Part shown: positions 1 through 64,000 of the stretch, piece after piece
Numbering within the stretch: the first letter of the stretch is position 1
Layout of the letters: every line of letters begins with the position of its first letter
Virus record (IMG/VR): IMGVR_UViG_3300008952_000034
Coordinates: 1-64,000 of that record
DNA length: 64,000 nucleotides
Source: an uncultured virus (IMG/VR IMGVR_UViG_3300008952_000034)
Taxonomy: Duplodnaviria; Heunggongvirae; Uroviricota; Caudoviricetes
Strand: one strand, 5' to 3'
Program-made: the position numbers and the translations under genes
Notes under the pieces: model-generated
Told to the model about the DNA's origin: nothing
The model's input: only the letters and a program-made list of their open reading frames with translations
Databases searched by the model: none

Positions 1-627
1 GTGTGGTTAGAAAAATATGTTGCAAAAGATTTAACTGCACCCCAATATAATAAAATTGACGGCTTGTTAAATTATCTTAAAGTAAGAGGCATAGATCCTA
101 CATGGTATGATTTTATGTACTCACCTGATATGTATTTTAATTTTAATCAACGTTTAATTATTCCGTTCTATTGGAGGGGTGACGTTGTAGGTTACACTGG
201 TAGACTATTTGAAGATATTGAAAAAGTAAAATATGTTACAGATGTGCAACCGGGTTATGTGTTTAATATGGACACGCAAGATTGGACAAGAAAATTTGTT
301 ATTGTAACAGAAGGACCGTTTGATGCTATTACCGTTTCTGGAGTAAGCATACTAGGATCAGAGATAAATGACGTACAGCGAGAGCTGATAAACAATTTAA
401 ATAGACAGGTAATTGTAGTACCTGATAGAGATGCACCAGGAGAAAAATTGATTAATCAAGCAATAGAATTTGGATGGAGTGTTGCGTTTCCAGAATGGGA
501 TAAAACGGTTGATGATGTAGCCGAAGCTGTGTTAAAATATGGTAGACTGTTTACTATACAATCGATATTAAAATCAACAGAGTCTAGTAAACTTAAAATA
601 GACTTAAAGAGAAAGATGTATGGCTGA
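1..627 (+). CDS. DNA primase (T4 gp61/DnaG-type TOPRIM), 5'-truncated by window edge
   Basis: RLIIPF, TEGPFDA and PDRDAPG TOPRIM motifs; overlaps helicase start. Confidence 0.9.
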   Translation: MWLEKYVAKDLTAPQYNKIDGLLNYLKVRGIDPTWYDFMYSPDMYFNFNQRLIIPFYWRGDVVGYTGRLFEDIEKVKYVTDVQPGYVFNMDTQDWTRKFVIVTEGPFDAITVSGVSILGSEINDVQRELINNLNRQVIVVPDRDAPGEKLINQAIEFGWSVAFPEWDKTVDDVAEAVLKYGRLFTIQSILKSTESSKLKIDLKRKMYG

Positions 628-2047
628 TTATACTTTTGATGTACAAAAACTTTATTTAGAAATGTTCTTAGCAGATGCTGAATCATTTGCAAGAGCAAGT
701 AATATCTTTACACCAAAAAGTTTTGATAGAAAATTACAACCAATTGCAAAATTTATTAAAAATTACGTTGAAGAATACAAAGTTATGCCTGAAGTTGATC
801 AGGTTAATGCTAAACACGATATCAAATTAAAAGGTGCAAAAGATTTAGATCCATCTCACTTCTCATGGTTGTTAGATGAATTTGAAACATTTTCTAGACA
901 TAAGGCACTTGAAGGTGCAATACTCCAATCAGCTGATATGCTTGAAAAGGGCGACTATGCTCCAGTAGAGGATATGATTAAAGATGCAGTTGCAGTTGGA
1001 TTAACTCGTGATCTAGGTACAGACTACTTTGAAGATCCAAAAAGTAGACTTGAGTTCTTAAAGAGCTCAAACGGACAAGTCAGCACAGGTTGGCCAGCAA
1101 TTGACAAGAAACTCTTTGGTGGATTTAATAAAGGTGAACTAAACATTTTCGCAGGCGGATCAGGCGCAGGAAAAAGTTTGTTCTTACAAAATCTTGCAGT
1201 TAACTGGGCAATGGCTGGCTTGAACGTAGTATACATATCTTTTGAATTATCTGAATCGTTGGCGGCTATGAGGATAGATGCAATGACAACTAACATACCA
1301 ACAAGGCAAGTTATGAAACAAATGTCTGATGTTGAGATGAAAGTTAAAATGCTAAAGAAAAAAGCAGGTAACTTACAATTAAAATATATGCCAAGTGGTT
1401 ATACAATAATGGATATTAAAACTTATATAAAAGAATTAGAACTTAAAAACAAAAAGAAAATAGATTGTATACTAATTGATTACTTAGACTTAATGATGCC
1501 AAAAAGTAAAAAGGTATCTCCAAGTGATTTGTTTGTAAAGGACAAATACGTATCAGAAGAATTAAGAAATTTTGCAGTAGAGAAACAATGTTTATTAGCA
1601 ACAGCATCACAATTAAACAGAGCAAGTGTTGAAGAAATAGAATTTGATCATTCTCATATAGCAGGTGGACTATCTAAAGTACAAACAGCAGATAATGTGA
1701 TAGGTATCTTTACAAGTAGAGCTATGAGAGAGCGTGGAAGATATCAAATACAATTCATGAAAACCAGATCAAGTTCGGGTGTTGGACATAAAGTTGATTT
1801 AGAGTTTGACATTGAAACATTAAGAATACGAAATCTTGAAGAGGAGGAACAAAAATCTTCATTTGCATATAAAACATCAACAGTGTATGACACACTTAAA
1901 CAGAAGTCAAAAATAACTCCTTCCGATGCAACTCCTAACTTAGACCCTACCAAAGGTGAAGCTATGGGTGTTAAACAAAAAGCAGAAGTTGAAGGTACTA
2001 AATTAAGAAAACTACTAAACGAACTACACTCAGACGAAGAGCAGTAA
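620..2047 (+). CDS. Replicative helicase, T4 gp41/DnaB-like
   Basis: Walker A GGSGAGKS, YISFELS, LIDYLDL, TASQLNR motifs. Confidence 0.95.
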   Translation: MADYTFDVQKLYLEMFLADAESFARASNIFTPKSFDRKLQPIAKFIKNYVEEYKVMPEVDQVNAKHDIKLKGAKDLDPSHFSWLLDEFETFSRHKALEGAILQSADMLEKGDYAPVEDMIKDAVAVGLTRDLGTDYFEDPKSRLEFLKSSNGQVSTGWPAIDKKLFGGFNKGELNIFAGGSGAGKSLFLQNLAVNWAMAGLNVVYISFELSESLAAMRIDAMTTNIPTRQVMKQMSDVEMKVKMLKKKAGNLQLKYMPSGYTIMDIKTYIKELELKNKKKIDCILIDYLDLMMPKSKKVSPSDLFVKDKYVSEELRNFAVEKQCLLATASQLNRASVEEIEFDHSHIAGGLSKVQTADNVIGIFTSRAMRERGRYQIQFMKTRSSSGVGHKVDLEFDIETLRIRNLEEEEQKSSFAYKTSTVYDTLKQKSKITPSDATPNLDPTKGEAMGVKQKAEVEGTKLRKLLNELHSDEEQ

Positions 2048-2193
2048 GCGTAAATTTTTTAAATTGTGTTTTTTAAAAATACGCGAATGCGTAAAAATGC
2101 GTAAAGACAACCTGTCCTTTTTGAACTAACCACCTTTAATTGTATGTTCTGTAAAATTGTAGCACCTTATACTAACACTTTAAATAGTACATT

Positions 2194-2373
2194 ATGGGAA
2201 TACACTACGACTATAAAAGCACTAGGGCTGAGAAGCATTTACGTAAGAAGCAGAAAAAAGACGAAAGACGTAATCGTAAAAAACGTACGACTAAATCTTC
2301 TGAAAATGTTATTCCGTTAGATAAACTAATAACACTTGATATGTTAACAGACCCTAAAAGAAATGACATTTAA
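2194..2373 (+). CDS. Small basic protein, 59 aa (MGIHYDYKSTRAEKHLRKKQKK...), not in ORF track
   Basis: ATG 7 nt after TAAATA (2181); open to TAA 2371-2373. Confidence 0.65.
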   Translation: MGIHYDYKSTRAEKHLRKKQKKDERRNRKKRTTKSSENVIPLDKLITLDMLTDPKRNDI

Positions 2374-2548
2374 TATTAGTAGTCACCAAATATATCGCTT
2401 TCCGTGTATTGGTGTATGCAGTATAGATGCGGAAAGCGGATACTGTTTAGGATGTAGTCGCACTGAAGAAGAAGTATATAAGTGGGAAGATCCAAATACT
2501 ACTGACGAATGGAAGAAGAAGAACGAAGAAGAATTAAAAAATAGATGA
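2363..2548 (+). CDS. DUF1289-family small Cys protein
   Basis: PCIGVC...GYCLGCSRTEEE signature. Confidence 0.8.
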   Translation: MTFNISSHQIYRFPCIGVCSIDAESGYCLGCSRTEEEVYKWEDPNTTDEWKKKNEEELKNR

Positions 2549-3600
2549 TAAATCAGAGACTATTTGATCATTACAAAATAGACACAAAGAAAAATTTACA
2601 AATTAAAAATATATGTCCAAGGCCATATGATACTATCTTAATAGATAAAAATGGATCTTGTTATGCTTGTGAATGCACATCGTGGTTACCACAAAGCATA
2701 GGAAACTTACAATTACAAAACTTATCTGAAATTACTGGGTCAGAAATACACAACCTTTTGCGAGAATCTGTAAGTGATGAAACATATCGTTACTGCAATG
2801 AGCACCAATGTTCTTATATAAAATCTGGAGCAGTATTAAATGATAATACAAATAAACTTAGACATCTACGTTTAGCTATTGACGATTCTTGTAATTTAAG
2901 ATGTCCTAGTTGCAGAAAAGGATTAATATTTCATAAAAACGGATCAGCATTTAGATTAGGCATTAAACTTGCTAATAAAATTAATAATTTTTTACAACAA
3001 GGAATAAATTATGATTTATTCCCCACACCCATTACAGTACATATAGGTTCGGATGGCGATCCTTTTGCTTCACACGTGTACAGACATTTCATGGAACAAA
3101 CACCAAAAAGCAAAATGATTCGTTATTCTATTTTGACAAACGCACTTATGTTTGAGGACTTTCATACAAAAGTACCACACATTATAAACAGTTTAGACGA
3201 ATTAGGAGTTAGTATTGATGGTGCTAGTAAAGAAACGTATGAGAAACTAAGACTAGGTGGCAAGTGGGACAACATTCATCGCAATTTAAAATGTATAGCT
3301 AACTTAAAACAAAAACATAATTTTAGATTTATATTACACTTTGTTGTACAAAAAGACAACTATCACGAAATGGAAAAAATTATTGACCTAGGCGAACAAT
3401 ACGGTGCTGACAGAGTTTGGCTTAACAAGATTGAAGACTGGGGTACCATAGACGATTTTAAAACACAAAACATATTTGAAACAACAGATTACAAACGTCA
3501 ACTAGACAATGTTGTGCAACGTATACAAAAACGCAATGATAGATTTATTGAGTGTCCTACATTAATAAGTGAAGCAGTTCGTTATAGAACCAAAAAATAA
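2545..3600 (+). CDS. Radical SAM protein with N-terminal Cys-rich (SPASM/twitch-like) region
   Basis: CNLRCPSC, GDPF, SIDG, extra N-terminal Cys. Confidence 0.9.
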   Translation: MINQRLFDHYKIDTKKNLQIKNICPRPYDTILIDKNGSCYACECTSWLPQSIGNLQLQNLSEITGSEIHNLLRESVSDETYRYCNEHQCSYIKSGAVLNDNTNKLRHLRLAIDDSCNLRCPSCRKGLIFHKNGSAFRLGIKLANKINNFLQQGINYDLFPTPITVHIGSDGDPFASHVYRHFMEQTPKSKMIRYSILTNALMFEDFHTKVPHIINSLDELGVSIDGASKETYEKLRLGGKWDNIHRNLKCIANLKQKHNFRFILHFVVQKDNYHEMEKIIDLGEQYGADRVWLNKIEDWGTIDDFKTQNIFETTDYKRQLDNVVQRIQKRNDRFIECPTLISEAVRYRTKK

Positions 3601-3602
3601 TT

Positions 3603-4184
3603 TTATATTTCGCCTAGTTGACCTTCGTTTATGTTCTCTTTAAAACGTTTTACGTGTGTTTCTCTTGCCCACTGTTCTTCTTCTTTAGTTGGATTTAAAT
3701 AATTTATTGGTTCTTTATAGAAACAAAAACTAAATTGTAATCTAGGTATTTTTGGATTTTTACCCATGTCTATTCCGTGTAAAATATCAGAACGTAATAC
3801 AATTGGTGTAATACACTCAACTCTGTCTATTTCGTTCCTATCTTCATCATACCAGGTATTATAGGTATTTTTAGTGTTTAATACTGGAAAATTTATTTTT
3901 GCTATTACCGGGGGTCTGTCTATATGAGTTTCTACTTGGTGAGTGGAATTGGTCCCCCAGTAAGTATAAGACATATCTCTAACTTTTAAATGCATACTAT
4001 CAAACCATTTTCGCAATTCTAAATTTTCGTTTGATGAATAAAAATATTGTTTAACTTGTTCGCGGGTACAGGTGTTCCAAAAGCCTTTGGGTTTATCGTG
4101 GGCGGTAATACCTAAAAAAAATCCGTACAGGCTATCAGCAATTTTTTGTTGCTTTTCGCAATCCAAAATAAAATATGACTTCAT
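3603..4184 (-). CDS. Hypothetical protein, possibly 2OG-Fe(II)/cupin-like
   Basis: HID...INFP...HG...R pattern. Confidence 0.45.
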   Translation of the reverse strand: MKSYFILDCEKQQKIADSLYGFFLGITAHDKPKGFWNTCTREQVKQYFYSSNENLELRKWFDSMHLKVRDMSYTYWGTNSTHQVETHIDRPPVIAKINFPVLNTKNTYNTWYDEDRNEIDRVECITPIVLRSDILHGIDMGKNPKIPRLQFSFCFYKEPINYLNPTKEEEQWARETHVKRFKENINEGQLGEI

Positions 4185-4190
4185 GTGCAG

Positions 4191-4200
4191 TATTTAAATA
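4191..4200. promoter_or_regulatory. Overlapping bidirectional late-type promoter TATTTAAATA
   Basis: TAAATA on both strands between divergent ATGs at 4184 and 4216. Confidence 0.55.
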
Positions 4201-4215
4201 CTCTTTAACACTCAT

Positions 4216-4725
4216 ATGAAAATTGCGATTACAGGACATAAAAAAGGTATTGGTAAAGCATTTGCAGAACAACTTGCTGAAAAAGGACACGAAATAGTTG
4301 GTATATCTAGAAGTGATGGAGAAAACATTCGTAGAACAACACACACAGCATCGTTAATAGAACCCTGTGATTTGCTTATAAACAATGCTATAAGTTTTTA
4401 TGCACAAACAGAACTTCTATTTGAAGTTTGGCATAGGTGGTCTACAGCAAAAGAAGTTCACTACATCTGGAACATATCAACAAAACTTTGTGAACATACT
4501 GAAGATATTACTATAAAGGGATTAACAATGAGAGAGTCAATGCAATATAGAAACCAAAAGATGGCTCTTGAATTGGCACACCAGCAACTTGAATCACAAC
4601 CTAGTAATATTAAGATGTCACTAATACGTCCAGGAAGTGTTAACACACAAACATTTAGTGAAGCAAACAGTATATCTGCTGAAGAATATGTCAAGGGAGT
4701 ATTAAATGCTTACCCACTGGAATAA
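4216..4725 (+). CDS. Short-chain dehydrogenase/reductase
   Basis: TGHKKGIG, INNA, YRNQK (YxxxK), IRPG. Confidence 0.85.
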   Translation: MKIAITGHKKGIGKAFAEQLAEKGHEIVGISRSDGENIRRTTHTASLIEPCDLLINNAISFYAQTELLFEVWHRWSTAKEVHYIWNISTKLCEHTEDITIKGLTMRESMQYRNQKMALELAHQQLESQPSNIKMSLIRPGSVNTQTFSEANSISAEEYVKGVLNAYPLE

Positions 4726-5233
4726 ACTTATTAATACCGACTGTACTGTTATTGATATTGGGGTTAATACAATCTATCCTATATTTAAAAATGGCTCTAG
4801 TAGTTTAATGGCTGTTGCAGATAAAACTTATGTTAACAAACAAATTGCTAATTGTAACAATATTATTATACTGTTAAGAGATCCGGAAGAGCGTTTTGTT
4901 TCTGGAATCAATGAATACTGTAAACAAAACAATCTAGATGTTAGAGACACATGGGAATTAGTTTACAACGACAAAATAATAAACAGACATTTTGCTCCAC
5001 AATGGTTATGGCTATTTCATTTATATAAATTTTATCGAGGCAAGGTAATATTAAAACCGTTTAAAACTATAAAGGAATATTGCAAAGTTCATACAAACAA
5101 AGAAAAAAAGAAAACAGATGTTGCTTTAATAAAACAATTTGTTGAGGTGGATTATGAACTAATAGAAAACCATTTAAACAAACCTATATTACTTGAAAAA
5201 TTAATTAGAAAGTATAAAAATGTTTTGTCCTAG
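4706..5233 (+). CDS. Sulfotransferase-like protein
   Basis: IFKNGSSS (5'-PSB-like) and LRDPEERFVSG (3'-PB-like). Confidence 0.6.
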   Translation: MLTHWNKLINTDCTVIDIGVNTIYPIFKNGSSSLMAVADKTYVNKQIANCNNIIILLRDPEERFVSGINEYCKQNNLDVRDTWELVYNDKIINRHFAPQWLWLFHLYKFYRGKVILKPFKTIKEYCKVHTNKEKKKTDVALIKQFVEVDYELIENHLNKPILLEKLIRKYKNVLS

Positions 5234-6242
5234 GCTAGAACACTTTATTAGATTAAATCAAGATGGCACTATTGGCAAGTGTGGACATATGGTTAAAGCT
5301 AAAGGATTTAAAACATTTAACGAATTACATAACAGTCAATGGCTTAAAAAAATACAAATGGATATGATTTTTGACAAGTGGCCAGATGAGTGCATGAGGT
5401 GTAAACAAACAGAAGATACAACAGGTGAAAGCATTCGTACTAAAAGTATAACAAGACATAAGATGTTACATCCACTCAAAGAAGATTACTTGGTTGTTGG
5501 TGGTGTGTTAGATAATGTATGCAACAGTGCTTGTCAAACTTGTAATGCTGGACTATCAACCAAAATTGGTAGTTTAGAAAAAAATTATATAAAAACAAAT
5601 AACTTTGCAAAGTTTCTTAAACTTCCACAAAGTAGAATTTTAGAAGTAGATGTCAATGGTGGTGAACCTACTGCTAGTAAAAATTATAAAAAATTATTAG
5701 CTAACTTGCCTCGTAAGACAAAAATAGTTAGAATGAATACCAACGGTTCAAGAATGATTGATGAAATAATAACATTACTCAAAAAGAAAATTATGGTTAT
5801 TGTTACAATAAGTCTTGATGGTGTAGGTGATGTTCACGACTATGTACGTTGGCCAATTAAATGGAAAGATTATACAAAAACTGTAGAAAAATATAAAAAA
5901 TTACAAGAACAATACAAACTACTTAAATTAGATTTTTGGACTACTGTTAGTTGCTTAAACGTAGGAGACTTACCTAACATTATAGAATATGCAAAAAATA
6001 AAAACATACCACACGCATGGGCATTTTTGAACACGCCTGATGCTTTAAATGTAAAATATAAAAACAATTTAACAACCAATGCCAAACATATAGCACCAGA
6101 TAAAATTGCTATTGCTGAAAATAATTCTAACCAACTTAGACTTTTTATTAAAAAACAAGACTATGTTAGAAAAATTAATATTAGAGATTATTTGAGTTTT
6201 AATCTAAACTTATTTAGGAATAATTTAGCAAATCTTTTATGA
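5220..6242 (+). CDS. Radical SAM protein with N-terminal twitch-like region
   Basis: CNSACQTC, GGEP, TNG, SLDG. Confidence 0.9.
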   Translation: MFCPRLEHFIRLNQDGTIGKCGHMVKAKGFKTFNELHNSQWLKKIQMDMIFDKWPDECMRCKQTEDTTGESIRTKSITRHKMLHPLKEDYLVVGGVLDNVCNSACQTCNAGLSTKIGSLEKNYIKTNNFAKFLKLPQSRILEVDVNGGEPTASKNYKKLLANLPRKTKIVRMNTNGSRMIDEIITLLKKKIMVIVTISLDGVGDVHDYVRWPIKWKDYTKTVEKYKKLQEQYKLLKLDFWTTVSCLNVGDLPNIIEYAKNKNIPHAWAFLNTPDALNVKYKNNLTTNAKHIAPDKIAIAENNSNQLRLFIKKQDYVRKINIRDYLSFNLNLFRNNLANLL

Positions 6243-6931
6243 TGTTCTACACCATAATGTATAAGATCTTTAGCTAAATTTGGTTCAGTTATTCTTTTTC
6301 TTTGTGCACCTTCTCCAAGATGTTTATCCCATACTGGCCAGCAGTTTTTAATAGTTGTATCACTAAAAATGTTTGCTACTTTTGGTGTGTTGTACACTTC
6401 TTGAGCAAAGCAATGAAATGTTTTTGCTTGTATTTTTTCTGCAAATTTTTCAACAAAAAAAACATTTTTTAAAAAGTTATTAAGATCTGTACTTTCATTT
6501 TCGTCTTTTAGTCTTGGATTATTACTTGTTAAATTTTCGGGTTTTCGATCTAATCTTTCTCTACGACTCCATTCTGGCCAACATACAATTATTATATTAG
6601 GAAACAATACTTTTTCACAACCATACAAAATACGCACAATTTTATCAGCACTTGCACCTGGTTGTCCTAAATTCCAATATCTTAATCTATCAGTATTATG
6701 TTTTGAAAGAAAACTTACCCAATACTCATTATCGTCTGAGCCAACACCAAACGTATGTGAACAACCTAATATCACAACATTCTTTTTTCCGTCTGGTACA
6801 TTAAATTCAGGACAACGATATCCATGAGAATTTAATTTATAAGAGAATTGTTTTATTTTACTTTTACTAATAAAAGTTGGCTGTTCTTCTGACTTGGGTA
6901 ATTCCTTATCACTGTAATATCCAAACTTCAT
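6188..6931 (-). CDS. SGNH/GDSL-like hydrolase or acyltransferase
   Basis: LGCSHTFG, NLGQPG, DLIHYG. Confidence 0.6.
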   Translation of the reverse strand: MKFGYYSDKELPKSEEQPTFISKSKIKQFSYKLNSHGYRCPEFNVPDGKKNVVILGCSHTFGVGSDDNEYWVSFLSKHNTDRLRYWNLGQPGASADKIVRILYGCEKVLFPNIIIVCWPEWSRRERLDRKPENLTSNNPRLKDENESTDLNNFLKNVFFVEKFAEKIQAKTFHCFAQEVYNTPKVANIFSDTTIKNCWPVWDKHLGEGAQRKRITEPNLAKDLIHYGVEHHKRFAKLFLNKFRLKLK

Positions 6932-6953
6932 AAAAGTAATTATAGAAAGAGCA

Positions 6954-7029
6954 TGGCGGTCTGTATGGGATTCGAACCCATGATCTTCCCCGTGACAGGG
7001 GGACGTGTTGACCGCTACACTAACAGACC
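6954..7029 (-). tRNA. tRNA-Asp(GTC)
   Basis: 76-nt cloverleaf GGTCTGT...ACAGACC-G-CCA, anticodon loop CTGTCAC, TTCGAAT T-loop. Confidence 0.95.
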
Positions 7030-7037
7030 GTTATGAT

Positions 7038-7469
7038 CTATTCAGTTACTGGGCAGTTTGGATTTTCAAGTGCATCATCCAATCGCCATTTTGCATCATT
7101 TAAAGCTAAAGTATTTGCAGATAATTCAGCTTGTAAGTTAGCAACTTCTACTTCTAGGTCAACTCTTACAGAGTCTACTTGATTTAGTTTAGCACTAACT
7201 TCGGTTGCTTGTCCTTGCCATCCTAAAATTTCGCTTTGTAATCCTGCTATCGCATCATCACGAACAGCTACTTCCATTGCCATTGCTTCTAACGTAGTTT
7301 CATTTAACGCCTCTAACGTTGAAATTTCTGTAATAGCATTGTCTAGATCTGCTTGTAAACCTTTAATAGATTTAGAGTTATCTGATACAATGTATAACAA
7401 AGCAACTACAAGAATAAAGTAAGCCCATGAAGCTGGTCTGCCAAGTTCTTTTTTTATTTTTTCTATCAT
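7038..7469 (-). CDS. Membrane-anchored coiled-coil protein
   Basis: N-terminal TM (WAYFILVVALLYIV) then heptad-rich helix. Confidence 0.6.
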   Translation of the reverse strand: MIEKIKKELGRPASWAYFILVVALLYIVSDNSKSIKGLQADLDNAITEISTLEALNETTLEAMAMEVAVRDDAIAGLQSEILGWQGQATEVSAKLNQVDSVRVDLEVEVANLQAELSANTLALNDAKWRLDDALENPNCPVTE

Positions 7470-7518
7470 AGTATTATTATTATATAGTCATATTACACTA
7501 TCTTGCAAGAAAATATTT

Positions 7519-7594
7519 TGGTGGACCGACGGGGGATCGAACCCCGGACCTCCTGAATGCAAATCAGGCGCTCTCCCAGCTGAGCTATCAGCCC
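7519..7594 (-). tRNA. tRNA-Ala(TGC)
   Basis: GGGCTGA...TCGGTCC-A-CCA with G3:U70; loop TTTGCAT. Confidence 0.95.
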
Positions 7595-7681
7595 ACAGTA
7601 ATTATGAACCAACCATACCAAAAACACCAAGTTCGCCTTTATTACCAAAAAGTGGTAATAACGTCCATTTTTACTTTTATG

Positions 7682-7757
7682 TGGTGCCCCCAGATGGACT
7701 TGAACCACCAACCTACTGATTACAAATCAGTTGCTCTACCAGTTGAGCCATGGGGGC
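7682..7757 (-). tRNA. tRNA-Thr(TGT)
   Basis: GCCCCCA...TGGGGGC-A-CCA; loop TTTGTAA. Confidence 0.95.
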
Positions 7758-7774
7758 ATAATGCACATCTTCTT

Positions 7775-8464
7775 TTACTTACAATTTTCCAATGCATGGT
7801 TAAAAAATTTGTAATAAACTTCGGTTGTAGGATTTTTTGGTTCATCCATTTGTAAAGAGTTAATATGGTTTGGGTGTAACGATTCGTCTACAAGATTTGT
7901 TTGTAATAATTTTTTTATATAGGTTTCTGAGTTATCAATTGCGTCTATTAACGATTGTTGACTAATACCTAATTTTTCTTTATGTTTACCAAACCATTCT
8001 ATATATTTTCCAAGTAATAACGGAACCTCTGGAAGTTCTTCATGAACAATAAAATCAACAATGTTTTTATTACCTGTTACTCCGGAGGTCCATGCACTAC
8101 AAATATAGTTTGGACAATCTTGTAATGCTTTGTTTAATATGTTAACTTCTTCTTTTAACAAACGTTTTAAGTATTCATTTAATTCTTTTTTAGTTTTATG
8201 ATCGGGCGGACATAGTTTAAGTTCTTTATTTTTTCCTCTACCAACTTCAGTAAGTCCTACTATTACGTAAGGTGTGTGTCCTAGTTGTTTAATTGCTTCA
8301 ACATTCTTTATAGTTCTTTGAATTATATCGTGGTTGTTGTCGCCTGGTACAGCATTATTGATTACCAACCAATTTTTAAACATACCATAATGTTGTTCTA
8401 AAAACTTTATTATCCTAGGAACTTGTAACCAACTGTCGCCATCAATGTATAAAACTTTATTCAT
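7775..8464 (-). CDS. SGNH/GDSL-like protein
   Basis: GDSW, NNAVPG, SLHPN. Confidence 0.55.
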   Translation of the reverse strand: MNKVLYIDGDSWLQVPRIIKFLEQHYGMFKNWLVINNAVPGDNNHDIIQRTIKNVEAIKQLGHTPYVIVGLTEVGRGKNKELKLCPPDHKTKKELNEYLKRLLKEEVNILNKALQDCPNYICSAWTSGVTGNKNIVDFIVHEELPEVPLLLGKYIEWFGKHKEKLGISQQSLIDAIDNSETYIKKLLQTNLVDESLHPNHINSLQMDEPKNPTTEVYYKFFNHALENCK

Positions 8465-8566
8465 TTTGTAATATATTATAGTACTTAATATGCTGTTAGT
8501 CTAGCCTTTTAAACGCACACAGAAGCACGTATACGCATGGTAAAGGTGTTGATGGAGTAACTGGTG

Positions 8567-9364
8567 CTACTCTTTTCTCATACCATTAAACACTGTTATT
8601 TTGAGTTTTGAATTATCTGCGTCAATTGATTTAAACATATCAAAATCAATATTTAATTTGTCTAATAATTTATCCATTGCCCGTACATCTTTTGGTAAAC
8701 ACATACCTCCATATCCTTTTAGGTCATCATTTACATCTAGGTATGTGTCTTTGCATCTGCCGCCTTTAACAAAAGCATTTTTAATTTTGGTATAATCACA
8801 ATTGGTTTTTTCACATAACTCATTCATTATGTTTGCAAAATTAATCTTGGTAGCGGCAAATACATTGTTATAATATTTTAAAATCTCTGCTTCGGTTGGT
8901 TTTAATCTTACTTTATCTTTTGGATAATGTCTGTGTGCTTCTACAATTTTTTGGTAAACAAAAGGATCGTTTGTTCCAACTGCAAGTACATTATGATTAT
9001 TAACAAAATCATCTTCTGCACAACGTTCTCTTAAAAACTCTGGAACAAAACAAATAGTTAAATCAGTAAAAGTGTCAATGGTTTGTTGTGTAAATCCACA
9101 TTCAACAGTAGACTTAATTGCTATTATGCCTTTATATTTTAACTGTTCTAACTCTTGTATTACTGCTGTAATAATTGATGTATCGCAACTGCCATCATCT
9201 CCTTGGGGTGTTGGTACACATATAAAAACTATTTCAGTATCAATAACATCTTTAACTTGAGATTGTAATTTAAGATCATGACATACAACAGTATGATTTA
9301 ATTTTTCAAATCCGTTTTTAATTGCTGTACCTACTACACCTACTCCTACGATACCTATTTTCAT
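8567..9364 (-). CDS. UDP-glucose/GDP-mannose 6-dehydrogenase family (short form)
   Basis: GVGVVG, CVPTP, KST, PEFLRE, GGMCLPKD. Confidence 0.9.
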   Translation of the reverse strand: MKIGIVGVGVVGTAIKNGFEKLNHTVVCHDLKLQSQVKDVIDTEIVFICVPTPQGDDGSCDTSIITAVIQELEQLKYKGIIAIKSTVECGFTQQTIDTFTDLTICFVPEFLRERCAEDDFVNNHNVLAVGTNDPFVYQKIVEAHRHYPKDKVRLKPTEAEILKYYNNVFAATKINFANIMNELCEKTNCDYTKIKNAFVKGGRCKDTYLDVNDDLKGYGGMCLPKDVRAMDKLLDKLNIDFDMFKSIDADNSKLKITVFNGMRKE

Positions 9365-10218
9365 CTTAGAGCCTCTATTGTTTTTGCGAGTCCTTTATGT
9401 AAAGGAGTATAATCATCAAACATTATCAACTCTCGTAATTGTTTAGTATCCGGACATCTACGTTTAGCACTACCTTCTGGTCCTTTATTAATTTTAAGTT
9501 TGGTAGGATCAACTCCCATTATATCTAAAATACATTTAGCAACATCTTCTATTTGTGTTTCTTCTTGTCTTCCTACGTTTACAATTTTATTTTTTGTATT
9601 TTTTACTAACTCGTGTGTTAGAAAAACTACATCATCAATGTAACAAAAACTTCTTGTATCGTTTCCATTAATATAATATTCTCCTTGTTTAACACGTTCA
9701 ACAAATTCACTTATAAAATGATCTTTTTGTTTGGGACCATATACATTAAAATAACGCAACACTAACCAGTCAAGTCCACAATTAGCAATTAAATTTTCAC
9801 CTAATGCTTTTGGTATACTATAACTCCATCTAGGATTTGTAATATCATTAAACATTACAGGAACATTTTCATCTGTAGGTACAGGATATAATTCTTTATC
9901 TATTGCTCCGTTAAAAATTTCACAAGTGCTTGTAAAAACAAATTTAGTATTTGTATTTTTATATCTTTCAATTAAGTTAAATGTTGGCAATGTATTGTTA
10001 AACGAAACTTCTGTTGGCGTTTTATAAAATAAACCTGTGCCGTTTGTTGCCGCCATATGTACAACAACATCGCAATCTGGCATACCACTTGTTACTGCTT
10101 TATCTTTAAGATCTTGTCCGTCTGCTGAATCATACGTAACCACTTCATGATAATTTTTTATAAAGTCATAATAGTGCGAACCAATAAATCCTTTGTGTCC
10201 TGTTAATACTATTTTCAT
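9361..10218 (-). CDS. NAD-dependent epimerase/dehydratase
   Basis: TGHKGFIG, YSIPK, RYFNVYGP, TRSFCYIDD. Confidence 0.9.
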   Translation of the reverse strand: MKIVLTGHKGFIGSHYYDFIKNYHEVVTYDSADGQDLKDKAVTSGMPDCDVVVHMAATNGTGLFYKTPTEVSFNNTLPTFNLIERYKNTNTKFVFTSTCEIFNGAIDKELYPVPTDENVPVMFNDITNPRWSYSIPKALGENLIANCGLDWLVLRYFNVYGPKQKDHFISEFVERVKQGEYYINGNDTRSFCYIDDVVFLTHELVKNTKNKIVNVGRQEETQIEDVAKCILDIMGVDPTKLKINKGPEGSAKRRCPDTKQLRELIMFDDYTPLHKGLAKTIEALR

Positions 10219-11027
10219 TATTTCCAATACAATTGTTCTGTTCTTTCACTTTTAATTTTGTCTTTAAAATCTTCTATGCTTGATTTACCTTGTGCTTTTC
10301 TATTGTCTCCTTTGAGATGATCCATAAATGTTCCTAATATCGAATTAACAAAAGGATGTTTTTTACCTAATCCAGATTCTCCTGTTATATCGTTACTAGA
10401 AGTACTATACTTGTTTTCAATTTCTTTTCTTGCAATATCAAATGTAAAACAATCTACCTGATATTCTAATTCAAACATCTTGCCTGATGTATATAAATTT
10501 TCAAACACATCTGCAAATTTTTTTATGTTAGGGTGTTGCAAATTATACATAATAAACCCTGTTTCAGAAAAAGGTAATCGTTTATTATTTGGTCTTCCTA
10601 TATATGCACACAAGTTATTATCTGGTAATAACTCTTCTAGTTTTTGCATTGGTGGCGTATCAAATGTAAGTGTATCTGCATCTATAAAAATTATTTTATC
10701 TGCTTTACTGTTTCTTATCATATGACACTGTGCAAATACTTTGTAACAATGTTTTATTGCATTATATCTAAAATCTTTTTTATCATTTCTTATTCCGTTT
10801 GCTTTGGGGGTGTTATACCGATCTAAGTATGGTTTAAGTTCTGGACATACTTCAAATATATCATATTCTTTTACTCTATCTAAACGCAAATTGGGCTGAA
10901 TGTTTTCACAATACAAATGTATTTTGACTTCTTGTGGCCAATACTTTAGAAATGTTTTTACCATTCTTTCTCCATACGAATGCCATCCTGCTTCGTGAAA
11001 CGTAGTAAAAATTTCTATCATTGTCAA
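10218..11027 (-). CDS. Putative glycosyltransferase, paralog 1 of 3
   Basis: IDAD, ETGF, DHLKG; aligns with 19666 and 21695 ORFs. Confidence 0.65.
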   Translation of the reverse strand: MTMIEIFTTFHEAGWHSYGERMVKTFLKYWPQEVKIHLYCENIQPNLRLDRVKEYDIFEVCPELKPYLDRYNTPKANGIRNDKKDFRYNAIKHCYKVFAQCHMIRNSKADKIIFIDADTLTFDTPPMQKLEELLPDNNLCAYIGRPNNKRLPFSETGFIMYNLQHPNIKKFADVFENLYTSGKMFELEYQVDCFTFDIARKEIENKYSTSSNDITGESGLGKKHPFVNSILGTFMDHLKGDNRKAQGKSSIEDFKDKIKSERTEQLYWK

Positions 11028-11084
11028 TATTTACTACAAAAATATTATTGGTTACTATTTCTTATAACCATAAGTAAACTTACT

Positions 11085-11270
11085 ATGAGAGATAAAATAC
11101 ACCTAATTAAACATTCAAAAAAACTTGCTGAAAGTAAAAAAGAAAAAACACTATTCAGAACTCAACGTCACCCCGTTGAAGCTGGCGCCCATGGTACTCT
11201 TAATTACACAATTAAAAAAGGTGTAAATAAGAACAAAATTGCTGACAATAAAATCATTAAAAGCAAATAA
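11085..11270 (+). CDS. Small basic hypothetical protein
   Basis: Internal ATG (MRDKIHL) of track ORF 10980..11270. Confidence 0.55.
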   Translation: MRDKIHLIKHSKKLAESKKEKTLFRTQRHPVEAGAHGTLNYTIKKGVNKNKIADNKIIKSK

Positions 11271-11305
11271 AAGTCCTACATTACCAATTGTAAATAATCG
11301 TGTAT

Positions 11306-11470
11306 ATGAAAAAGATGTTAAAAAAATTTTGGGATTGGAAAATAAAACTAATCCGTGACTATCCGGTTTGGTGTGCGTATGCGGCATGGCTGGAAGGAAT
11401 AATTATTGGGCTTTTAATTTACCATTACTTCCTAATAGAAAAATTAAGTTGCTGTGGAGTATATGGATAA
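11306..11470 (+). CDS. 54-aa Trp-rich membrane peptide (MKKMLKKFWDWKIK...), not in ORF track
   Basis: TAAATA at 11291; one TM; overlaps next ATG. Confidence 0.6.
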   Translation: MKKMLKKFWDWKIKLIRDYPVWCAYAAWLEGIIIGLLIYHYFLIEKLSCCGVYG

Positions 11471-11717
11471 AAAATTAGAACGAAATATAATACGGGCTCT
11501 CACTATAATATTAATTCTAATTGGCGTGTTTGGTTGTGCATCTGTTAAACCTATTACTAACTTAAAAACTAAAGAGATCACTACGCTCGATACCATATCA
11601 AAAATACCAACAATTGTTAGTGTATTAGGTTGTATGTTTGCACCGGGTAGTCCTAATTGTGACAAAGATATAAAAGACAAACCAGTATCGGCTATAACCG
11701 ATGCTGAAGTTGACTAA
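11463..11717 (+). CDS. Predicted lipoprotein
   Basis: Signal peptide with lipobox VFGC. Confidence 0.65.
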   Translation: MDKKLERNIIRALTIILILIGVFGCASVKPITNLKTKEITTLDTISKIPTIVSVLGCMFAPGSPNCDKDIKDKPVSAITDAEVD

Positions 11718-12028
11718 ATCGCTAATCTATTTTTATCAAAATCAATATCTAATAATTCGTCTGGCTTACCGTTTGGATATGATGGTTCGATTGTAAACTC
11801 TTCTCCTGTAAGATCATTCTTACAACCTGCTAATAACCAATCCCATTTAAAATTACCATCTACAACAAATTCCCAAAGCACATCATACGTTCCATTATCT
11901 CTAGTTTGTAAAAGTAATTCTTTTTTACAATCTTCCATTGTATTATATGTTTGTTGCATTTGAAACGTTTGTTGAGTATCGATTGGATTTTGTGTTATCA
12001 GATATGCTAAAATTAAAATTTTGTACAT
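11714..12028 (-). CDS. Hypothetical secreted protein with two Cys
   Basis: Hydrophobic N-terminus, YNTMEDC...AGC. Confidence 0.6.
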   Translation of the reverse strand: MYKILILAYLITQNPIDTQQTFQMQQTYNTMEDCKKELLLQTRDNGTYDVLWEFVVDGNFKWDWLLAGCKNDLTGEEFTIEPSYPNGKPDELLDIDFDKNRLAI

Positions 12029-12259
12029 CTATGAAAGATTAGCTGGCTTTTTTGGAAAATGTAATTCTAAAATATGTTGAAAGGGGGTTTTACCTGTTTG
12101 TTCATGCACTCCTGCTTGAATTGCACTAGAAATTATACCTGGTTGGTAATTTCCTGTAGCTATACTTGTTATTGAACTTGTTGTGATGCTACCCACTAAT
12201 GGTAATGCACAACCATTTAAAAACGTTATTACTAGTAATGCACCAACGATACGTTTCAT
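12029..12259 (-). CDS. Predicted lipoprotein
   Basis: Lipobox LNGC. Confidence 0.7.
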   Translation of the reverse strand: MKRIVGALLVITFLNGCALPLVGSITTSSITSIATGNYQPGIISSAIQAGVHEQTGKTPFQHILELHFPKKPANLS

Positions 12260-12279
12260 AGTGTTTTATTTGGGCCAAA

Positions 12280-12471
12280 CTACTCTGCAATTAAAGCACA
12301 GTTTTCTGTGTTGGCTTCCAATCCTTGATTTTTATCATATATCCAAAGGTATGAATATACAACTTCGTTACCGTTCACGGTACACTTTTTACCAAATGCG
12401 AGTTTTGGGTTTTTAATAGATCCACATCCTACTAGTAAAAGTGTTGTTAATATAATTAATATATTTTTCAT
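12280..12471 (-). CDS. Predicted lipoprotein
   Basis: Lipobox LVGC; sigma70-like promoter at 12510-12537. Confidence 0.7.
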   Translation of the reverse strand: MKNILIILTTLLLVGCGSIKNPKLAFGKKCTVNGNEVVYSYLWIYDKNQGLEANTENCALIAE

Positions 12472-12616
12472 ATACGTCCTGTAATATTATTTATCATAAT
12501 ATACTACTATAATAGCACATCTTCAAACATTGTCAACCCGGTAATAATTGTATACTGTTAAGATCTCTAGGAAAAATACGATAAATATACACGTATATAA
12601 ATTTAGGGAGAATATT

Positions 12617-12730
12617 ATGTTATTTACAATTGGACTAGTTTTGGGATTTGTAATAGGGTGGTATGTTAACGAGAAAGTTGAAAATCTTGCTGACAAGGCA
12701 AATCCATTAAAATGGTTTAAAAAAAAGTAA
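12617..12730 (+). CDS. 37-aa TM peptide with cationic tail (…NPLKWFKKK)
   Basis: GGGAG RBS, TAAATA upstream. Confidence 0.75.
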   Translation: MLFTIGLVLGFVIGWYVNEKVENLADKANPLKWFKKK

Positions 12731-12742
12731 TAAGGAGTAATT

Positions 12743-12916
12743 ATGTTGGAAGAGCTTAAAAAATGGATTATTGCCATTGCAAACGATTTTTGTAATAGTT
12801 CAATTGCAACCTCAGGTACAATCTGCGACGAAACTGTTGAAACTGCAGGTGCGATCTGTGATGGAACTCGTAAAGCTAATGCCGAATTTGTTAAAGCAAT
12901 CATGGGCAAAGAGTAA
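12743..12916 (+). CDS. 57-aa peptide with Cys at positions 17, 28 and 39
   Basis: AAGGAG RBS; MLEELKKWII... Confidence 0.75.
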   Translation: MLEELKKWIIAIANDFCNSSIATSGTICDETVETAGAICDGTRKANAEFVKAIMGKE

Positions 12917-12936
12917 GTAACAGAAGGAGAAAACTT

Positions 12937-13092
12937 ATGTGGAAACCAAATCTTAAAGGATTAACCGATAAGATCAAGAATGTTGGTACTAAAGTTACTG
13001 GCGCTGGAAAAGGGCTAGGAACTAAGGCTAAGAATCTTGGTAAAGGTTCTGTAGACAAAGTTAAAAAACTAAACCCATTTAAAAAAAAATAA
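12937..13092 (+). CDS. 51-aa Lys/Gly-rich amphipathic peptide with 11-mer repeats
   Basis: AAGGAG RBS; KGLTDKIKNVG / KGLGTKAKNLG / KGSVDKVKKLN. Confidence 0.75.
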   Translation: MWKPNLKGLTDKIKNVGTKVTGAGKGLGTKAKNLGKGSVDKVKKLNPFKKK

Positions 13093-13103
13093 GGAGGAAT
13101 CTT

Positions 13104-13247
13104 ATGTGGAAATGGCTTGAAAAAGTACTTGGCACATCTGAGCAACCTTTAATACTAACCAAGGAGGTAAAACCTAAATTGAAAACTTATAAAATTAAAG
13201 GAAGAACTTATTACCTTCGAAAAACGAAAAAGAAAGATAAAAAATAA
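13104..13247 (+). CDS. 47-aa cationic peptide (MWKWLEKVLG...)
   Basis: AGGAGG RBS. Confidence 0.75.
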   Translation: MWKWLEKVLGTSEQPLILTKEVKPKLKTYKIKGRTYYLRKTKKKDKK

Positions 13248-13250
13248 AAT

Positions 13251-13421
13251 ATGTGGACATGGTTAAAAAAAATAATTAGTGCTGAAGCAGTAGTTTTAGA
13301 TAAAAAACCTAAACGTGCAAGAACTAAACGTGGACGCTATAAAGGTGATAACAAATCTACTAAAGACTACAACGAAGCATGGGTTGGCGGCAAAGCGCCT
13401 AAAAGAAAACGAAGACGGTAG
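13251..13421 (+). CDS. 56-aa cationic peptide (MWTWLKKIIS...NEAWVGGKAPKRKRRR)
   Basis: Starts 3 nt after previous stop. Confidence 0.7.
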   Translation: MWTWLKKIISAEAVVLDKKPKRARTKRGRYKGDNKSTKDYNEAWVGGKAPKRKRRR

Positions 13422-13499
13422 TTGGCAAATACTAGACATCCTTGGCCAACACGAACAAGCCTATAGAGAAAAGAAATCCTGGGAGTAATTAATCATCAA

Positions 13500-13628
13500 A
13501 TGAAAAAAAATTATAATGAATGGGAACGGATAAGTGTCTGGACTTTACGTGTTATGGTAGCAATGGCTTTTATTCTTGCATTTCTTATTATTACTGGAAA
13601 AATCGATTTATGGCTTGGATTAAATTAA
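13500..13628 (+). CDS. 42-aa single-TM peptide
   Basis: MKKNYNEWERISVWTLRVMVAMAFILAFLII... Confidence 0.5.
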   Translation: MKKNYNEWERISVWTLRVMVAMAFILAFLIITGKIDLWLGLN

Positions 13629-13771
13629 CAATATTAACATTATTACTATGTGTTGCCTGTGCAAAAACAAATCAAACTTTTATACTCGACCCTTCAATTA
13701 CATATCCTGAAGAAAGAAATGTTGCTGTTGCCTGGCCTGTTCTTCCCGTTACTATAGAAGAAATTAAATAA
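13610..13771 (+). CDS. Predicted small lipoprotein
   Basis: MAWIKLTILTLLLCVAC lipobox. Confidence 0.55.
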   Translation: MAWIKLTILTLLLCVACAKTNQTFILDPSITYPEERNVAVAWPVLPVTIEEIK

Positions 13772-13775
13772 TACT

Positions 13776-14786
13776 ATGTCGTTGATATATTCACCAATTC
13801 CGGTTTGTCTGGCATTTGAACCAATCAATTTATGTAATGCTCAATGTTTTTGTTGTCCATATACTGAATTTGCTACGGATAAAACGTTTATAAAACAAAA
13901 AATGTCAGTAGAACAAATAACACAATTAATGGATGATTGGGGTAATTTACTAAGAAAACATAATATAAAACCGTGGTCGGTTTCTGTTTTGCCGTGGCGA
14001 TATTCAGATCCTTTACTCAACCCCCATTTAGATACTGTATTACAATTAGCAGACAAGCATAAAACAAGAGTAAGTCTTACAACAAATGCTATATCGTTTG
14101 GTAAACGACAATGTGACCTTTTACAAAAATATAGTCATACATTAACAAAAATATTCATTTCAGTAATAGGATTTACTGAAAAAGAAGTATGGGAACAAAT
14201 GAAAGTTCACAGAAAAAAAGTGTTTCAAAGTTTAGAATTTGTAAGAGATAACTACCCTAATCTATCTAAGTTGATGAAAATTGCTATTAAAAATAGAAGC
14301 CAGGATCTTCCTCCAGGAGATACAGTAGAGGAATATGCAAAAAGAACATTAGGAAAAGCTACAGGAAAAGGTAATTGGATGAGTAATAGATTAGGAAAAG
14401 GAGATGCCGTTTGGGCGAAGCCTGTTAAATGGAATCCGGGTCCTAACAGTTTTGTTAATGGGTGTGGCCTAACTCCCGGAAAAATATTAAATCGTTTAGA
14501 AATCATGGTTAATGGTCGAGCGGCCCTTTGTTGTGATATGTCTTATGATCGTAATCATCCTATTGAGCAAACAAATTACGGTAATGTGTTCGATATTGGT
14601 ATTGAGGGTGTTTGGGCTAACTTAACAAAACAACACCAACTAATATACGATCAAAAGTATTCTGAAAAGAAACTAGGATTAATATGCAATAACTGTGATA
14701 GGTCTGGAATAAGCAGTATGGGTTGGAAACTTAAAGACACTATACAACGCCAACAAAAGTATAAAAGAAAGTTTTTTGATAGATAG
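13776..14786 (+). CDS. Radical SAM protein with C-terminal SPASM/twitch domain
   Basis: CNAQCFCC, TTNA, C-terminal C...CCD...GNV...CNNC. Confidence 0.88.
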   Translation: MSLIYSPIPVCLAFEPINLCNAQCFCCPYTEFATDKTFIKQKMSVEQITQLMDDWGNLLRKHNIKPWSVSVLPWRYSDPLLNPHLDTVLQLADKHKTRVSLTTNAISFGKRQCDLLQKYSHTLTKIFISVIGFTEKEVWEQMKVHRKKVFQSLEFVRDNYPNLSKLMKIAIKNRSQDLPPGDTVEEYAKRTLGKATGKGNWMSNRLGKGDAVWAKPVKWNPGPNSFVNGCGLTPGKILNRLEIMVNGRAALCCDMSYDRNHPIEQTNYGNVFDIGIEGVWANLTKQHQLIYDQKYSEKKLGLICNNCDRSGISSMGWKLKDTIQRQQKYKRKFFDR

Positions 14787-14798
14787 CATATAAAATAA

Positions 14799-14922
14799 TT
14801 TACAAAATTTACAATTTGTAAATTCTTTACAAAAAAGTTGTAAATTTATTTACATCGTTTACAACGTACGACTTGATTTTTAACCATTTTTCTATTAATT
14901 TACAATAAATAAATTTTGTAAA
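14799..14922. repeat. Nine TTTACA/TGTAAA hexamers in an AT-rich intergenic stretch
   Basis: Copies at 14799, 14808, 14817, 14826, 14839, 14849, 14858, 14899, 14917. Confidence 0.85.
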
Positions 14923-14930
14923 GAAATTTT

Positions 14931-15128
14931 ATGAAAAAAGAAAAAGAAACAAGTAACTGTGTAATACGTGATGACAATCACGATTGGGGTGGTGCGGAAC
15001 CTGTAATTGAATACTCACCAATGCCGGAAGAAATAATTAAAGATGCTGATACTTTGCTAAACGAGTTACTTAAAAAATTTCCAGAAATTCATATCGACGA
15101 ACCTATGAATTGGCCTTTTCGTAGTTAA
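14931..15128 (+). CDS. Hypothetical protein
   Basis: ORF track, plausible composition. Confidence 0.5.
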   Translation: MKKEKETSNCVIRDDNHDWGGAEPVIEYSPMPEEIIKDADTLLNELLKKFPEIHIDEPMNWPFRS

Positions 15129-15131
15129 TTT

Positions 15132-15698
15132 TTATTCAATTATAGTAGCAATAAAATGAACACGGTGTTCGTGTCCACCATTAAGTGCAGTATGATATTT
15201 GGTATTATCAGTTATCCATGCATGGCCATCTGCTTTTAAATGTCGAGCTTCATTATCCACGACAGCAATACAACCCGGATTAGTTACAATCGGAATATGC
15301 AACCTACGTTCAGGATCACGATGCCATCTAATAACTGTCAATGAATTCTTCCAAACAAGTCTTGTTCTGCCGAGCTTGTACTTTGTTGATAAAGAATCGT
15401 ATACGTGTTTAAAGTATGTATGTTCTAATACTTTCACAAACTGACTGTACTTTGCTTCGTCTACTAACTCTAGTCTTTGTTGTTCTTTGTAGTTGTTATC
15501 GTATTCCCAATAACGACCTAACACATTACCGCCCGTGATAGAATTTTTATCTCCTGGTACTTGCGTTAAGCAAATTGCACCACCGTCATTTGTATCGCCA
15601 TAATATTGCTGTTGTTGAACTATACTTTCACACTCTTTAAGAGCTGTTTGCATTTTATCAACGTCAAACATAAATGGTGTTATCTCAAAATTTTGCAT
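15132..15698 (-). CDS. Aspartyl/asparaginyl beta-hydroxylase-like 2OG-Fe(II) oxygenase
   Basis: WHRD, RLHIPIVTNP, HTALNGG, RVH. Confidence 0.75.
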   Translation of the reverse strand: MQNFEITPFMFDVDKMQTALKECESIVQQQQYYGDTNDGGAICLTQVPGDKNSITGGNVLGRYWEYDNNYKEQQRLELVDEAKYSQFVKVLEHTYFKHVYDSLSTKYKLGRTRLVWKNSLTVIRWHRDPERRLHIPIVTNPGCIAVVDNEARHLKADGHAWITDNTKYHTALNGGHEHRVHFIATIIE

Positions 15699-15700
15699 CT

Positions 15701-15916
15701 TTACTTACTGTGTGGAGGTAATTTCTTTTCAACCCACCAACGATGCTTACGTGTAATGGGATCGTACTTACGTACTTTTAACTTTTGATTTTTCTTTTCA
15801 CCTTTATTAGGTTTCATTGCATAATAATAAAATGCGTGATCTTTTGAATCTGAATCTTCTGGAACTAGTCTTACTTTAGTATAAGGTCGTTTAGTTTTTG
15901 GTTTATCTGCTGGCAT
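15701..15916 (-). CDS. rpmG: Ribosomal protein bL33 homolog (Cys-free type)
   Basis: KVRL...YYYAMK...KLKVRKYDPITRKHRWWVEKK. Confidence 0.85.
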   Translation of the reverse strand: MPADKPKTKRPYTKVRLVPEDSDSKDHAFYYYAMKPNKGEKKNQKLKVRKYDPITRKHRWWVEKKLPPHSK

Positions 15917-16965
15917 TAACTTTCCATTGTTGTTAATATACGATTAGTAACCTTATAAGGATCAGCATTACCTGACGGGCGTCTGTCTTCTAAATAACCT
16001 TTCCAATTATTTTGTGTAAGTGCTAATGGAATTCTAATACTTGCTCCTCTATCACTAACACCGTAACTAAACTTATCAATGTGTTGTGTTTCGTGTAAGC
16101 CAGTTAAACGTTCATCATTCTTACTACCGTACTCTGCAATATGTTCTTTATGAAAAGAACTAAACAGATCGCAAATACTTTTAATATAATCTTCTCCACC
16201 TTCGTTTCTCATCTTATCAGTTGAGAAGTTAGTATGCATACCGTTGCCATTCCAATCTCCCTTAATTGGTTTTGCTTCAATGTTAACATCTATGCCATAT
16301 TTTTCTGCTGTTCTATAAAGTATATAACGTGCCATCCAAGCATTATCCGCGGCTTTTTTTGCACCTCTGCCAAACACTTGATACTCCCATTGTCCTAACA
16401 TTACTTCTGCGTTTGTTCCGTGTAATGATATTCCTGCTTTCAAACAATTTGAAATATGTTCATGCATTATGTCTCTACCTGTAAACATCCTTGCTCCTAC
16501 ACGATTAGCATTACCTACTAAGGTTTGGCCAACGTTGGCTGTACCTATTCCGCAATAATAATCACCTTGTTCTTTTGGATACCCTTCTGTAGGCCAACCT
16601 AATGGGCGTTCATTTTCAATAAACGTATACTCTTGTTCAAAACCAAACCAATATTCTTTTTGGTTCTCACTTGTAATTTTTGCTCTTGTATTTGATATGT
16701 GTGGCGTTCCATCTGCATTGTACACTTCACATAACACTATTTGATCAGAATCAAATGGACTATTGTATAAACGTATAGGTTTTAATACACAGTCCGAACT
16801 TGATCCTTTTGCTTGTTGTGTACTTGATCCATCAAATCCCCACTCAGGAACTTCTAATAAGTTTGTACAATATCTGTCTATGATTTTAATTTTTGATCTT
16901 AAAGTAGCTTCGGGTTGATATCCATCTAGCCAAACATATTCTAGTTTATTTTTTTTAACTTCCAT
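15916..16965 (-). CDS. glnII: Glutamine synthetase type II
   Basis: LEYVWLDG, LRSK, WGFDGSST, WFGFEQEY, DWNGNGMH, RLTGLHET, GYLEDRRP. Confidence 0.95.
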   Translation of the reverse strand: MEVKKNKLEYVWLDGYQPEATLRSKIKIIDRYCTNLLEVPEWGFDGSSTQQAKGSSSDCVLKPIRLYNSPFDSDQIVLCEVYNADGTPHISNTRAKITSENQKEYWFGFEQEYTFIENERPLGWPTEGYPKEQGDYYCGIGTANVGQTLVGNANRVGARMFTGRDIMHEHISNCLKAGISLHGTNAEVMLGQWEYQVFGRGAKKAADNAWMARYILYRTAEKYGIDVNIEAKPIKGDWNGNGMHTNFSTDKMRNEGGEDYIKSICDLFSSFHKEHIAEYGSKNDERLTGLHETQHIDKFSYGVSDRGASIRIPLALTQNNWKGYLEDRRPSGNADPYKVTNRILTTMES

Positions 16966-17202
16966 TCTTTTCCTTCCATCTTTTATATCCTTTTATCCAG
17001 TAGTCTTCTTCGCTGTGTAGTCCTTCTACAAACGACTCAAAATCGGCTGTAATAGAATAAGGTTTAATTCTTGTGTCTTTCTTTAACAGTTTCCAAAACT
17101 TCTTTTCTCTTTTCTTTGCCATATCTAAATCCTAGGTAGTAAGCTACTACTATGAATGCTGTAATCAATACTGTGTGCCAAATATAAAACATATTGTATA
17201 TA

Positions 17203-18075
17203 TTAATTAAACACTGCGTTTAAATGTGATTGTGGTTTCCTTATATTGTTTGCAATAGCATCATCTTTTGATATTCTGTGTAAACTATTTCCTTCTACTC
17301 TGTAGTAAGGCTGGTTAACAAATTTAATATGTTTTTCTTTATCCAACACCTCGTTTAACTCAACTTTGTCGTACGGCGATTGGATATATGCATCTGAGTC
17401 GGCAATAGGTTTAACCTTTTCTCTATCCAGTTTATGTTTTATGTACAATGCCTGTGTGCCACACAGTACCATACACATAGGAACTACAACTTTATCGCCA
17501 AAGTAATCTTTAAATTCCTGCATAAAACTTTTAGGATATTTGTGAACGCACATACCAAACGTGGTCCAATGGCTATAGTCGTGATTGAGTGTTCTAGCAT
17601 ATTCGTACACTTGAAAAAATATTGGTTGATAAATGTCTCTTGCCATACAGAATTGATGCATAGGATCATTGCCTTGTTGAGATACATATGGCGCCCAGTT
17701 GTTCCACCAATTAGATTCATTGTTGTCTTCAAACATCCAGTCTGGCAACAGGGAACCCCCGGGCCAGTCTCCGGTGTCTTTGTATTCGTTGTGTTGTTCG
17801 GGTGTGCTTTTTTCTAACAGCCACACTGCCGCGTGAGATACATTGAATGGATCACGGTGGGTGAATCCACCATTCTGTGTGCAAACCCAGTTGATAAACT
17901 TATCTGCTAGTCCTACACGGTCTGGCAACCATAGTCTAAAGTTGAGTCTGTTGTCAAATGGAACTCTCAGTGCATTGTACACTGCTTGATTTACATGATT
18001 GGATGCAGGATCTTTGCTGTGATCTGCGTAACCTACTGTTTGATAAATTAAGTTTCTGTCTCTTTGTATTTTCAT
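17203..18075 (-). CDS. Hypothetical protein (aromatic-rich)
   Basis: 290-aa ORF in operon context. Confidence 0.65.
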   Translation of the reverse strand: MKIQRDRNLIYQTVGYADHSKDPASNHVNQAVYNALRVPFDNRLNFRLWLPDRVGLADKFINWVCTQNGGFTHRDPFNVSHAAVWLLEKSTPEQHNEYKDTGDWPGGSLLPDWMFEDNNESNWWNNWAPYVSQQGNDPMHQFCMARDIYQPIFFQVYEYARTLNHDYSHWTTFGMCVHKYPKSFMQEFKDYFGDKVVVPMCMVLCGTQALYIKHKLDREKVKPIADSDAYIQSPYDKVELNEVLDKEKHIKFVNQPYYRVEGNSLHRISKDDAIANNIRKPQSHLNAVFN

Positions 18076-18077
18076 TG

Positions 18078-18683
18078 TTATTGCTCCTGTTTGTTGTCGT
18101 CTTCTCTACTAGTTACTATTTTATCTGCAAGTCCATAAGCTACTGCCTCGTCTGGTGTCATGAATTTATCTCTTTCCATATCATCTTTAAGTTTATCTAA
18201 AGGTTGCCCTGTGTGCTTTTCATAAATTTTTGTAAGTTCGTCCTTCCATCTTAACAATTCATTAGCTTGAATTTGTACATCTGTTGCTTGTCCTCTTGCT
18301 CCACCTAATGGTTGGTGTATCATATGTCTACCGTGTGGTAACATAAATCTTTTTCCCTTTGTTCCTGCTGTGGCAAGTAATGATCCCATTGAACAGGCTT
18401 GTCCAACAACAATAGTTTGTATGTCAGAGCGGACGTACTGCATGGTATCATATATCGCCATACCAGCAGTAACTAATCCGCCTGGGGAGTTTATGTATAA
18501 TGTAATATCTTTTTTGCTGTCTTGTGATTCTAAAAATAACAATTGGGCACACAATACTGATGATGTGCGTTCATCAATTGGGCCTTCCAACATTATAATT
18601 CTGTCTTTAAGTAAGCGAGAGAATATGTCGTAACTACGTTCTCCTTTACTTGTTTGTTCTATTACTATCGGTGTTAGTGGCAT
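18078..18683 (-). CDS. clpP: ATP-dependent Clp protease proteolytic subunit
   Basis: [33 protein letters not shown]. Confidence 0.97.
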
Positions 18684-18707
18684 ATAATTTATTGTATACT
18701 AAAAAAG

Positions 18708-19649
18708 TTATTTTGTCAATACTTGGCTTTTAACATATTCGAATGTTCTACGTAAGCCTTCTTCTAATGGAAAGTTTGGTTTCCATCCTGTAAGTTTCAT
18801 TATTTTGGTATTATCAGAATTTCTTCTCATACATCCAGCCGGACCTGCTGGAAGATATTTTTTTGTGATTTGTTTACCAGATATCTTTATTAACATATCA
18901 GCAAGTTGTGTCATTGTAATTGCCTCATCTGATCCCATATTGATTGGAATATGAACATTGTTTTCTATAAGTTTATCAAGTCCTACCATTAGGTCATCTA
19001 TATAACAGAAAGATCTAATTTGTGTTCCGTCTCCCCATATTTCTATTTCGCCTGGGTCTGATGCATTTAATATCTTAACACACATCGCGGCAACTACTTT
19101 TGAGTTTTCAAAAATATCTGAGTAAGGCCCATACATCGCATGGAATATTGGTAATGCAACTTTCATATCATAATACTTTGCATACTCTTGTACCAACTGC
19201 ATATTGTAAAGTTTTTCCATTCCGTATATATTTCCTGCAGGCTTGGCTGGCCATATGTGTTCATCTTCATTTAAGTCTGGACCATTGTGTCCTTGCACAT
19301 CTGTATTGTACATCATGGCCGAACAAGCATAAATGAAATGTGATTTATTCTTTGCCGCAAAGTCTAATGCATGAATTGATTGTATTGGATTACTTCTTCC
19401 GGTTGCCATTTGTGCTGAGCCGACAAACTTAGAGTTTGGTACGTCAGCCGACAAATGATAAACTCTATCAAAGTCGTTTTCAATTGTAATTTTATTTTCC
19501 ATATTATGGCCATGGAACTCATCAACAAAAACAGGATCACCTGTTTTAAGTTTTTTATCTAAACCAACAACGTAATGTCCTTGTTTCTTTAAATGCTGTG
19601 CTAAATTTTTTGCTATGAACCCTTGACAACCTGTAATAAGAACTTTCAT
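18708..19649 (-). CDS. NAD-dependent epimerase (GDP-mannose 3,5-epimerase-like)
   Basis: TGCQGFIA, YGMEKL, IWGDGTQIRSFCYIDD, RNSDN. Confidence 0.85.
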   Translation of the reverse strand: MKVLITGCQGFIAKNLAQHLKKQGHYVVGLDKKLKTGDPVFVDEFHGHNMENKITIENDFDRVYHLSADVPNSKFVGSAQMATGRSNPIQSIHALDFAAKNKSHFIYACSAMMYNTDVQGHNGPDLNEDEHIWPAKPAGNIYGMEKLYNMQLVQEYAKYYDMKVALPIFHAMYGPYSDIFENSKVVAAMCVKILNASDPGEIEIWGDGTQIRSFCYIDDLMVGLDKLIENNVHIPINMGSDEAITMTQLADMLIKISGKQITKKYLPAGPAGCMRRNSDNTKIMKLTGWKPNFPLEEGLRRTFEYVKSQVLTK

Positions 19650-19665
19650 GCTTCTATTTAATTTT

Positions 19666-20505
19666 TTAATTTTTCAACGTCTTCCAATATGGATGTGTTT
19701 GTTTTGTGGTAAGATCTCGTTTTTTAGATGTCATAGCCACTTTACGATCATAACCTTTTAAATGATCCATGTATTGGCCAAGCTCACTATTAATAAATGG
19801 ATGCCTTGCTTTTCTATCTCCGGACCATCGGCCATCGTTTAAGTCCTCATTTTTTATTTTTCCGGCCTGTTCCATTTCAAGTCGCACTGCATCAAATGTA
19901 AACGAATCTGTATAACCTGCTATTGGAAAATGATTTAGGAATCCTTTTTGTATATTAAAGAACAAATCTTCAGCATAATATTGTTCCCACCTTTCAAAAA
20001 ATTCTGTTGCGTACTTATGAGCGGTGTTGAAAGCATAGTATCCTGTTTCTGAAAAGCCTTTCTTGGGTCTTCCTAGATATGATGTGAACGCAGTGTTTGG
20101 TAATATATGTTCTAGCCAAGACATAGGAATCTTTTCAAATGTAATAATGTCTGCATCTAAGTACCAAAGCATATCGGGTTTTGTTTTATAGTATGCATCT
20201 ATACAGGCAAATACTTTGTAGCTGAATCTAATAGCATCATATTCAAACTTATATTGTTGTGGTTGCCATTTTGTAAGTCTCGGATTATCTTTGTTTCTTT
20301 CAATAAACTCTTTTAATACAAGTTGCTCTTTACATAAATCATAATACTCTGTTCGAGGCAACTCAAGTTGTTGTGACATGTCATCTGGATACAAAAGTAT
20401 TTTTGCATGGCCCGGCCAATTCTTTACTGTACTTTGAATTCCTGCCTGTACAGGTTTAGGCCAATATTTTGGCCCCCATGTTGTTACAATTGTTAATGAT
20501 TTCAT
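19666..20505 (-). CDS. Putative glycosyltransferase, paralog 2 of 3
   Basis: LDAD, SETGY, DHLKG. Confidence 0.65.
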   Translation of the reverse strand: MKSLTIVTTWGPKYWPKPVQAGIQSTVKNWPGHAKILLYPDDMSQQLELPRTEYYDLCKEQLVLKEFIERNKDNPRLTKWQPQQYKFEYDAIRFSYKVFACIDAYYKTKPDMLWYLDADIITFEKIPMSWLEHILPNTAFTSYLGRPKKGFSETGYYAFNTAHKYATEFFERWEQYYAEDLFFNIQKGFLNHFPIAGYTDSFTFDAVRLEMEQAGKIKNEDLNDGRWSGDRKARHPFINSELGQYMDHLKGYDRKVAMTSKKRDLTTKQTHPYWKTLKN

Positions 20506-21698
20506 TTTACAAAGCTAGATATCACTTCGTACAATTTATCGATTCCTTCTTTGATATTTTCACTACCGTTTCCTACAAAGAATCCGTTGTTGTGTATATC
20601 ATCTGCGGCTGTCATTTGTTTTGAAGCTAAAAGAATTTTATTTGGGTTTACCCATTGTCCTGAAACAATAAAGTCTAAGTCTCTCATAACAGGTTGTTTT
20701 AAAAAGTTTCTTGATGCTAACGGTCTATTTTGTATTCCGGCTTTGCTCAATGCGTTAATAACTTCTGCTCTACGACCTTTTAACTCTCCATCTAGAACCA
20801 TTCCAAACGTAAACCAACTGCTTTCACCTATTTCTTTTTGTATTCTGCACCACGGCTTATCTGCAAACAGTGAGAAGAAATGTTCTTTGTTTGCTAAACG
20901 TGTTTCCATAATGTTATTCCATTTAGTTAATTGTGCTGAACCAATTGCTCCACTCATCTCTAGTGGTCTAATGTTATAGCCCGGAGTTGCAAAAATAAAG
21001 TTATCGTTAAATGCGTTTCCTGTTTTTTGATACAATGTCGAGTTATCTGGTAAATCTCTAACCCAACCATGTGCTCTCATACTTCGCATATAGTCTGCAT
21101 CATCTTTATCTGTGCATAAAACCATACCGCCTTCCATTGTTTGTATATGATGTGAAAAGAAAAATGAGAACGATCCTGCTAACCCTATCGCTCCTGTATA
21201 CAAACCATTATACTTTGCACCCATACTTTCGCAATTGTCTTCTATTAATAATAAATTGTGTTTGGTGCATATGTCTATTATCTTGCTATACTCGCAACTG
21301 TTACCTAGCAAGTTAACTGGCATGATAGCACAGGTATCAGGAGTAATTGCATCTTCAATTTTGTTTACATCAATATTCCAAGTGTTAGGATCTACATCAA
21401 CAAAGTTAATCTTAAATCCGTTTTGTACTATAGGAAAATATGTTGTTGCCCAACCAACCACCGGAACTATAATATTTCCTGTTAATTTATACTTCCACTT
21501 TAATAAACTTAACATTAATAAGTTTGCTGACGAACCGGAGTTAACCATTACAGCATGTTGACTACCAAACAGTTGTGCGAATTCTTGTTCGAACTGCTTA
21601 ACGTGTTTGCCCATTGTGTACATGTCTGTATCAATGACTTTTTGTATTGCTTCTAACTCTTCTTTCCCCCAAGTAGAATATGCTAATGGATATATCAT
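20502..21698 (-). CDS. colD: DegT/DnrJ-family PLP enzyme, ColD-type GDP-4-keto-6-deoxymannose 3-dehydratase
   Basis: NSGSSANL, EDNCESMG, FFSHHIQTMEGG (His at the usual Lys position), RAHGW. Confidence 0.75.
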   Translation of the reverse strand: MIYPLAYSTWGKEELEAIQKVIDTDMYTMGKHVKQFEQEFAQLFGSQHAVMVNSGSSANLLMLSLLKWKYKLTGNIIVPVVGWATTYFPIVQNGFKINFVDVDPNTWNIDVNKIEDAITPDTCAIMPVNLLGNSCEYSKIIDICTKHNLLLIEDNCESMGAKYNGLYTGAIGLAGSFSFFFSHHIQTMEGGMVLCTDKDDADYMRSMRAHGWVRDLPDNSTLYQKTGNAFNDNFIFATPGYNIRPLEMSGAIGSAQLTKWNNIMETRLANKEHFFSLFADKPWCRIQKEIGESSWFTFGMVLDGELKGRRAEVINALSKAGIQNRPLASRNFLKQPVMRDLDFIVSGQWVNPNKILLASKQMTAADDIHNNGFFVGNGSENIKEGIDKLYEVISSFVK

Positions 21699-22492
21699 TT
21701 GTCCTCCTTTGGAACCAGTACTGATGGGAATACACTAGGCTCTGCTAACTCTGGTTTATTGTGTAATTTCTTTTGGCCTTTCATATGTATTAAAAACTCT
21801 GACAGTGGAGATGTTGGTACTGGGTCTTTAGTATTCATTCCTTTATGATACTTCATTAAGTCCATTTGTTTACAATACTTAAATGAATCTCTTCCTATTG
21901 CCATTGTATATTGATCTGCTTGTTGGTTGTCATACCCCCATAACTCTCCACTAATATAAATCTCTTCTAATCTATTTGCCCATTTCTTTGCTTCTGGGTG
22001 CTTTGGGTTATGCATATAAAATCCGGTTTCATCTCTCATTTTTGGCCTGTCAAAAAATGTACACAATGAATCGGCTGGACAAATTTCTCTAAGATAATCT
22101 AAATTAGGTTTGGCTGTATACAATGTATCTGCATCTGAATATAATATAACATCTGCGTTAGAATTTTTTACCCTGTGTGTTTGTGCAAAAACTTTATGTG
22201 AAAACTTAACACCGTTGTTTTTCCATACGTACTTTTGTCTATCCTCTCGCCAACCATGTTTTACAGGATCGTCTTTCCATTTGTCTACAAATTCTTTTAG
22301 TTGAGGTTGTGCTTTATACAGTTCATGGTAAACAATATTATCTTGGAATATCTCTGGTTCTTGCTCTTGCCAATATGCATGAAGTATACAGTCTTTTGGC
22401 CAATACTTAACAAACGACTCTATCATGTTCTTGGCACATAGATCATAATATCCTTTATTATAAGTTGTGCAAATTTCTACAGTTCTTGACAT
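21695..22492 (-). CDS. Putative glycosyltransferase, paralog 3 of 3 (start MSRTVEIC)
   Basis: SDAD, ETGF, HMKG; N-terminus aligns with paralogs from ATG 22492. Confidence 0.65.
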   Translation of the reverse strand: MSRTVEICTTYNKGYYDLCAKNMIESFVKYWPKDCILHAYWQEQEPEIFQDNIVYHELYKAQPQLKEFVDKWKDDPVKHGWREDRQKYVWKNNGVKFSHKVFAQTHRVKNSNADVILYSDADTLYTAKPNLDYLREICPADSLCTFFDRPKMRDETGFYMHNPKHPEAKKWANRLEEIYISGELWGYDNQQADQYTMAIGRDSFKYCKQMDLMKYHKGMNTKDPVPTSPLSEFLIHMKGQKKLHNKPELAEPSVFPSVLVPKEDK

Positions 22493-22516
22493 ATTGTAAT
22501 TTAGCAGGTTTGGTGT

Positions 22517-22684
22517 TGGCTGTCTACCTTTTACACCCGGGCACCTCTGTAGAAGATACCCAGGGGGGTCTACAGCCACTTAATTTATGCTTACCTATTC
22601 TTGCACACAGGAGTTGCCCTTTACGGCCATGTTGCTTCGGACTCTCGCCTTCACAACAGGTGTCTATACTTCCACCATAAGCAC
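22517..22684 (-). ncRNA. Structured two-domain RNA in the leader of the sugar-modification operon
   Basis: GC-rich; stems GUGCUUAU/GUAAGCAU, UGUUG/CAACA, GGC-GAGA-GUC, UGGCUGU/ACAGCCA and a 12-bp G-U-rich hairpin. Confidence 0.65.
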
Positions 22685-22691
22685 ACTAGTA

Positions 22692-22720
22692 ATTATATGA
22701 TCTTATAATGATTTAGTCAA
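22692..22720 (-). promoter_or_regulatory. sigma70-type promoter TTGACT-N17-TATAAT
   Basis: Near-consensus, directly upstream of the RNA. Confidence 0.8.
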
Positions 22721-22744
22721 GCAAAACCAAATAACTATACATAT

Positions 22745-23017
22745 ATGACGTCACAAGTTCCTAAACGCACACGACAAATACAAAGGCATTACCTCGATAA
22801 AAAACAAGCAGAGAAGCATTGTATAGATATAGAACAATACTTTGAGCAGGAACTCCGAAGTTATATGAAATATGCTGTTAATGTAATACTACAAGGATCT
22901 ATACTAACTCATAGACAACGTGTAGATTTTATAAGAGGATGGATGCGTTCTTGGTTATCTGATGATAAGTTACACAAACGATTGCACAAACATAAGAATT
23001 CGTCTAGGCCTACTTAA
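22745..23017 (+). CDS. Hypothetical protein
   Basis: ORF track. Confidence 0.55.
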   Translation: MTSQVPKRTRQIQRHYLDKKQAEKHCIDIEQYFEQELRSYMKYAVNVILQGSILTHRQRVDFIRGWMRSWLSDDKLHKRLHKHKNSSRPT

Positions 23018-23210
23018 GAAGGTCAACGTTGTCTAGTTCACACACACCCCATATATGATCACCATGGGGAACATCGTTGAAATTTTTAGCATACTGTTCG
23101 CATATCTCTTGGCTCTCAAAATGCATACGATGCCATCCATCATAGTTCAATGATTCTGCTGTATGCCATCCACCATTTACTAAAAAATATACTACTAACG
23201 CCCATTTCAT
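23010..23210 (-). CDS. Small two-Cys hypothetical protein
   Basis: MKWALVVYF...FESQEIC...VC. Confidence 0.6.
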   Translation of the reverse strand: MKWALVVYFLVNGGWHTAESLNYDGWHRMHFESQEICEQYAKNFNDVPHGDHIWGVCELDNVDLLK

Positions 23211-23254
23211 ATTTGTTATTTAGAATATTTCGACTATGTATTAAATACTAGGTT

Positions 23255-23434
23255 ATGGAAATAGTAGATACCAATTTTGTGTATGCTTTTATAGTAGCAT
23301 GGAATGACGTTTCTCGTGGTGTATTCCTCACTGAATACTTTGCTAGTTTAGACGAATGTATGTCATATTTGCAATCATGGATCCATGATCCCACTCAAGT
23401 TAATCTAGAGTGTATCCAATTAATTTCCGATTAG
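23255..23434 (+). CDS. 59-aa two-Cys hypothetical protein, not in ORF track
   Basis: TAAATA at 23242; FASLDEC...LEC. Confidence 0.55.
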   Translation: MEIVDTNFVYAFIVAWNDVSRGVFLTEYFASLDECMSYLQSWIHDPTQVNLECIQLISD

Positions 23435-23689
23435 AGCGGCTATTATTATTAATGCTAGTGCATAATATGGATAGTATGACTTAATGTGACGCCACCATGT
23501 TTTACGAGTAAAAATTTTTTCCTGTGCAAAAATTTTAGATTTAGAAAACACGGTACCCACATCAGTTTCTATATTCCATAGTTGTGAGTCTCTTCGCCAT
23601 GGTTTGAGATCAAATATAATATAAAAGAAAACACCGCCTATAAAACAAATGAATAGAAAACCAAATATTACTTTAAGTATAGTAATCAT
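23420..23689 (-). CDS. Two-TM membrane protein (start MITILK)
   Basis: ATGA-coupled to the upstream microprotein. Confidence 0.6.
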   Translation of the reverse strand: MITILKVIFGFLFICFIGGVFFYIIFDLKPWRRDSQLWNIETDVGTVFSKSKIFAQEKIFTRKTWWRHIKSYYPYYALALIIIAALIGN

Positions 23690-24167
23690 GACTGGAATAC
23701 TAGATGTCCTTTCCACCATGCTAACAAAAGTGATGTGCTAGTTATTATTACCCAAAACCATACGAAGTCCCATAGTGTAGGACCTTTATCTTTATTTCCT
23801 TTAAAAGGCATTATACAGGTACTCCCTTCATATAAAGCATAGCCAGGAACATTACAAAACAAACCAATAAAAGTGCTGTTATTATATAAAATTTCATTGT
23901 ACCTTCCATATTACCCATATACAGTATGGTATTGCTATTGAATAGTAGATAATAAACAGCCATTCCATTATCTAGTTGCCCACCACATTAATCCTATTAT
24001 TACAATAGCAACACCAAAATATAGCAATATAAAGAACAGTGTAACGTTGGGCTCTCCATGCATTATAGATATACCCTATACAAGACATTCCATGTTAGTT
24101 GAAATATTATAAGCAGTGCTAATGTAATCAAAGCACCTAGAATTATGTAGGTAATCCATTGTTTCAT
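23686..24167 (-). CDS. Five coupled single-TM microproteins: 24167-24063, 24063-23968, 23968-23894, 23897-23811, 23811-23686
   Basis: 34, 31, 24, 28 and 41 aa; each junction is a TAATG or ATGA overlap. Confidence 0.7.
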
Positions 24168-24228
24168 ATAATAGTACTTATTGGCTATTGATGTGCTATA
24201 TACGTGTACACAGAGAGGAGACACACAC

Positions 24229-24450
24229 ATGACAACAAACAAAAATGGCTTTGAAATCAGAGCCGATATCTTAAAACTAGCACAAGATCATCTTCAAACA
24301 GAGTTTAGTTATGCCCAAAATCAATACGATCAAAGCATAACACAACCTGATTGGAAAGGTGGTACTGTGGCTAAACCTGTATATCCATGTACAAACGATG
24401 TAATCGAATGTGCTAAAGCGATGTATAACTTTGTAAACTCAAAAGTATAA
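24229..24450 (+). CDS. Phage hypothetical protein (MTTNKNGFEIR...)
   Basis: AGGAG RBS; downstream hairpin AGCGGCC/GGCCGCT and T-tract. Confidence 0.7.
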   Translation: MTTNKNGFEIRADILKLAQDHLQTEFSYAQNQYDQSITQPDWKGGTVAKPVYPCTNDVIECAKAMYNFVNSKV

Positions 24451-24663
24451 GCAATAATCATAGCGGCCTGGGTATAGTAACCTTTTTGGCCGCTGTGCAT
24501 TTTTTTTATATTGGGGGTATTTTATAGGCCACCTGGTGATTTTTAGACCATGGGGTTGCCATTTTACCAAATTTATCTTTCAAAAAAATTGCTATGCGAC
24601 CACCCCTTCAATAAAAAAGATTTTTCTACCACCCCACCCTTCAAACCACATCTGATGGTGTCA

Positions 24664-24729
24664 AGTGTAATGACAGCCCAATCATTACACTACAACTCCT
24701 ATTGACTCTTACTGCTTCTATGCTATTAT
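24664..24729 (+). promoter_or_regulatory. 28-bp palindrome AGTGTAAT-N12-ATTACACT plus promoter TTGACT-N16-TATTAT
   Basis: Palindrome 24664-24691; promoter 24702-24729. Confidence 0.75.
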
Positions 24730-24752
24730 TAAACTATAACGAAAGGAGTTGA

Positions 24753-24950
24753 ATGCCAAACATATCATCACAACAAGTAGCCTATCTAAAAAGCCTAGTC
24801 AAGTATAAGTCATACTCAGTACATCACAAGTATCACTCGCCTGCTCATATCAAGTTCAAGTCATATGCTAAAGCCAAAGCCTATTGCATAAAGCACAATC
24901 TTGACTATAAATCAAGTTGGGTCCTTACTACTGTCAATCACTGTATATAA
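24753..24950 (+). CDS. Small basic His/Tyr/Lys-rich protein, paralog of 42558..42752
   Basis: Shared VKYKSYSVHHKYH and SSWVLTTVNHC; AAGGAGTTGA RBS. Confidence 0.8.
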   Translation: MPNISSQQVAYLKSLVKYKSYSVHHKYHSPAHIKFKSYAKAKAYCIKHNLDYKSSWVLTTVNHCI

Positions 24951-25154
24951 TAACCCAACATATGTATAACACATTATATTCATTATAGTGTGTTATATGT
25001 CATTAGTGCCGGAGGCCGATGTGGTAATCGTATTGCTCGGGCGGGGTAAACTCAGATTGGCTATGTGGTTATTGCATGATCGACTTACTTCATAAGTCAG
25101 GCCTTCTCTTCGTTCATGCCATATACACATAGAACTCTATACTATATAGGGGAT

Positions 25155-25417
25155 TACCAATCCTTACCATACCAACCCAGCGTCCTACCAATCTCTACCA
25201 GCGTAGAAGGGTACCCATCGACCTTACCAAATACACCAAGTTAGAACACACCGGAAGCAGACATCAATAGGTCTCCATATTACCAACGCTTACCATTCCT
25301 TACCATCTCCGATAGCGTACCGACGGTATGGCATATTGTTCCAGATCGTACTCCGTCTCAACCATTCGCACGGTGGTCATATGGGCAGGATAGGTTAAGC
25401 GAAACAAAGTATTACCA
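25155..25417 (+). repeat. Ten TACCA pentamers, many at 10-bp phase
   Basis: 25155, 25165, 25170, 25186, 25196, 25225, 25281, 25291, 25301, 25413. Confidence 0.8.
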
Positions 25418-25501
25418 AATAAAAATCCTTAGGATGGCCGGTATAGTTAAAATACGATATGCTTTTATTCCACCATACGACCACAATAGATATATAATGT
25501 T

Positions 25502-25684
25502 ATGCCTACCGAAAGAGAACGAGACAAATACAATCCAGAAATCAAGTACGACAACTCACCGTCCAATAGATTAAAGTTTCTAGATCGATACATATATAAC
25601 TTCTGCCTACCATGCCTCATTATAAAGTTCACCGTTATAGCATTAGCCATATATGGGTTATATAAAATCATATTCCCATCATAA
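25502..25684 (+). CDS. Small membrane protein
   Basis: C-terminal hydrophobic segment. Confidence 0.5.
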   Translation: MPTERERDKYNPEIKYDNSPSNRLKFLDRYIYNFCLPCLIIKFTVIALAIYGLYKIIFPS

Positions 25685-25982
25685 AAATCCTCAAGATAAT
25701 TGTATATTGTGATAGTACAATTCAAACTCTAGAGCTACCGCTGGGCTCAAAGGGTTGCGAAGCGAACTAGCGAAGCCGAGCTAGGTCTTTTACAATAGGA
25801 ATTATTATGTAGGATAGGCTTAGGAGAGCCTGGTCAAATCTGTCTTACGCGAAGGCCTGCGGCCGAGTTAGATCTATCGCCGAAAAAAATCGCCGGCGCT
25901 TATCGCTTCGCTCTGGGGTCACTCTTCCACCTACCGTTCAGGGGGAGGTGTCTGACAATATTGATTATGTCTAAATAATGTT

Positions 25983-26055
25983 GGCGGTAGAGCTCGGGTA
26001 GATGAGCATCAGAATCATAAGCTGAATGCCGTGGGTGCAATTCCTGCTACCGCTA
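25983..26055 (+). tRNA. Atypical tRNA-like gene, anticodon CAT (Met/Ile2-type), no encoded CCA
   Basis: GGCGGTA/TACCGCT, GCTC/GAGC, TCAG/CTGA around ATCATAA, GTGGG/CCTGC with TGCAATT loop; TAAATA at 25972. Confidence 0.7.
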
Positions 26056-26108
26056 CTCAAGACAATAGGCCCTATGCTTTTAACACTTGGGCCTACTGAT
26101 GACAATAA

Positions 26109-26327
26109 CTATGCAATCTGCAAGTAAGTCGCTCTGTTCGTTTTTCTTTGAACAATAAGACCCTTGGAAACTGCCTGCATCAATGAATCTTGAAATGATG
26201 CTCCGTTGATACCTTTACTAGGCAAGTCAAAAATACCTTGACCATATAATGCCCAATGGACATTTGATCTCCGTACTTCTACTCCTGCTCTTTTAAGGAA
26301 TTCAACTATTCTTTCATAATTTTCCAT
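26109..26327 (-). CDS. Small protein, possible winged-helix DNA binder
   Basis: Helical region followed by KGLIVQRK...TY wing-like segment; own promoter at 26418-26445. Confidence 0.45.
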   Translation of the reverse strand: MENYERIVEFLKRAGVEVRRSNVHWALYGQGIFDLPSKGINGASFQDSLMQAVSKGLIVQRKTNRATYLQIA

Positions 26328-26839
26328 CTTTAAATCCGCTTTCTTTTAGTAGATTAAAACTAAAAATTATTTGGTATTAATTGATATTAAGACTTTTATC
26401 GTCCCAAATACTCTATTATTATAGCATATCCTGGAGATCTGTCAATCTTGGTAATCTGGGGGTTTTGGGGGTTATTTCTTGAAATTCTCTAATAATTTGA
26501 ATACAATTACTAATGGTAGGAGTAATGTCCAAGCAAGGATTATCCATACTTCTTCTAGGGTCTTAAGTGGCTGGGCTCTACGGTTACTCAACGAGCCCAC
26601 CACTATTCTCTGGTTGGAGGGAGGTCCGACTTGAGAATTCTGTTTACCAACCACTTGGTCTTCCTATCAGTAATACTAATAATGTGAAACAGGTTGCGAA
26701 TACAATTATATCAATTATCATTTGTACTTCTTTTTATTGAGTCTAACTAATGCTTCTAATTTACGATCAATCTTACGGAAGCCATAATATAGCAATATAA
26801 AGAAACCTACCACCAATAGTCCTAAAATAGTCTTTGTCA

Positions 26840-27487
26840 TTATGGCAACTCTCTTTCTTTAATTGTTCTTAGAATGATTTTAGCATAATCTGGATTGGTA
26901 CTCCAGGCGTCTAATAATGATAATAACTTATTATAATCCCAAGTGCCCTTCTTAAGCTGAATCTTTCTCTCTACTCTAAATTCTGTATAGGCTGTGTGGG
27001 TATTAAGGATTCTTATCATATCTTTTACACTATCGCATTTCGTAGCATATTTCTTAAGGCCAAACTTCGCATCTGGCACATCCTTAGGCTTCATATGGTC
27101 TGACTCCAAGTCCCAAGTCCGTATGCCAAATAGGTTATTACCTTCTACTGAGAAACGAGATGTTCCCCATGCTGATTCAATACCTGCCATGGCAATTATG
27201 ATAGATGTTGGTACTCTACTATGCCTATCCGTAGTGAAGTTCAGATATTCAACACATTTACCTGTCGCATTAATGAATGAGTTGGCATTGTTGAACATAA
27301 ACTCTGGTTGGACTAATCCTAACTCTAGGATCTGCTCTAAATCCTTTTTATGGAATGTTTCTTCTAATTTTTCTACCGTTTGTTTATTGGGATTACTCGT
27401 ACCATACCAATATGATGCTCCTACCATGCCCATTATGATAAAGGCATATAATAACCCTAGATATAAATTTGTTAGTCCTTTTTTCAT
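26840..27487 (-). CDS. Membrane-anchored glucosaminidase (Bax/GH73-like)
   Basis: AMAGIESAWGTSRF...GNNLFGI, WSTNPDY; N-terminal TM. Confidence 0.85.
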   Translation of the reverse strand: MKKGLTNLYLGLLYAFIIMGMVGASYWYGTSNPNKQTVEKLEETFHKKDLEQILELGLVQPEFMFNNANSFINATGKCVEYLNFTTDRHSRVPTSIIIAMAGIESAWGTSRFSVEGNNLFGIRTWDLESDHMKPKDVPDAKFGLKKYATKCDSVKDMIRILNTHTAYTEFRVERKIQLKKGTWDYNKLLSLLDAWSTNPDYAKIILRTIKERELP

Positions 27488-27488
27488 T

Positions 27489-27680
27489 TTAACTCATTAC
27501 CCTTTCCAGTCTGCTTAACCTATTTCTTTCACAATTTTTTAGGCCTCGTTTAATACTTTTTAATCGTTTATATTCTGCTTCATTCTCTTCAACTGATCGT
27601 TTGGCTAACTTGTCCATTCGCAAGTCATGTCTATTCATATTAGAATACATATTCTCTCGCATCTTACCTAATCTACTCAT
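27489..27680 (-). CDS. Hypothetical basic protein
   Basis: Coupled ORF. Confidence 0.55.
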   Translation of the reverse strand: MSRLGKMRENMYSNMNRHDLRMDKLAKRSVEENEAEYKRLKSIKRGLKNCERNRLSRLERVMS

Positions 27681-28771
27681 TACAGTTTCGCTCCTGTTCT
27701 TAAGTCGTACATTTCTCTCTCAGGCTTCATGCAGGTCTGTTCTGCCAATAATTTCCATTTATCCGGAGCCATTTTCCATAAGTCTGCAATCTTTAAAACC
27801 ATTCTCAAAGATATCTCTCTTAATTTGTGCTTATTGTCATATATGAATTGGATAAGCTCTTCTTCCTTTTCTTTTCCCATAGCATATTTTTCAAGCATAC
27901 CTATTCCACATATTTGTCTAATTCGTAGCATTCTATCTCTCATACTATCAATCGTTAGGTCTAGATAGTGACATCTACTTTGTAATGCCGCTAGATGATC
28001 TTGTAATTTTTTAGATTTAACATTGTCAAACTTGATATTGGTAATGAAGATAACACCACCATTGAATTCAAAAGAGTTAGGCATTCCTTCTGCCATTAAT
28101 GTTCTTGATTCTGTATTCCAGTGAAGTGATCTTTTAGGAGTAGTATCTAAGGCCGCTTTCAAAAGATTAAGTGCTAGGTCATCATATAAAATTGCATCAC
28201 AGTCATCAAAGCAACATACACAACCTTTGTCTTTATATTCATATAATTTCTTATATAAACCTATCGCTGACATCGCACCTTTAACCATTTCAAACTTTCT
28301 TTTTTCTCCTGCAATATCTGTGAACATATTCTGCTTCTCTAAAGCCTTTTCAACACCATAAGACTTACCAATCCCTGGAGGTCCACTTACTATCATTGCT
28401 CTAACTTTACTTGTCGCAACTGCATCAGCCATCTCATCCAGTATCGCAAATCTTGCTCCAATTCTTTCTATCGCTTGAGCATCTGTTTCTTTAGGCTTAT
28501 TAGAACCTACAGGCTTATATTTCTTTTTTAATTCATCTCTATGAGTAATATATTGTCCTTCCGGAACTATCGTTAGGCTACTGATTCCAGGTACATTAAT
28601 TCGTACCTTTTCCTTCTCGGTAAATCCTGAGAATTCTGTGACATCAACTGTGACAAATCCACCTTCTTTGCCACTTGTAAATTTTTGGTAATCTTTAAGA
28701 ATAGGAAATACTCGTCCAGACATATCTTGGCTTCTGTACGAGCCTTCTTCAATTTTGATGTATTTTTTCAA
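27680..28771 (-). CDS. AAA+/P-loop ATPase of T4-like phages
   Basis: GPPGIGKS, FDDCD, IFITN, ALQSR. Confidence 0.85.
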   Translation of the reverse strand: MKKYIKIEEGSYRSQDMSGRVFPILKDYQKFTSGKEGGFVTVDVTEFSGFTEKEKVRINVPGISSLTIVPEGQYITHRDELKKKYKPVGSNKPKETDAQAIERIGARFAILDEMADAVATSKVRAMIVSGPPGIGKSYGVEKALEKQNMFTDIAGEKRKFEMVKGAMSAIGLYKKLYEYKDKGCVCCFDDCDAILYDDLALNLLKAALDTTPKRSLHWNTESRTLMAEGMPNSFEFNGGVIFITNIKFDNVKSKKLQDHLAALQSRCHYLDLTIDSMRDRMLRIRQICGIGMLEKYAMGKEKEEELIQFIYDNKHKLREISLRMVLKIADLWKMAPDKWKLLAEQTCMKPEREMYDLRTGAKL

Positions 28772-28874
28772 TTATTTTCCTCCCTTAAACATAGTTCATT
28801 ATAACACAGATTGGCTATATGTCAACTGATCTGCGTCATTTTGGTAATTTGATTTTTTGGTAATTTGAATAAAT

Positions 28875-29195
28875 ATGTATAGAATGAAAAGCATATTTTT
28901 AACAATTATATTTCTAATGTTTTTAGGTTGTGCTTCGCAAGAAGCATCGGCTATTGAGCTAGATTTTAAATCTGGAACTGACAGTATTGATACAAGTGTA
29001 CCTTTAGGTGATAATGGTAAATGTGTAGATGAACTTAAAGAATACGATCGTCTATTAGGTATCACATCTGCTAGTGATGAAGATAAGGCATCTGCTTTAT
29101 CAAAAAGAGATTTGGCTATATCAAAAAGAATGACTGGTAGACTTGAAGACTGCGAAACATTAATGCAAGAAGCGATCAATCTCATACCTGAATAA
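28875..29195 (+). CDS. Predicted lipoprotein
   Basis: FLGC lipobox; TAAATA just upstream. Confidence 0.6.
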   Translation: MYRMKSIFLTIIFLMFLGCASQEASAIELDFKSGTDSIDTSVPLGDNGKCVDELKEYDRLLGITSASDEDKASALSKRDLAISKRMTGRLEDCETLMQEAINLIPE

Positions 29196-29215
29196 TTAAT
29201 TTCCTTTCTATTTTA

Positions 29216-29264
29216 ATGAACAGGCGAGTGAGTTGAAATGTTTTGAAAGGTCTCGCCTGTTCAT
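29216..29264. terminator. 13-bp perfect hairpin between convergent genes
   Basis: ATGAACAGGCGAG / CTCGCCTGTTCAT. Confidence 0.65.
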
Positions 29265-29272
29265 ATTCACAT

Positions 29273-32200
29273 CTAATTAGATGAGAATTTTGATATCAGA
29301 TTATACCATTGAACTTTTACCTTTGCCCAATTGGCTTTCTGAAATTCTTTAGTTTTTTCAACTTCTATGTTGAATTGGTTGCCTACCTTCCCTGGAACCA
29401 GGCTAACCTTTGTTAATAATTGGGTGACATCTTTCTTAACTAATACAGCCGATTCATTAACTTGATTTTGAATCGTATCTGCATTGGCAATTGCCTGAAC
29501 CCAAATATACATCACAAAGAATAAAACTATACTCTTGATATGTTTTTTCATTGTCCCTCTATTGAAGCCGTTTGATTTTCAACAACTCTTAGGCCGGCTT
29601 CAGTTAATGCCCTTTGAATTGCTATTCGTTTACCGAATTCTGTATTTCCTTCTTCTGGTGTGTATCTATAAGTCCAATCTGGAGAACCATCTCCATTTGT
29701 ATGACCTCTAGGATACTTCTTACCATTAATTCTTATTAACCAACCTGCGACATTTACTACATCCATTTCATCTGAATCTTTATGTCTTCTTTCATAGTAA
29801 TCATCGTTAGTCCATTGAGCTTGTATCTTTAAAGGTAATCCGTTATCTGCTATTAATTTCATTCTTTCACTTCCAACTCTTCCCAATCTGCTTCTTCTGT
29901 TGAGTCTTGTTTTTTCTTATATTTTTTTAAGGCAGATGTGTCTCCACTACCGATTGCCTTAAAGAATTCACTCATTGCTGACCCTTTTTCCTTCACCGTC
30001 TGACATCCGGACAGCATTATCACAGCAACTATCAATCCAAGGTATCTAATCATGATATCTATCCGTAAAGTTTTTAGGCAAACCATTTGGGTCATACTGC
30101 TCATCCTTCTTACAATTATCACAAGTAATAACCATTCTAGGTTCATCACCAATCAATAAACTACCACAAGTATCACATTCCAAAGTGGCTTTATTTTCAT
30201 AAAAGTCTTTAGTCCAATCGTCCATTATTTCTTTTCCTTCATTGCTATTACTTCATCAATATCATCACAAAGTTCTGGAAGATGTGTTTCAATCTTTTCA
30301 ATAATTGTTTCTTTGTAAGCCTTTAATTCTTCTACTGACATATCCATTAAATCTTGTTCTCTTCCACCAGTCATTATACCTTCTCCTTTAATGTATGAAT
30401 TGGATCATCTTCATATGGTTCCCAATGAAGTTCATTAGTTTCTTCTAAATCATACCATTGATCTTCTATTGCTTTATATTCTTCTATCAATTCTGATGGC
30501 TCCATATTATGAAAACCTTTAAAGCCACCCTCTAAAATATATGTTAGAGTATCATAATCACCACACTTGTAATCATAATAGATGCCGTGAATCTCAACTT
30601 GTAGACATCTTTCAGCCATTACATATGGAGTTAGTTTCATCGCTCTCTCGTCTTCATATAAATGATCTTCGTGTCTATCAAATATAATTTCTTTTAATCT
30701 AGTTCCCATTATATCTCCTTGAAAATACCTTTCCATGGTCTTGCATCTGATCCTATTTGAAAAGGGTTTCTTTTTGTAGTAGATCCTTTTTTTCGTCCAC
30801 CTTTGTTTCTATGAATTCTTCTAGGTTTTCTATTTGTAGTCATATTCTTTTTAGATGTCATTGGTCTTCACCTTCTTCATCTTCTTCAAAAAGTTCTTCT
30901 AATTCTTTTAGAACTTTTGGATCTTCTAATTTGTCCCAATTGATTGTTTTATTAAAGCCAAAGGGATCATTACTTGTTTTCATCTTTTTCATATTATATT
31001 CAACAAACCTAAAATGAATGGAACATAACAAAAAATCGCTATCGTTCCAGTTATCTTAGAATAAAATAATACCCTTTTATTATCCAAAGCCGTACCAACT
31101 CCTAACAAACATACCGTTAGAACATAAAATATGGCGAAACCTGGTATTATATATTGCATCATTGGTTTTCCTCCTCTTCATCTTCATCTTCATCTTCATC
31201 TTCTTCATCTTCTTCATTTAAAAAGAATTCATTACAATGTGCCATATCTGCCACATCATCTTCTGACATATATTTTAGACAAGCCATTATAACCATATCT
31301 TTATCTAAGATACCATCATCAACCATCTCTAAAATCTTGTTCGTTGCTTCTCTAACATTAACTGACATTAAAATGGTATCTCACTTTCTTTCGTTTTAAT
31401 TTTTTCATCAGATGTTTCTAATTCTTCTTTTTTCCATCTATAAGAATCAGTAGTCCAATCTGGATCTTCATAATTTTCATAATGAATATCTTTGTCGCTA
31501 TCCCAATCTTCATATGGTACACATTCTTCTATCTTTTGAACTCTAGGTTCTCTACCATATTTCTCATAATCTATTTCTGCTTGTTGGTCCCAATTATGGT
31601 CATAGTATTTCATTTCAACTGGCTCATCACCATAGTATCCATCTTGCCATTCAATCTTTTCAATGCCACCGTGTTCTTGTACGGCATCTTCCGCTTCTTC
31701 TTTTGAATTGGCAACCACTTCATAATCAACTTCTACATTGTAGAACTTTTTAACCTTAAATTTCTGCTTACCGATATCCTGGTGTGGATTATCTTTTTTA
31801 TATGTTCCGTTTATTATTTCTATTTTTTGCATTTCAACTTTCTCCTTTATTACTTAATTTTAACATGGTTTGGTAATCTGTCAACCTACCTAGTATGGCC
31901 ATTTCATCATAATATGGATTGTATCTGTCACCCATAATAGATAAATCGTACATATTATGAATAGAACTGCCTTAAGCCCATAATCAATATATTTGTTCAT
32001 TATTTTGAACTCCAATGGTCATCATAAAGTGTTTTAATCTTGCCGTCTGCTATATAATAGCCAGTCACTTGTTTCTTCTTCTTTTTGCCTTTTACTTTTC
32101 TTGGCTTTTTAGTTTTTTTTGGTTTCACCATACATCCCCCTAGGACTAGGACTTGCATCTGGTCCTAGTAATTTCACCTGTTCAGCTCTAAATTTCAAAA

Positions 32201-34224
32201 TATGACTTTCCCAATCATAAGTCCAATGTGGATTATCTCCTATTGGACAAGGTATCCATCCATCCTTTGCTGATTGTATTACTCTTCTTTCAAATGCTCC
32301 TTCGCCATTTATGCTATCCAACAATTCATTTTGATGACATAGATATAAATGAACATTCCAATTAAAGTCTGTTTCAACTTTACCTGTTCCATTTTGTCCT
32401 TTAATTAAATCATAATAGATTTTAGTATCTGGATCACCATTCCATTCTGCTTTGGCTGTATTACTATAGACCATCATTGCTATAAATGTCACCGCCAATA
32501 GCCATTTTGTTTTATTCATCTTTCTTTTTTCCTATTCTCTTCGCATATCCAATTATTAATTGGACGAAGTCTTCTAACTTGCCATCGTTTTTCATTAACA
32601 AGTAAATTCCATATCCTAACAAAGGTGGCATCACGAATAAAATAAAGGCGTCCATCATTACTTACTAACCACCTCTTTGATATATTTTCTACTCGCTTTT
32701 TTATATTTTTTGATTATTTTTTGACAATCTCTAATCAACACTAAAGAATAGATTGATGAGAACATAATAACCAATAACATCACAAATGAAATTATTAATT
32801 CTTTTTCCATTAGTTTTCCTCCGCTTGTTTCATTATTGTTAAAATTCCAAAAAATAATCCTATGGCTGTGAATACTACAAAACCAATCCAATTATCGTTT
32901 ATTGGAATTCCATGATGTCCACCTTCTATACAACCTACGGCAAATATCATTGATACAAAGAATATAATTGGATAAATTATTTTCATTACCATAATCTCCC
33001 TTTACCTATTGACATACTATTTTCATCTTCAATAGGTTTAGTTTCATAATCAATTATTGCCAATTTGGTTTCATAATCAATTAATTGATTAAGATTATCA
33101 ATAGCATTATCTTTATTGCCATTTTCAATATCTTCTTTGATTGATGTTAGGATATCAACTTTATTTGTGAATCCATTTATTTCTAATATTGGTTTTGACA
33201 TTACTTGCCTTCCTTTGATTCTGCTTCTAAATTTAAAGCAATATCAATATCTGATTCTTCTTCATCTGTGAAAACAGGTGCTTCTGCATCTGCTGGAACA
33301 AAGTCAAAAGCGAATTCATCTCCAACGGCATACATATTCACGCCACCTTCTGGATTGATATTCTCCTTATAAAATGTTCTGATTTCTTTATGAACAAAGT
33401 CACAATCACTTGGCTTATCTAATACCAAATACATTGTACCATTCGTCATTTGTATTCTTTGAACTATGCCAGATAATTCTGCTCTAACAAAGCCTTCTAA
33501 TTGTTTTTCTATATTTTTTTGCATATTATTTCAACTCCTTATATAATTCATTATAACATGGATGGTAATACGGTCAACCTCTAAAAAACCTATATTCTAT
33601 GCGGTTAATTTACGAATTGTATCCTCGATTTCGTATATTTCTTGCTCAATTTCCACCATTTTTACCATATTACCTGTGTAAGATAAATGCTCAAGTCTAT
33701 CCTCTAAAATAACCTTCTGTCCTTCTAGTTCTCTAATTCTATCTTTGATATCTTGCGACATTACTTCTACCATATTTCCTCCACTTCTGATTCTATATCT
33801 TCATCTTCCCATCCGTCGGAATCGTTGTCATAAATTTTTCCGCTTCTGGCTCCACATCTTGAACACTTATCTTCTTTTTCAGTCATTGGACCGTGTTCAC
33901 AACTGTCACACCACCAGTCATCGGCATGGTTTTTTTCTTCTTCCAAGTCCACATCACTTAAAATCTTATCCCATTCGTCTATCATTACCACATCCTTTCT
34001 ATCTTTGGTATATTCCATAAAGCATAACCAAGTCTATCTTCATTGTCTACTAGGTATCTAACTGCTTCTGTCTGTTCATTTTTTATGCTTAATCCTACAA
34101 AGTTATCTATGAACCCTACTTCTTTATCTTTAAAGAACACTGAACCAGTCTCTGGCTTTTTAGGAATAGTCCAACCGTCTTTTCTTAATTCGTTTTCCTG
34201 TTTATCGTTTAACCAAATATCCAT
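29273..34224 (-). CDS. Block of small early hypothetical genes (e.g. 29273-29551, 29548-29862, 29859-30053 lipoprotein, 30374-30709, 31159-31368, 31368-31832, 32109-32519, 32810-32992, 32986-33201, 33201-33524, 33767-34018 Zn-ribbon, 33985-34224)
   Basis: Co-oriented, coupled, GGAG RBSs, many acidic. Confidence 0.7.
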
Positions 34225-35513
34225 TATAATTTCTCTCCTTTTTCAAAACCTCTAAATCTTAAAAATCTAGGAAATCTTAAACTCCATTCATTTTTAGCAT
34301 TTTGATTCTGTGTTATTGCATCTGCTCTAACTTCTACAACTTGCCCAACTAATTTCTTTCTGGCTGACCAATATGTTTCTCTATCTGTATCACTTAATCC
34401 AGACCCTACATTGGTTCTAATCCACTTGCCGTCGTCTTTACCTTCAACAATAAGTGCTCCAAGTTTATCTGCATTTCTTCCTGTGCCTTCTTCTACTCCT
34501 ATAACTGTTAAAGATACTTCTATAAATGGTTTAACCTTTAACCATAATGTAGATCTTTTACATTCATAAACACCATTGATTGGTTTAACCATTATACCTT
34601 CAAAGCCTTTATCAATACACAATTTATTATAGTCTGCGAATTGCTTCTGTCCATCTTCATCACTTAAATTCATTTTCACATACTCAACCAAATTAATGTT
34701 TGGTCCATAATTGTAATCTTCTAATAATTGTTTTCTTTTTGTTATTGAAAGTCCACACTCTCCTGCTTTAAAATCTTCTAATGGTAGACAATCAAACAGA
34801 TTCAATACGGCATCGTCTGTCTTTGCTCCGCCCTTTCTGTGTATCTCTCTCATTAATGTTTGGAAGTCATCACTCATTACTTCACCATCAAACACCATTG
34901 ACTCAGACATTTGGTCTAACATTTCATCAAATTGTTGAAGTATTTTAGGAAAGTTTGACAATTCTTTACCGTTCCTACTGAACATTTTAACTTCATCTTT
35001 ATCTACATCACATATAACCACAACTCTAACGCCATCTAACTTTGGTTCTACCATTACATCACCAACCATTTTCTTTTCGTGTTTCGCTGAATCTGTGGCT
35101 AACATACATTCAAACACAGGAACCTGCATTGTTGAAAACTTATTGATTGTCTTATGTGTGACTCCACATCTTAAATCTTTTATTAAAATTCTTCTATACC
35201 AATCGTTCCATTCTTCCATTTTAGATCTATTACATAAATCTTCAATCTTATCTCTCATTGAATTACCTGTAAGCCATCTTTCTTCTAATTTTTTTAGAGT
35301 GTCTAAAAATTCTGCTTCAGGTATGCCAGGTCCATCTTTTTTAGCAACTGGAACCTTTTGAACTCCAAATGTTCTAAATCCATCTAACGCCACACACACA
35401 CCATCAAAGAATCTTATGTTATCTGCGTCGCTCTCTCGCTTAATAATGGCCTCTTTTTTCAATCGGCTGTTATCAGCTTCTAATTCTTGTATTATCTTCC
35501 AAGGTTTCATCAT
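34224..35513 (-). CDS. ATP-dependent DNA ligase
   Basis: EPKLDGVR, FDGE, EGIMVK, WLKVK, VGSG, SLRFPRF. Confidence 0.95.
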   Translation of the reverse strand: MMKPWKIIQELEADNSRLKKEAIIKRESDADNIRFFDGVCVALDGFRTFGVQKVPVAKKDGPGIPEAEFLDTLKKLEERWLTGNSMRDKIEDLCNRSKMEEWNDWYRRILIKDLRCGVTHKTINKFSTMQVPVFECMLATDSAKHEKKMVGDVMVEPKLDGVRVVVICDVDKDEVKMFSRNGKELSNFPKILQQFDEMLDQMSESMVFDGEVMSDDFQTLMREIHRKGGAKTDDAVLNLFDCLPLEDFKAGECGLSITKRKQLLEDYNYGPNINLVEYVKMNLSDEDGQKQFADYNKLCIDKGFEGIMVKPINGVYECKRSTLWLKVKPFIEVSLTVIGVEEGTGRNADKLGALIVEGKDDGKWIRTNVGSGLSDTDRETYWSARKKLVGQVVEVRADAITQNQNAKNEWSLRFPRFLRFRGFEKGEKL

Positions 35514-35722
35514 ACTTCTACTATCTCCACTTCAGTTTCTTTTGGTTCCATTATTCTTTTAAAAAACTCCCAAAACCATTTTTCTGCTTCTTCATCTGTC
35601 ATATTACAAATTTCTTCCTTTACAAAAGATTCACAATTTAATTTTGGTTCTTCTGCATTCGCAAGATTCCAAACAAATAGATAGATTATAAAAAATATTA
35701 TTATTGGTTTTTTTAATCGCAT
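35510..35722 (-). CDS. Small secreted/membrane protein
   Basis: Signal-like N-terminus ending ANA. Confidence 0.55.
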   Translation of the reverse strand: MRLKKPIIIFFIIYLFVWNLANAEEPKLNCESFVKEEICNMTDEEAEKWFWEFFKRIMEPKETEVEIVEV

Positions 35723-36303
35723 ATCATAAACCGATGGTTTCCTATTATTGCCGTTTCAATATAATATCCTGCCCAACTTGGATTGGCAATGTGGGGGTTA
35801 TAATAAAATGTCGCTCCATCTGTTGGGTCCATACTATAATCATCGTTCATTACGAATAAAGCGACATGGATTGAATCTCTCCATGCTGTCATATTTTCTG
35901 GAATTATAGTTCCATCTTTATAAGTCACCCAAAGCATATCTCTATGACCATCACACCACCAACTGAATTGGCATCTGTTTTTAATTGGATAATATTTTCT
36001 TTCACTTTTATCTAATGTTGGGTCTTTTTTTGTTTTCCAACTTTCCCTAACTGGTCCTTCATGTACTACTTCACAAACCGTATTAGGCCATCTTTTATCT
36101 TCAATTCTGTTCTGTACGACATGAGCAACGGCAATCTTACCTATCATTGATTCGTGCCTTGCTTCAAAATATATATTTTGAGCCATACAATATAATTCAT
36201 CTATATTCTGTGGAGTTCCTGTTTCAACTTCATATGACAATGCAAGGGAGGCCATAACCGCCCTTGCCGTCTGCATAACTGTTTCTAAAGAACCAGTGAC
36301 CAT
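35713..36303 (-). CDS. Cell wall hydrolase, SleB/Hydrolase_2 family
   Basis: CMAQNIYFEAR, VVQNR, CQFSW, DPTDGATFYY, IGNHRF. Confidence 0.92.
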   Translation of the reverse strand: MVTGSLETVMQTARAVMASLALSYEVETGTPQNIDELYCMAQNIYFEARHESMIGKIAVAHVVQNRIEDKRWPNTVCEVVHEGPVRESWKTKKDPTLDKSERKYYPIKNRCQFSWWCDGHRDMLWVTYKDGTIIPENMTAWRDSIHVALFVMNDDYSMDPTDGATFYYNPHIANPSWAGYYIETAIIGNHRFMICD

Positions 36304-39300
36304 TTAGTCTGCTCTACTCTGCATATAACAATCAATACCATATTTTTCTAAAGCATCTGCGAAAGCATTACAGCCTTCTTCTTTGATGTCCATTGATTGA
36401 GTATGTCCATATCTGTGACCTTTAGGCATTAGATCATAATAAGATACTCTCCAACCGCCTCCGTAGCCATTAGAACCAATATCCATTTCTTTTAGAAATT
36501 TAACCAATCTGCCTCTTGCTGGACGAATAACTATATTCGCGAATCCGCAATAAAGTGGTTCTCCGTGTTTCGCCACATATTCATCAACAGCCTTTAAACA
36601 AGCCTTTTTGGCATTGGTCCACATATCATAAGGACTAACACCTTCTGCATTAAATTTAAGTAGGTCTTTTGTTTCTGTTTTTAACATATATTCAACTCCT
36701 TTTATAGTTTTAATATAACATGGCATTTCATACAGTCAACCGCCTAAAACCACTATATCTTGTGTCGACTCTTTTTCTTGGCACTATATCTAGTGCCATT
36801 CAATTTTTGGTATATTTCTACCGCTTTATTTTCAGCAACGAAACCATTGGGTGCCGTCACATAAATCATATCTTTTTCCTTCTGTTTTTGATCACGAAAA
36901 ACAGGTTGGGCATTTGGAAATCCATATTCCAAATCAGCGATGTCTATTTTAAATTTAGGCAATTTGTATGAATCCTATTGCCCATAAAAAAACCATCACA
37001 GGTCCTATTGTCCAAGCACCAAACCACATAGCATCTAAAAATGATATTCCTATTGATTTTATCTTTGTCATCAATCTAATAACACCATATATTCTTTTGG
37101 ATAGTATTTTTGAAACCAAGCAATACCTTTCCTAACGGTTTCCCATTTAGGGTCATCACCATTATTTGGGTCTGCCAAATATTCTGCTCCTTTAATACAA
37201 TCATAGACAGCAACCGCATCTGGTTCCAACATAACCTTCTCACCTGAGAAAGGATTTTGAATTTCTTCTGGTTTGTCTAAGACTTCACATTCAAACGGTA
37301 ATGGTCTTTTCTTTTCATTACCATGTCCAACTTCATCTGAAGATTGTGAACCTCCATACATTAATGTCACTCCTGCATCTTTACTCACTATATTTCCTCT
37401 CTTCCTCTTCTATTCTATAATTGGCCTCACCGTCCGGTGTTCTCCAAATGTTCAATATCTTAACACCTTTATCTTTGAAGTCCTTATAGAATTCTTTTAA
37501 TACTTTATGGAATGGATATTGGAAATTGGCTTCGACAACCGTATATCCTCGAGTCATATCCTCATCTTTTAGATAGTCACCCTTCTCCTTTAAGAATCTA
37601 TATCTGATATGAACTGACACTAGGCCGCCTTCCTTTTCTTCATTTGATCTAAAGTTCTTTCTAAGATGTCTATGTGATCTTTAATAGCATCTTCTTCTAA
37701 TGGCTTGAACTCTGTGTCAATTACTTCCTTGCCATCTTCTGTGTATCTGCTTTCAACATAGAACCAACTGAACTTTGGTTTGCCCCAATAGTTCTTCTCA
37801 CCAGCATCTTTCATCAGATATACATATTGTTCACCTGAGTGGAAACCGTTTTTGATATAGTCTGCTTCGTCTTTGTAGACTCTGTATCCTGTACCTTTCT
37901 CACCTCGGTCTCTGCCATAGTAGACATTTTGAACTTCATACATAGGATTTTCTCTATCATCAAAGTCTACCTTGTCTCCTATGATGTAATGCCATTTAGA
38001 TGAGTCACCTAATTTAATCGCTTCAGTGACTTTCTTTTTGTCTTCCCAATGCTCACAAAGGTTATATCCAAGTCCTCCTGGATACGAATCCCAATGTTGA
38101 TATGATGCTATGATTCTGCCTGACTTCTGTTTTATTCCTATTCTACCTCTAGTCGCCATTATGCTCCTTCCATAAATTGTGATGTCAATTGTTCTCTTGG
38201 GGGTGCCTTGACATCTTTTAAATAATTTAAAGACGCCCTTGCTTCTTTCAAAGCATCATGAACGATACTTTGATGATCTTCGTCAAATATTTCTTTTTTA
38301 ATTCCATCATAATCTTTATATAAAAGTCCACCCATTGATGCATCGCCTAGTTCAACTCCTTTACAGAATACTCTCGCCGTTGCATATACCCAAACCTTCT
38401 TGCCATATGCGATATCTTGTTTAAGATGAAACATATTAAGTTTCGACGCATCATCATCAAATATTTCTTCTACATCCATTTCTTCTGGAGCGACATAACC
38501 AAACACTCTGAAAGGTCCGTAGTCTTTCTCCCATATTCTTTCTGACATTATTTTCCTCCCGTTGCCTTGTTAAAATTCTTATTAATTAAATGTTGATCCC
38601 TAGCATCTGTAACCACGAAAGGTTTTTTGCCTTCTTCTCTTTCTGATTTACTTGGATACTCCCAAACCTTTGGGTCTTTAATAACTTTCATTCCGTGAAT
38701 TTCTAAATATTCAATCATATTCTCCACAGCCGAAAACCTATCTGTTCTACAAGGTAAACCTGTACCGTTCGCATCACAGCCTAGGTCTTGTTGGATGTCA
38801 CCACCCAACTTAACCAATCTGTCTATATCTTTTTCTGTTAAGGTATCTGACATTAAGCAACCTCCTTAAATTCTTCAACAGCCGGTGTCCAATCAATACC
38901 ATTGTCTGAATATTGCCAAGTACCTTTCATGAATAAGAATAAATGACCAACATTTTTTCTCATCTCTTCTTTATTCCAAGACAAATTTGATTCAATAACA
39001 TCACCAAATCCATCAACATACCAATAATCATCTTTTTTGAAAGTTGGCATTAATGTAGGTGAGTCAACAAGTTTTTGAGCCATTTCCTTATCATTATATT
39101 GACTCATTAAAACTCCCGTCAATGCTTCTGGCGTAGTTTTCCAACCTGTTTCAACGGCAACGACATTTTGACTATTGTCAATATATCCAACCATTATTCC
39201 GTGTTTATTTTTATAGTCTATTTTTTGCATTTTATTTTCAACTCCTTCTTTCAACATATAATTCAGTATAACATGGATGGTAATACCGTCAACCACCTAT

Positions 39301-42221
39301 AACCTTCCATTTTATGCGACTTTTTAATCATCTGTGATATAAGGCAAACCTATCTGCGAACTTTTTATGACAAAAAGCCGACGGTCTTGAATAAATTTGA
39401 ACTCTTGAATCGTTTGAATAAATTGAACCACCCCTATACTTTCTTCGAAGTGGCACTATCTTCGCAAGTCTATTTGTCATTTTATGATTTTCAATTGTAT
39501 TTGGTATATCCTTTGCAAAGGCATATTCATATCCGGGTGCCTTATATTGGTTCAACCAATTCTGCATTTCTAAAGGTAAACAGAATTTGACAAGTCTATC
39601 CATTACTTTCCAAAATAAGGTTGATTTAAAAATTTTCCAAAATAGTCATCGTCTCTCTTACCTTTTGCTGGCCTATGACCTAAATAATTGTGACCTTCTC
39701 CAACTACTTGAGGACCATGATCACAACTTATAACCCAACCTGCAGGTCCGTATAATACAGCCTTACCGGAATGAGTTTGACCTTGTTTATTTTGATAAAA
39801 AACTTTATCACCTTTTCTTATCTCGTCATAACATTCATCAGTCCACATTTACTTTTTCTCCCTTTGAGTAATCTATGATTTCTTTGTTATCACCTATTCT
39901 TTCTGCTTCTAATTGAGCTTCATACTCCGCCATTGATTCTGTGATACCATACAAGTCATCTAACTCTTTACCTTCCGAAGTATTCCAAAATTTATCTGTA
40001 GACCCTTTAGGTACCGTATCAGATATATTCCAACATTGGTCGTCTCCATTATCCCATATTCCCATAAAGTCACAGCCACCTTCATAATAGGTTGTTCTGA
40101 TACTGACATTAGAATTATTGGCTAGGAACTCTTCATAAGCACCAATTGGTGGTGCCCAAGCTGAATCAAATCCAAATGATATTTCTGATTCATCATCATT
40201 AATATAGTTTCTATCAACGCCATAGAACTCATGAATGTCCCATTTCGTAGACCAGTTTTCTACCGCCCAGTCATACCAATTTGAATATCCATACTTCTTC
40301 ATCATTGCTTTATTTTTAGAACCGTCCGCCGTCGTCTCTATTAAGCCTTCTGGCATTGGATGAAAATAATGTAAAAGACCATCTGCTTGTTTTTCGTATT
40401 TTTCGTTCTTAACAATCTTTTCAATCTTATCAATTATCTTATTAGGTCCTGTGATAGTGATATTATTATTGCACCAATTAGGCATTAATAGCCTCCTTGG
40501 ATAAATGTGATCCTGGAACATTCCATCTAGTTCCACCTAATGTTCTAACCAAAACATATTTGATTTTGATCTTCTCAACCTTCGCTTCTAAAAGTGTATT
40601 TCTACGACCTCTAAAAAATACCGTATCACCCACCTTGAATGAATGAGCATTTATAGTATGAAGTTGGTTTCTTCTCAACTTAATAGCATCTACAACTGAA
40701 TCCACTTCTGAACTCTTTAGGCTGTAAATCCCTTTTATTATTGTTTCTAGTTTTTTGTTCATATATTCAACTCTCCTTTATTATTCATTATAACATGGAT
40801 GGTAATACCGTCAACCTCACTATTCTACCCATATTTCTTGACTTTTTAAAGCATCTTCAATCGTTGCTCTATTAGATTTGGTATAAACATAGAAGATTGA
40901 AGAATTCATTTCTTCTCCATCTACTACGGCATCTATACCTGCATATTTTAAAGCATTTTGAATTGACGGTACGATACTTCTATCTTCGTCTAAATCCCAA
41001 TCGCCTAAATCTTCTACGGCGAAAGTATGTTTATGACTTTCAACTTGTCCTTCATAACTCATTATTTTATTCCTCCTATTTCTAAAATTGTATCTTTAAT
41101 AATTTGATGTCTTTCTTCATGTACCGATGCTCCCCAAGTACCTTCTTCGGTCTTCTCTATAACTTTCCCTGTCAATACCGCACCTTGATATATTTTTGAT
41201 GCGGTACTGACCTCTTCTACTGGTGTAAGGAGCATGACTAATCCTGTTATCAATCCTGTGACATTCATATCAATTTCACCAATATAATAATTTGTAGAAC
41301 TATAATCACAACTGGAAGGATTGTTCTAACCAATTCCATAGTGTGGTTATATTCATCTAGTTTTCTTTCTAAATAATTTCTTTTATTTTTCATCTAAACT
41401 TGCTTTCTAAATTTCCTAAATGGATATCTACCCAATCTTCTAATTCATCTGCGAACCCTTTATACTCTTCAAAAGTATATCCTAATTCTTCTGCTTTCTT
41501 TTTAAATCTATGAGCAACTGATTTTGGTCCCATCAAAGCATCGTCACCATTCCATGAACATACACCTTCTGTGAAGTTTCCTAATTCATATTGCTCTATG
41601 AAATTATCATAAAGTTCTTCTAAACTTTGTTTGATTTTTTCTTTAACTATTTCTACCATAATCTCCCTTGGCTAATCGACATTCCATTTTCATCATAATT
41701 CATATATTCGTCCCAAAATTCTTCTGTCTCTTTTTCTCTTAACAGATTTGAATGTAATTGGTTCTCTTCATTTATTAAATCTAATGTTCTAAAGTCTGCC
41801 AACATATCTTCAAAAGGTATTTGGTCGTTGCTATTCCATCTAACAACTCCTTCTTTATCAATATAGGCACCTGTGTGACCATTAGTACCATTAAAATTAT
41901 CTCTAATTTGGTCTTCGTTGTATCCACTACCGTTTCTATTATTGTATCCTATCATTGAATTTGACATTAGTTTTTCTCCTTACCTGAGTACCAAGGTGAT
42001 TTATAAGTGTGGTCTCCGCCAACGGCTTCAACTTCTCTCCAAGGACCTTTGATACTGAAACTATATGGATTGACCATTGCTCCAGGATTTTTAAACATTC
42101 TTTCTAAAATTCTTCTGCATTTAGACAAAGTAAACGGTCCACCATAAATTGTATAATCTTCTAAACCGTCTTCGCCCATTTCCATTTCTGTGATATAAAA
42201 TTGTTTTCTATTTTTTAGCAT
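36304..42221 (-). CDS. Block of small early hypothetical genes (36304-36687, 36753-36962, 37071-37388, 37381-37620, 37620-38159, 38159-38548, 38548-38853, 38853-39230, 39328-39603, 39603-39848, 40478-40762, 40820-41062, 41062-41268, 41390-41659, 41653-41967, 41967-42221)
   Basis: Co-oriented, coupled; starts adjusted to lie downstream of promoters. Confidence 0.7.
36750..36796. promoter_or_regulatory. Tandem NrdR-box-like pair (31-bp spacing)
   Basis: CCACTATATCTTGTGT and GCACTATATCTAGTGC. Confidence 0.7.
39838..40485 (-). CDS. DUF1281/YubB-like protein
   Basis: MPNWCNN, WYDWAVENWSTKWD, FDSAWAPP, YYEGG. Confidence 0.7.
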   Translation of the reverse strand: MPNWCNNNITITGPNKIIDKIEKIVKNEKYEKQADGLLHYFHPMPEGLIETTADGSKNKAMMKKYGYSNWYDWAVENWSTKWDIHEFYGVDRNYINDDESEISFGFDSAWAPPIGAYEEFLANNSNVSIRTTYYEGGCDFMGIWDNGDDQCWNISDTVPKGSTDKFWNTSEGKELDDLYGITESMAEYEAQLEAERIGDNKEIIDYSKGEKVNVD

Positions 42222-42362
42222 TTCAACTCCTTCTTTCATACTTCAGTATAACATAGGTCTAGTACCCGTCAACCTGGTAAAAGAAAATAGGTGAAAATTT
42301 TGGTATATATAAAGCCGAGCAGAAAAGCCAGTAAAATAGCGACTAATTCATCAGATTGAATG

Positions 42363-42456
42363 GCACTAGATATAGTGTTGGTCTTATTTGAAGACACAAG
42401 ATGTAGTGCCACACGATTTCGTACCGGTTGACAAGATCAACTACAAGATATAGTCT
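42363..42456. promoter_or_regulatory. Three NrdR-box-like sites
   Basis: GCACTAGATATAGTGT (42363), ACACAAGATGTAGTGC (42394), CTACAAGATATAGTCT (42441). Confidence 0.7.
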
Positions 42457-42461
42457 TATCA

Positions 42462-42853
42462 AGTGTAATTGATGAGCTGTCATTACACTGAAATGATGAT
42501 GACATATCAGCAATTCATGTTATAATATATTATAACCAAAAAAAAGGAGTTGAATCAATGCCAATCGTGTCTAAGCAATTTGTAGAGTTCTTAAATGCCC
42601 AAGTCAAATATAAGTCGTACTCTGTTCATCACAAGTATCATCGTCCCGCTTATATCAAATTTAAAACTTATGCTCAAGCCAAATCTTATTGCATAAAGCA
42701 TAATTTAGATCATAGTAGTAGTTGGGTTCTAACTACTGTCAATCATTGTTAGTAATCTAAACTATCAAATCTAATTTTCAGTGTAATTGATGAGCTATCA
42801 TTACACTGGAATCATAAATGACATATCAGCAATTCATGTTATAATATATTATA
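42462..42853 (+). repeat. Direct repeat of palindrome+promoter cassette (42462-42534 and 42780-42853)
   Basis: 28-bp palindromes differing at one base and an identical 36-bp ATGACA...TATAATATATTATA block. Confidence 0.9.
42558..42752 (+). CDS. Small basic protein, paralog of 24753..24950
   Basis: Sequence similarity; AAGGAGTTGAA RBS. Confidence 0.8.
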   Translation: MPIVSKQFVEFLNAQVKYKSYSVHHKYHRPAYIKFKTYAQAKSYCIKHNLDHSSSWVLTTVNHC

Positions 42854-42867
42854 CAGAAAGGAGTTGA

Positions 42868-43137
42868 ATGAATAAAAATGATAAAATGCTTTATCAAAAA
42901 GCATATAAGCAATTAGAAGCAAGAATCGTATCACATCTGCCATTGACTGACATGAGTCAAGCTCATATTAATACAAATTTGAATTTAAAACACTATCTTC
43001 AAACTTGTCAAAGTCATATTAAATATTTTATTAATGATTTGACGAAAGAGCTTAAAAGAGATACTGATCTTTCTAAAGATGATCTTAAAAAAATCGTTAA
43101 GCAATTGACGATAGATTACATCAATACGATTACATAG
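42868..43137 (+). CDS. Hypothetical helical protein
   Basis: AAGGAGTTGA RBS; hairpin at 43147-43174. Confidence 0.75.
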   Translation: MNKNDKMLYQKAYKQLEARIVSHLPLTDMSQAHINTNLNLKHYLQTCQSHIKYFINDLTKELKRDTDLSKDDLKKIVKQLTIDYINTIT

Positions 43138-43146
43138 AAGCGATAT

Positions 43147-43174
43147 GATAATGGGTCAGCGATGGCCCATTATC
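43147..43174. terminator. Hairpin between convergent genes
   Basis: GATAATGGGTCA-GCGA-TGGCCCATTATC. Confidence 0.65.
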
Positions 43175-43196
43175 TAAATTACCAAATATACCTAAA

Positions 43197-43385
43197 TTAC
43201 CAAATTGAATCTTCTTTTGGTTTCTTATCTTTGTCAAATTGTTTTGAGTTTGGTGTGTTGTTGGCCAAGTCGTCTAAAAATTTTTCTTCTTCGATTTGAT
43301 TTAATCTTCTCTCAACCGGAAACCTAATCACATTTTTAAATTGAGTAAATTTGATTTGTCTCTTCAACCAATCAATATATTTCAT
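43197..43385 (-). CDS. Hypothetical protein
   Basis: ORF track. Confidence 0.55.
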   Translation of the reverse strand: MKYIDWLKRQIKFTQFKNVIRFPVERRLNQIEEEKFLDDLANNTPNSKQFDKDKKPKEDSIW

Positions 43386-43390
43386 ATTGA

Positions 43391-43885
43391 TTATTTTGGT
43401 TTAACAGTTTTTGATTTTAATGGTGGACGAGCACCTGTTTTCGTTCCGCCGAGTTTCGGTGCTGAACCTTTTGTTTTTTTAATCTGAACACCTTTTAATC
43501 TTTTAGCACCTGCTCCAGATCTTTTTGTGATACCTAATTTCTTTCCTGCCGTTCTGGCTTTGATTGATCTTCTCTTTCTAATCTTTGCAGACCTTTGCGG
43601 GTCAGTTTTTTGAAAACAGGTTGATGGTTTGGCAACGATTCTGCCTTTTCTTGGACCGCTCGTGCATCTAAAACCTTTCGTAGGCATTCCACCTTTCTTT
43701 CTTCTAAAAATTTGGCTCACTCCTTCTGAAATTGCAGAATGATCTGACATTTCTAAAATATTACCATCAACCATTTCTGGTACTATATCTTGTGTCAACC
43801 GAGTTGATTGACCACTAGATATTGTGGCACTAGATGTAGTGCCTTCTGAATTTTTTGGTACTACGATGAATTCTTTGATCTTCAT
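43391..43885 (-). CDS. Basic late protein, possible internal head protein
   Basis: MKIKEF start, ISE/G then K/R-rich region with FRCTSGPRKGR; TAAATA upstream. Confidence 0.65.
   Translation of the reverse strand: MKIKEFIVVPKNSEGTTSSATISSGQSTRLTQDIVPEMVDGNILEMSDHSAISEGVSQIFRRKKGGMPTKGFRCTSGPRKGRIVAKPSTCFQKTDPQRSAKIRKRRSIKARTAGKKLGITKRSGAGAKRLKGVQIKKTKGSAPKLGGTKTGARPPLKSKTVKPK
43780..43842. promoter_or_regulatory. Three NrdR-box-like sites inside a CDS
   Basis: GTACTATATCTTGTGT (43780), CCACTAGATATTGTGG (43812), GCACTAGATGTAGTGC (43827). Confidence 0.6.
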
Positions 43886-43914
43886 ATCGGTATTTACCTA
43901 GACAACTCTGGATA

Positions 43915-43986
43915 GAGAACTGACGAGAACTGACGAGAACTGACGAGAACTAATAGAACTAATAGAACTAAAGCAATACGAACTGA
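43915..43986 (+). repeat. Tandem GAGAACTGAC x3 decaying into AGAACTAAT repeats
   Basis: Direct reading. Confidence 0.85.
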
Positions 43987-44065
43987 TAGTAGTAACAATA
44001 TATTACAGGGTGCTACATTTTAACAAGATCAACTTCATTGTTGTAAACGGTTAAATACAAGCACA

Positions 44066-44302
44066 ATGAAGATATTAGAAGTAATAGGAACAAAAGAAAA
44101 CATAGGACCAGCACCGTCAGGTGTATGCTCTAAACCTACATCATCTTTACCAGCATCTTGGGTATCTTCTTGTAAGTCACAAGGCAAAAGAAAACGTACC
44201 GGGAACCGTGTAGCCAAGCTAGGTGGTAAGACTAAAAAGGTTGCAGGTAAACGAATCAAAGGTAAGAAATACGGTGGACCTTTGCCAGATTATTCAGAAT
44301 AA
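44066..44302 (+). CDS. Small basic late protein
   Basis: TAAATA at 44052; MKILEV start. Confidence 0.65.
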   Translation: MKILEVIGTKENIGPAPSGVCSKPTSSLPASWVSSCKSQGKRKRTGNRVAKLGGKTKKVAGKRIKGKKYGGPLPDYSE

Positions 44303-44355
44303 CAAGCTAAACCAAAGACCTAATAGCGAGCCAATAGCGAGCCATAACTAGGTAT

Positions 44356-45492
44356 ATGCAAATAGGCTTTATAGGATTAGGTAAATTGGGTATGCCATGT
44401 GCAGAAGCAGTTTCAGACAAAGGATTTAATGTGCTTGGATATGATATACTGCCTAAAACCAGTACAAAGATAGATATAAAAGATTCAATACAAGAAGTTA
44501 TAGAACAATCGGATATTGTATTTGTTGCAACTCCTACTCCACATGAAGAAGGATACGATGGAAGAAATCCTACAAGTCATCTGCCACCTAAAGACTTTAA
44601 CTATGATTCAGTAAAAGAAGTTTTAAAAGAATGCAACAAGTATGTTAAGAATGAACAAACACTTACATTAATATCAACAGTACTACCCGGAACAATAAGA
44701 AGAGAACTTGCTCCTATTGTTACAAATACAAGATTGATTTATAATCCTTATCTAATTGCTATGGGTAGTGTAGGTTGGGATATGATTAATCCTGAAATGA
44801 TTATTATAGGCACAATGAAAGGCAATATAGTTACAGCCAATAGAGCAAAACATCTTTTGCATTTCTACGGAAGGATATGCGATAACAATCCTAGAATAGA
44901 ATTTGGCACTTGGGAAGAAGCAGAAGCAATTAAAATATTCTACAACACTTTCATTAGCAACAAACTTGCATTAGTTAATATGATACAAGACGTTGCTGAA
45001 CGTTTGGGCAACATGGATGTTGATATAGTGACCAAAGCACTGGCAAAAAGCACTCAAAGAATTAACAGTCCTGCCTACATGAAAGCAGGTATGGGAGATG
45101 GTGGTGCTTGTCATCCGCGTGATAATATAGCACTTCGTTGGTTAGCAAAAGATATAGGATTAGGATATGACCTATTTCAAAGTATAATGACTGCACGTGA
45201 AAAACAAGCAGAAAATATGGCAAAAGCAATATTAAAATATGGTAAAAACATATACTTTACATCAGACTCTTACAAACCTAACACAAATTTAATAGATGGA
45301 TCATACTCTTTACTCGTACAATATTACGTTAAAAAACATGGTGGAACACTAGTAAATGGTTTTGATACTCCCGTAGAAGTTATTGTAAGGGTGCATGAAA
45401 CAAATAATATAACAGCAGATAATAAAACTGTTATATTTGATCCATGGAGAACATATCCAAAAGCAAATAATGTAGTTTATTATGGTAAATAA
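44356..45492 (+). CDS. UDP-glucose/GDP-mannose dehydrogenase family
   Basis: GLGKLG, PTP, ISTVLPG, KIFYN, GGACHPRD. Confidence 0.9.
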   Translation: MQIGFIGLGKLGMPCAEAVSDKGFNVLGYDILPKTSTKIDIKDSIQEVIEQSDIVFVATPTPHEEGYDGRNPTSHLPPKDFNYDSVKEVLKECNKYVKNEQTLTLISTVLPGTIRRELAPIVTNTRLIYNPYLIAMGSVGWDMINPEMIIIGTMKGNIVTANRAKHLLHFYGRICDNNPRIEFGTWEEAEAIKIFYNTFISNKLALVNMIQDVAERLGNMDVDIVTKALAKSTQRINSPAYMKAGMGDGGACHPRDNIALRWLAKDIGLGYDLFQSIMTAREKQAENMAKAILKYGKNIYFTSDSYKPNTNLIDGSYSLLVQYYVKKHGGTLVNGFDTPVEVIVRVHETNNITADNKTVIFDPWRTYPKANNVVYYGK

Positions 45493-45516
45493 GTACTATT
45501 ATAGGAGAATTGATAT

Positions 45517-45924
45517 ATGCCAAATTCAGACAACCAAGATGGGGTATTTAATAAATTAACAAAAGAGATTAAGTACCATCACAATAAACCTGATCCAGCT
45601 GATGGGGATCCTGCAAATGATTCAGTTGTAACACAATCCTTTGGTGGCAACATAGAAACAGCAAAATCACATTTTTTTCATGCTGATGCTTTAACTAATA
45701 TGGATACAAATGGTACTCAACTAGATTATGCTATCACAGCTGATGGCAATGGCATTAAATTTACAATCGCTTTTGGTACTAAGGGTGCTGGAACTGCCGA
45801 AGCTGATGATTGGGCGGCTACATGGACAACTACTAAAGATAGTTTACTAGCGGCTAACAAATATGTAAATGTGAGAGCAGATCAATATTGGAGATCGACT
45901 GACGCTACACCTCACTTATTTTAA
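45517..45924 (+). CDS. Hypothetical late protein
   Basis: AGGAG RBS; A/T/D/G-rich. Confidence 0.65.
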   Translation: MPNSDNQDGVFNKLTKEIKYHHNKPDPADGDPANDSVVTQSFGGNIETAKSHFFHADALTNMDTNGTQLDYAITADGNGIKFTIAFGTKGAGTAEADDWAATWTTTKDSLLAANKYVNVRADQYWRSTDATPHLF

Positions 45925-45941
45925 TATAAAAAAGTTTTAAT

Positions 45942-47036
45942 ATGTTAATAGAACAATCAACATATTGTTCTTTATCCACATCTGCTTGGGACGACAGAAA
46001 CAAAAAGATGTGTTGTTGGGCAAAATTACCAGAATATAAAAATTATCAAGAAATGCACAATAACAATACTGTCAAACAGTTAGTCGATGATTTACAAAAC
46101 GGAATAAGAAACCCAATATGTAAAACTTGTTGGGCAATGGAAGACGATGGCATCTTTAGTATGAGACAACAATCGTTACAAAACGAAGGATTACCAAAAA
46201 CAAACGATTTTTTACAACAAGAACTACAAGATAAGAAATTAAAATATCTAATGTTAAATTCTGGAATACAGTGCAACTTCGCTTGTAGGACTTGCGGACC
46301 ATGGAGTAGTACAGGGCATTACAATGAATGGGCAGAGAAAAACGGGAGAGCCTGGAAAACAGACAACGTTGACTTGGAAGGATTATTAAAGCAAGACTTA
46401 TCTAATGTAAAAAATATTGAAGTACTTGGTGGAGAACCTTTTACAAATTTAGATCATTTAAAGGTTATTGACAAGTTAAAGAATTCTCAACCATATTGGT
46501 TAACTTATACAACAAATGGGTCTGTGAGAATAAGAAAAGAAATATTAGATAAATTTACAAATTTCAAAGCAGTCAACATCTGTTTATCAATTGATGCTAT
46601 AGGTAAACCTTTTGAATATATTAGAACTTTAGGCAAATGGGATCAAATTGTGAAAAATGTAGCAAATCTACAAGAGCAAATGAAAACATACAAACACCTA
46701 AGTATTAACGCACATATAACTATTAGTGCTTTAAATGTATTGTATATAAACGAGTCAATCGATTGGCTTGATTCTAAAAATATTCCATTTGACTTTACAT
46801 ATTGTTATAACCCAAACGAATATTCAATGAATCTTTTTAATGAAAAACAAAAACGACATATCATTAACTACCTTAAAGATAAAAAGGAAACTGCACCAAT
46901 AATCAAACACATAGAAAACTCGAAGTTTGATGAAGAGTTGTTCGAAAAATTTAAATATGCGGTTTCTTTTACAGAAAAATTTAGAAAACTTTCATTAAAA
47001 GATTATCTACCTAAACTTCACGAACTAGTAATATAA
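45942..47036 (+). CDS. Radical SAM protein with N-terminal twitch-like region
   Basis: CNFACRTC, GGEPF, TTNG, SIDA. Confidence 0.9.
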   Translation: MLIEQSTYCSLSTSAWDDRNKKMCCWAKLPEYKNYQEMHNNNTVKQLVDDLQNGIRNPICKTCWAMEDDGIFSMRQQSLQNEGLPKTNDFLQQELQDKKLKYLMLNSGIQCNFACRTCGPWSSTGHYNEWAEKNGRAWKTDNVDLEGLLKQDLSNVKNIEVLGGEPFTNLDHLKVIDKLKNSQPYWLTYTTNGSVRIRKEILDKFTNFKAVNICLSIDAIGKPFEYIRTLGKWDQIVKNVANLQEQMKTYKHLSINAHITISALNVLYINESIDWLDSKNIPFDFTYCYNPNEYSMNLFNEKQKRHIINYLKDKKETAPIIKHIENSKFDEELFEKFKYAVSFTEKFRKLSLKDYLPKLHELVI

Positions 47037-48116
47037 TTTAAAATTAGGAATATAATCATCTATGTTTATATTTCTTCTAGTATTAATTGGTTCAAGATAA
47101 TTTATTGTTTTAGAATAATCATAATTTTCTTGTGTGTATAGTGTACTTGTAAGATATTCAAATCCTGAACCTTGTATTTGTTTTTCAAATTCTTTTTTTA
47201 AATCCAATGGTGCATTTAAAATACAAAGTTCTGCAGGTGTATGAACGTGTTGAATATACTGACCAACATATCTTTCCCTTTGCTCAAAGTATTGATACAA
47301 GTCATTAAACCATTCAATAAAGTCTTTAATATTAAACATTGATAGTATTTGAATTGCTGTATCTATTTTTACTGTAAGGGTAGACAGCTCTGTTAGTGTT
47401 TTAATATTTTCTGTTACCTTTTCAAAGTTACTTGGATATCTTATATAATCATTTGCTTGTCCATAAGCATCAACACTTACTGAAATGTTCACATTTTTAA
47501 AATAAGGTAGATATGAATAAAACTTTTCTTGGACATTTGTTAAATTTGTTACAACGTTTAGATGTATGTTCTTTAGAATATTGTTATCTTTTAAAAACTG
47601 AAAATAAGTTATATATTGTTGAATTATTGAAGGCTCTCCTCCTTGTAAAGTTAAGTGTTTGAGATCGTAACTTAACTCACATATTTCATCTAACTCTTTA
47701 TCTGCAATAGAAGTAACACTATTATTATCAGTAAATCGTCCTAGCTCTTTTGCCCACATTGAACTTCTTGATGGATCACACATGACACATTTCAAATTAC
47801 AAAAATTAGATAGATCTAAATCAAGATGTTGTGGTAAATTGTTGTGTTCTAGATCTTTAAATTGTCCATTGTAAAGTTGTCTAAAACTTTGTATACCTTT
47901 ATCTTCCATTTCATAACAAGGAGTACAATCTTTAATTTTAATATTATTAGACAAATTTTGTCTAGCCTTTAATAATTTAGAATGCCATACAGTTTTTGGA
48001 GAGTCGTTATATCTTTTAAAAGAAGCACAGCACAAAGCATGACCTCTTTGTGTGTGTGAAAATTGTGCCCCTATTATACCTTGTTTGCAATACATAACAG
48101 TATTTAACGGCCACAA
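47025..48116 (-). CDS. Radical SAM protein with N-terminal twitch-like region (likely start MYCK)
   Basis: CNLKCVMC, GGEP, YIRYPS. Confidence 0.9.
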   Translation of the reverse strand: MWPLNTVMYCKQGIIGAQFSHTQRGHALCCASFKRYNDSPKTVWHSKLLKARQNLSNNIKIKDCTPCYEMEDKGIQSFRQLYNGQFKDLEHNNLPQHLDLDLSNFCNLKCVMCDPSRSSMWAKELGRFTDNNSVTSIADKELDEICELSYDLKHLTLQGGEPSIIQQYITYFQFLKDNNILKNIHLNVVTNLTNVQEKFYSYLPYFKNVNISVSVDAYGQANDYIRYPSNFEKVTENIKTLTELSTLTVKIDTAIQILSMFNIKDFIEWFNDLYQYFEQRERYVGQYIQHVHTPAELCILNAPLDLKKEFEKQIQGSGFEYLTSTLYTQENYDYSKTINYLEPINTRRNINIDDYIPNFKLYY

Positions 48117-48144
48117 AAAAAGGGCGATATTTCTACCGCCCTTT
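48114..48144 (-). terminator. Rho-independent terminator
   Basis: AAAGGGCG...CGCCCT followed by a T run on the minus strand. Confidence 0.8.
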
Positions 48145-48159
48145 AAATTAAAATATTAA

Positions 48160-48531
48160 TTACGCAGAGTAATTAATAACTTTTCTGCCTGATTTTCTTA
48201 GCAATGAAATTATATTTGCTTTCATTGTTAATGCAGATGATTTAGGTGCAACACCTAAAATATTCACAGTAAAGTCTAAACCTTTAGATAACAACTTGTT
48301 AGTTGCAGTCTTTCTTGCAGTATTTTTTACTGCTAGGTTTTTAAACTTAATTTTGCCACCGTTAACTTCTCCATTTACTTTATAGTTAGAAGCCGGTTCT
48401 GCAAATACACCAATTTGCTTTGCTCTAGTTTTAAAGTTTCTAGTGTAAACAACGTATTGTGTTGAGTTTGCCATATGGTTATTTTCCTTTTTAGTATAAG
48501 GAAAAAATGTCTTTACTATATTGCTAAACAT
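48160..48531 (-). CDS. Basic hypothetical protein with its own TTGACA-N17-TATAAT promoter and terminator
   Basis: Promoter ~48597-48625; AAGGAG RBS. Confidence 0.7.
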   Translation of the reverse strand: MFSNIVKTFFPYTKKENNHMANSTQYVVYTRNFKTRAKQIGVFAEPASNYKVNGEVNGGKIKFKNLAVKNTARKTATNKLLSKGLDFTVNILGVAPKSSALTMKANIISLLRKSGRKVINYSA

Positions 48532-48649
48532 ATTTCTCCTTGGTTAATTAAAGTTGCCGGATTTTCAATCTCTGTTATCCTAACAACCATGCCACTATTA
48601 TAATATAAGTTGTATGAAATGTCAACCGTATGATGCTGGTAAAGGTAAA

Positions 48650-49102
48650 CTAATTGTCTTTGATGCTTGGCACGTGGAATAGATCTATACCTTCGTCTAA
48701 TAATTTCTTTGCTTCTTTCTTTGTAGCAGTGCCGTAAAACTCTTGATTTCTTTTACCTTTGTGTGCTTTACGTGCCTCTTTAGGAAACTCTTTGCCAACA
48801 TTTTCAAAGTTTTTTTTAACGTGTTTCTCTAATGACTTTAATAAAGATCTTGCTCTGCCTCCCATTACCATTTGATCGCCAGTCATGTTTAAAACATTTT
48901 CTTTACCACGTTCTCTTGGAGATTTTTGATTACTCTTTTTACCAATGTTAGGAGACATAATGTCTTTACGCACTTTGGTGCTATCACACATTGGACACAG
49001 TAATTGTCCTTGTGCTAATTGATTCTCATAATCTTCATTGCTAGGAAACCAACCCTCAAATTTTGCAGTACATTCACATATTAAAGAAAACTTTATTGAC
49101 AT
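48650..49102 (-). CDS. DUF1178-family protein
   Basis: LIC..FEGWF...LLCPMC...MSPN...FENVG..F..EARK. Confidence 0.8.
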   Translation of the reverse strand: MSIKFSLICECTAKFEGWFPSNEDYENQLAQGQLLCPMCDSTKVRKDIMSPNIGKKSNQKSPRERGKENVLNMTGDQMVMGGRARSLLKSLEKHVKKNFENVGKEFPKEARKAHKGKRNQEFYGTATKKEAKKLLDEGIDLFHVPSIKDN

Positions 49103-49160
49103 AATATTATTTACTATTATACAGTTGACAACTTTTAAAGTCTACTATATTATATACATA

Positions 49161-49283
49161 ATGATATACGATAAAGGAAAACCTAAAAAAACATCGCAAG
49201 GTAAAAGAAAAAATGCTAAAAGAAGTTCAATGAATAAATCAAAGAAGAGGAGTTTTAAACCATACCGTGCCCAAGGAAGATAA
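49161..49283 (+). CDS. 40-aa basic peptide (…KKTSQG…SSMNK…YRAQGR)
   Basis: Internal ATG of track ORF 49038..49283. Confidence 0.55.
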   Translation: MIYDKGKPKKTSQGKRKNAKRSSMNKSKKRSFKPYRAQGR

Positions 49284-49411
49284 AAATTTACAAACTAAAA
49301 AGTTAGAAGCTGAAGTTGGTAATTTACAAGTACAAAATGCAGACTATCAACAAATAGTACAAGAACTATCAGACAAATTAAAAAAGTACGAAAACAAATA
49401 TGGAACAGTTT

Positions 49412-49867
49412 TTACGAAAGGTTCCTCAGACAATACAAAGTAGCATCTTTTTTAGTTCTAAACTTTAAGGTATTATAATCAACAACATAAATTCGTGTTG
49501 GACCAAATTCTTCCACAACTTTTTCAAATTTTTCATCATACGCATGAAAGGGTTCTCTATCTGGTAGAGTAACTTTTGTTCCCCAAACCATTGGCCACCA
49601 ATGCATAGGATTCCTTCCATACATCTCAGATACCCACATAGTTGGTAATGCAACTGCTAAGAAAGGAATTATTGTTAATGGTTCCATCCACCACGACAAC
49701 TTATCAAAAAATATATCAATTATATGAACAAGCCCCCACCAAACTCCTACAATAACAGTCAGGATAATTCCTACTATTGCTAACCCTTCATCATCGTCTA
49801 TATCAATATCGTGATGGATTCTGTATCTATGATGTTTTTTAGGTTGTTTTTTATAACTCAAGATCAT
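49412..49867 (-). CDS. Membrane protein
   Basis: Two hydrophobic segments. Confidence 0.6.
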   Translation of the reverse strand: MILSYKKQPKKHHRYRIHHDIDIDDDEGLAIVGIILTVIVGVWWGLVHIIDIFFDKLSWWMEPLTIIPFLAVALPTMWVSEMYGRNPMHWWPMVWGTKVTLPDREPFHAYDEKFEKVVEEFGPTRIYVVDYNTLKFRTKKDATLYCLRNLS

Positions 49868-49961
49868 AAAACTATTTAATATTATGAAATAATTAATAGT
49901 ACATATTTTGTTGTAACGCTCCCAAGGAAGTTCACATCAAAAACCCCCAAATTCGATTATT

Positions 49962-51398
49962 ATGGAACTTGTCATACTAATGGCAGGTATTGTTTATGGC
50001 TTGATCATTGGCCTAATACCAGCCGCAGGAGCAACAACAGGACTAATCACACTATTTGGATTCATGCCCTACTTTGTAGGCGACCCGTACTTGGGTGTAA
50101 TCTTTTGTGTAGCAGTTGTAGCCTCATCCACAACCGGTGATTCTTTTAGTGGTGTGCTGTTAGGCATACCTGGAGCCAACTCTGCGGCCGCAACAATGGT
50201 AGATGGGTTTCCTATGGCCAAGAATGGAGAAGCAACCAGAGCCTTGTCAGCGGCAATAACATCATCAACCTTTAATGGATTGCTCTTTGGATCACTTACA
50301 TTTTTGTTCTTACCTTGGTACACGCAAGTTGTTATGTATATGGGCATACCCGAACTGTGGGCATTAGTATTATTAGCATTTGTCACTGTAGGTTTTGTTT
50401 CCACTAGGAAATATGTTAGAAGTACACTAGCTATAGTGCTAGGAATAACAATAGGACTAGTTGGTGTTGATGTAAACAATGTACCTCGTTTCACAATGGG
50501 TTGGAGATACCTTGAAGACAGTGTACAGATACTGCCTTTTGTTGCAGGACTGTTTGCTATACCAGAACTTTGGAATGGTTGGTTCAATAGGAAAAAAACA
50601 ACAACAATAAAAGCAGAACAAGGCAGTTGGCAAGATCTAAAACAAGGAATCAAAGACACTATTAGATGTTGGAAGGATAGTATTAGAGGAGGAGCCATAG
50701 GTTCGTTTATAGGACTACTACCTGGACTAGGTGGTGCAATGGCTGACTGGTTAGCATACGGTTCTACTGTGGCCGCTAACCCAAAAGAAAAATTTGGAGA
50801 AGGAAATGTAAGAGGCATAGTAGGAGCAGAAGGAGCCAACAATGCACAAAAAGCCTCTTCATTTATTCCAACAGTTTTATTTGGTATTCCAGGTGCACCC
50901 TTTGCCGCGATACTGATGGGACTATTTTTATACCTAGGTATTGACTTAGGATCTCCAGATACATTTTACGATAAAAAATTATTTGACAGCATGACTTTTG
51001 CTTTCCTTATAGGAACAATGATAACTGCTGTTATTTGTTATGGACTGGCATATTTCGCAGGGTGGGTAACACGTATTCCATATGTGTATTACTTTCCTTT
51101 CATACTTGCTGTTATTGTTTGGGCAACCTTACAGTACACAGGCGGGTGGGAAGACCTTGCAGTACTTGTAGCATTCTCTATATTAGGATTGCTATGTAAA
51201 AAATTCCAAGTTAGCAGGCCAGCACTGTTAATTGGGTACCTGTTAAGTGACAGGATATACAATCTCACTTACCAATTAACATCACTCCATACGGTAAATG
51301 ATTTAATTACAAGACCACTCTTTATTTCTATAATGATTTGTGTTATACTTTTACTATATTGGGGAATAACAAAAAGGAGTCGATTAGACTATGCTTAA
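49962..51398 (+). CDS. tctA: Tripartite tricarboxylate transporter large permease TctA family
   Basis: GLIP, GIPG..SAAATMVDGFPMAKNGEA..AL, GLLPGLG, EGANNA, LFGIPG. Confidence 0.9.
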   Translation: MELVILMAGIVYGLIIGLIPAAGATTGLITLFGFMPYFVGDPYLGVIFCVAVVASSTTGDSFSGVLLGIPGANSAAATMVDGFPMAKNGEATRALSAAITSSTFNGLLFGSLTFLFLPWYTQVVMYMGIPELWALVLLAFVTVGFVSTRKYVRSTLAIVLGITIGLVGVDVNNVPRFTMGWRYLEDSVQILPFVAGLFAIPELWNGWFNRKKTTTIKAEQGSWQDLKQGIKDTIRCWKDSIRGGAIGSFIGLLPGLGGAMADWLAYGSTVAANPKEKFGEGNVRGIVGAEGANNAQKASSFIPTVLFGIPGAPFAAILMGLFLYLGIDLGSPDTFYDKKLFDSMTFAFLIGTMITAVICYGLAYFAGWVTRIPYVYYFPFILAVIVWATLQYTGGWEDLAVLVAFSILGLLCKKFQVSRPALLIGYLLSDRIYNLTYQLTSLHTVNDLITRPLFISIMICVILLLYWGITKRSRLDYA

Positions 51399-52437
51399 GA
51401 AAATAATATTGGCTTTGTTTATAATGACAACAACAGCCATGGCAGATTATAATTTAATTGTGCCACAAAAACCATCTGGTGGAACTTCTGTGTGGGCACA
51501 GATAGTTGTAGCAGAATGGGAGAAACACTTAGGAGAAAAAATCAATTTGATTTATAAACCTGGTGCAAGAGATCAGTTGGGACCAAACGAGTTCCAAAAT
51601 GAATTAAGGTTTGACGACAAGACTATACTAGTATCACATGGTGGTAACGGTATATCGTATCTTGTTGAACCTGTTGATTACAATTATTTAGATTGGGAAT
51701 CAATTGGACAGATGAACTTGAATATCATTGTAGGTGCAAGAAACAAGGCCGATACTAAAAACGGTCCTATAAAGTTTCCATCAGGTTCTGGAATGACTCC
51801 AGAGATTATGGCAATCGTTATGTTGCTTACAGGACCAAATGGTGATCCAATTAAAACATTTGAAGACAAGATTGTTTGGGTAAAAGGAATGAAAGGGTCT
51901 GAAAGAAGACTTGCTTTTATTAGAGGTGACTTAAATGCAACCAGAGAAAACCCTGCCGCATATAAGAAACACGTGATACCTGTAATTGAAAAAGGTGATG
52001 CTTACACATGGTTCCATCATGGACTACTTGATGTAAACACAGGACAACACGGAAAAGATCCTAACTTTACTGAACCAACATTCGAGGCTTTGTATAAAGC
52101 AACATACGGAGTAGCACCAAGTGGTGACTTCTATGATGCATACAAACTTGTTAAGAGTTGGAGAGATGCACTGCAAAAAGCATTTTGGGTTAACAAAGGA
52201 AATCCAAACAAACAAAAACTTGTTGATGCATTAAACAAAATGATAAATGATCTAGAATCAGTTGCCGCTATTGAGAAGAAAGTTGGCAAATACGAATGGA
52301 GAACAGGTGCTGACGGTGATGCCGCTGTGAGAACATTGAAGTCGTTTATTACACCTAAAGCACTGAAGACTTTGGTTAACTTTAAAAGAGAACAGTTAGG
52401 TTATAACACAGTCTACAAAGAGGAACTTACGCAATAA
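51391..52437 (+). CDS. TctC/Bug-like periplasmic substrate-binding protein
   Basis: Signal peptide, LIVPQKPSGGT, YKPGA; coupled to tctA. Confidence 0.7.
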   Translation: MLKKIILALFIMTTTAMADYNLIVPQKPSGGTSVWAQIVVAEWEKHLGEKINLIYKPGARDQLGPNEFQNELRFDDKTILVSHGGNGISYLVEPVDYNYLDWESIGQMNLNIIVGARNKADTKNGPIKFPSGSGMTPEIMAIVMLLTGPNGDPIKTFEDKIVWVKGMKGSERRLAFIRGDLNATRENPAAYKKHVIPVIEKGDAYTWFHHGLLDVNTGQHGKDPNFTEPTFEALYKATYGVAPSGDFYDAYKLVKSWRDALQKAFWVNKGNPNKQKLVDALNKMINDLESVAAIEKKVGKYEWRTGADGDAAVRTLKSFITPKALKTLVNFKREQLGYNTVYKEELTQ

Positions 52438-53009
52438 TGTATATTCTTTTCACAGGAGCACCAGGATCAAAATGGAGCAGTGTGGCCAAAAACATTTATA
52501 GGTCACCTGACATTGATCAATCTGACAGCACCAGTGAAAGGACATACAAGCACGGAAAGGTAAACCATATGGGATCATACTTTGATCCTGGAATGGAATT
52601 TGAAAACACAAAAGAAAATTGGGATAAACCTTTCTCAGGCACAGGCAAAAGAATTATTAAATCACACACGTTTGCACACGAACTAGACGAACTAAAAACA
52701 TTAGGTTATCCGATAGTAATGGTTTATAGGAATGATATTGAATCTTATAAGTGGTGGATTGATGCTGGTGGATTTGATATTACCTATCCTAATTACAGTT
52801 ATTTTGAGTCTTTAGAAAAAATGTGGACTCATATACAAAACGAAAACAACGACATAATGCAGTTTATTAAAGACAATCAAAACAGAGTTATTTGTCCTGT
52901 AGACAATGTGGATCTTTGTAGAGCACTCAGTATTAGTTTTCCTGACGCCAACGGCAGGATACATAATTACGAACACAACGATATTAAAGTTTACTTGTAC
53001 AAACAATGA
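52437..53009 (+). CDS. P-loop/sulfotransferase-like protein
   Basis: FTGAPGSKWS, IIKSH, VMVYR. Confidence 0.5.
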   Translation: MYILFTGAPGSKWSSVAKNIYRSPDIDQSDSTSERTYKHGKVNHMGSYFDPGMEFENTKENWDKPFSGTGKRIIKSHTFAHELDELKTLGYPIVMVYRNDIESYKWWIDAGGFDITYPNYSYFESLEKMWTHIQNENNDIMQFIKDNQNRVICPVDNVDLCRALSISFPDANGRIHNYEHNDIKVYLYKQ

Positions 53010-53665
53010 ATAAAAGAATATTTGCAGAACTACTTACACATAGTCAAAACAACCTAGACAAAATTTCACAACCTTATATCAAAGAAAAATTTGGTGTTGA
53101 AGTAAAGAGATGTAACACCTTAGAGGAATACGCAGATGTAATTGACGATGCTTGTCTACACAAATACTTCTCCAAGTATTGGCAGAACGATATGAAGAAA
53201 TGGAAGTACTCTGGACTTGCCCTAATCAACGAAGTGAATGCTTTAAAGCCAAGAGCAGTGCTTGACGTTGGCTGTGGATACAATGAGTTCAAAGGTAAGA
53301 TACACAATTTAATTGGTATAGATCCTTATAATGATTTAGCAGACCACGAAGTCGGCACACTAGGATATAGGACTGATGAAAAGTTTGATGTTATACTATG
53401 TCTTGGCTCAGTAAACTTTGGTAGCAGGGATAAGATACTTGCAGAAGTAGGCAGATGTGTAGACTTACTAGCAGACGGTGGCACTATGTTCTTCAGGGTG
53501 AACCCGGGTTTACAACACAACAAGACTGAGGCAAAGTGGATAGAGTTCTATGCATGGAACGTACCTTTTATCATAGAATTATCAGATATTTTTAACCTAA
53601 AAATACTAGACATACGTGATGATAGCAATCAACGTAAGTATTTCATCTATAGGAAAGTAAAATAA
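53006..53665 (+). CDS. Class I SAM-dependent methyltransferase
   Basis: VLDVGCG, GID, FDVI, LADGG. Confidence 0.85.
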   Translation: MNKRIFAELLTHSQNNLDKISQPYIKEKFGVEVKRCNTLEEYADVIDDACLHKYFSKYWQNDMKKWKYSGLALINEVNALKPRAVLDVGCGYNEFKGKIHNLIGIDPYNDLADHEVGTLGYRTDEKFDVILCLGSVNFGSRDKILAEVGRCVDLLADGGTMFFRVNPGLQHNKTEAKWIEFYAWNVPFIIELSDIFNLKILDIRDDSNQRKYFIYRKVK

Positions 53666-53723
53666 GCATTATTTCCAATAGACATTTACTATAATTCTGT
53701 TATAATATTGCTTAAATACCATT

Positions 53724-54023
53724 ATGCAGAAACAAACAAGAAGTATATTAGAAGAATTAAACAATGTATCCTTTACTAAAGACAAGGAAAATGTTGTAGA
53801 AAGTCGTGCATCTCATATTTTAGACTCGGCAATACGACTTTTAACATACATTAAAGAAAATTTTGAGCCTGAAACTGCATACAAATTAGAAAAACGATTT
53901 CATTCAGCAATAAAAAATATGGACGCATCTAAGTTTTCAAAAGGCGTTGCTCGTATTAAAGAAAACAAAGACATTAAAGAAAACGTACTTAAAATTAAAA
54001 ACGGCGACTATAAAGAGGACTAA
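53724..54023 (+). CDS. Conserved phage hypothetical protein
   Basis: TAAATA at 53713. Confidence 0.65.
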   Translation: MQKQTRSILEELNNVSFTKDKENVVESRASHILDSAIRLLTYIKENFEPETAYKLEKRFHSAIKNMDASKFSKGVARIKENKDIKENVLKIKNGDYKED

Positions 54024-54025
54024 TC

Positions 54026-55246
54026 ATGTTAATTGAAGATGTCCTATTAGAATTTAAAAGGACTCACTTAGAACATATAGAAGATATTATTATTACAGAT
54101 GGATTTGAGGGTGGTAAAGCAGTGATAGAATATTTCCGAGGATTATTACTAACACTTAAAGGTACATCATCAGAAGCAGTTTCAGTATCAGTTAAATGGG
54201 ATGGTGCTCCTGCTGTGGTATGTGGTACACATCCTGAAACAGGAAAGTTCTTTGTTGCAACTAAATCAGCATTTGCTCAAAATGCCAAAGTGAATTATAC
54301 TAAAAACGATATTGCAAAAAATCATGGCACAGATGATTTAGGACAAAAACTTTTAAAATGTCTTGTACACTTAAAAAAAATAAACATACAAGGAGTAGTA
54401 CAGGGCGACTTATTGTTCACTGATGATGATATAACAAGAAAGAATATCGGTGGCCAACCACATATAACATTTACACCTAACACAATTACATATGCAGTAC
54501 TTGAAGATTCAGAGATTGGCAAAAGAATTGATGCCGCTAAAGTAGGAATTATATTTCATACAACATATAATGGCGAAACACTTGCAGACATGAGTGCATC
54601 AGCAGGTGCAGATGTAGAAGCATTTGGAGTATCGCCAGATGTATTTTTCGATAATGCAACATACAAAGATGTATCAGGTTCTGCTAAATTTACAGCAGAC
54701 GAAACAGCACAATTTTACAACAGTATTGAAAAGTTAGAAGCACTACTTAATAATATACCTCGTGACTTATCAAGTTTATTAGGACAGAACAATGACTTTG
54801 TTGGCTACTTCCAACTATATATTAATGCAATGGTCAAGCAAGGACAACTACCAACCAATGTAAATCAATTCTTGCAAGGTTTCAAACAGTTCTATATAGA
54901 TAGAATGCAACAACAAATTGCAGGATTAAAAGCACAAAAGGCTTTAGCACTAAGACAAGACAAAATAAAAAATATGCCTGCATTTTTAAACAGAACCAAA
55001 AAGCCATTACAAGCGATGCTAACATTTTATAAAGCAGTACAACAAATGAAAGGCTTTATACTTAAAAAAATGAATCAAGCAATGACCATAGGATCATTTG
55101 CACAAACAGATAATGGATTAGAAGTTACAGATCCAGAAGGATTCGTTGCTGTTGACAAGGCTGGTAATGCTGTTAAACTTGTAGATAGATTAGGATTCTC
55201 AAGAAGAAACTTGACTGCTATCAAAAAATTCCAAAAAACTAATTAA
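54026..55246 (+). CDS. DUF6267-like protein with ligase-type KxDG motif
   Basis: HLEHIED, KWDGAPA, QGDLLF, PEGFV, KLVDRL. Confidence 0.65.
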   Translation: MLIEDVLLEFKRTHLEHIEDIIITDGFEGGKAVIEYFRGLLLTLKGTSSEAVSVSVKWDGAPAVVCGTHPETGKFFVATKSAFAQNAKVNYTKNDIAKNHGTDDLGQKLLKCLVHLKKINIQGVVQGDLLFTDDDITRKNIGGQPHITFTPNTITYAVLEDSEIGKRIDAAKVGIIFHTTYNGETLADMSASAGADVEAFGVSPDVFFDNATYKDVSGSAKFTADETAQFYNSIEKLEALLNNIPRDLSSLLGQNNDFVGYFQLYINAMVKQGQLPTNVNQFLQGFKQFYIDRMQQQIAGLKAQKALALRQDKIKNMPAFLNRTKKPLQAMLTFYKAVQQMKGFILKKMNQAMTIGSFAQTDNGLEVTDPEGFVAVDKAGNAVKLVDRLGFSRRNLTAIKKFQKTN

Positions 55247-56290
55247 AGTTTTATTAATTTGTTCACTTAACTTTTCTTTATTAAAAAACGTATCATAATT
55301 ATGTTGTCTTAAAGCAATTGTCTGACGATATATATCGCTCCAGTCTTTTGTTTTTAAATCTTTACACAAAGAAACAATAGCATTTATTTTTTTATCTCTA
55401 TCATTTTCTAAATCATATGATTCATCAAAGTAAGAACCAAATGTTTTAAAACCCATCTCTCTTAATTTTTGTAGATACAAATAATTACCATGCACAACAA
55501 ATACGTGTTGAGCTATAATAGGTTTCCATATTTTTTCTGTCATAAAAACTTCGTAATCATTATCGTTAGTTTCAGAAACTATTGAACAAACTGTATCAAC
55601 ATATGGTTGTTCAGTTATATCTTGATCCAGCCCCCACTTTGGATAGTCTTCTGGTTTTACCCATGGTAGTTCATGTTCTTGTGTTAATCTAACTGGATTA
55701 TCTAATCCTAAAAAAGTATATAAACTATTTGATAATATGTTTTCTTTTAACAATTTATTATATAATTTAACTCTATGTTCTCTTGGTTGCTTATTCAAAT
55801 ATAAAAAATCATTTTTCTTATACCAGTAGCTACCAAAATGATCATGAGTAAATTTAAACGTATGATTTAAATGCTTATGGTACATATAACTCCAGAACCA
55901 AGATACATCGCCAGTCCATATATGATGAGGATAAGGTATGTCTACTTCTTTCATTTTTTCACCAGTAACAAATATTTGAGATTTTATATTATCTAACGAT
56001 TCCCACGGATTAGCTAATACAAATTTAAAACCTTGTTGATGCAAAAGTTCTAATCTATTAATTAAATCATTTTTATAACCACTATTGTCTAGAACTCTAT
56101 TATTGTGTATTCTCATATCAATAAGTGCAAACTTTCTATCGTATTGTTCTAAATCATAATTGTGTAAAGTGTAATACTCTCCTGTGTATTCAAATATTTG
56201 ATCAGGTATGGAATGCGTATCAATAAACTGCTCGTATGTTTGATGAGCACCTGTTTTCATTAAATCAGTTAGAAAGAAATTACGTTGCAT
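55199..56290 (-). CDS. Hypothetical protein, possibly glycosyltransferase-like
   Basis: IVSET...FMTEKIWKPI...LREMGFKTF...DESYD. Confidence 0.55.
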   Translation of the reverse strand: MQRNFFLTDLMKTGAHQTYEQFIDTHSIPDQIFEYTGEYYTLHNYDLEQYDRKFALIDMRIHNNRVLDNSGYKNDLINRLELLHQQGFKFVLANPWESLDNIKSQIFVTGEKMKEVDIPYPHHIWTGDVSWFWSYMYHKHLNHTFKFTHDHFGSYWYKKNDFLYLNKQPREHRVKLYNKLLKENILSNSLYTFLGLDNPVRLTQEHELPWVKPEDYPKWGLDQDITEQPYVDTVCSIVSETNDNDYEVFMTEKIWKPIIAQHVFVVHGNYLYLQKLREMGFKTFGSYFDESYDLENDRDKKINAIVSLCKDLKTKDWSDIYRQTIALRQHNYDTFFNKEKLSEQINKTLISFLEFFDSSQVSS

Positions 56291-56302
56291 ATACCTATAA
56301 AT

Positions 56303-57163
56303 ATGAGTATGTTAACACCCTTTTTACAGTATGTATCTGAAGCAAGAATAGTAAGACGACAAAGCGACCTACAAAGATATACATTTCAGGAAATTACCGA
56401 ACGTATATATCTTAGTTTTCTTACACTATCACTATTAAAAAACTTTAAACAAACAGCAGGATTTGTCAAATCATATGGAACGAATACTCTATCATATGGT
56501 GAATTTACTAAAGTACGAGGCACAGCGAATGACCTTCATAATATGTTGGCAATAGTAGCAGGTGATCCAAGTGTAGTTGAAAAACTTGCAAATAAAAACC
56601 AAGCTATGGCACTAAGACAAAGACAGAGCGTACCAGTATTAGCAATACGAAGATACCTTAGAAGTTTTAGCAAAGACTATGAATTTTTAACACAATTAGA
56701 ATCAGCACTAGGTATTAACAATATGGATTATAAAAATTTAAGAAGAGCAATTAGTGACTATCCTAGTTTAGATTCAAAAAGAAAACAATATACTGCAACA
56801 AGATTACTACAAGCACTAAAGGCTAAACTATCAGGTACTGACTTACAAAGACAAGCACAAATATTTGCTGACAAACAACATCTTGAATTAGATGATGTAG
56901 TAGATGCTGAACGAACAGTTCCAGGAAAAGAATTAACATCAAATGAACTAGTTGGATACAGATTACTAGTCGGACCAAGTAATGTTAGACGTGCTAAAAT
57001 TGCCGCTGATATGATACGTCAAGGTCGTGCAGTTCCTGCTCCTGTTATGTCTTCTTTCGCTCCTATAGTTAAAATGATCGATGATATAGTAAAAGGCGGT
57101 TACACATACGTTAGACTTGTACAATCTATTCATGACCGAGCAAAAACGAAGACCAAAAAATAG
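56303..57163 (+). CDS. Late hypothetical protein
   Basis: TATAAATA at 56296. Confidence 0.65.
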   Translation: MSMLTPFLQYVSEARIVRRQSDLQRYTFQEITERIYLSFLTLSLLKNFKQTAGFVKSYGTNTLSYGEFTKVRGTANDLHNMLAIVAGDPSVVEKLANKNQAMALRQRQSVPVLAIRRYLRSFSKDYEFLTQLESALGINNMDYKNLRRAISDYPSLDSKRKQYTATRLLQALKAKLSGTDLQRQAQIFADKQHLELDDVVDAERTVPGKELTSNELVGYRLLVGPSNVRRAKIAADMIRQGRAVPAPVMSSFAPIVKMIDDIVKGGYTYVRLVQSIHDRAKTKTKK

Positions 57164-57281
57164 AACTTATTGTTTTAGATGTGCCTGTGATCCACATTGT
57201 GATAAAGACTGCAAAAATTGTGAAAAGTGTGATACTTGTGACTGTCCAAAATGTTTGCAGAGATTTGCTGTAGATAGCTGA
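57132..57281 (+). CDS. 49-aa Cys-rich, metallothionein-like peptide, not in ORF track
   Basis: MTEQKRRPKNRTYCFRCACDPHCDKDCKNCEKCDTCDCPKCLQRFAVDS; 10 Cys. Confidence 0.7.
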   Translation: MTEQKRRPKNRTYCFRCACDPHCDKDCKNCEKCDTCDCPKCLQRFAVDS

Positions 57282-57294
57282 GTAAATATAGTAC

Positions 57295-57672
57295 ATGGCA
57301 ACACCAAATAACTTTAAAATAACTAATTCAATTGGAAGTACTGATAACTTTGCAGGTCCTGACGTACAATTCTTTTATATTACATTAATAACAGCAGATG
57401 GTAGTACAGTTTTAGATGTACGTACAGAATTAGGTTACAACGAAACACTTCATAATTTACAACGAACTATTTTACAAAGAGGTACTATATTATACCAAAG
57501 AGTTGAAAACGCCGCTACTGGTAGATTAGATATTTGTATGGAAAGACCTGGTTGGACAGCGGCAACACTTCAAACAGCAATAAGAGATATGGGTACAAGT
57601 GTTGGTACTAATACTAAAGACGTTTCTATGTCTACAGTAACCGAGACTGAACTAAAATTAGACAACTCATAA
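57295..57672 (+). CDS. Putative virion protein, paralog family member 1
   Basis: TLQTAIR motif; TAAATA at 57283. Confidence 0.6.
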   Translation: MATPNNFKITNSIGSTDNFAGPDVQFFYITLITADGSTVLDVRTELGYNETLHNLQRTILQRGTILYQRVENAATGRLDICMERPGWTAATLQTAIRDMGTSVGTNTKDVSMSTVTETELKLDNS

Positions 57673-57693
57673 TATCCTAATTAAATAACTTTA

Positions 57694-58305
57694 ATGTATC
57701 CTACAAATTATAGTTTTTGGGTGGCGTATAAACAACACCAATACAATCCTACCTTTCTCAAAGATGCTGGACCAGGTCAAGAACCACAAAGAGAAACTGC
57801 ACTCAAATATGTAAAAAAATGGAATACTTGTATAGATGTTGGAAGTCAATTTGGTTTTTGGACACGACCATTACTAAAAAAATTTAAAACAGTACACTGT
57901 TTTGAACCTAATCCTTTATTTCGTGAATGCTTTTTAAAAAATATACCATTAGATAATGTAACACTACATCCATATGGATTATCTAATAATGAACACACAG
58001 CATATCAAAGTAAAGATGGTCAAGTATTAAGTATGAAAGAAGGGTCTGTACAATGCAAAACACTTGATAGTTTCAAATTCAGTAATGTTGATTTTATTAA
58101 AATTGATGTTGATGGTTTTGAACATCAAGTTTTAATAGGTGCAAAACAGACAATTAAAAAGTTTAATCCAGTTATAAACATCGAAATGAAAAAAATGAAA
58201 AGATCTTTAACTGTTTTTAATTGTACTAATTTTTTAAAGAAAAGAGGCTATAGAATGGCCAAACGAGTCAAATCCGACGAGGTATGGGTTAAAAAAGTAA
58301 TATAA
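57694..58305 (+). CDS. FkbM-family methyltransferase
   Basis: IDVGSQFG, FEP, TLD, FIKIDVDGFE. Confidence 0.85.
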   Translation: MYPTNYSFWVAYKQHQYNPTFLKDAGPGQEPQRETALKYVKKWNTCIDVGSQFGFWTRPLLKKFKTVHCFEPNPLFRECFLKNIPLDNVTLHPYGLSNNEHTAYQSKDGQVLSMKEGSVQCKTLDSFKFSNVDFIKIDVDGFEHQVLIGAKQTIKKFNPVINIEMKKMKRSLTVFNCTNFLKKRGYRMAKRVKSDEVWVKKVI

Positions 58306-58401
58306 CTACTAAATTTACCAAACCATTTACTAAATAGAAACATACAGTCACCTGAGCGGTGACTAAAGCCAAATAATCAGAGAATATAAGGAGGATTAAA
58401 A

Positions 58402-59826
58402 ATGGCATACGACAGCACAATACCAGCAGGCGGTCCAGGAAACTTTGTATCACCAAATCTTGCTATAGAGCATGAAGGGGTAAGAGTTGACTTTATCACT
58501 GTTGATTATATAAATGCGATGAACGGTGAGGTAACACACTCATTAGCATCGGCAAACACAGCGGGTCTTAAATTAGCTATAGAAGCAATCCAAAACCAAG
58601 GAGTAAACGTCCTAGGTTCAGGTGCTTTAGGTAATTCAAACACTGAACAAACTTACATGGTAAGAGCGGACAGTTTAGACACGATTAGTTCAACTACAAC
58701 GGTAGCGGCAATCCAAACGGCAATTAGAGGATTGGACGCCCTAACACCTGACAAAGTAACAGCAACTATATCTTCAGCAACAGCGGCTGACAGAGATATG
58801 TCTGATACTCAGGTAGCATAATAATATAAGTTATAGGAGGAAACTAAAATGGCTTATACAGGATCAAGTGTTGCAGGTGGAGAAGGTAACGCAACTTTTC
58901 ATGCAACAAGTAAATTAGATTTCTTAGGCAAAGAACTAGAAATCTTCACTGTTGACTTTGTTGACGACATGAGTGGACAAACAGCAAAAGACGCTGACCA
59001 GTACACTGCGGAACTTACTATAAGAAATTATGGTAATATCGTAGGTGCAGGCCCACTACATAACTCAGACACAGAAAAAACTTACATTTCTGAAGGTACT
59101 GATATGTATGTTGGGTCACCAGCAAGTGCAGGTGGAACATTCACGTTTACTGAAACAACAGCATCAAGTTCAACAGCAACCCTACAAACAGCTCTTAGAG
59201 CAGTTTCGGGACAAAACGCATCAACAACAGCGACTAACAAGACGCTAGTAATTGGTACGTAATATTAGAAGGAGGAATAAATTATGCCAGCAACAAGTAA
59301 CAATACAGGCATTATGTCTAGAAGACAATCTTTCAATGGTAAAGGTTTAACTTTCATTGAAATGATCTTTGATGACGAAATAGCAACAACGGCTTCTAGT
59401 CCTGACACTAAAGACAGTGCTTTTGAAATTTGCAGTGAAATCATCCAAGAAAAAGGAACTTTACTAGCAAAATCTTATTCATTAGGAAACAAATGTACTG
59501 AAAAAGATGCGGCGACGGCGGCTTCAATGACTGAAGACGAATTAATCGACGTATACACTTTCATAGTAGAGGGAACACCAGGTCAGTATAATACTGCAGA
59601 CTCGGCTGGAGACATTAACATGGATCCAGGTCAAGCAGACAGTTCTGACCCAGGCGTTATTGCAGATGCAGAAGCAGACATTGAAACAGAAATTCTAGCT
59701 AGACTTTCTGAAAACGACTCTGCGGCATCAGTTCACGTTGACGTTAGATATCTTCCAGCAGATGGAGTTACATCAGCAGGTGAAGAAATCATATACGGTG
59801 TGAACAGTGCTAGAGTTAATGGTTAA
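58402..59826 (+). CDS. Three tandem paralogous putative virion proteins (58402-58821, 58849-59262, 59284-59826)
   Basis: Strong GGAGG RBSs; shared TVD and QTA(I/L)R motifs; terminator after the third. Confidence 0.65.
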
Positions 59827-59853
59827 TAATTAACTACTAGAAATTAAATTACC

Positions 59854-59886
59854 AAAAGGGCGGATCTTTTTTAGGTTCGCCCTTTT
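59854..59886. terminator. Rho-independent terminator
   Basis: AAAAGGGCG...CGCCCTTTT. Confidence 0.8.
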
Positions 59887-59917
59887 GTCACAATTAAATA
59901 TCCAAAAGGAGTTTACA

Positions 59918-60157
59918 ATGGAAAAATTTGTAGTAGAGATATGTGTTGGAGATGAAATTGAAATTGGACGTTTTCATCTTGCTAAACAAAAAATAACAGA
60001 GATTAATTTAGACAAATGGGGTCATCCAATAGTAACTACTACTAGTGGTAGAAAAGTTGGACTATTTGCTAAAAGATTAAAGAAATTAATACCAGAAGAA
60101 GATATAAAACGAAATATAGCATTAGAAGATTACGTAGAAGAAGACAATAGAAAATAA
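59918..60157 (+). CDS. Hypothetical protein
   Basis: AAGGAG RBS before MEKF. Confidence 0.6.
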   Translation: MEKFVVEICVGDEIEIGRFHLAKQKITEINLDKWGHPIVTTTSGRKVGLFAKRLKKLIPEEDIKRNIALEDYVEEDNRK

Positions 60158-60792
60158 TGCCTACACCGTTAGAAAATACTCTATCTATAATTCTAGGTCC
60201 AGAAAATTATATGAGGGAAAAAGATCCCTACATATACGATATTCCAGAATCAAACCTATGTTGGTTACATAACTGCGGATCAGCATCTAAATCTACATTA
60301 ACATGGTTAAGAAGAGACTATGGTAATATGAAAAAAATGAAGCCTGACGAATTAAAAACAAATGAAAAACCTGCTTTTGTTTTATTACATGAACCGGAGT
60401 ATAGATGGTGGAATGGTGTAATAGAATGGGGAACAAATTTTGATGACTACGCATGGTTTAAAAATGAAAAAATAATGGAATGGTGGCCACACTTTGATAG
60501 ATTTACACTAGCACCATGGGAACTTATTGAACAAACTAAAGTACAACATTACATAAAAGTTAGTCCAGACTTACCTGAAAAAATGGAAAATTTTTGCAGA
60601 GAACAAAACCTAAAATTATATGGTGAATTTCCGTATAAAAAACCTAGGTGGAGAACAGTTAAGTACATAGAGAGAATGGCAAAGGCTTTAAGGCCTGCGT
60701 TGGAAACTGAGATGAGAAGAAATCCAAAGTTAAGACAAAAGTTAGATGAGTATTTAGAAAAAGACTACGAGTATTACAATAAAGCAAAATAA
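60157..60792 (+). CDS. Hypothetical protein, weakly sulfotransferase-like
   Basis: GSASKST and LLHEPEYRWWNG parallel the 4706 ORF motifs. Confidence 0.45.
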   Translation: MPTPLENTLSIILGPENYMREKDPYIYDIPESNLCWLHNCGSASKSTLTWLRRDYGNMKKMKPDELKTNEKPAFVLLHEPEYRWWNGVIEWGTNFDDYAWFKNEKIMEWWPHFDRFTLAPWELIEQTKVQHYIKVSPDLPEKMENFCREQNLKLYGEFPYKKPRWRTVKYIERMAKALRPALETEMRRNPKLRQKLDEYLEKDYEYYNKAK

Positions 60793-62360
60793 TGTACGAA
60801 TTTCGTGTCCACACACTTGTTGATATAACAGATAACGGAAACTTAAAAAAAGAATTTCCTTTTAAAACAACTGGAGGTGAAGTGGTTCATGACAAAAATA
60901 CTTTAACCATTGCACGACATCAAAATTCTAACTTCAATACAATGATACAATTACTTCAAATGAGAGGTAACATTACTTGGGAGTTACCGCCTATAAGAGT
61001 AAATGAAACTCTAGGAAATAGTGCATTTGGTACTGCTTATGAAGGCAAACACATATCATGGCACTTTACATTTTTCTCAGAACAAACAGATGTTTATGGT
61101 GAACCACAACACCCAACCGCACAACTACTTGATGACTTTCATTTAGTACCTATATTAAATTTTTGCAAGGAAACTGCAACTTTTCCAACAGCAACTTTTA
61201 TAACACAAAATTCTGAAACAATAAACACGTACTTTTCGTACGCTGGAGAAATTAATAAATAGTAATGATTAAGGCAAACACAGGCAAACATAGGCAGTTA
61301 AGGCATGACACAGACAGAGTACCTAGCGGTAAAAAGAGATTTATTAAATTTAAAAAAAGAATTGGAATTTATGCCAACTGAGTTAGAAAAAACAAACCTA
61401 GAAGCACACGTTGACTTATGTAGCGAAAGATACAAAGGTCTACACGACAGATTGTCGGCGATTGAACTGCGACTAGGAAAAATGCACGATGATCAAGACA
61501 AGAATCACAAAGGTCAGACAAAAACAATTATAGCCACAGCAGGTACAGTAGTGGCAGGATTATTATCAACAGTAGTTGTAATCCTAATGAAAATGCCTAG
61601 TTAATATAACTACTTTAAACATCAATTACCAAATATATGTTCGTACAAATAGCACCCCATGTAAAAGTATTCCTTACCAACACCCAAGTTGAATTTGTTA
61701 ACAAATACAAGGATAAAGAATCATTTCGTAGCACAGATTTATTACCAGAAGAAGTGGAAATTGCAAGAATACTAGGAGATAAAAGTATCTTCGTAAGAAA
61801 AAAACTTGACATTGGCATACAATACGCTTTAAATAGACGTATTAGATTTGTACAAAATGCCATTAAAAAATAAACAAGAATTAGTAAGACAAATTGAGGC
61901 TTATGGTCTTAAAAATAAACTTGCAGAATTAGCACGTAAAGAAGTAGCAAAAAAACCATTCCGTCATTTACCCAAGCAGTTCTCTAAAGGGATCCTTATA
62001 GGAAACATAGCAATCGTACCTAAAAAGCATACAGGCACAAGATATGTCTACGTAATAGCAGACATGATTGGGGCAAAACTACTATATGAAGATATAAACT
62101 TAAAACAAACAGCAATTCTTGTGGCACACCATTTGGCAGATAGTAAAAATCCACCTAGGGAGGTATTGGAACACGACACACATTTTGCTTCACAACTGTT
62201 TAATATAACAAGTGCTAAAGGTATGATTAAAATGGCACAAAAAGAACGTAATAATAGTATGGAAGAGATATATACACAGCGATTAGAAGATGCACACCGA
62301 TTAGCCGATGAATATAAGGGTAAAATACAAGAAATATTCCAATCTACCTTTGGTGTTTAA
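60792..62360 (+). CDS. Four late hypothetical genes (60792-61262, 61305-61604 coiled-coil+TM, 61637-61873, 61848-62360)
   Basis: Co-oriented ORFs. Confidence 0.65.
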
Positions 62361-62375
62361 TAACTAAATAACAAT

Positions 62376-63242
62376 ATGCAAAGCATAGAACTAACAAAAC
62401 CAGTAACTACAGAGTCATTACTATCCGAGTTTGAAAGTAGATTTAATCAAACTATGGATTTAAGCAAATTTACTAGAGAAGAGTTAGAAGATACTGCAAA
62501 TAAAATTAGAACTAGAATTCACGACATTACACAAAATGAACATTTTGGACAAGAATTAAAAAATCATGACTATCAAAAAAATCAAAGTATGTTAGATATT
62601 ATTAATCAATCAATTAAAGAGTATGGGTCAGACACAGCAGAAAATCCAGTTTTAAACAAAGCAACAGCACCAATCAAAGACAAACTTAGAAAAGGACAAG
62701 CATTAAGTCCAGATGAAAGAGGAGCGGCGGCAAAACTTATGGCAAGTAAAGAAGTTAAAGAAGGCGTAGAAGAACAATCAGAATTAATTTTAGCGGCTAA
62801 AGATATGATGGACAAAGTTACAGGGTATCTAGAAGATTTAGCAACAATGAAAACTGAAAGTATGTTAGAACTTGCTGATAGAATTAGAGACGAAATGGGA
62901 GCAGAAAAGTCAGATGCTTTCTTACAAAAAGTTCAACCAGCTATTGAACAAGCAGAAGCAACACTAGGAACAACAAGACAAGAACTTGACAACGGTGTAA
63001 GAATATTGACCGGCGAAGAAGTTGCATCAGACCCTATGGGTTCTGATGATTCCATGAATATGGACGAACCAGACACAGACCTAGGAGGAGACGTAGACCT
63101 AGGAGGAGACGCTGAAACAGATGAGTTTGGCGCTTCTGATGCAGAAGCAGGTGGAACAGAACCTGAAGGCAGAGAACAAAGAGAATCCAGAGAAGTATTT
63201 GAAACTTCAAACAGAATCTACGGCAAACTAGCAGGGAAGTAA
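62376..63242 (+). CDS. Acidic coiled-coil late protein, possible prohead core/scaffold
   Basis: TAAATA at 62365; repeated xxE motifs; acidic tail with in-frame 18-bp repeat (DLGGD x2). Confidence 0.5.
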   Translation: MQSIELTKPVTTESLLSEFESRFNQTMDLSKFTREELEDTANKIRTRIHDITQNEHFGQELKNHDYQKNQSMLDIINQSIKEYGSDTAENPVLNKATAPIKDKLRKGQALSPDERGAAAKLMASKEVKEGVEEQSELILAAKDMMDKVTGYLEDLATMKTESMLELADRIRDEMGAEKSDAFLQKVQPAIEQAEATLGTTRQELDNGVRILTGEEVASDPMGSDDSMNMDEPDTDLGGDVDLGGDAETDEFGASDAEAGGTEPEGREQRESREVFETSNRIYGKLAGK

Positions 63243-63246
63243 TCCC

Positions 63247-63597
63247 ATGCGATTTTTCGAATTTAAAAATAAAGATTTAGAATCAGCATTAGTTAATACC
63301 TTAATGAATATGAAAGGTGATGCTGATAAAAAAGATCAATCATCAGAAATAAGTTTTGATGCTGTTGACAATATAATGACTAACATAGGTTATCCATCAT
63401 TCAATTATGATATTTTTAAACAGATGTATGACCAAGGTGAAGCACTAAAAAACATTGTCGCAGATTTTGATGAAGAAAAGATTGTAATTAAAACAGAACA
63501 AGACGCAGAAGCAGATCCAGAAATGGACTTTGATAATCAAGGTTCTACAGATAAAGTAAAGCAGATGGCCAAGTCTGCGATGAACCGAAGAAAATAG
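63247..63597 (+). CDS. Late hypothetical protein (MRFFEF start)
   Basis: ORF track. Confidence 0.6.
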   Translation: MRFFEFKNKDLESALVNTLMNMKGDADKKDQSSEISFDAVDNIMTNIGYPSFNYDIFKQMYDQGEALKNIVADFDEEKIVIKTEQDAEADPEMDFDNQGSTDKVKQMAKSAMNRRK

Positions 63598-63615
63598 CAG
63601 ATAACTAACATTACA

Positions 63616-64000
63616 ATGAATAATAACCTTCGGCAGGTGGATCTTGTATCAACAACGAAAGGTTTGTTGAACCTTCATCAATTTTGGAACAAACCTATTG
63701 TGGTATTCAACAGTGCATCTTTCTGTGGCTTTACTAATCAGTTGTCCGCTTTTGAAGAACTGCACAAGACAGGCAAAGTAATACCTATTGCCCTGCCAAC
63801 AAATGAATTTGGTGCCCAAGAACCTGGACACTCTCTAGAAATCAATCAACACTACTGTAAGAAATACAACGTGACATATCCAATAATGGACAAGACAGAT
63901 CTAGAACATAAATTTTTTAAAACTTTTGGCATACCAGACTGGAACTTCAATAAATGGTTATTTGATTCTAAACACAATTTTGTTAAGAAGTTTAACAGTA
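63616..64000 (+). CDS. Glutathione peroxidase family protein, 3'-truncated, not in ORF track
   Basis: NSASFCGFTNQ, PTNEFGAQEPG, WNFNKWL. Confidence 0.9.
   Translation, partial: MNNNLRQVDLVSTTKGLLNLHQFWNKPIVVFNSASFCGFTNQLSAFEELHKTGKVIPIALPTNEFGAQEPGHSLEINQHYCKKYNVTYPIMDKTDLEHKFFKTFGIPDWNFNKWLFDSKHNFVKKFNS

Follow-up and report, generated by a model that had tools for sequence, protein, structure and literature searches.

On the minus strand of the window, i.e. the whole 64,000-nt stretch of an uncultured Caudoviricetes virus analysed here, a GC-rich segment lies between a consensus promoter and genes labelled as a nucleotide-sugar/glycosyltransferase (GT) operon. This arrangement raises the question whether the segment is a structured RNA and, if so, whether it regulates the operon in the manner of a riboswitch or is an ncRNA in its own right, the two options offered by a sequence-only reading of the locus. 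The flagged stretch is a conserved folded RNA of ~160-170 nt with its own strong promoter; its structure covaries, the promoter is linked to it and it is independent of the gene downstream. The RNA family to which it belongs occurs in marine jumbo phages that are uncultured and form a small clade, and its members usually lie just upstream of the clpP promoter. The promoter of the RNA consists of two elements:

22715..22720, minus strand: -35 hexamer TTGACT
22692..22697, minus strand: -10 hexamer TATAAT, 17-nt spacer from the -35 hexamer

This TTGACT-N17-TATAAT promoter (minus strand, 22720-22692), already recognised in the sequence-only reading, matches the sigma-70-type consensus at 11/12 hexamer positions, and TTGAC(N)-17-TATAAT is found in all 12 of the 12 homologs having upstream sequence, with variable spacers. 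From the promoter spacing we infer that transcription starts at ~22685-22687, i.e. at the first nucleotides of the closing helix P1. The ~190 nt after the promoter have a GC content of 0.47-0.50 vs a window mean of 0.34, in line with the GC-rich leader described before. The minus-strand RNA folds with -64.4 kcal/mol (z = -2.46), a value reached by 2/200 shuffles, whereas for the plus strand the values are -48.3 kcal/mol and z = +0.46, with 132/200 shuffles folding equally well. As a good fold is obtained on the minus strand only, the earlier proposal that the G-U pairs suit only the transcribed strand is borne out. No terminator-like site was found from 22690 to 22490, and no intrinsic terminator follows the RNA. 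None of the RNA runs contains the RNA; in the one labelled RNA-Seq the contig corresponds to the GT-like gene of a relative and diverges upstream of the ATG, the RNA lying outside the contig.

The collection of homologs and covariation check suggested by the sequence-only reading yielded 12 further distinct homologs. The RNA is carried by nine marine metagenome loci (one of which, L019, ends after ~69 nt and was left out of the alignments) and by the viral contigs L107, L116, L118, and L186. In the alignment of 13 sequences 97.5% of the pair cells are paired and 21/43 pairs show compensatory, i.e. both-sided, changes, values that derive from a shallow sample of about five lineages, nine of the sequences being ~90% identical, and from an alignment built by a model containing most of the helices under test. 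None of 500 shuffles matched the pairing and covariation of the alignment, and slid controls were 35-44% paired. The model-based alignment (A10) was used because in MAFFT alignments of the 3' domain the 3' strand of its helix S2 was shifted by one column in four sequences. Contigs with unalignable flanks share ~90% identity in the RNA, and the homologs are separated by 1-, 3- and 5-nt indels. Codon-type conservation of a 29-codon extension of the downstream gene had been posed as a possible refutation of an RNA; this extension, starting with GTG, is open in two of the four GT-linked loci (window, L013) and closed in the other two (L017, L018). Its absence from L017 and L018 together with the indels leads us to reject the codon-type alternative, and, with the pairing seen in the 13 sequences, the claim of selection at the RNA level holds.

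The RNA comprises two domains, the first of which (Domain 1) contains the following elements:

22678..22685, minus strand: 5' strand of P1, UGUGCUUA, in acceptor-stem position, pairs with 22586-22593
22659..22677, minus strand: single U linker and hairpin P2, GGUG-GAAGUAUAGA-CACC, in D-arm position
22630..22658, minus strand: P3 (UGUUGU/GCAACA), GAA/GAA internal loop and hairpin GGC-GAGA-G(U)CC
22616..22627, minus strand: small hairpin P4 of varying length, in variable-arm position
22594..22611, minus strand: hairpin P5, CCUGU-GUGCAAGA-AUAGG, in T-arm position, abutting the 3' strand of P1
22586..22593, minus strand: 3' strand of P1, UAAGCAUA, pairs with 22678-22685

Most of what had been proposed for Domain 1 is found, i.e. 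the closing helix GUGCUUAU/GUAAGCAU, the UGUUG/CAACA helix, the purine-rich internal loop (as GAA/GAA) and the GAGA-capped hairpin. The possible GGA(A)GU/ACUCC pairing has to be given up: it overlaps the covarying P5 and, as we read the alignment, two of its five positions are broken in L107. In our structural reading of the alignment the five helices of Domain 1 meet in a junction and follow one another in the order, and with the linker lengths, of a tRNA cloverleaf: a closing stem of 7-8 bp, a linker of one or two nt beginning with U, a short D-like arm, a GNRA-capped arm where the anticodon loop would be, a variable arm, and a T-like arm of 5 bp. Both-sided changes occur in 7/8 pairs of P1 (13 sequences), 4/6 pairs of P3 and 4/5 pairs of P5; P2 is 92.3% paired and has a near-invariant loop, and the motif UGG(U/C)G(G/A)AA follows P1 in all lineages. 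A GNRA-capped hairpin is present in every lineage, with GAGA as tetraloop or, in L116, GCGA. P4 has a length of 12 to 17 nt among the homologs and is absent in L107; between L011 and L012 an A-U pair in one is a U-A pair in the other. The P5 loop comprises 8 nt (GUGCAAGA) in the lineage of the window, and in L118 and L186 a hairpin takes its place. In L116 the P5 arm reads AAGGG-UUCAACC-CCCUU, i.e. a 7-nt loop on a 5-bp stem that abuts a 7-bp closing stem, followed by ACCA. The triplet after the 3' strand of P1 is CCA in L014, L015, and L116 and CCU in L118 and L186, and differs in the others.

If a cloverleaf layout is defined by an acceptor stem of 7 bp, an 8/9 linker of 2 nt, a D arm, and two stems of 5 bp each, one for the anticodon arm and one for the T arm, the latter directly next to the acceptor 3' strand, Domain 1 shows this layout by our own mapping, not by a program call, P1, P3, and P5 being backed by covariation. 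What it shares with class II tRNAs, which have a long variable arm, is how helices and linkers are ordered and how long they are, the U after the closing stem, the variable-length arm before the T-like arm, the direct contact of the T-like arm with the 3' strand of P1, and the CCA or CCU after the closing stem in 5/13 RNA sequences. Nevertheless, the 7-nt anticodon loop is missing, its place being taken by the internal loop and the GAGA-capped (GNRA) extension, and in the window lineage the D-like loop lacks GG (L116 has GGG) and the T-like loop has 8 nt. Default ARAGORN called none of 10 RNA sequences a tRNA, and the Rfam tRNA and tmRNA models gave nothing on the RNA even at E <= 10. Relaxed ARAGORN calls for Domain 1 of L116 and L186 are worthless, since 127/500 and 132/500 shuffles (25-26%) were called as well.

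Domain 2 and the sequence on either side of it are made up as follows:

22576..22585, minus strand: interdomain linker, single-stranded and variable, its sequence unconserved among lineages
22569..22575, minus strand: 5' strand of helix S1, CUGUAGA, pairs with 22547-22553
22565-22568, minus strand: loop 1, CCCC, precedes the 5' strand of S2
22558..22564, minus strand: 5' strand of helix S2, CCUGGGU, pairs with 22536-22542
22547..22553, minus strand: 3' strand of S1, UCUACAG, within the apical part of the S2 hairpin
22536..22542, minus strand: 3' strand of S2, GCCCGGG, pairs with 22558-22564
22529..22535, minus strand: tail UGUAAAA downstream of the pseudoknot; all 13 homologs have an A-rich tail
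22498..22528, minus strand: GGUAGACAGCC, 3' partner of an alternative outer helix, overlaps a weak promoter-like site

For Domain 2 the long hairpin proposed before gives way to a predicted H-type pseudoknot with a tail rich in A, which we consider the better reading. S1 and S2 occur in crossing order and each shows compensatory change, the fold being predicted from sequence. In S2 100% of the cells are paired and 3/7 pairs show both-sided changes, one pair being found as G-C, A-U, C-G, and U-A. S1, a helix absent from the model that made the alignment, has 98.9% of its cells paired in the alignment used and a both-sided change in 1/7 pairs. This thin covariation comes from L107, where S1 is CUGAAGA/UCUUCAG; L116 adds to it only if one A is allowed to bulge out, as CCAA(A)GAC/GUCUUGG. 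The predicted loop 3 has only 4 nt to span a 7-bp stem, a tight geometry. The 12-bp stem of the sequence-only reading thus survives in part, as the hairpin is present in the window, but only its lower 6-7 bp covary and the apical part pairs with the 5' flank to give the pseudoknot. The outer helix UGGCUGU/ACAGCCA is 85-89% paired and absent from some homologs. The weak promoter-like site in the region of its 3' partner (TAGACA-N17-TAAATT) ends 5 nt before the ATG and is the positional counterpart of the clpP promoter, (GG)TTGAC-N17 plus a -10 hexamer, found in relatives immediately before clpP. Within the RNA conservation is highest in the pseudoknot; P3/P4 and the P5 loop vary between lineages.

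Neither blastn nor megablast detected a homolog in the phage collection. In the viral contigs the sole match to an exact 18-mer and an exact 28-mer was a contig identical to the window; with a 15-mer 79 loci were obtained, which we judged to be mostly chance matches because the exact 18-mer matches the identical contig only. A Domain-2 pattern had 67 matches in 185,579 species genomes, none with 7/7 complementarity in S1, and the covariance model R1 matched none of 72 pattern-matched loci (these 67 and five viral ones). Among the viral contigs, one variant of the pattern gave eight matches and one new member, L186; another, too strict as it would miss L107 and the window, gave none; and a further one gave 35, 30 of which were scored with R1 and yielded no new member, the other five lying on the same contigs that had earlier been judged chance.

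The RNA has no counterpart in Rfam 15, whose families cover manA, wcaG, riboswitches, tRNA, tmRNA, SRP, RNase P, and 6S among others and where membership means a covariance-model score at or above the gathering threshold of the family. At this threshold the whole window contains four tRNA matches only, all elsewhere; between 22400 and 22800 two chance matches appear at E <= 10, with no manA, wcaG, yjdF, tRNA or tmRNA among them; and the homolog loci have no match. As far as Rfam 15 goes, the possibility that the motif is known and not novel, which the sequence-only reading wanted excluded first with regard to manA and wcaG, is therefore excluded. A full-text search of the literature did not find a description of this RNA. 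Like tmRNA and TLD-only tmRNA, the RNA has a tRNA-like domain followed by a pseudoknot and lies near genes of protein quality control (clpP and, in L107, dnaK). It differs from them in having a D-like stem, their D-loop analogue being stemless. Identity with tmRNA was rejected, as there is no G3-U70, no tag reading frame and no match by ARAGORN -m or Rfam: in our reading of the alignment pair 3:70 is G-C, A-U or U-A in the five lineages.

What follows the RNA differs from locus to locus:

21695..22492, minus strand: first downstream ORF of the window, 265 aa, GT-like by earlier label, ATG at 22492, outside the RNA
18078..18683, minus strand: clpP of the window (Pfam CLP_protease, 3e-81)
4 loci (window and three homologs): GT-like next gene, spacing 43-44 nt
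5 loci: clpP as next gene, spacing 45-54 nt
1 locus: clpP as next gene, spacing 195 nt
1 locus: 251-aa ORF as next gene, unrelated to the GT-like protein of the window, spacing 11 nt
1 locus: 220-aa ORF as next gene, spacing 20 nt
1 locus (L011): convergent 426-aa gene, no same-strand ORF

In the window a four-gene sugar cassette lies between the RNA and clpP, which has its own promoter-like site (18719-18691). In the clpP-adjacent loci the clpP promoter is located between the RNA and the ATG, with its -10 element 5-8 nt from the ATG, and it is also present in relatives without the RNA. In Agrobacterium phage Atu_ph07 an ATPase gene precedes clpP and leaves no room for the RNA. Among related records that share the downstream genes the RNA is found in 4/50, and for five relatives of the GT-like gene with 75-81% amino acid identity it is found in 0/5, whether upstream of the gene or in the whole records.

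We tentatively prefer to regard the RNA as a self-contained stable-RNA gene with the organisation of a phage tRNA gene, transcribed together with the genes downstream. Transcription would start from the sigma-70-type promoter at, or within a few nt of, the first base of P1 and, as there is no terminator, the RNA would form the 5' part of a longer transcript, just like the products of phage tRNA genes. The RNA itself would be the product, a stable RNA probably trimmed by host RNA-processing enzymes, which may act in trans by offering its shape to a partner that binds tRNA or RNA and would not sense sugar nucleotides on behalf of the neighbouring genes. The independent-ncRNA option of the earlier reading fits better than a sugar-operon riboswitch, the RNA preceding unrelated genes or none. 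A system of the same kind is T4 rnaC (species 1 RNA; NC_000866 70908-71046), a phage stable RNA that is transcribed inside a transcription unit without a terminator of its own and whose function, like that of rnaD, has to our knowledge been unknown for decades. As in the RNA described here, its predicted fold has a terminal stem beside a T-arm-like hairpin, CCGGG-UUCGAAU-CCCGG. However, rnaC lies at the end of a tRNA cluster, whereas the present RNA is located by clpP, with the main tRNA genes ~15 kb away, and has a dedicated promoter and a 3' pseudoknot domain. With filters off, R1 did not match rnaC or rnaD (the best scores for the locus were <= 5.8 bits and lay elsewhere), i.e. the resemblance is of kind only.

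A strong rival, although in our view a somewhat less likely one, is that the folded RNA stays on the mRNA as a generic 5' leader that aids whatever gene follows. It could shield the 5' end from decay, recruit ribosomes to start codons lacking a Shine-Dalgarno sequence via the pseudoknot and the A-rich tail, or render RNA polymerase resistant to termination. The latter is what the put RNAs of phage HK022 do, which are structured and located just behind a phage promoter; the leader of T4 gene 32 consists of a pseudoknot, an A/U-rich stretch and then the start codon. In accordance with such a role the RNA directly follows a strong promoter, a same-strand ORF begins 11-195 nt past the pseudoknot in 12/13 loci without a terminator in between, the start regions contain no Shine-Dalgarno sequence, and in L107 the A/U-rich tail leads directly into an ATG 11 nt away. 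Moreover, translational control by a leader shaped like a tRNA is known from the yjdF riboswitch, a bacterial 5'-leader RNA of tRNA-like overall shape according to PMC9142559. The present RNA has no Rfam yjdF match, and its downstream genes vary. An obligatory cis role as in put or gene 32, however, is at odds with L011, where a convergent gene follows the RNA, and with the internal clpP promoters: a -10 element 5-8 nt from the ATG implies that clpP needs no such leader. In addition, most relatives with the same downstream genes do without the RNA (4/50, and 0/5 for the GT-relative records).

A stable RNA of tRNA-like layout may be narrowed down further to an anticodon-less tRNA mimic, a model that we consider improbable in this specific form. 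Its 3' end would be CCA-like or completed by the host, and it would engage host tRNA machinery that ignores the anticodon, namely RNase P, the enzyme that adds CCA, and an aminoacyl-tRNA synthetase of the class-II type, for use beside ClpP. Such a mimic might feed aminoacyl-transfer reactions that tag proteins for Clp degradation, or it might serve as a decoy that absorbs a tRNA-targeting antiphage nuclease, with the pseudoknot as 3' stabiliser or second binding module. TROVE/Ro and CCA-adding-enzyme families are not encoded in the 72.6-kb record, an uninformative result as the record covers only ~21% of a genome.

We hold a metabolite-sensing riboswitch, in which Domain 1 would bind, e.g., a nucleotide sugar and control the GT/DegT/epimerase operon, to be very unlikely. 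Several helices that meet in a compact junction, with a GNRA tetraloop and loops of high conservation, would suit an aptamer, sugar-modification genes follow in the window and three homologs, and RNA motifs linked to sugar genes, manA and wcaG among them, are known from marine phages, where they are located upstream of sugar-metabolism genes just as in the window. Yet the RNA matches neither of these two at the gathering score or at E <= 10, nor any other Rfam riboswitch, and in the homologs it is mostly unlinked to sugar genes: the downstream genes are unrelated in 9/13 loci and make up five different contexts with no single pathway, and the relatives of the GT-like gene lack the RNA. There is no terminator/antiterminator and no visible sequestration of the start site, the spacing to the ATG ranges from 11 to 195 nt, and a junction that varies next to a pseudoknot that is best kept is the reverse of an aptamer with a variable platform. 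The proposed riboswitch-like regulator of a nucleotide-sugar/GT operon is thus not supported, as the RNA accompanies 0/5 GT relatives, precedes unrelated genes or none, and has no evident platform. A functionless, decaying class-II tRNA pseudogene with chance structure, to which the cloverleaf-like layout, the canonical-looking T arm and ACCA of L116, the missing anticodon loop, and the failure of tRNA models could be ascribed, is scarcely credible and disfavoured by conservation, as the RNA is ~90% identical between unalignable flanks, all helices are kept by compensatory changes, promoter hexamers and 17-nt spacing are present in 12/12, and the most conserved part is a pseudoknot foreign to tRNA.

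Besides numerous tRNA genes, giant phages possess a few stable RNAs that are still enigmatic. A new, well-delimited RNA family marked by a clear promoter, an anticodon-less cloverleaf-like domain, a covarying pseudoknot, and a recurrent site beside phage clpP provides a concrete object for testing the roles of stable RNAs during infection and adds a candidate family to RNA catalogues. It also illustrates that what looks like a leader of sugar genes can prove to be a portable RNA module in a cassette-swapping hotspot. Of the genes assigned downstream of the RNA in the window (GT, ColD-like, GT, epimerase), the DegT/ColD-like enzyme and the epimerase stand, but both 'GT' proteins are without a Pfam match; the two are paralogs with 26% identity.

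The RNA on the minus strand (approximately 22529-22685) consists of domain 1, i.e. helices P1-P5 and a GAGA hairpin, followed by domain 2, i.e. stems S1 and S2 and an A-rich tail. Its promoter and the two stems of domain 2 are located as follows:

22720-22715, minus strand: -35 hexamer TTGACT, 17-nt spacer to the -10 hexamer
22697-22692, minus strand: -10 hexamer TATAAT, together with TTGACT an 11/12 match to the sigma-70 consensus
22575-22569 with 22553-22547, minus strand: S1, CUGUAGA paired with UCUACAG, 3' strand in the apical part of the S2-based hairpin
22564-22558 with 22542-22536, minus strand: S2, base of the hairpin

Across the ~190 nt 3' of the promoter the GC content is 0.47-0.50, as compared to a window average of 0.34. 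The minus-strand RNA folds with -64.4 kcal/mol (z = -2.46; equally good shuffles 2/200) and the plus strand with -48.3 kcal/mol (z = +0.46; equally good shuffles 132/200). A sequence-only reading of this region had proposed a riboswitch-like leader of a nucleotide-sugar/glycosyltransferase (GT) operon or an independent ncRNA, and every structural element it listed was found where it had been placed. All 12 members having upstream sequence carry the promoter, TTGAC(N)-17-TATAAT, with a spacer sequence that differs among members; homolog L015, whose contig begins within the promoter, was not counted. No terminator was found 3' of the RNA.

Covariation was counted on A10, a model-based alignment of 13 sequences, for P1-P5, the hairpin with the GAGA loop, S1 and S2. 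In this alignment, which is fitted to a model holding every counted helix except S1 and comprises some five lineages in all, 97.5% of the cells are paired and both sides change at 21 of 43 pairs, including 7/8 in P1, 4/6 in P3, 2/3 in P4, 4/5 in P5 and 3/7 in S2, where one pair is seen as G-C, A-U, C-G and U-A. None of 500 shuffles attains any of the five measures, and slid controls reach 35-44% paired cells and 1-7 both-side-changed pairs. For S1, which the alignment model lacks, pairing still reaches 98.9% of cells. In the viral-contig homolog L107 S1 is CUGAAGA/UCUUCAG, i.e. a U-A pair is swapped to A-U, and in L116 it is CCAA(A)GAC/GUCUUGG, where seven pairs are kept provided that one A bulges. 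In both homologs the 3' strand of S1 lies entirely within the hairpin loop, allowing crossing without melting of S2. The pseudoknot loops comprise 4, 3-5 and 4 nt, loop 3 facing the 7-bp stem. Domain 2 is probably a pseudoknot, a prediction which assumes that loop 3 spans this stem.

Domain 2 had originally been read as an outer helix with an extended 12-bp stem. The outer helices of that reading are 85-89% paired, and their partner strand is absent or different in L015 and L107; in L011, one of the metagenome loci, the long outer helix is re-created by a different 3' sequence. Thus, both conformations may exist, the pseudoknot being the predicted conserved one. Read from the opposite strand, the rebuilt domain-2 hairpin of L011 has a U run after it (CACUUUUUAUAU) and could act as terminator of a convergent 426-aa gene.

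Searching the whole window with Rfam 15 at gathering thresholds yielded only four tRNAs, all away from the RNA; permissive thresholds on 22400-22800 gave two chance matches and nothing else, and no Rfam match to the RNA was obtained in the homolog loci. The sugar-gene-associated motifs manA and wcaG, which the sequence-only reading had wanted excluded first, are therefore excluded within the range of the Rfam models. ARAGORN called three tRNAs at other positions of the window and no tmRNA. The phage collection contained no match to the RNA, and in IMG/VR one contig is identical to the window. A domain-1 21-mer led to nine metagenome loci, of which L019, ending after ~69 nt, was excluded from the alignments; the remaining eight share ~88-90% identity with the window across promoter and RNA, and both flanks turn unalignable. 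R1, a covariance model made from nine sequences and run over loci surrounding phage clpP genes, detected the diverged members L107 (63 bits), L118 (37.7 bits) and L116 (17.4 bits), and L186 was found via the domain-2 pattern. Whole-record searches, all records being fragments, located the RNA in four out of 50 viral records related to the window and in none of five records that bear relatives of the GT-like gene. Among one genome per prokaryotic species the domain-2 pattern matched 67 times, never with full S1 complementarity or a model match. Judged from these searches, the family appears small and so far limited to marine phage contigs.

Next same-strand ORF 3' of the RNA and its distance from the pseudoknot
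GT-like gene: 4 loci, 43-44 nt
clpP: 5 loci, 45-54 nt
clpP: 1 locus, 195 nt
251-aa ORF, unrelated to the GT-like protein: 1 locus (L107), 11 nt
220-aa ORF: 1 locus, 20 nt
No same-strand ORF, the convergent 426-aa gene ending 12 nt past the RNA: 1 locus (L011)

In relatives of the GT-like gene (75-81% identity) other coding sequence occupies the place of the RNA. In many RNA-less clpP-bearing relatives, clpP has a promoter of its own directly 5', made up of (GG)TTGAC-N17 and a -10 element at 5-8 nt from the ATG. In L116, L118 and L186 the clpP promoter comes immediately after the RNA, and the window lineage has TAGACA-N17-TAAATT or TACAAT at the equivalent position. The window cassette between RNA and clpP encodes a GT-like protein, a DegT-type aminotransferase, a second GT-like protein and an epimerase. 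Likely, the RNA module sits 5' of the clpP promoter and gene cassettes were inserted around it.

Most close relatives (clpP loci L100-L122, 40 nt 5' of clpP) carry a consensus promoter with the -10 element ending just 5-8 nt before the ATG, which suggests that clpP mRNAs may be leaderless or nearly so in this phage group. L115 and L106 each have a differing promoter-driven GC-rich stretch 5' of clpP; L115 shares the UGGUGGCGGAA-type motif and lacks the domain-2 pseudoknot. L115 also contains a glutamine riboswitch (3102-3149, minus strand; 51.5 bits). The two "GT" proteins of the window (21695-22492 and 19666-20505, minus strand) are paralogs with 26% identity, belong to no Pfam family and occur as tandem copies in relatives.

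The promoter is conserved, the helices are maintained by compensatory changes, the RNA is independent of the identity of the downstream gene and a terminator is absent. As the favoured though tentative reading, we suggest that the RNA itself may be the product, that it would be transcribed as front end of a longer transcript, as are phage tRNA genes, and that its predicted function would be exerted via its shape. The main rival, somewhat less probable, is a generic cis-acting leader that would serve stability, antitermination or the binding of ribosomes to start codons with no Shine-Dalgarno sequence; it accounts for the short, terminator-free gap before the following ORF, seen at 12 of 13 loci, but the context of L011 and the internal clpP promoters fit less easily. 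A metabolite riboswitch controlling the sugar operon is improbable, as the proposed role as leader of sugar genes is contradicted by a next gene that differs among loci and by relatives of the GT-like gene that lack the RNA. Instead, the RNA is, as far as locus comparison can tell, a portable module.

Domain 1 resembles a tRNA cloverleaf in its predicted layout, a likeness rather than membership, with the following elements in order:

7-bp closing stem plus one extra pair
U, then G
3-4-bp arm with near-invariant loop
linker of 0 or 1 nucleotide
5-6-bp stem, internal loop and GNRA-capped hairpin in place of the anticodon loop
hairpin of variable length, missing in L107
5-bp stem abutting the 3' strand of the closing stem

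L116 has AAGGG-UUCAACC-CCCUU as its last arm, with ACCA after the closing stem; L014 and L015 likewise show CCA at this position, and L118 and L186 show CCU. As compared to tRNA, the T-like loop is enlarged to 8 nt in the lineage of the window, and in L118 and L186 it contains a hairpin. Neither the Rfam tRNA model nor default ARAGORN detected the RNA or its homologs. A dead tRNA gene is, despite the cloverleaf-like layout, very improbable. Relaxed ARAGORN calls over domain 1 of L116 and L186 were discarded as meaningless because 127/500 and 132/500 shuffles were likewise called. A tmRNA-type domain is disfavoured, since no lineage has a G3-U70 pair and no tmRNA was called. Nearest in kind is rnaC of phage T4, an annotated small stable RNA whose predicted fold has a T-arm-like hairpin at its end, beside the terminal stem; R1 matched neither T4 rnaC nor rnaD.

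The parent viral record (72.6 kb) has a CheckV completeness of 21%. Its DnaB-type helicase shares 51% identity with the counterparts in Pseudomonas jumbo phage PA5oct and Agrobacterium phage Atu_ph07, and its ClpP 60% with that of Atu_ph07, identifying the record as a piece of an uncultured marine jumbo phage. According to a review of jumbo phages, ClpP is patchy among them, as expected for a protein used against the host, and some encode a Ro/TROVE protein that has a tRNA-like partner (PMC7824862). The record, just one fifth of the genome, contains no TROVE gene. In L107 a phage-encoded DnaK/Hsp70 (2647-4527; 626 aa) lies two genes 5' of RNA and clpP; thus, protein-quality-control genes cluster around the RNA there.

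Elsewhere in the window, 24990-26110, ~2.3-3.5 kb from the RNA, is a stretch of >1 kb without sizeable ORF that has GC-rich islands (maximum 0.575 at 25790-26019) and may harbour additional structured RNAs. A (U)UACCA motif is repeated about eight times at 25150-25310 (plus strand), and a tRNA with anticodon CAU at 25983-26055 (plus strand; Rfam tRNA model, 38.5 bits), uncalled by ARAGORN, is preceded by a promoter-like CTGACA-16-AATAAT. A perfect 12/12 promoter match, TTGACA-16-TATAAT with extended TG (26445-26418, minus strand), lies 5' of a 72-aa ORF. Finally, five radical-SAM-type genes (PHROG match; 2545-3600, 5220-6242, 13776-14786, 45942-47036 and 47025-48116) share the 64-kb window with two UDP-glucose-dehydrogenase-like genes.
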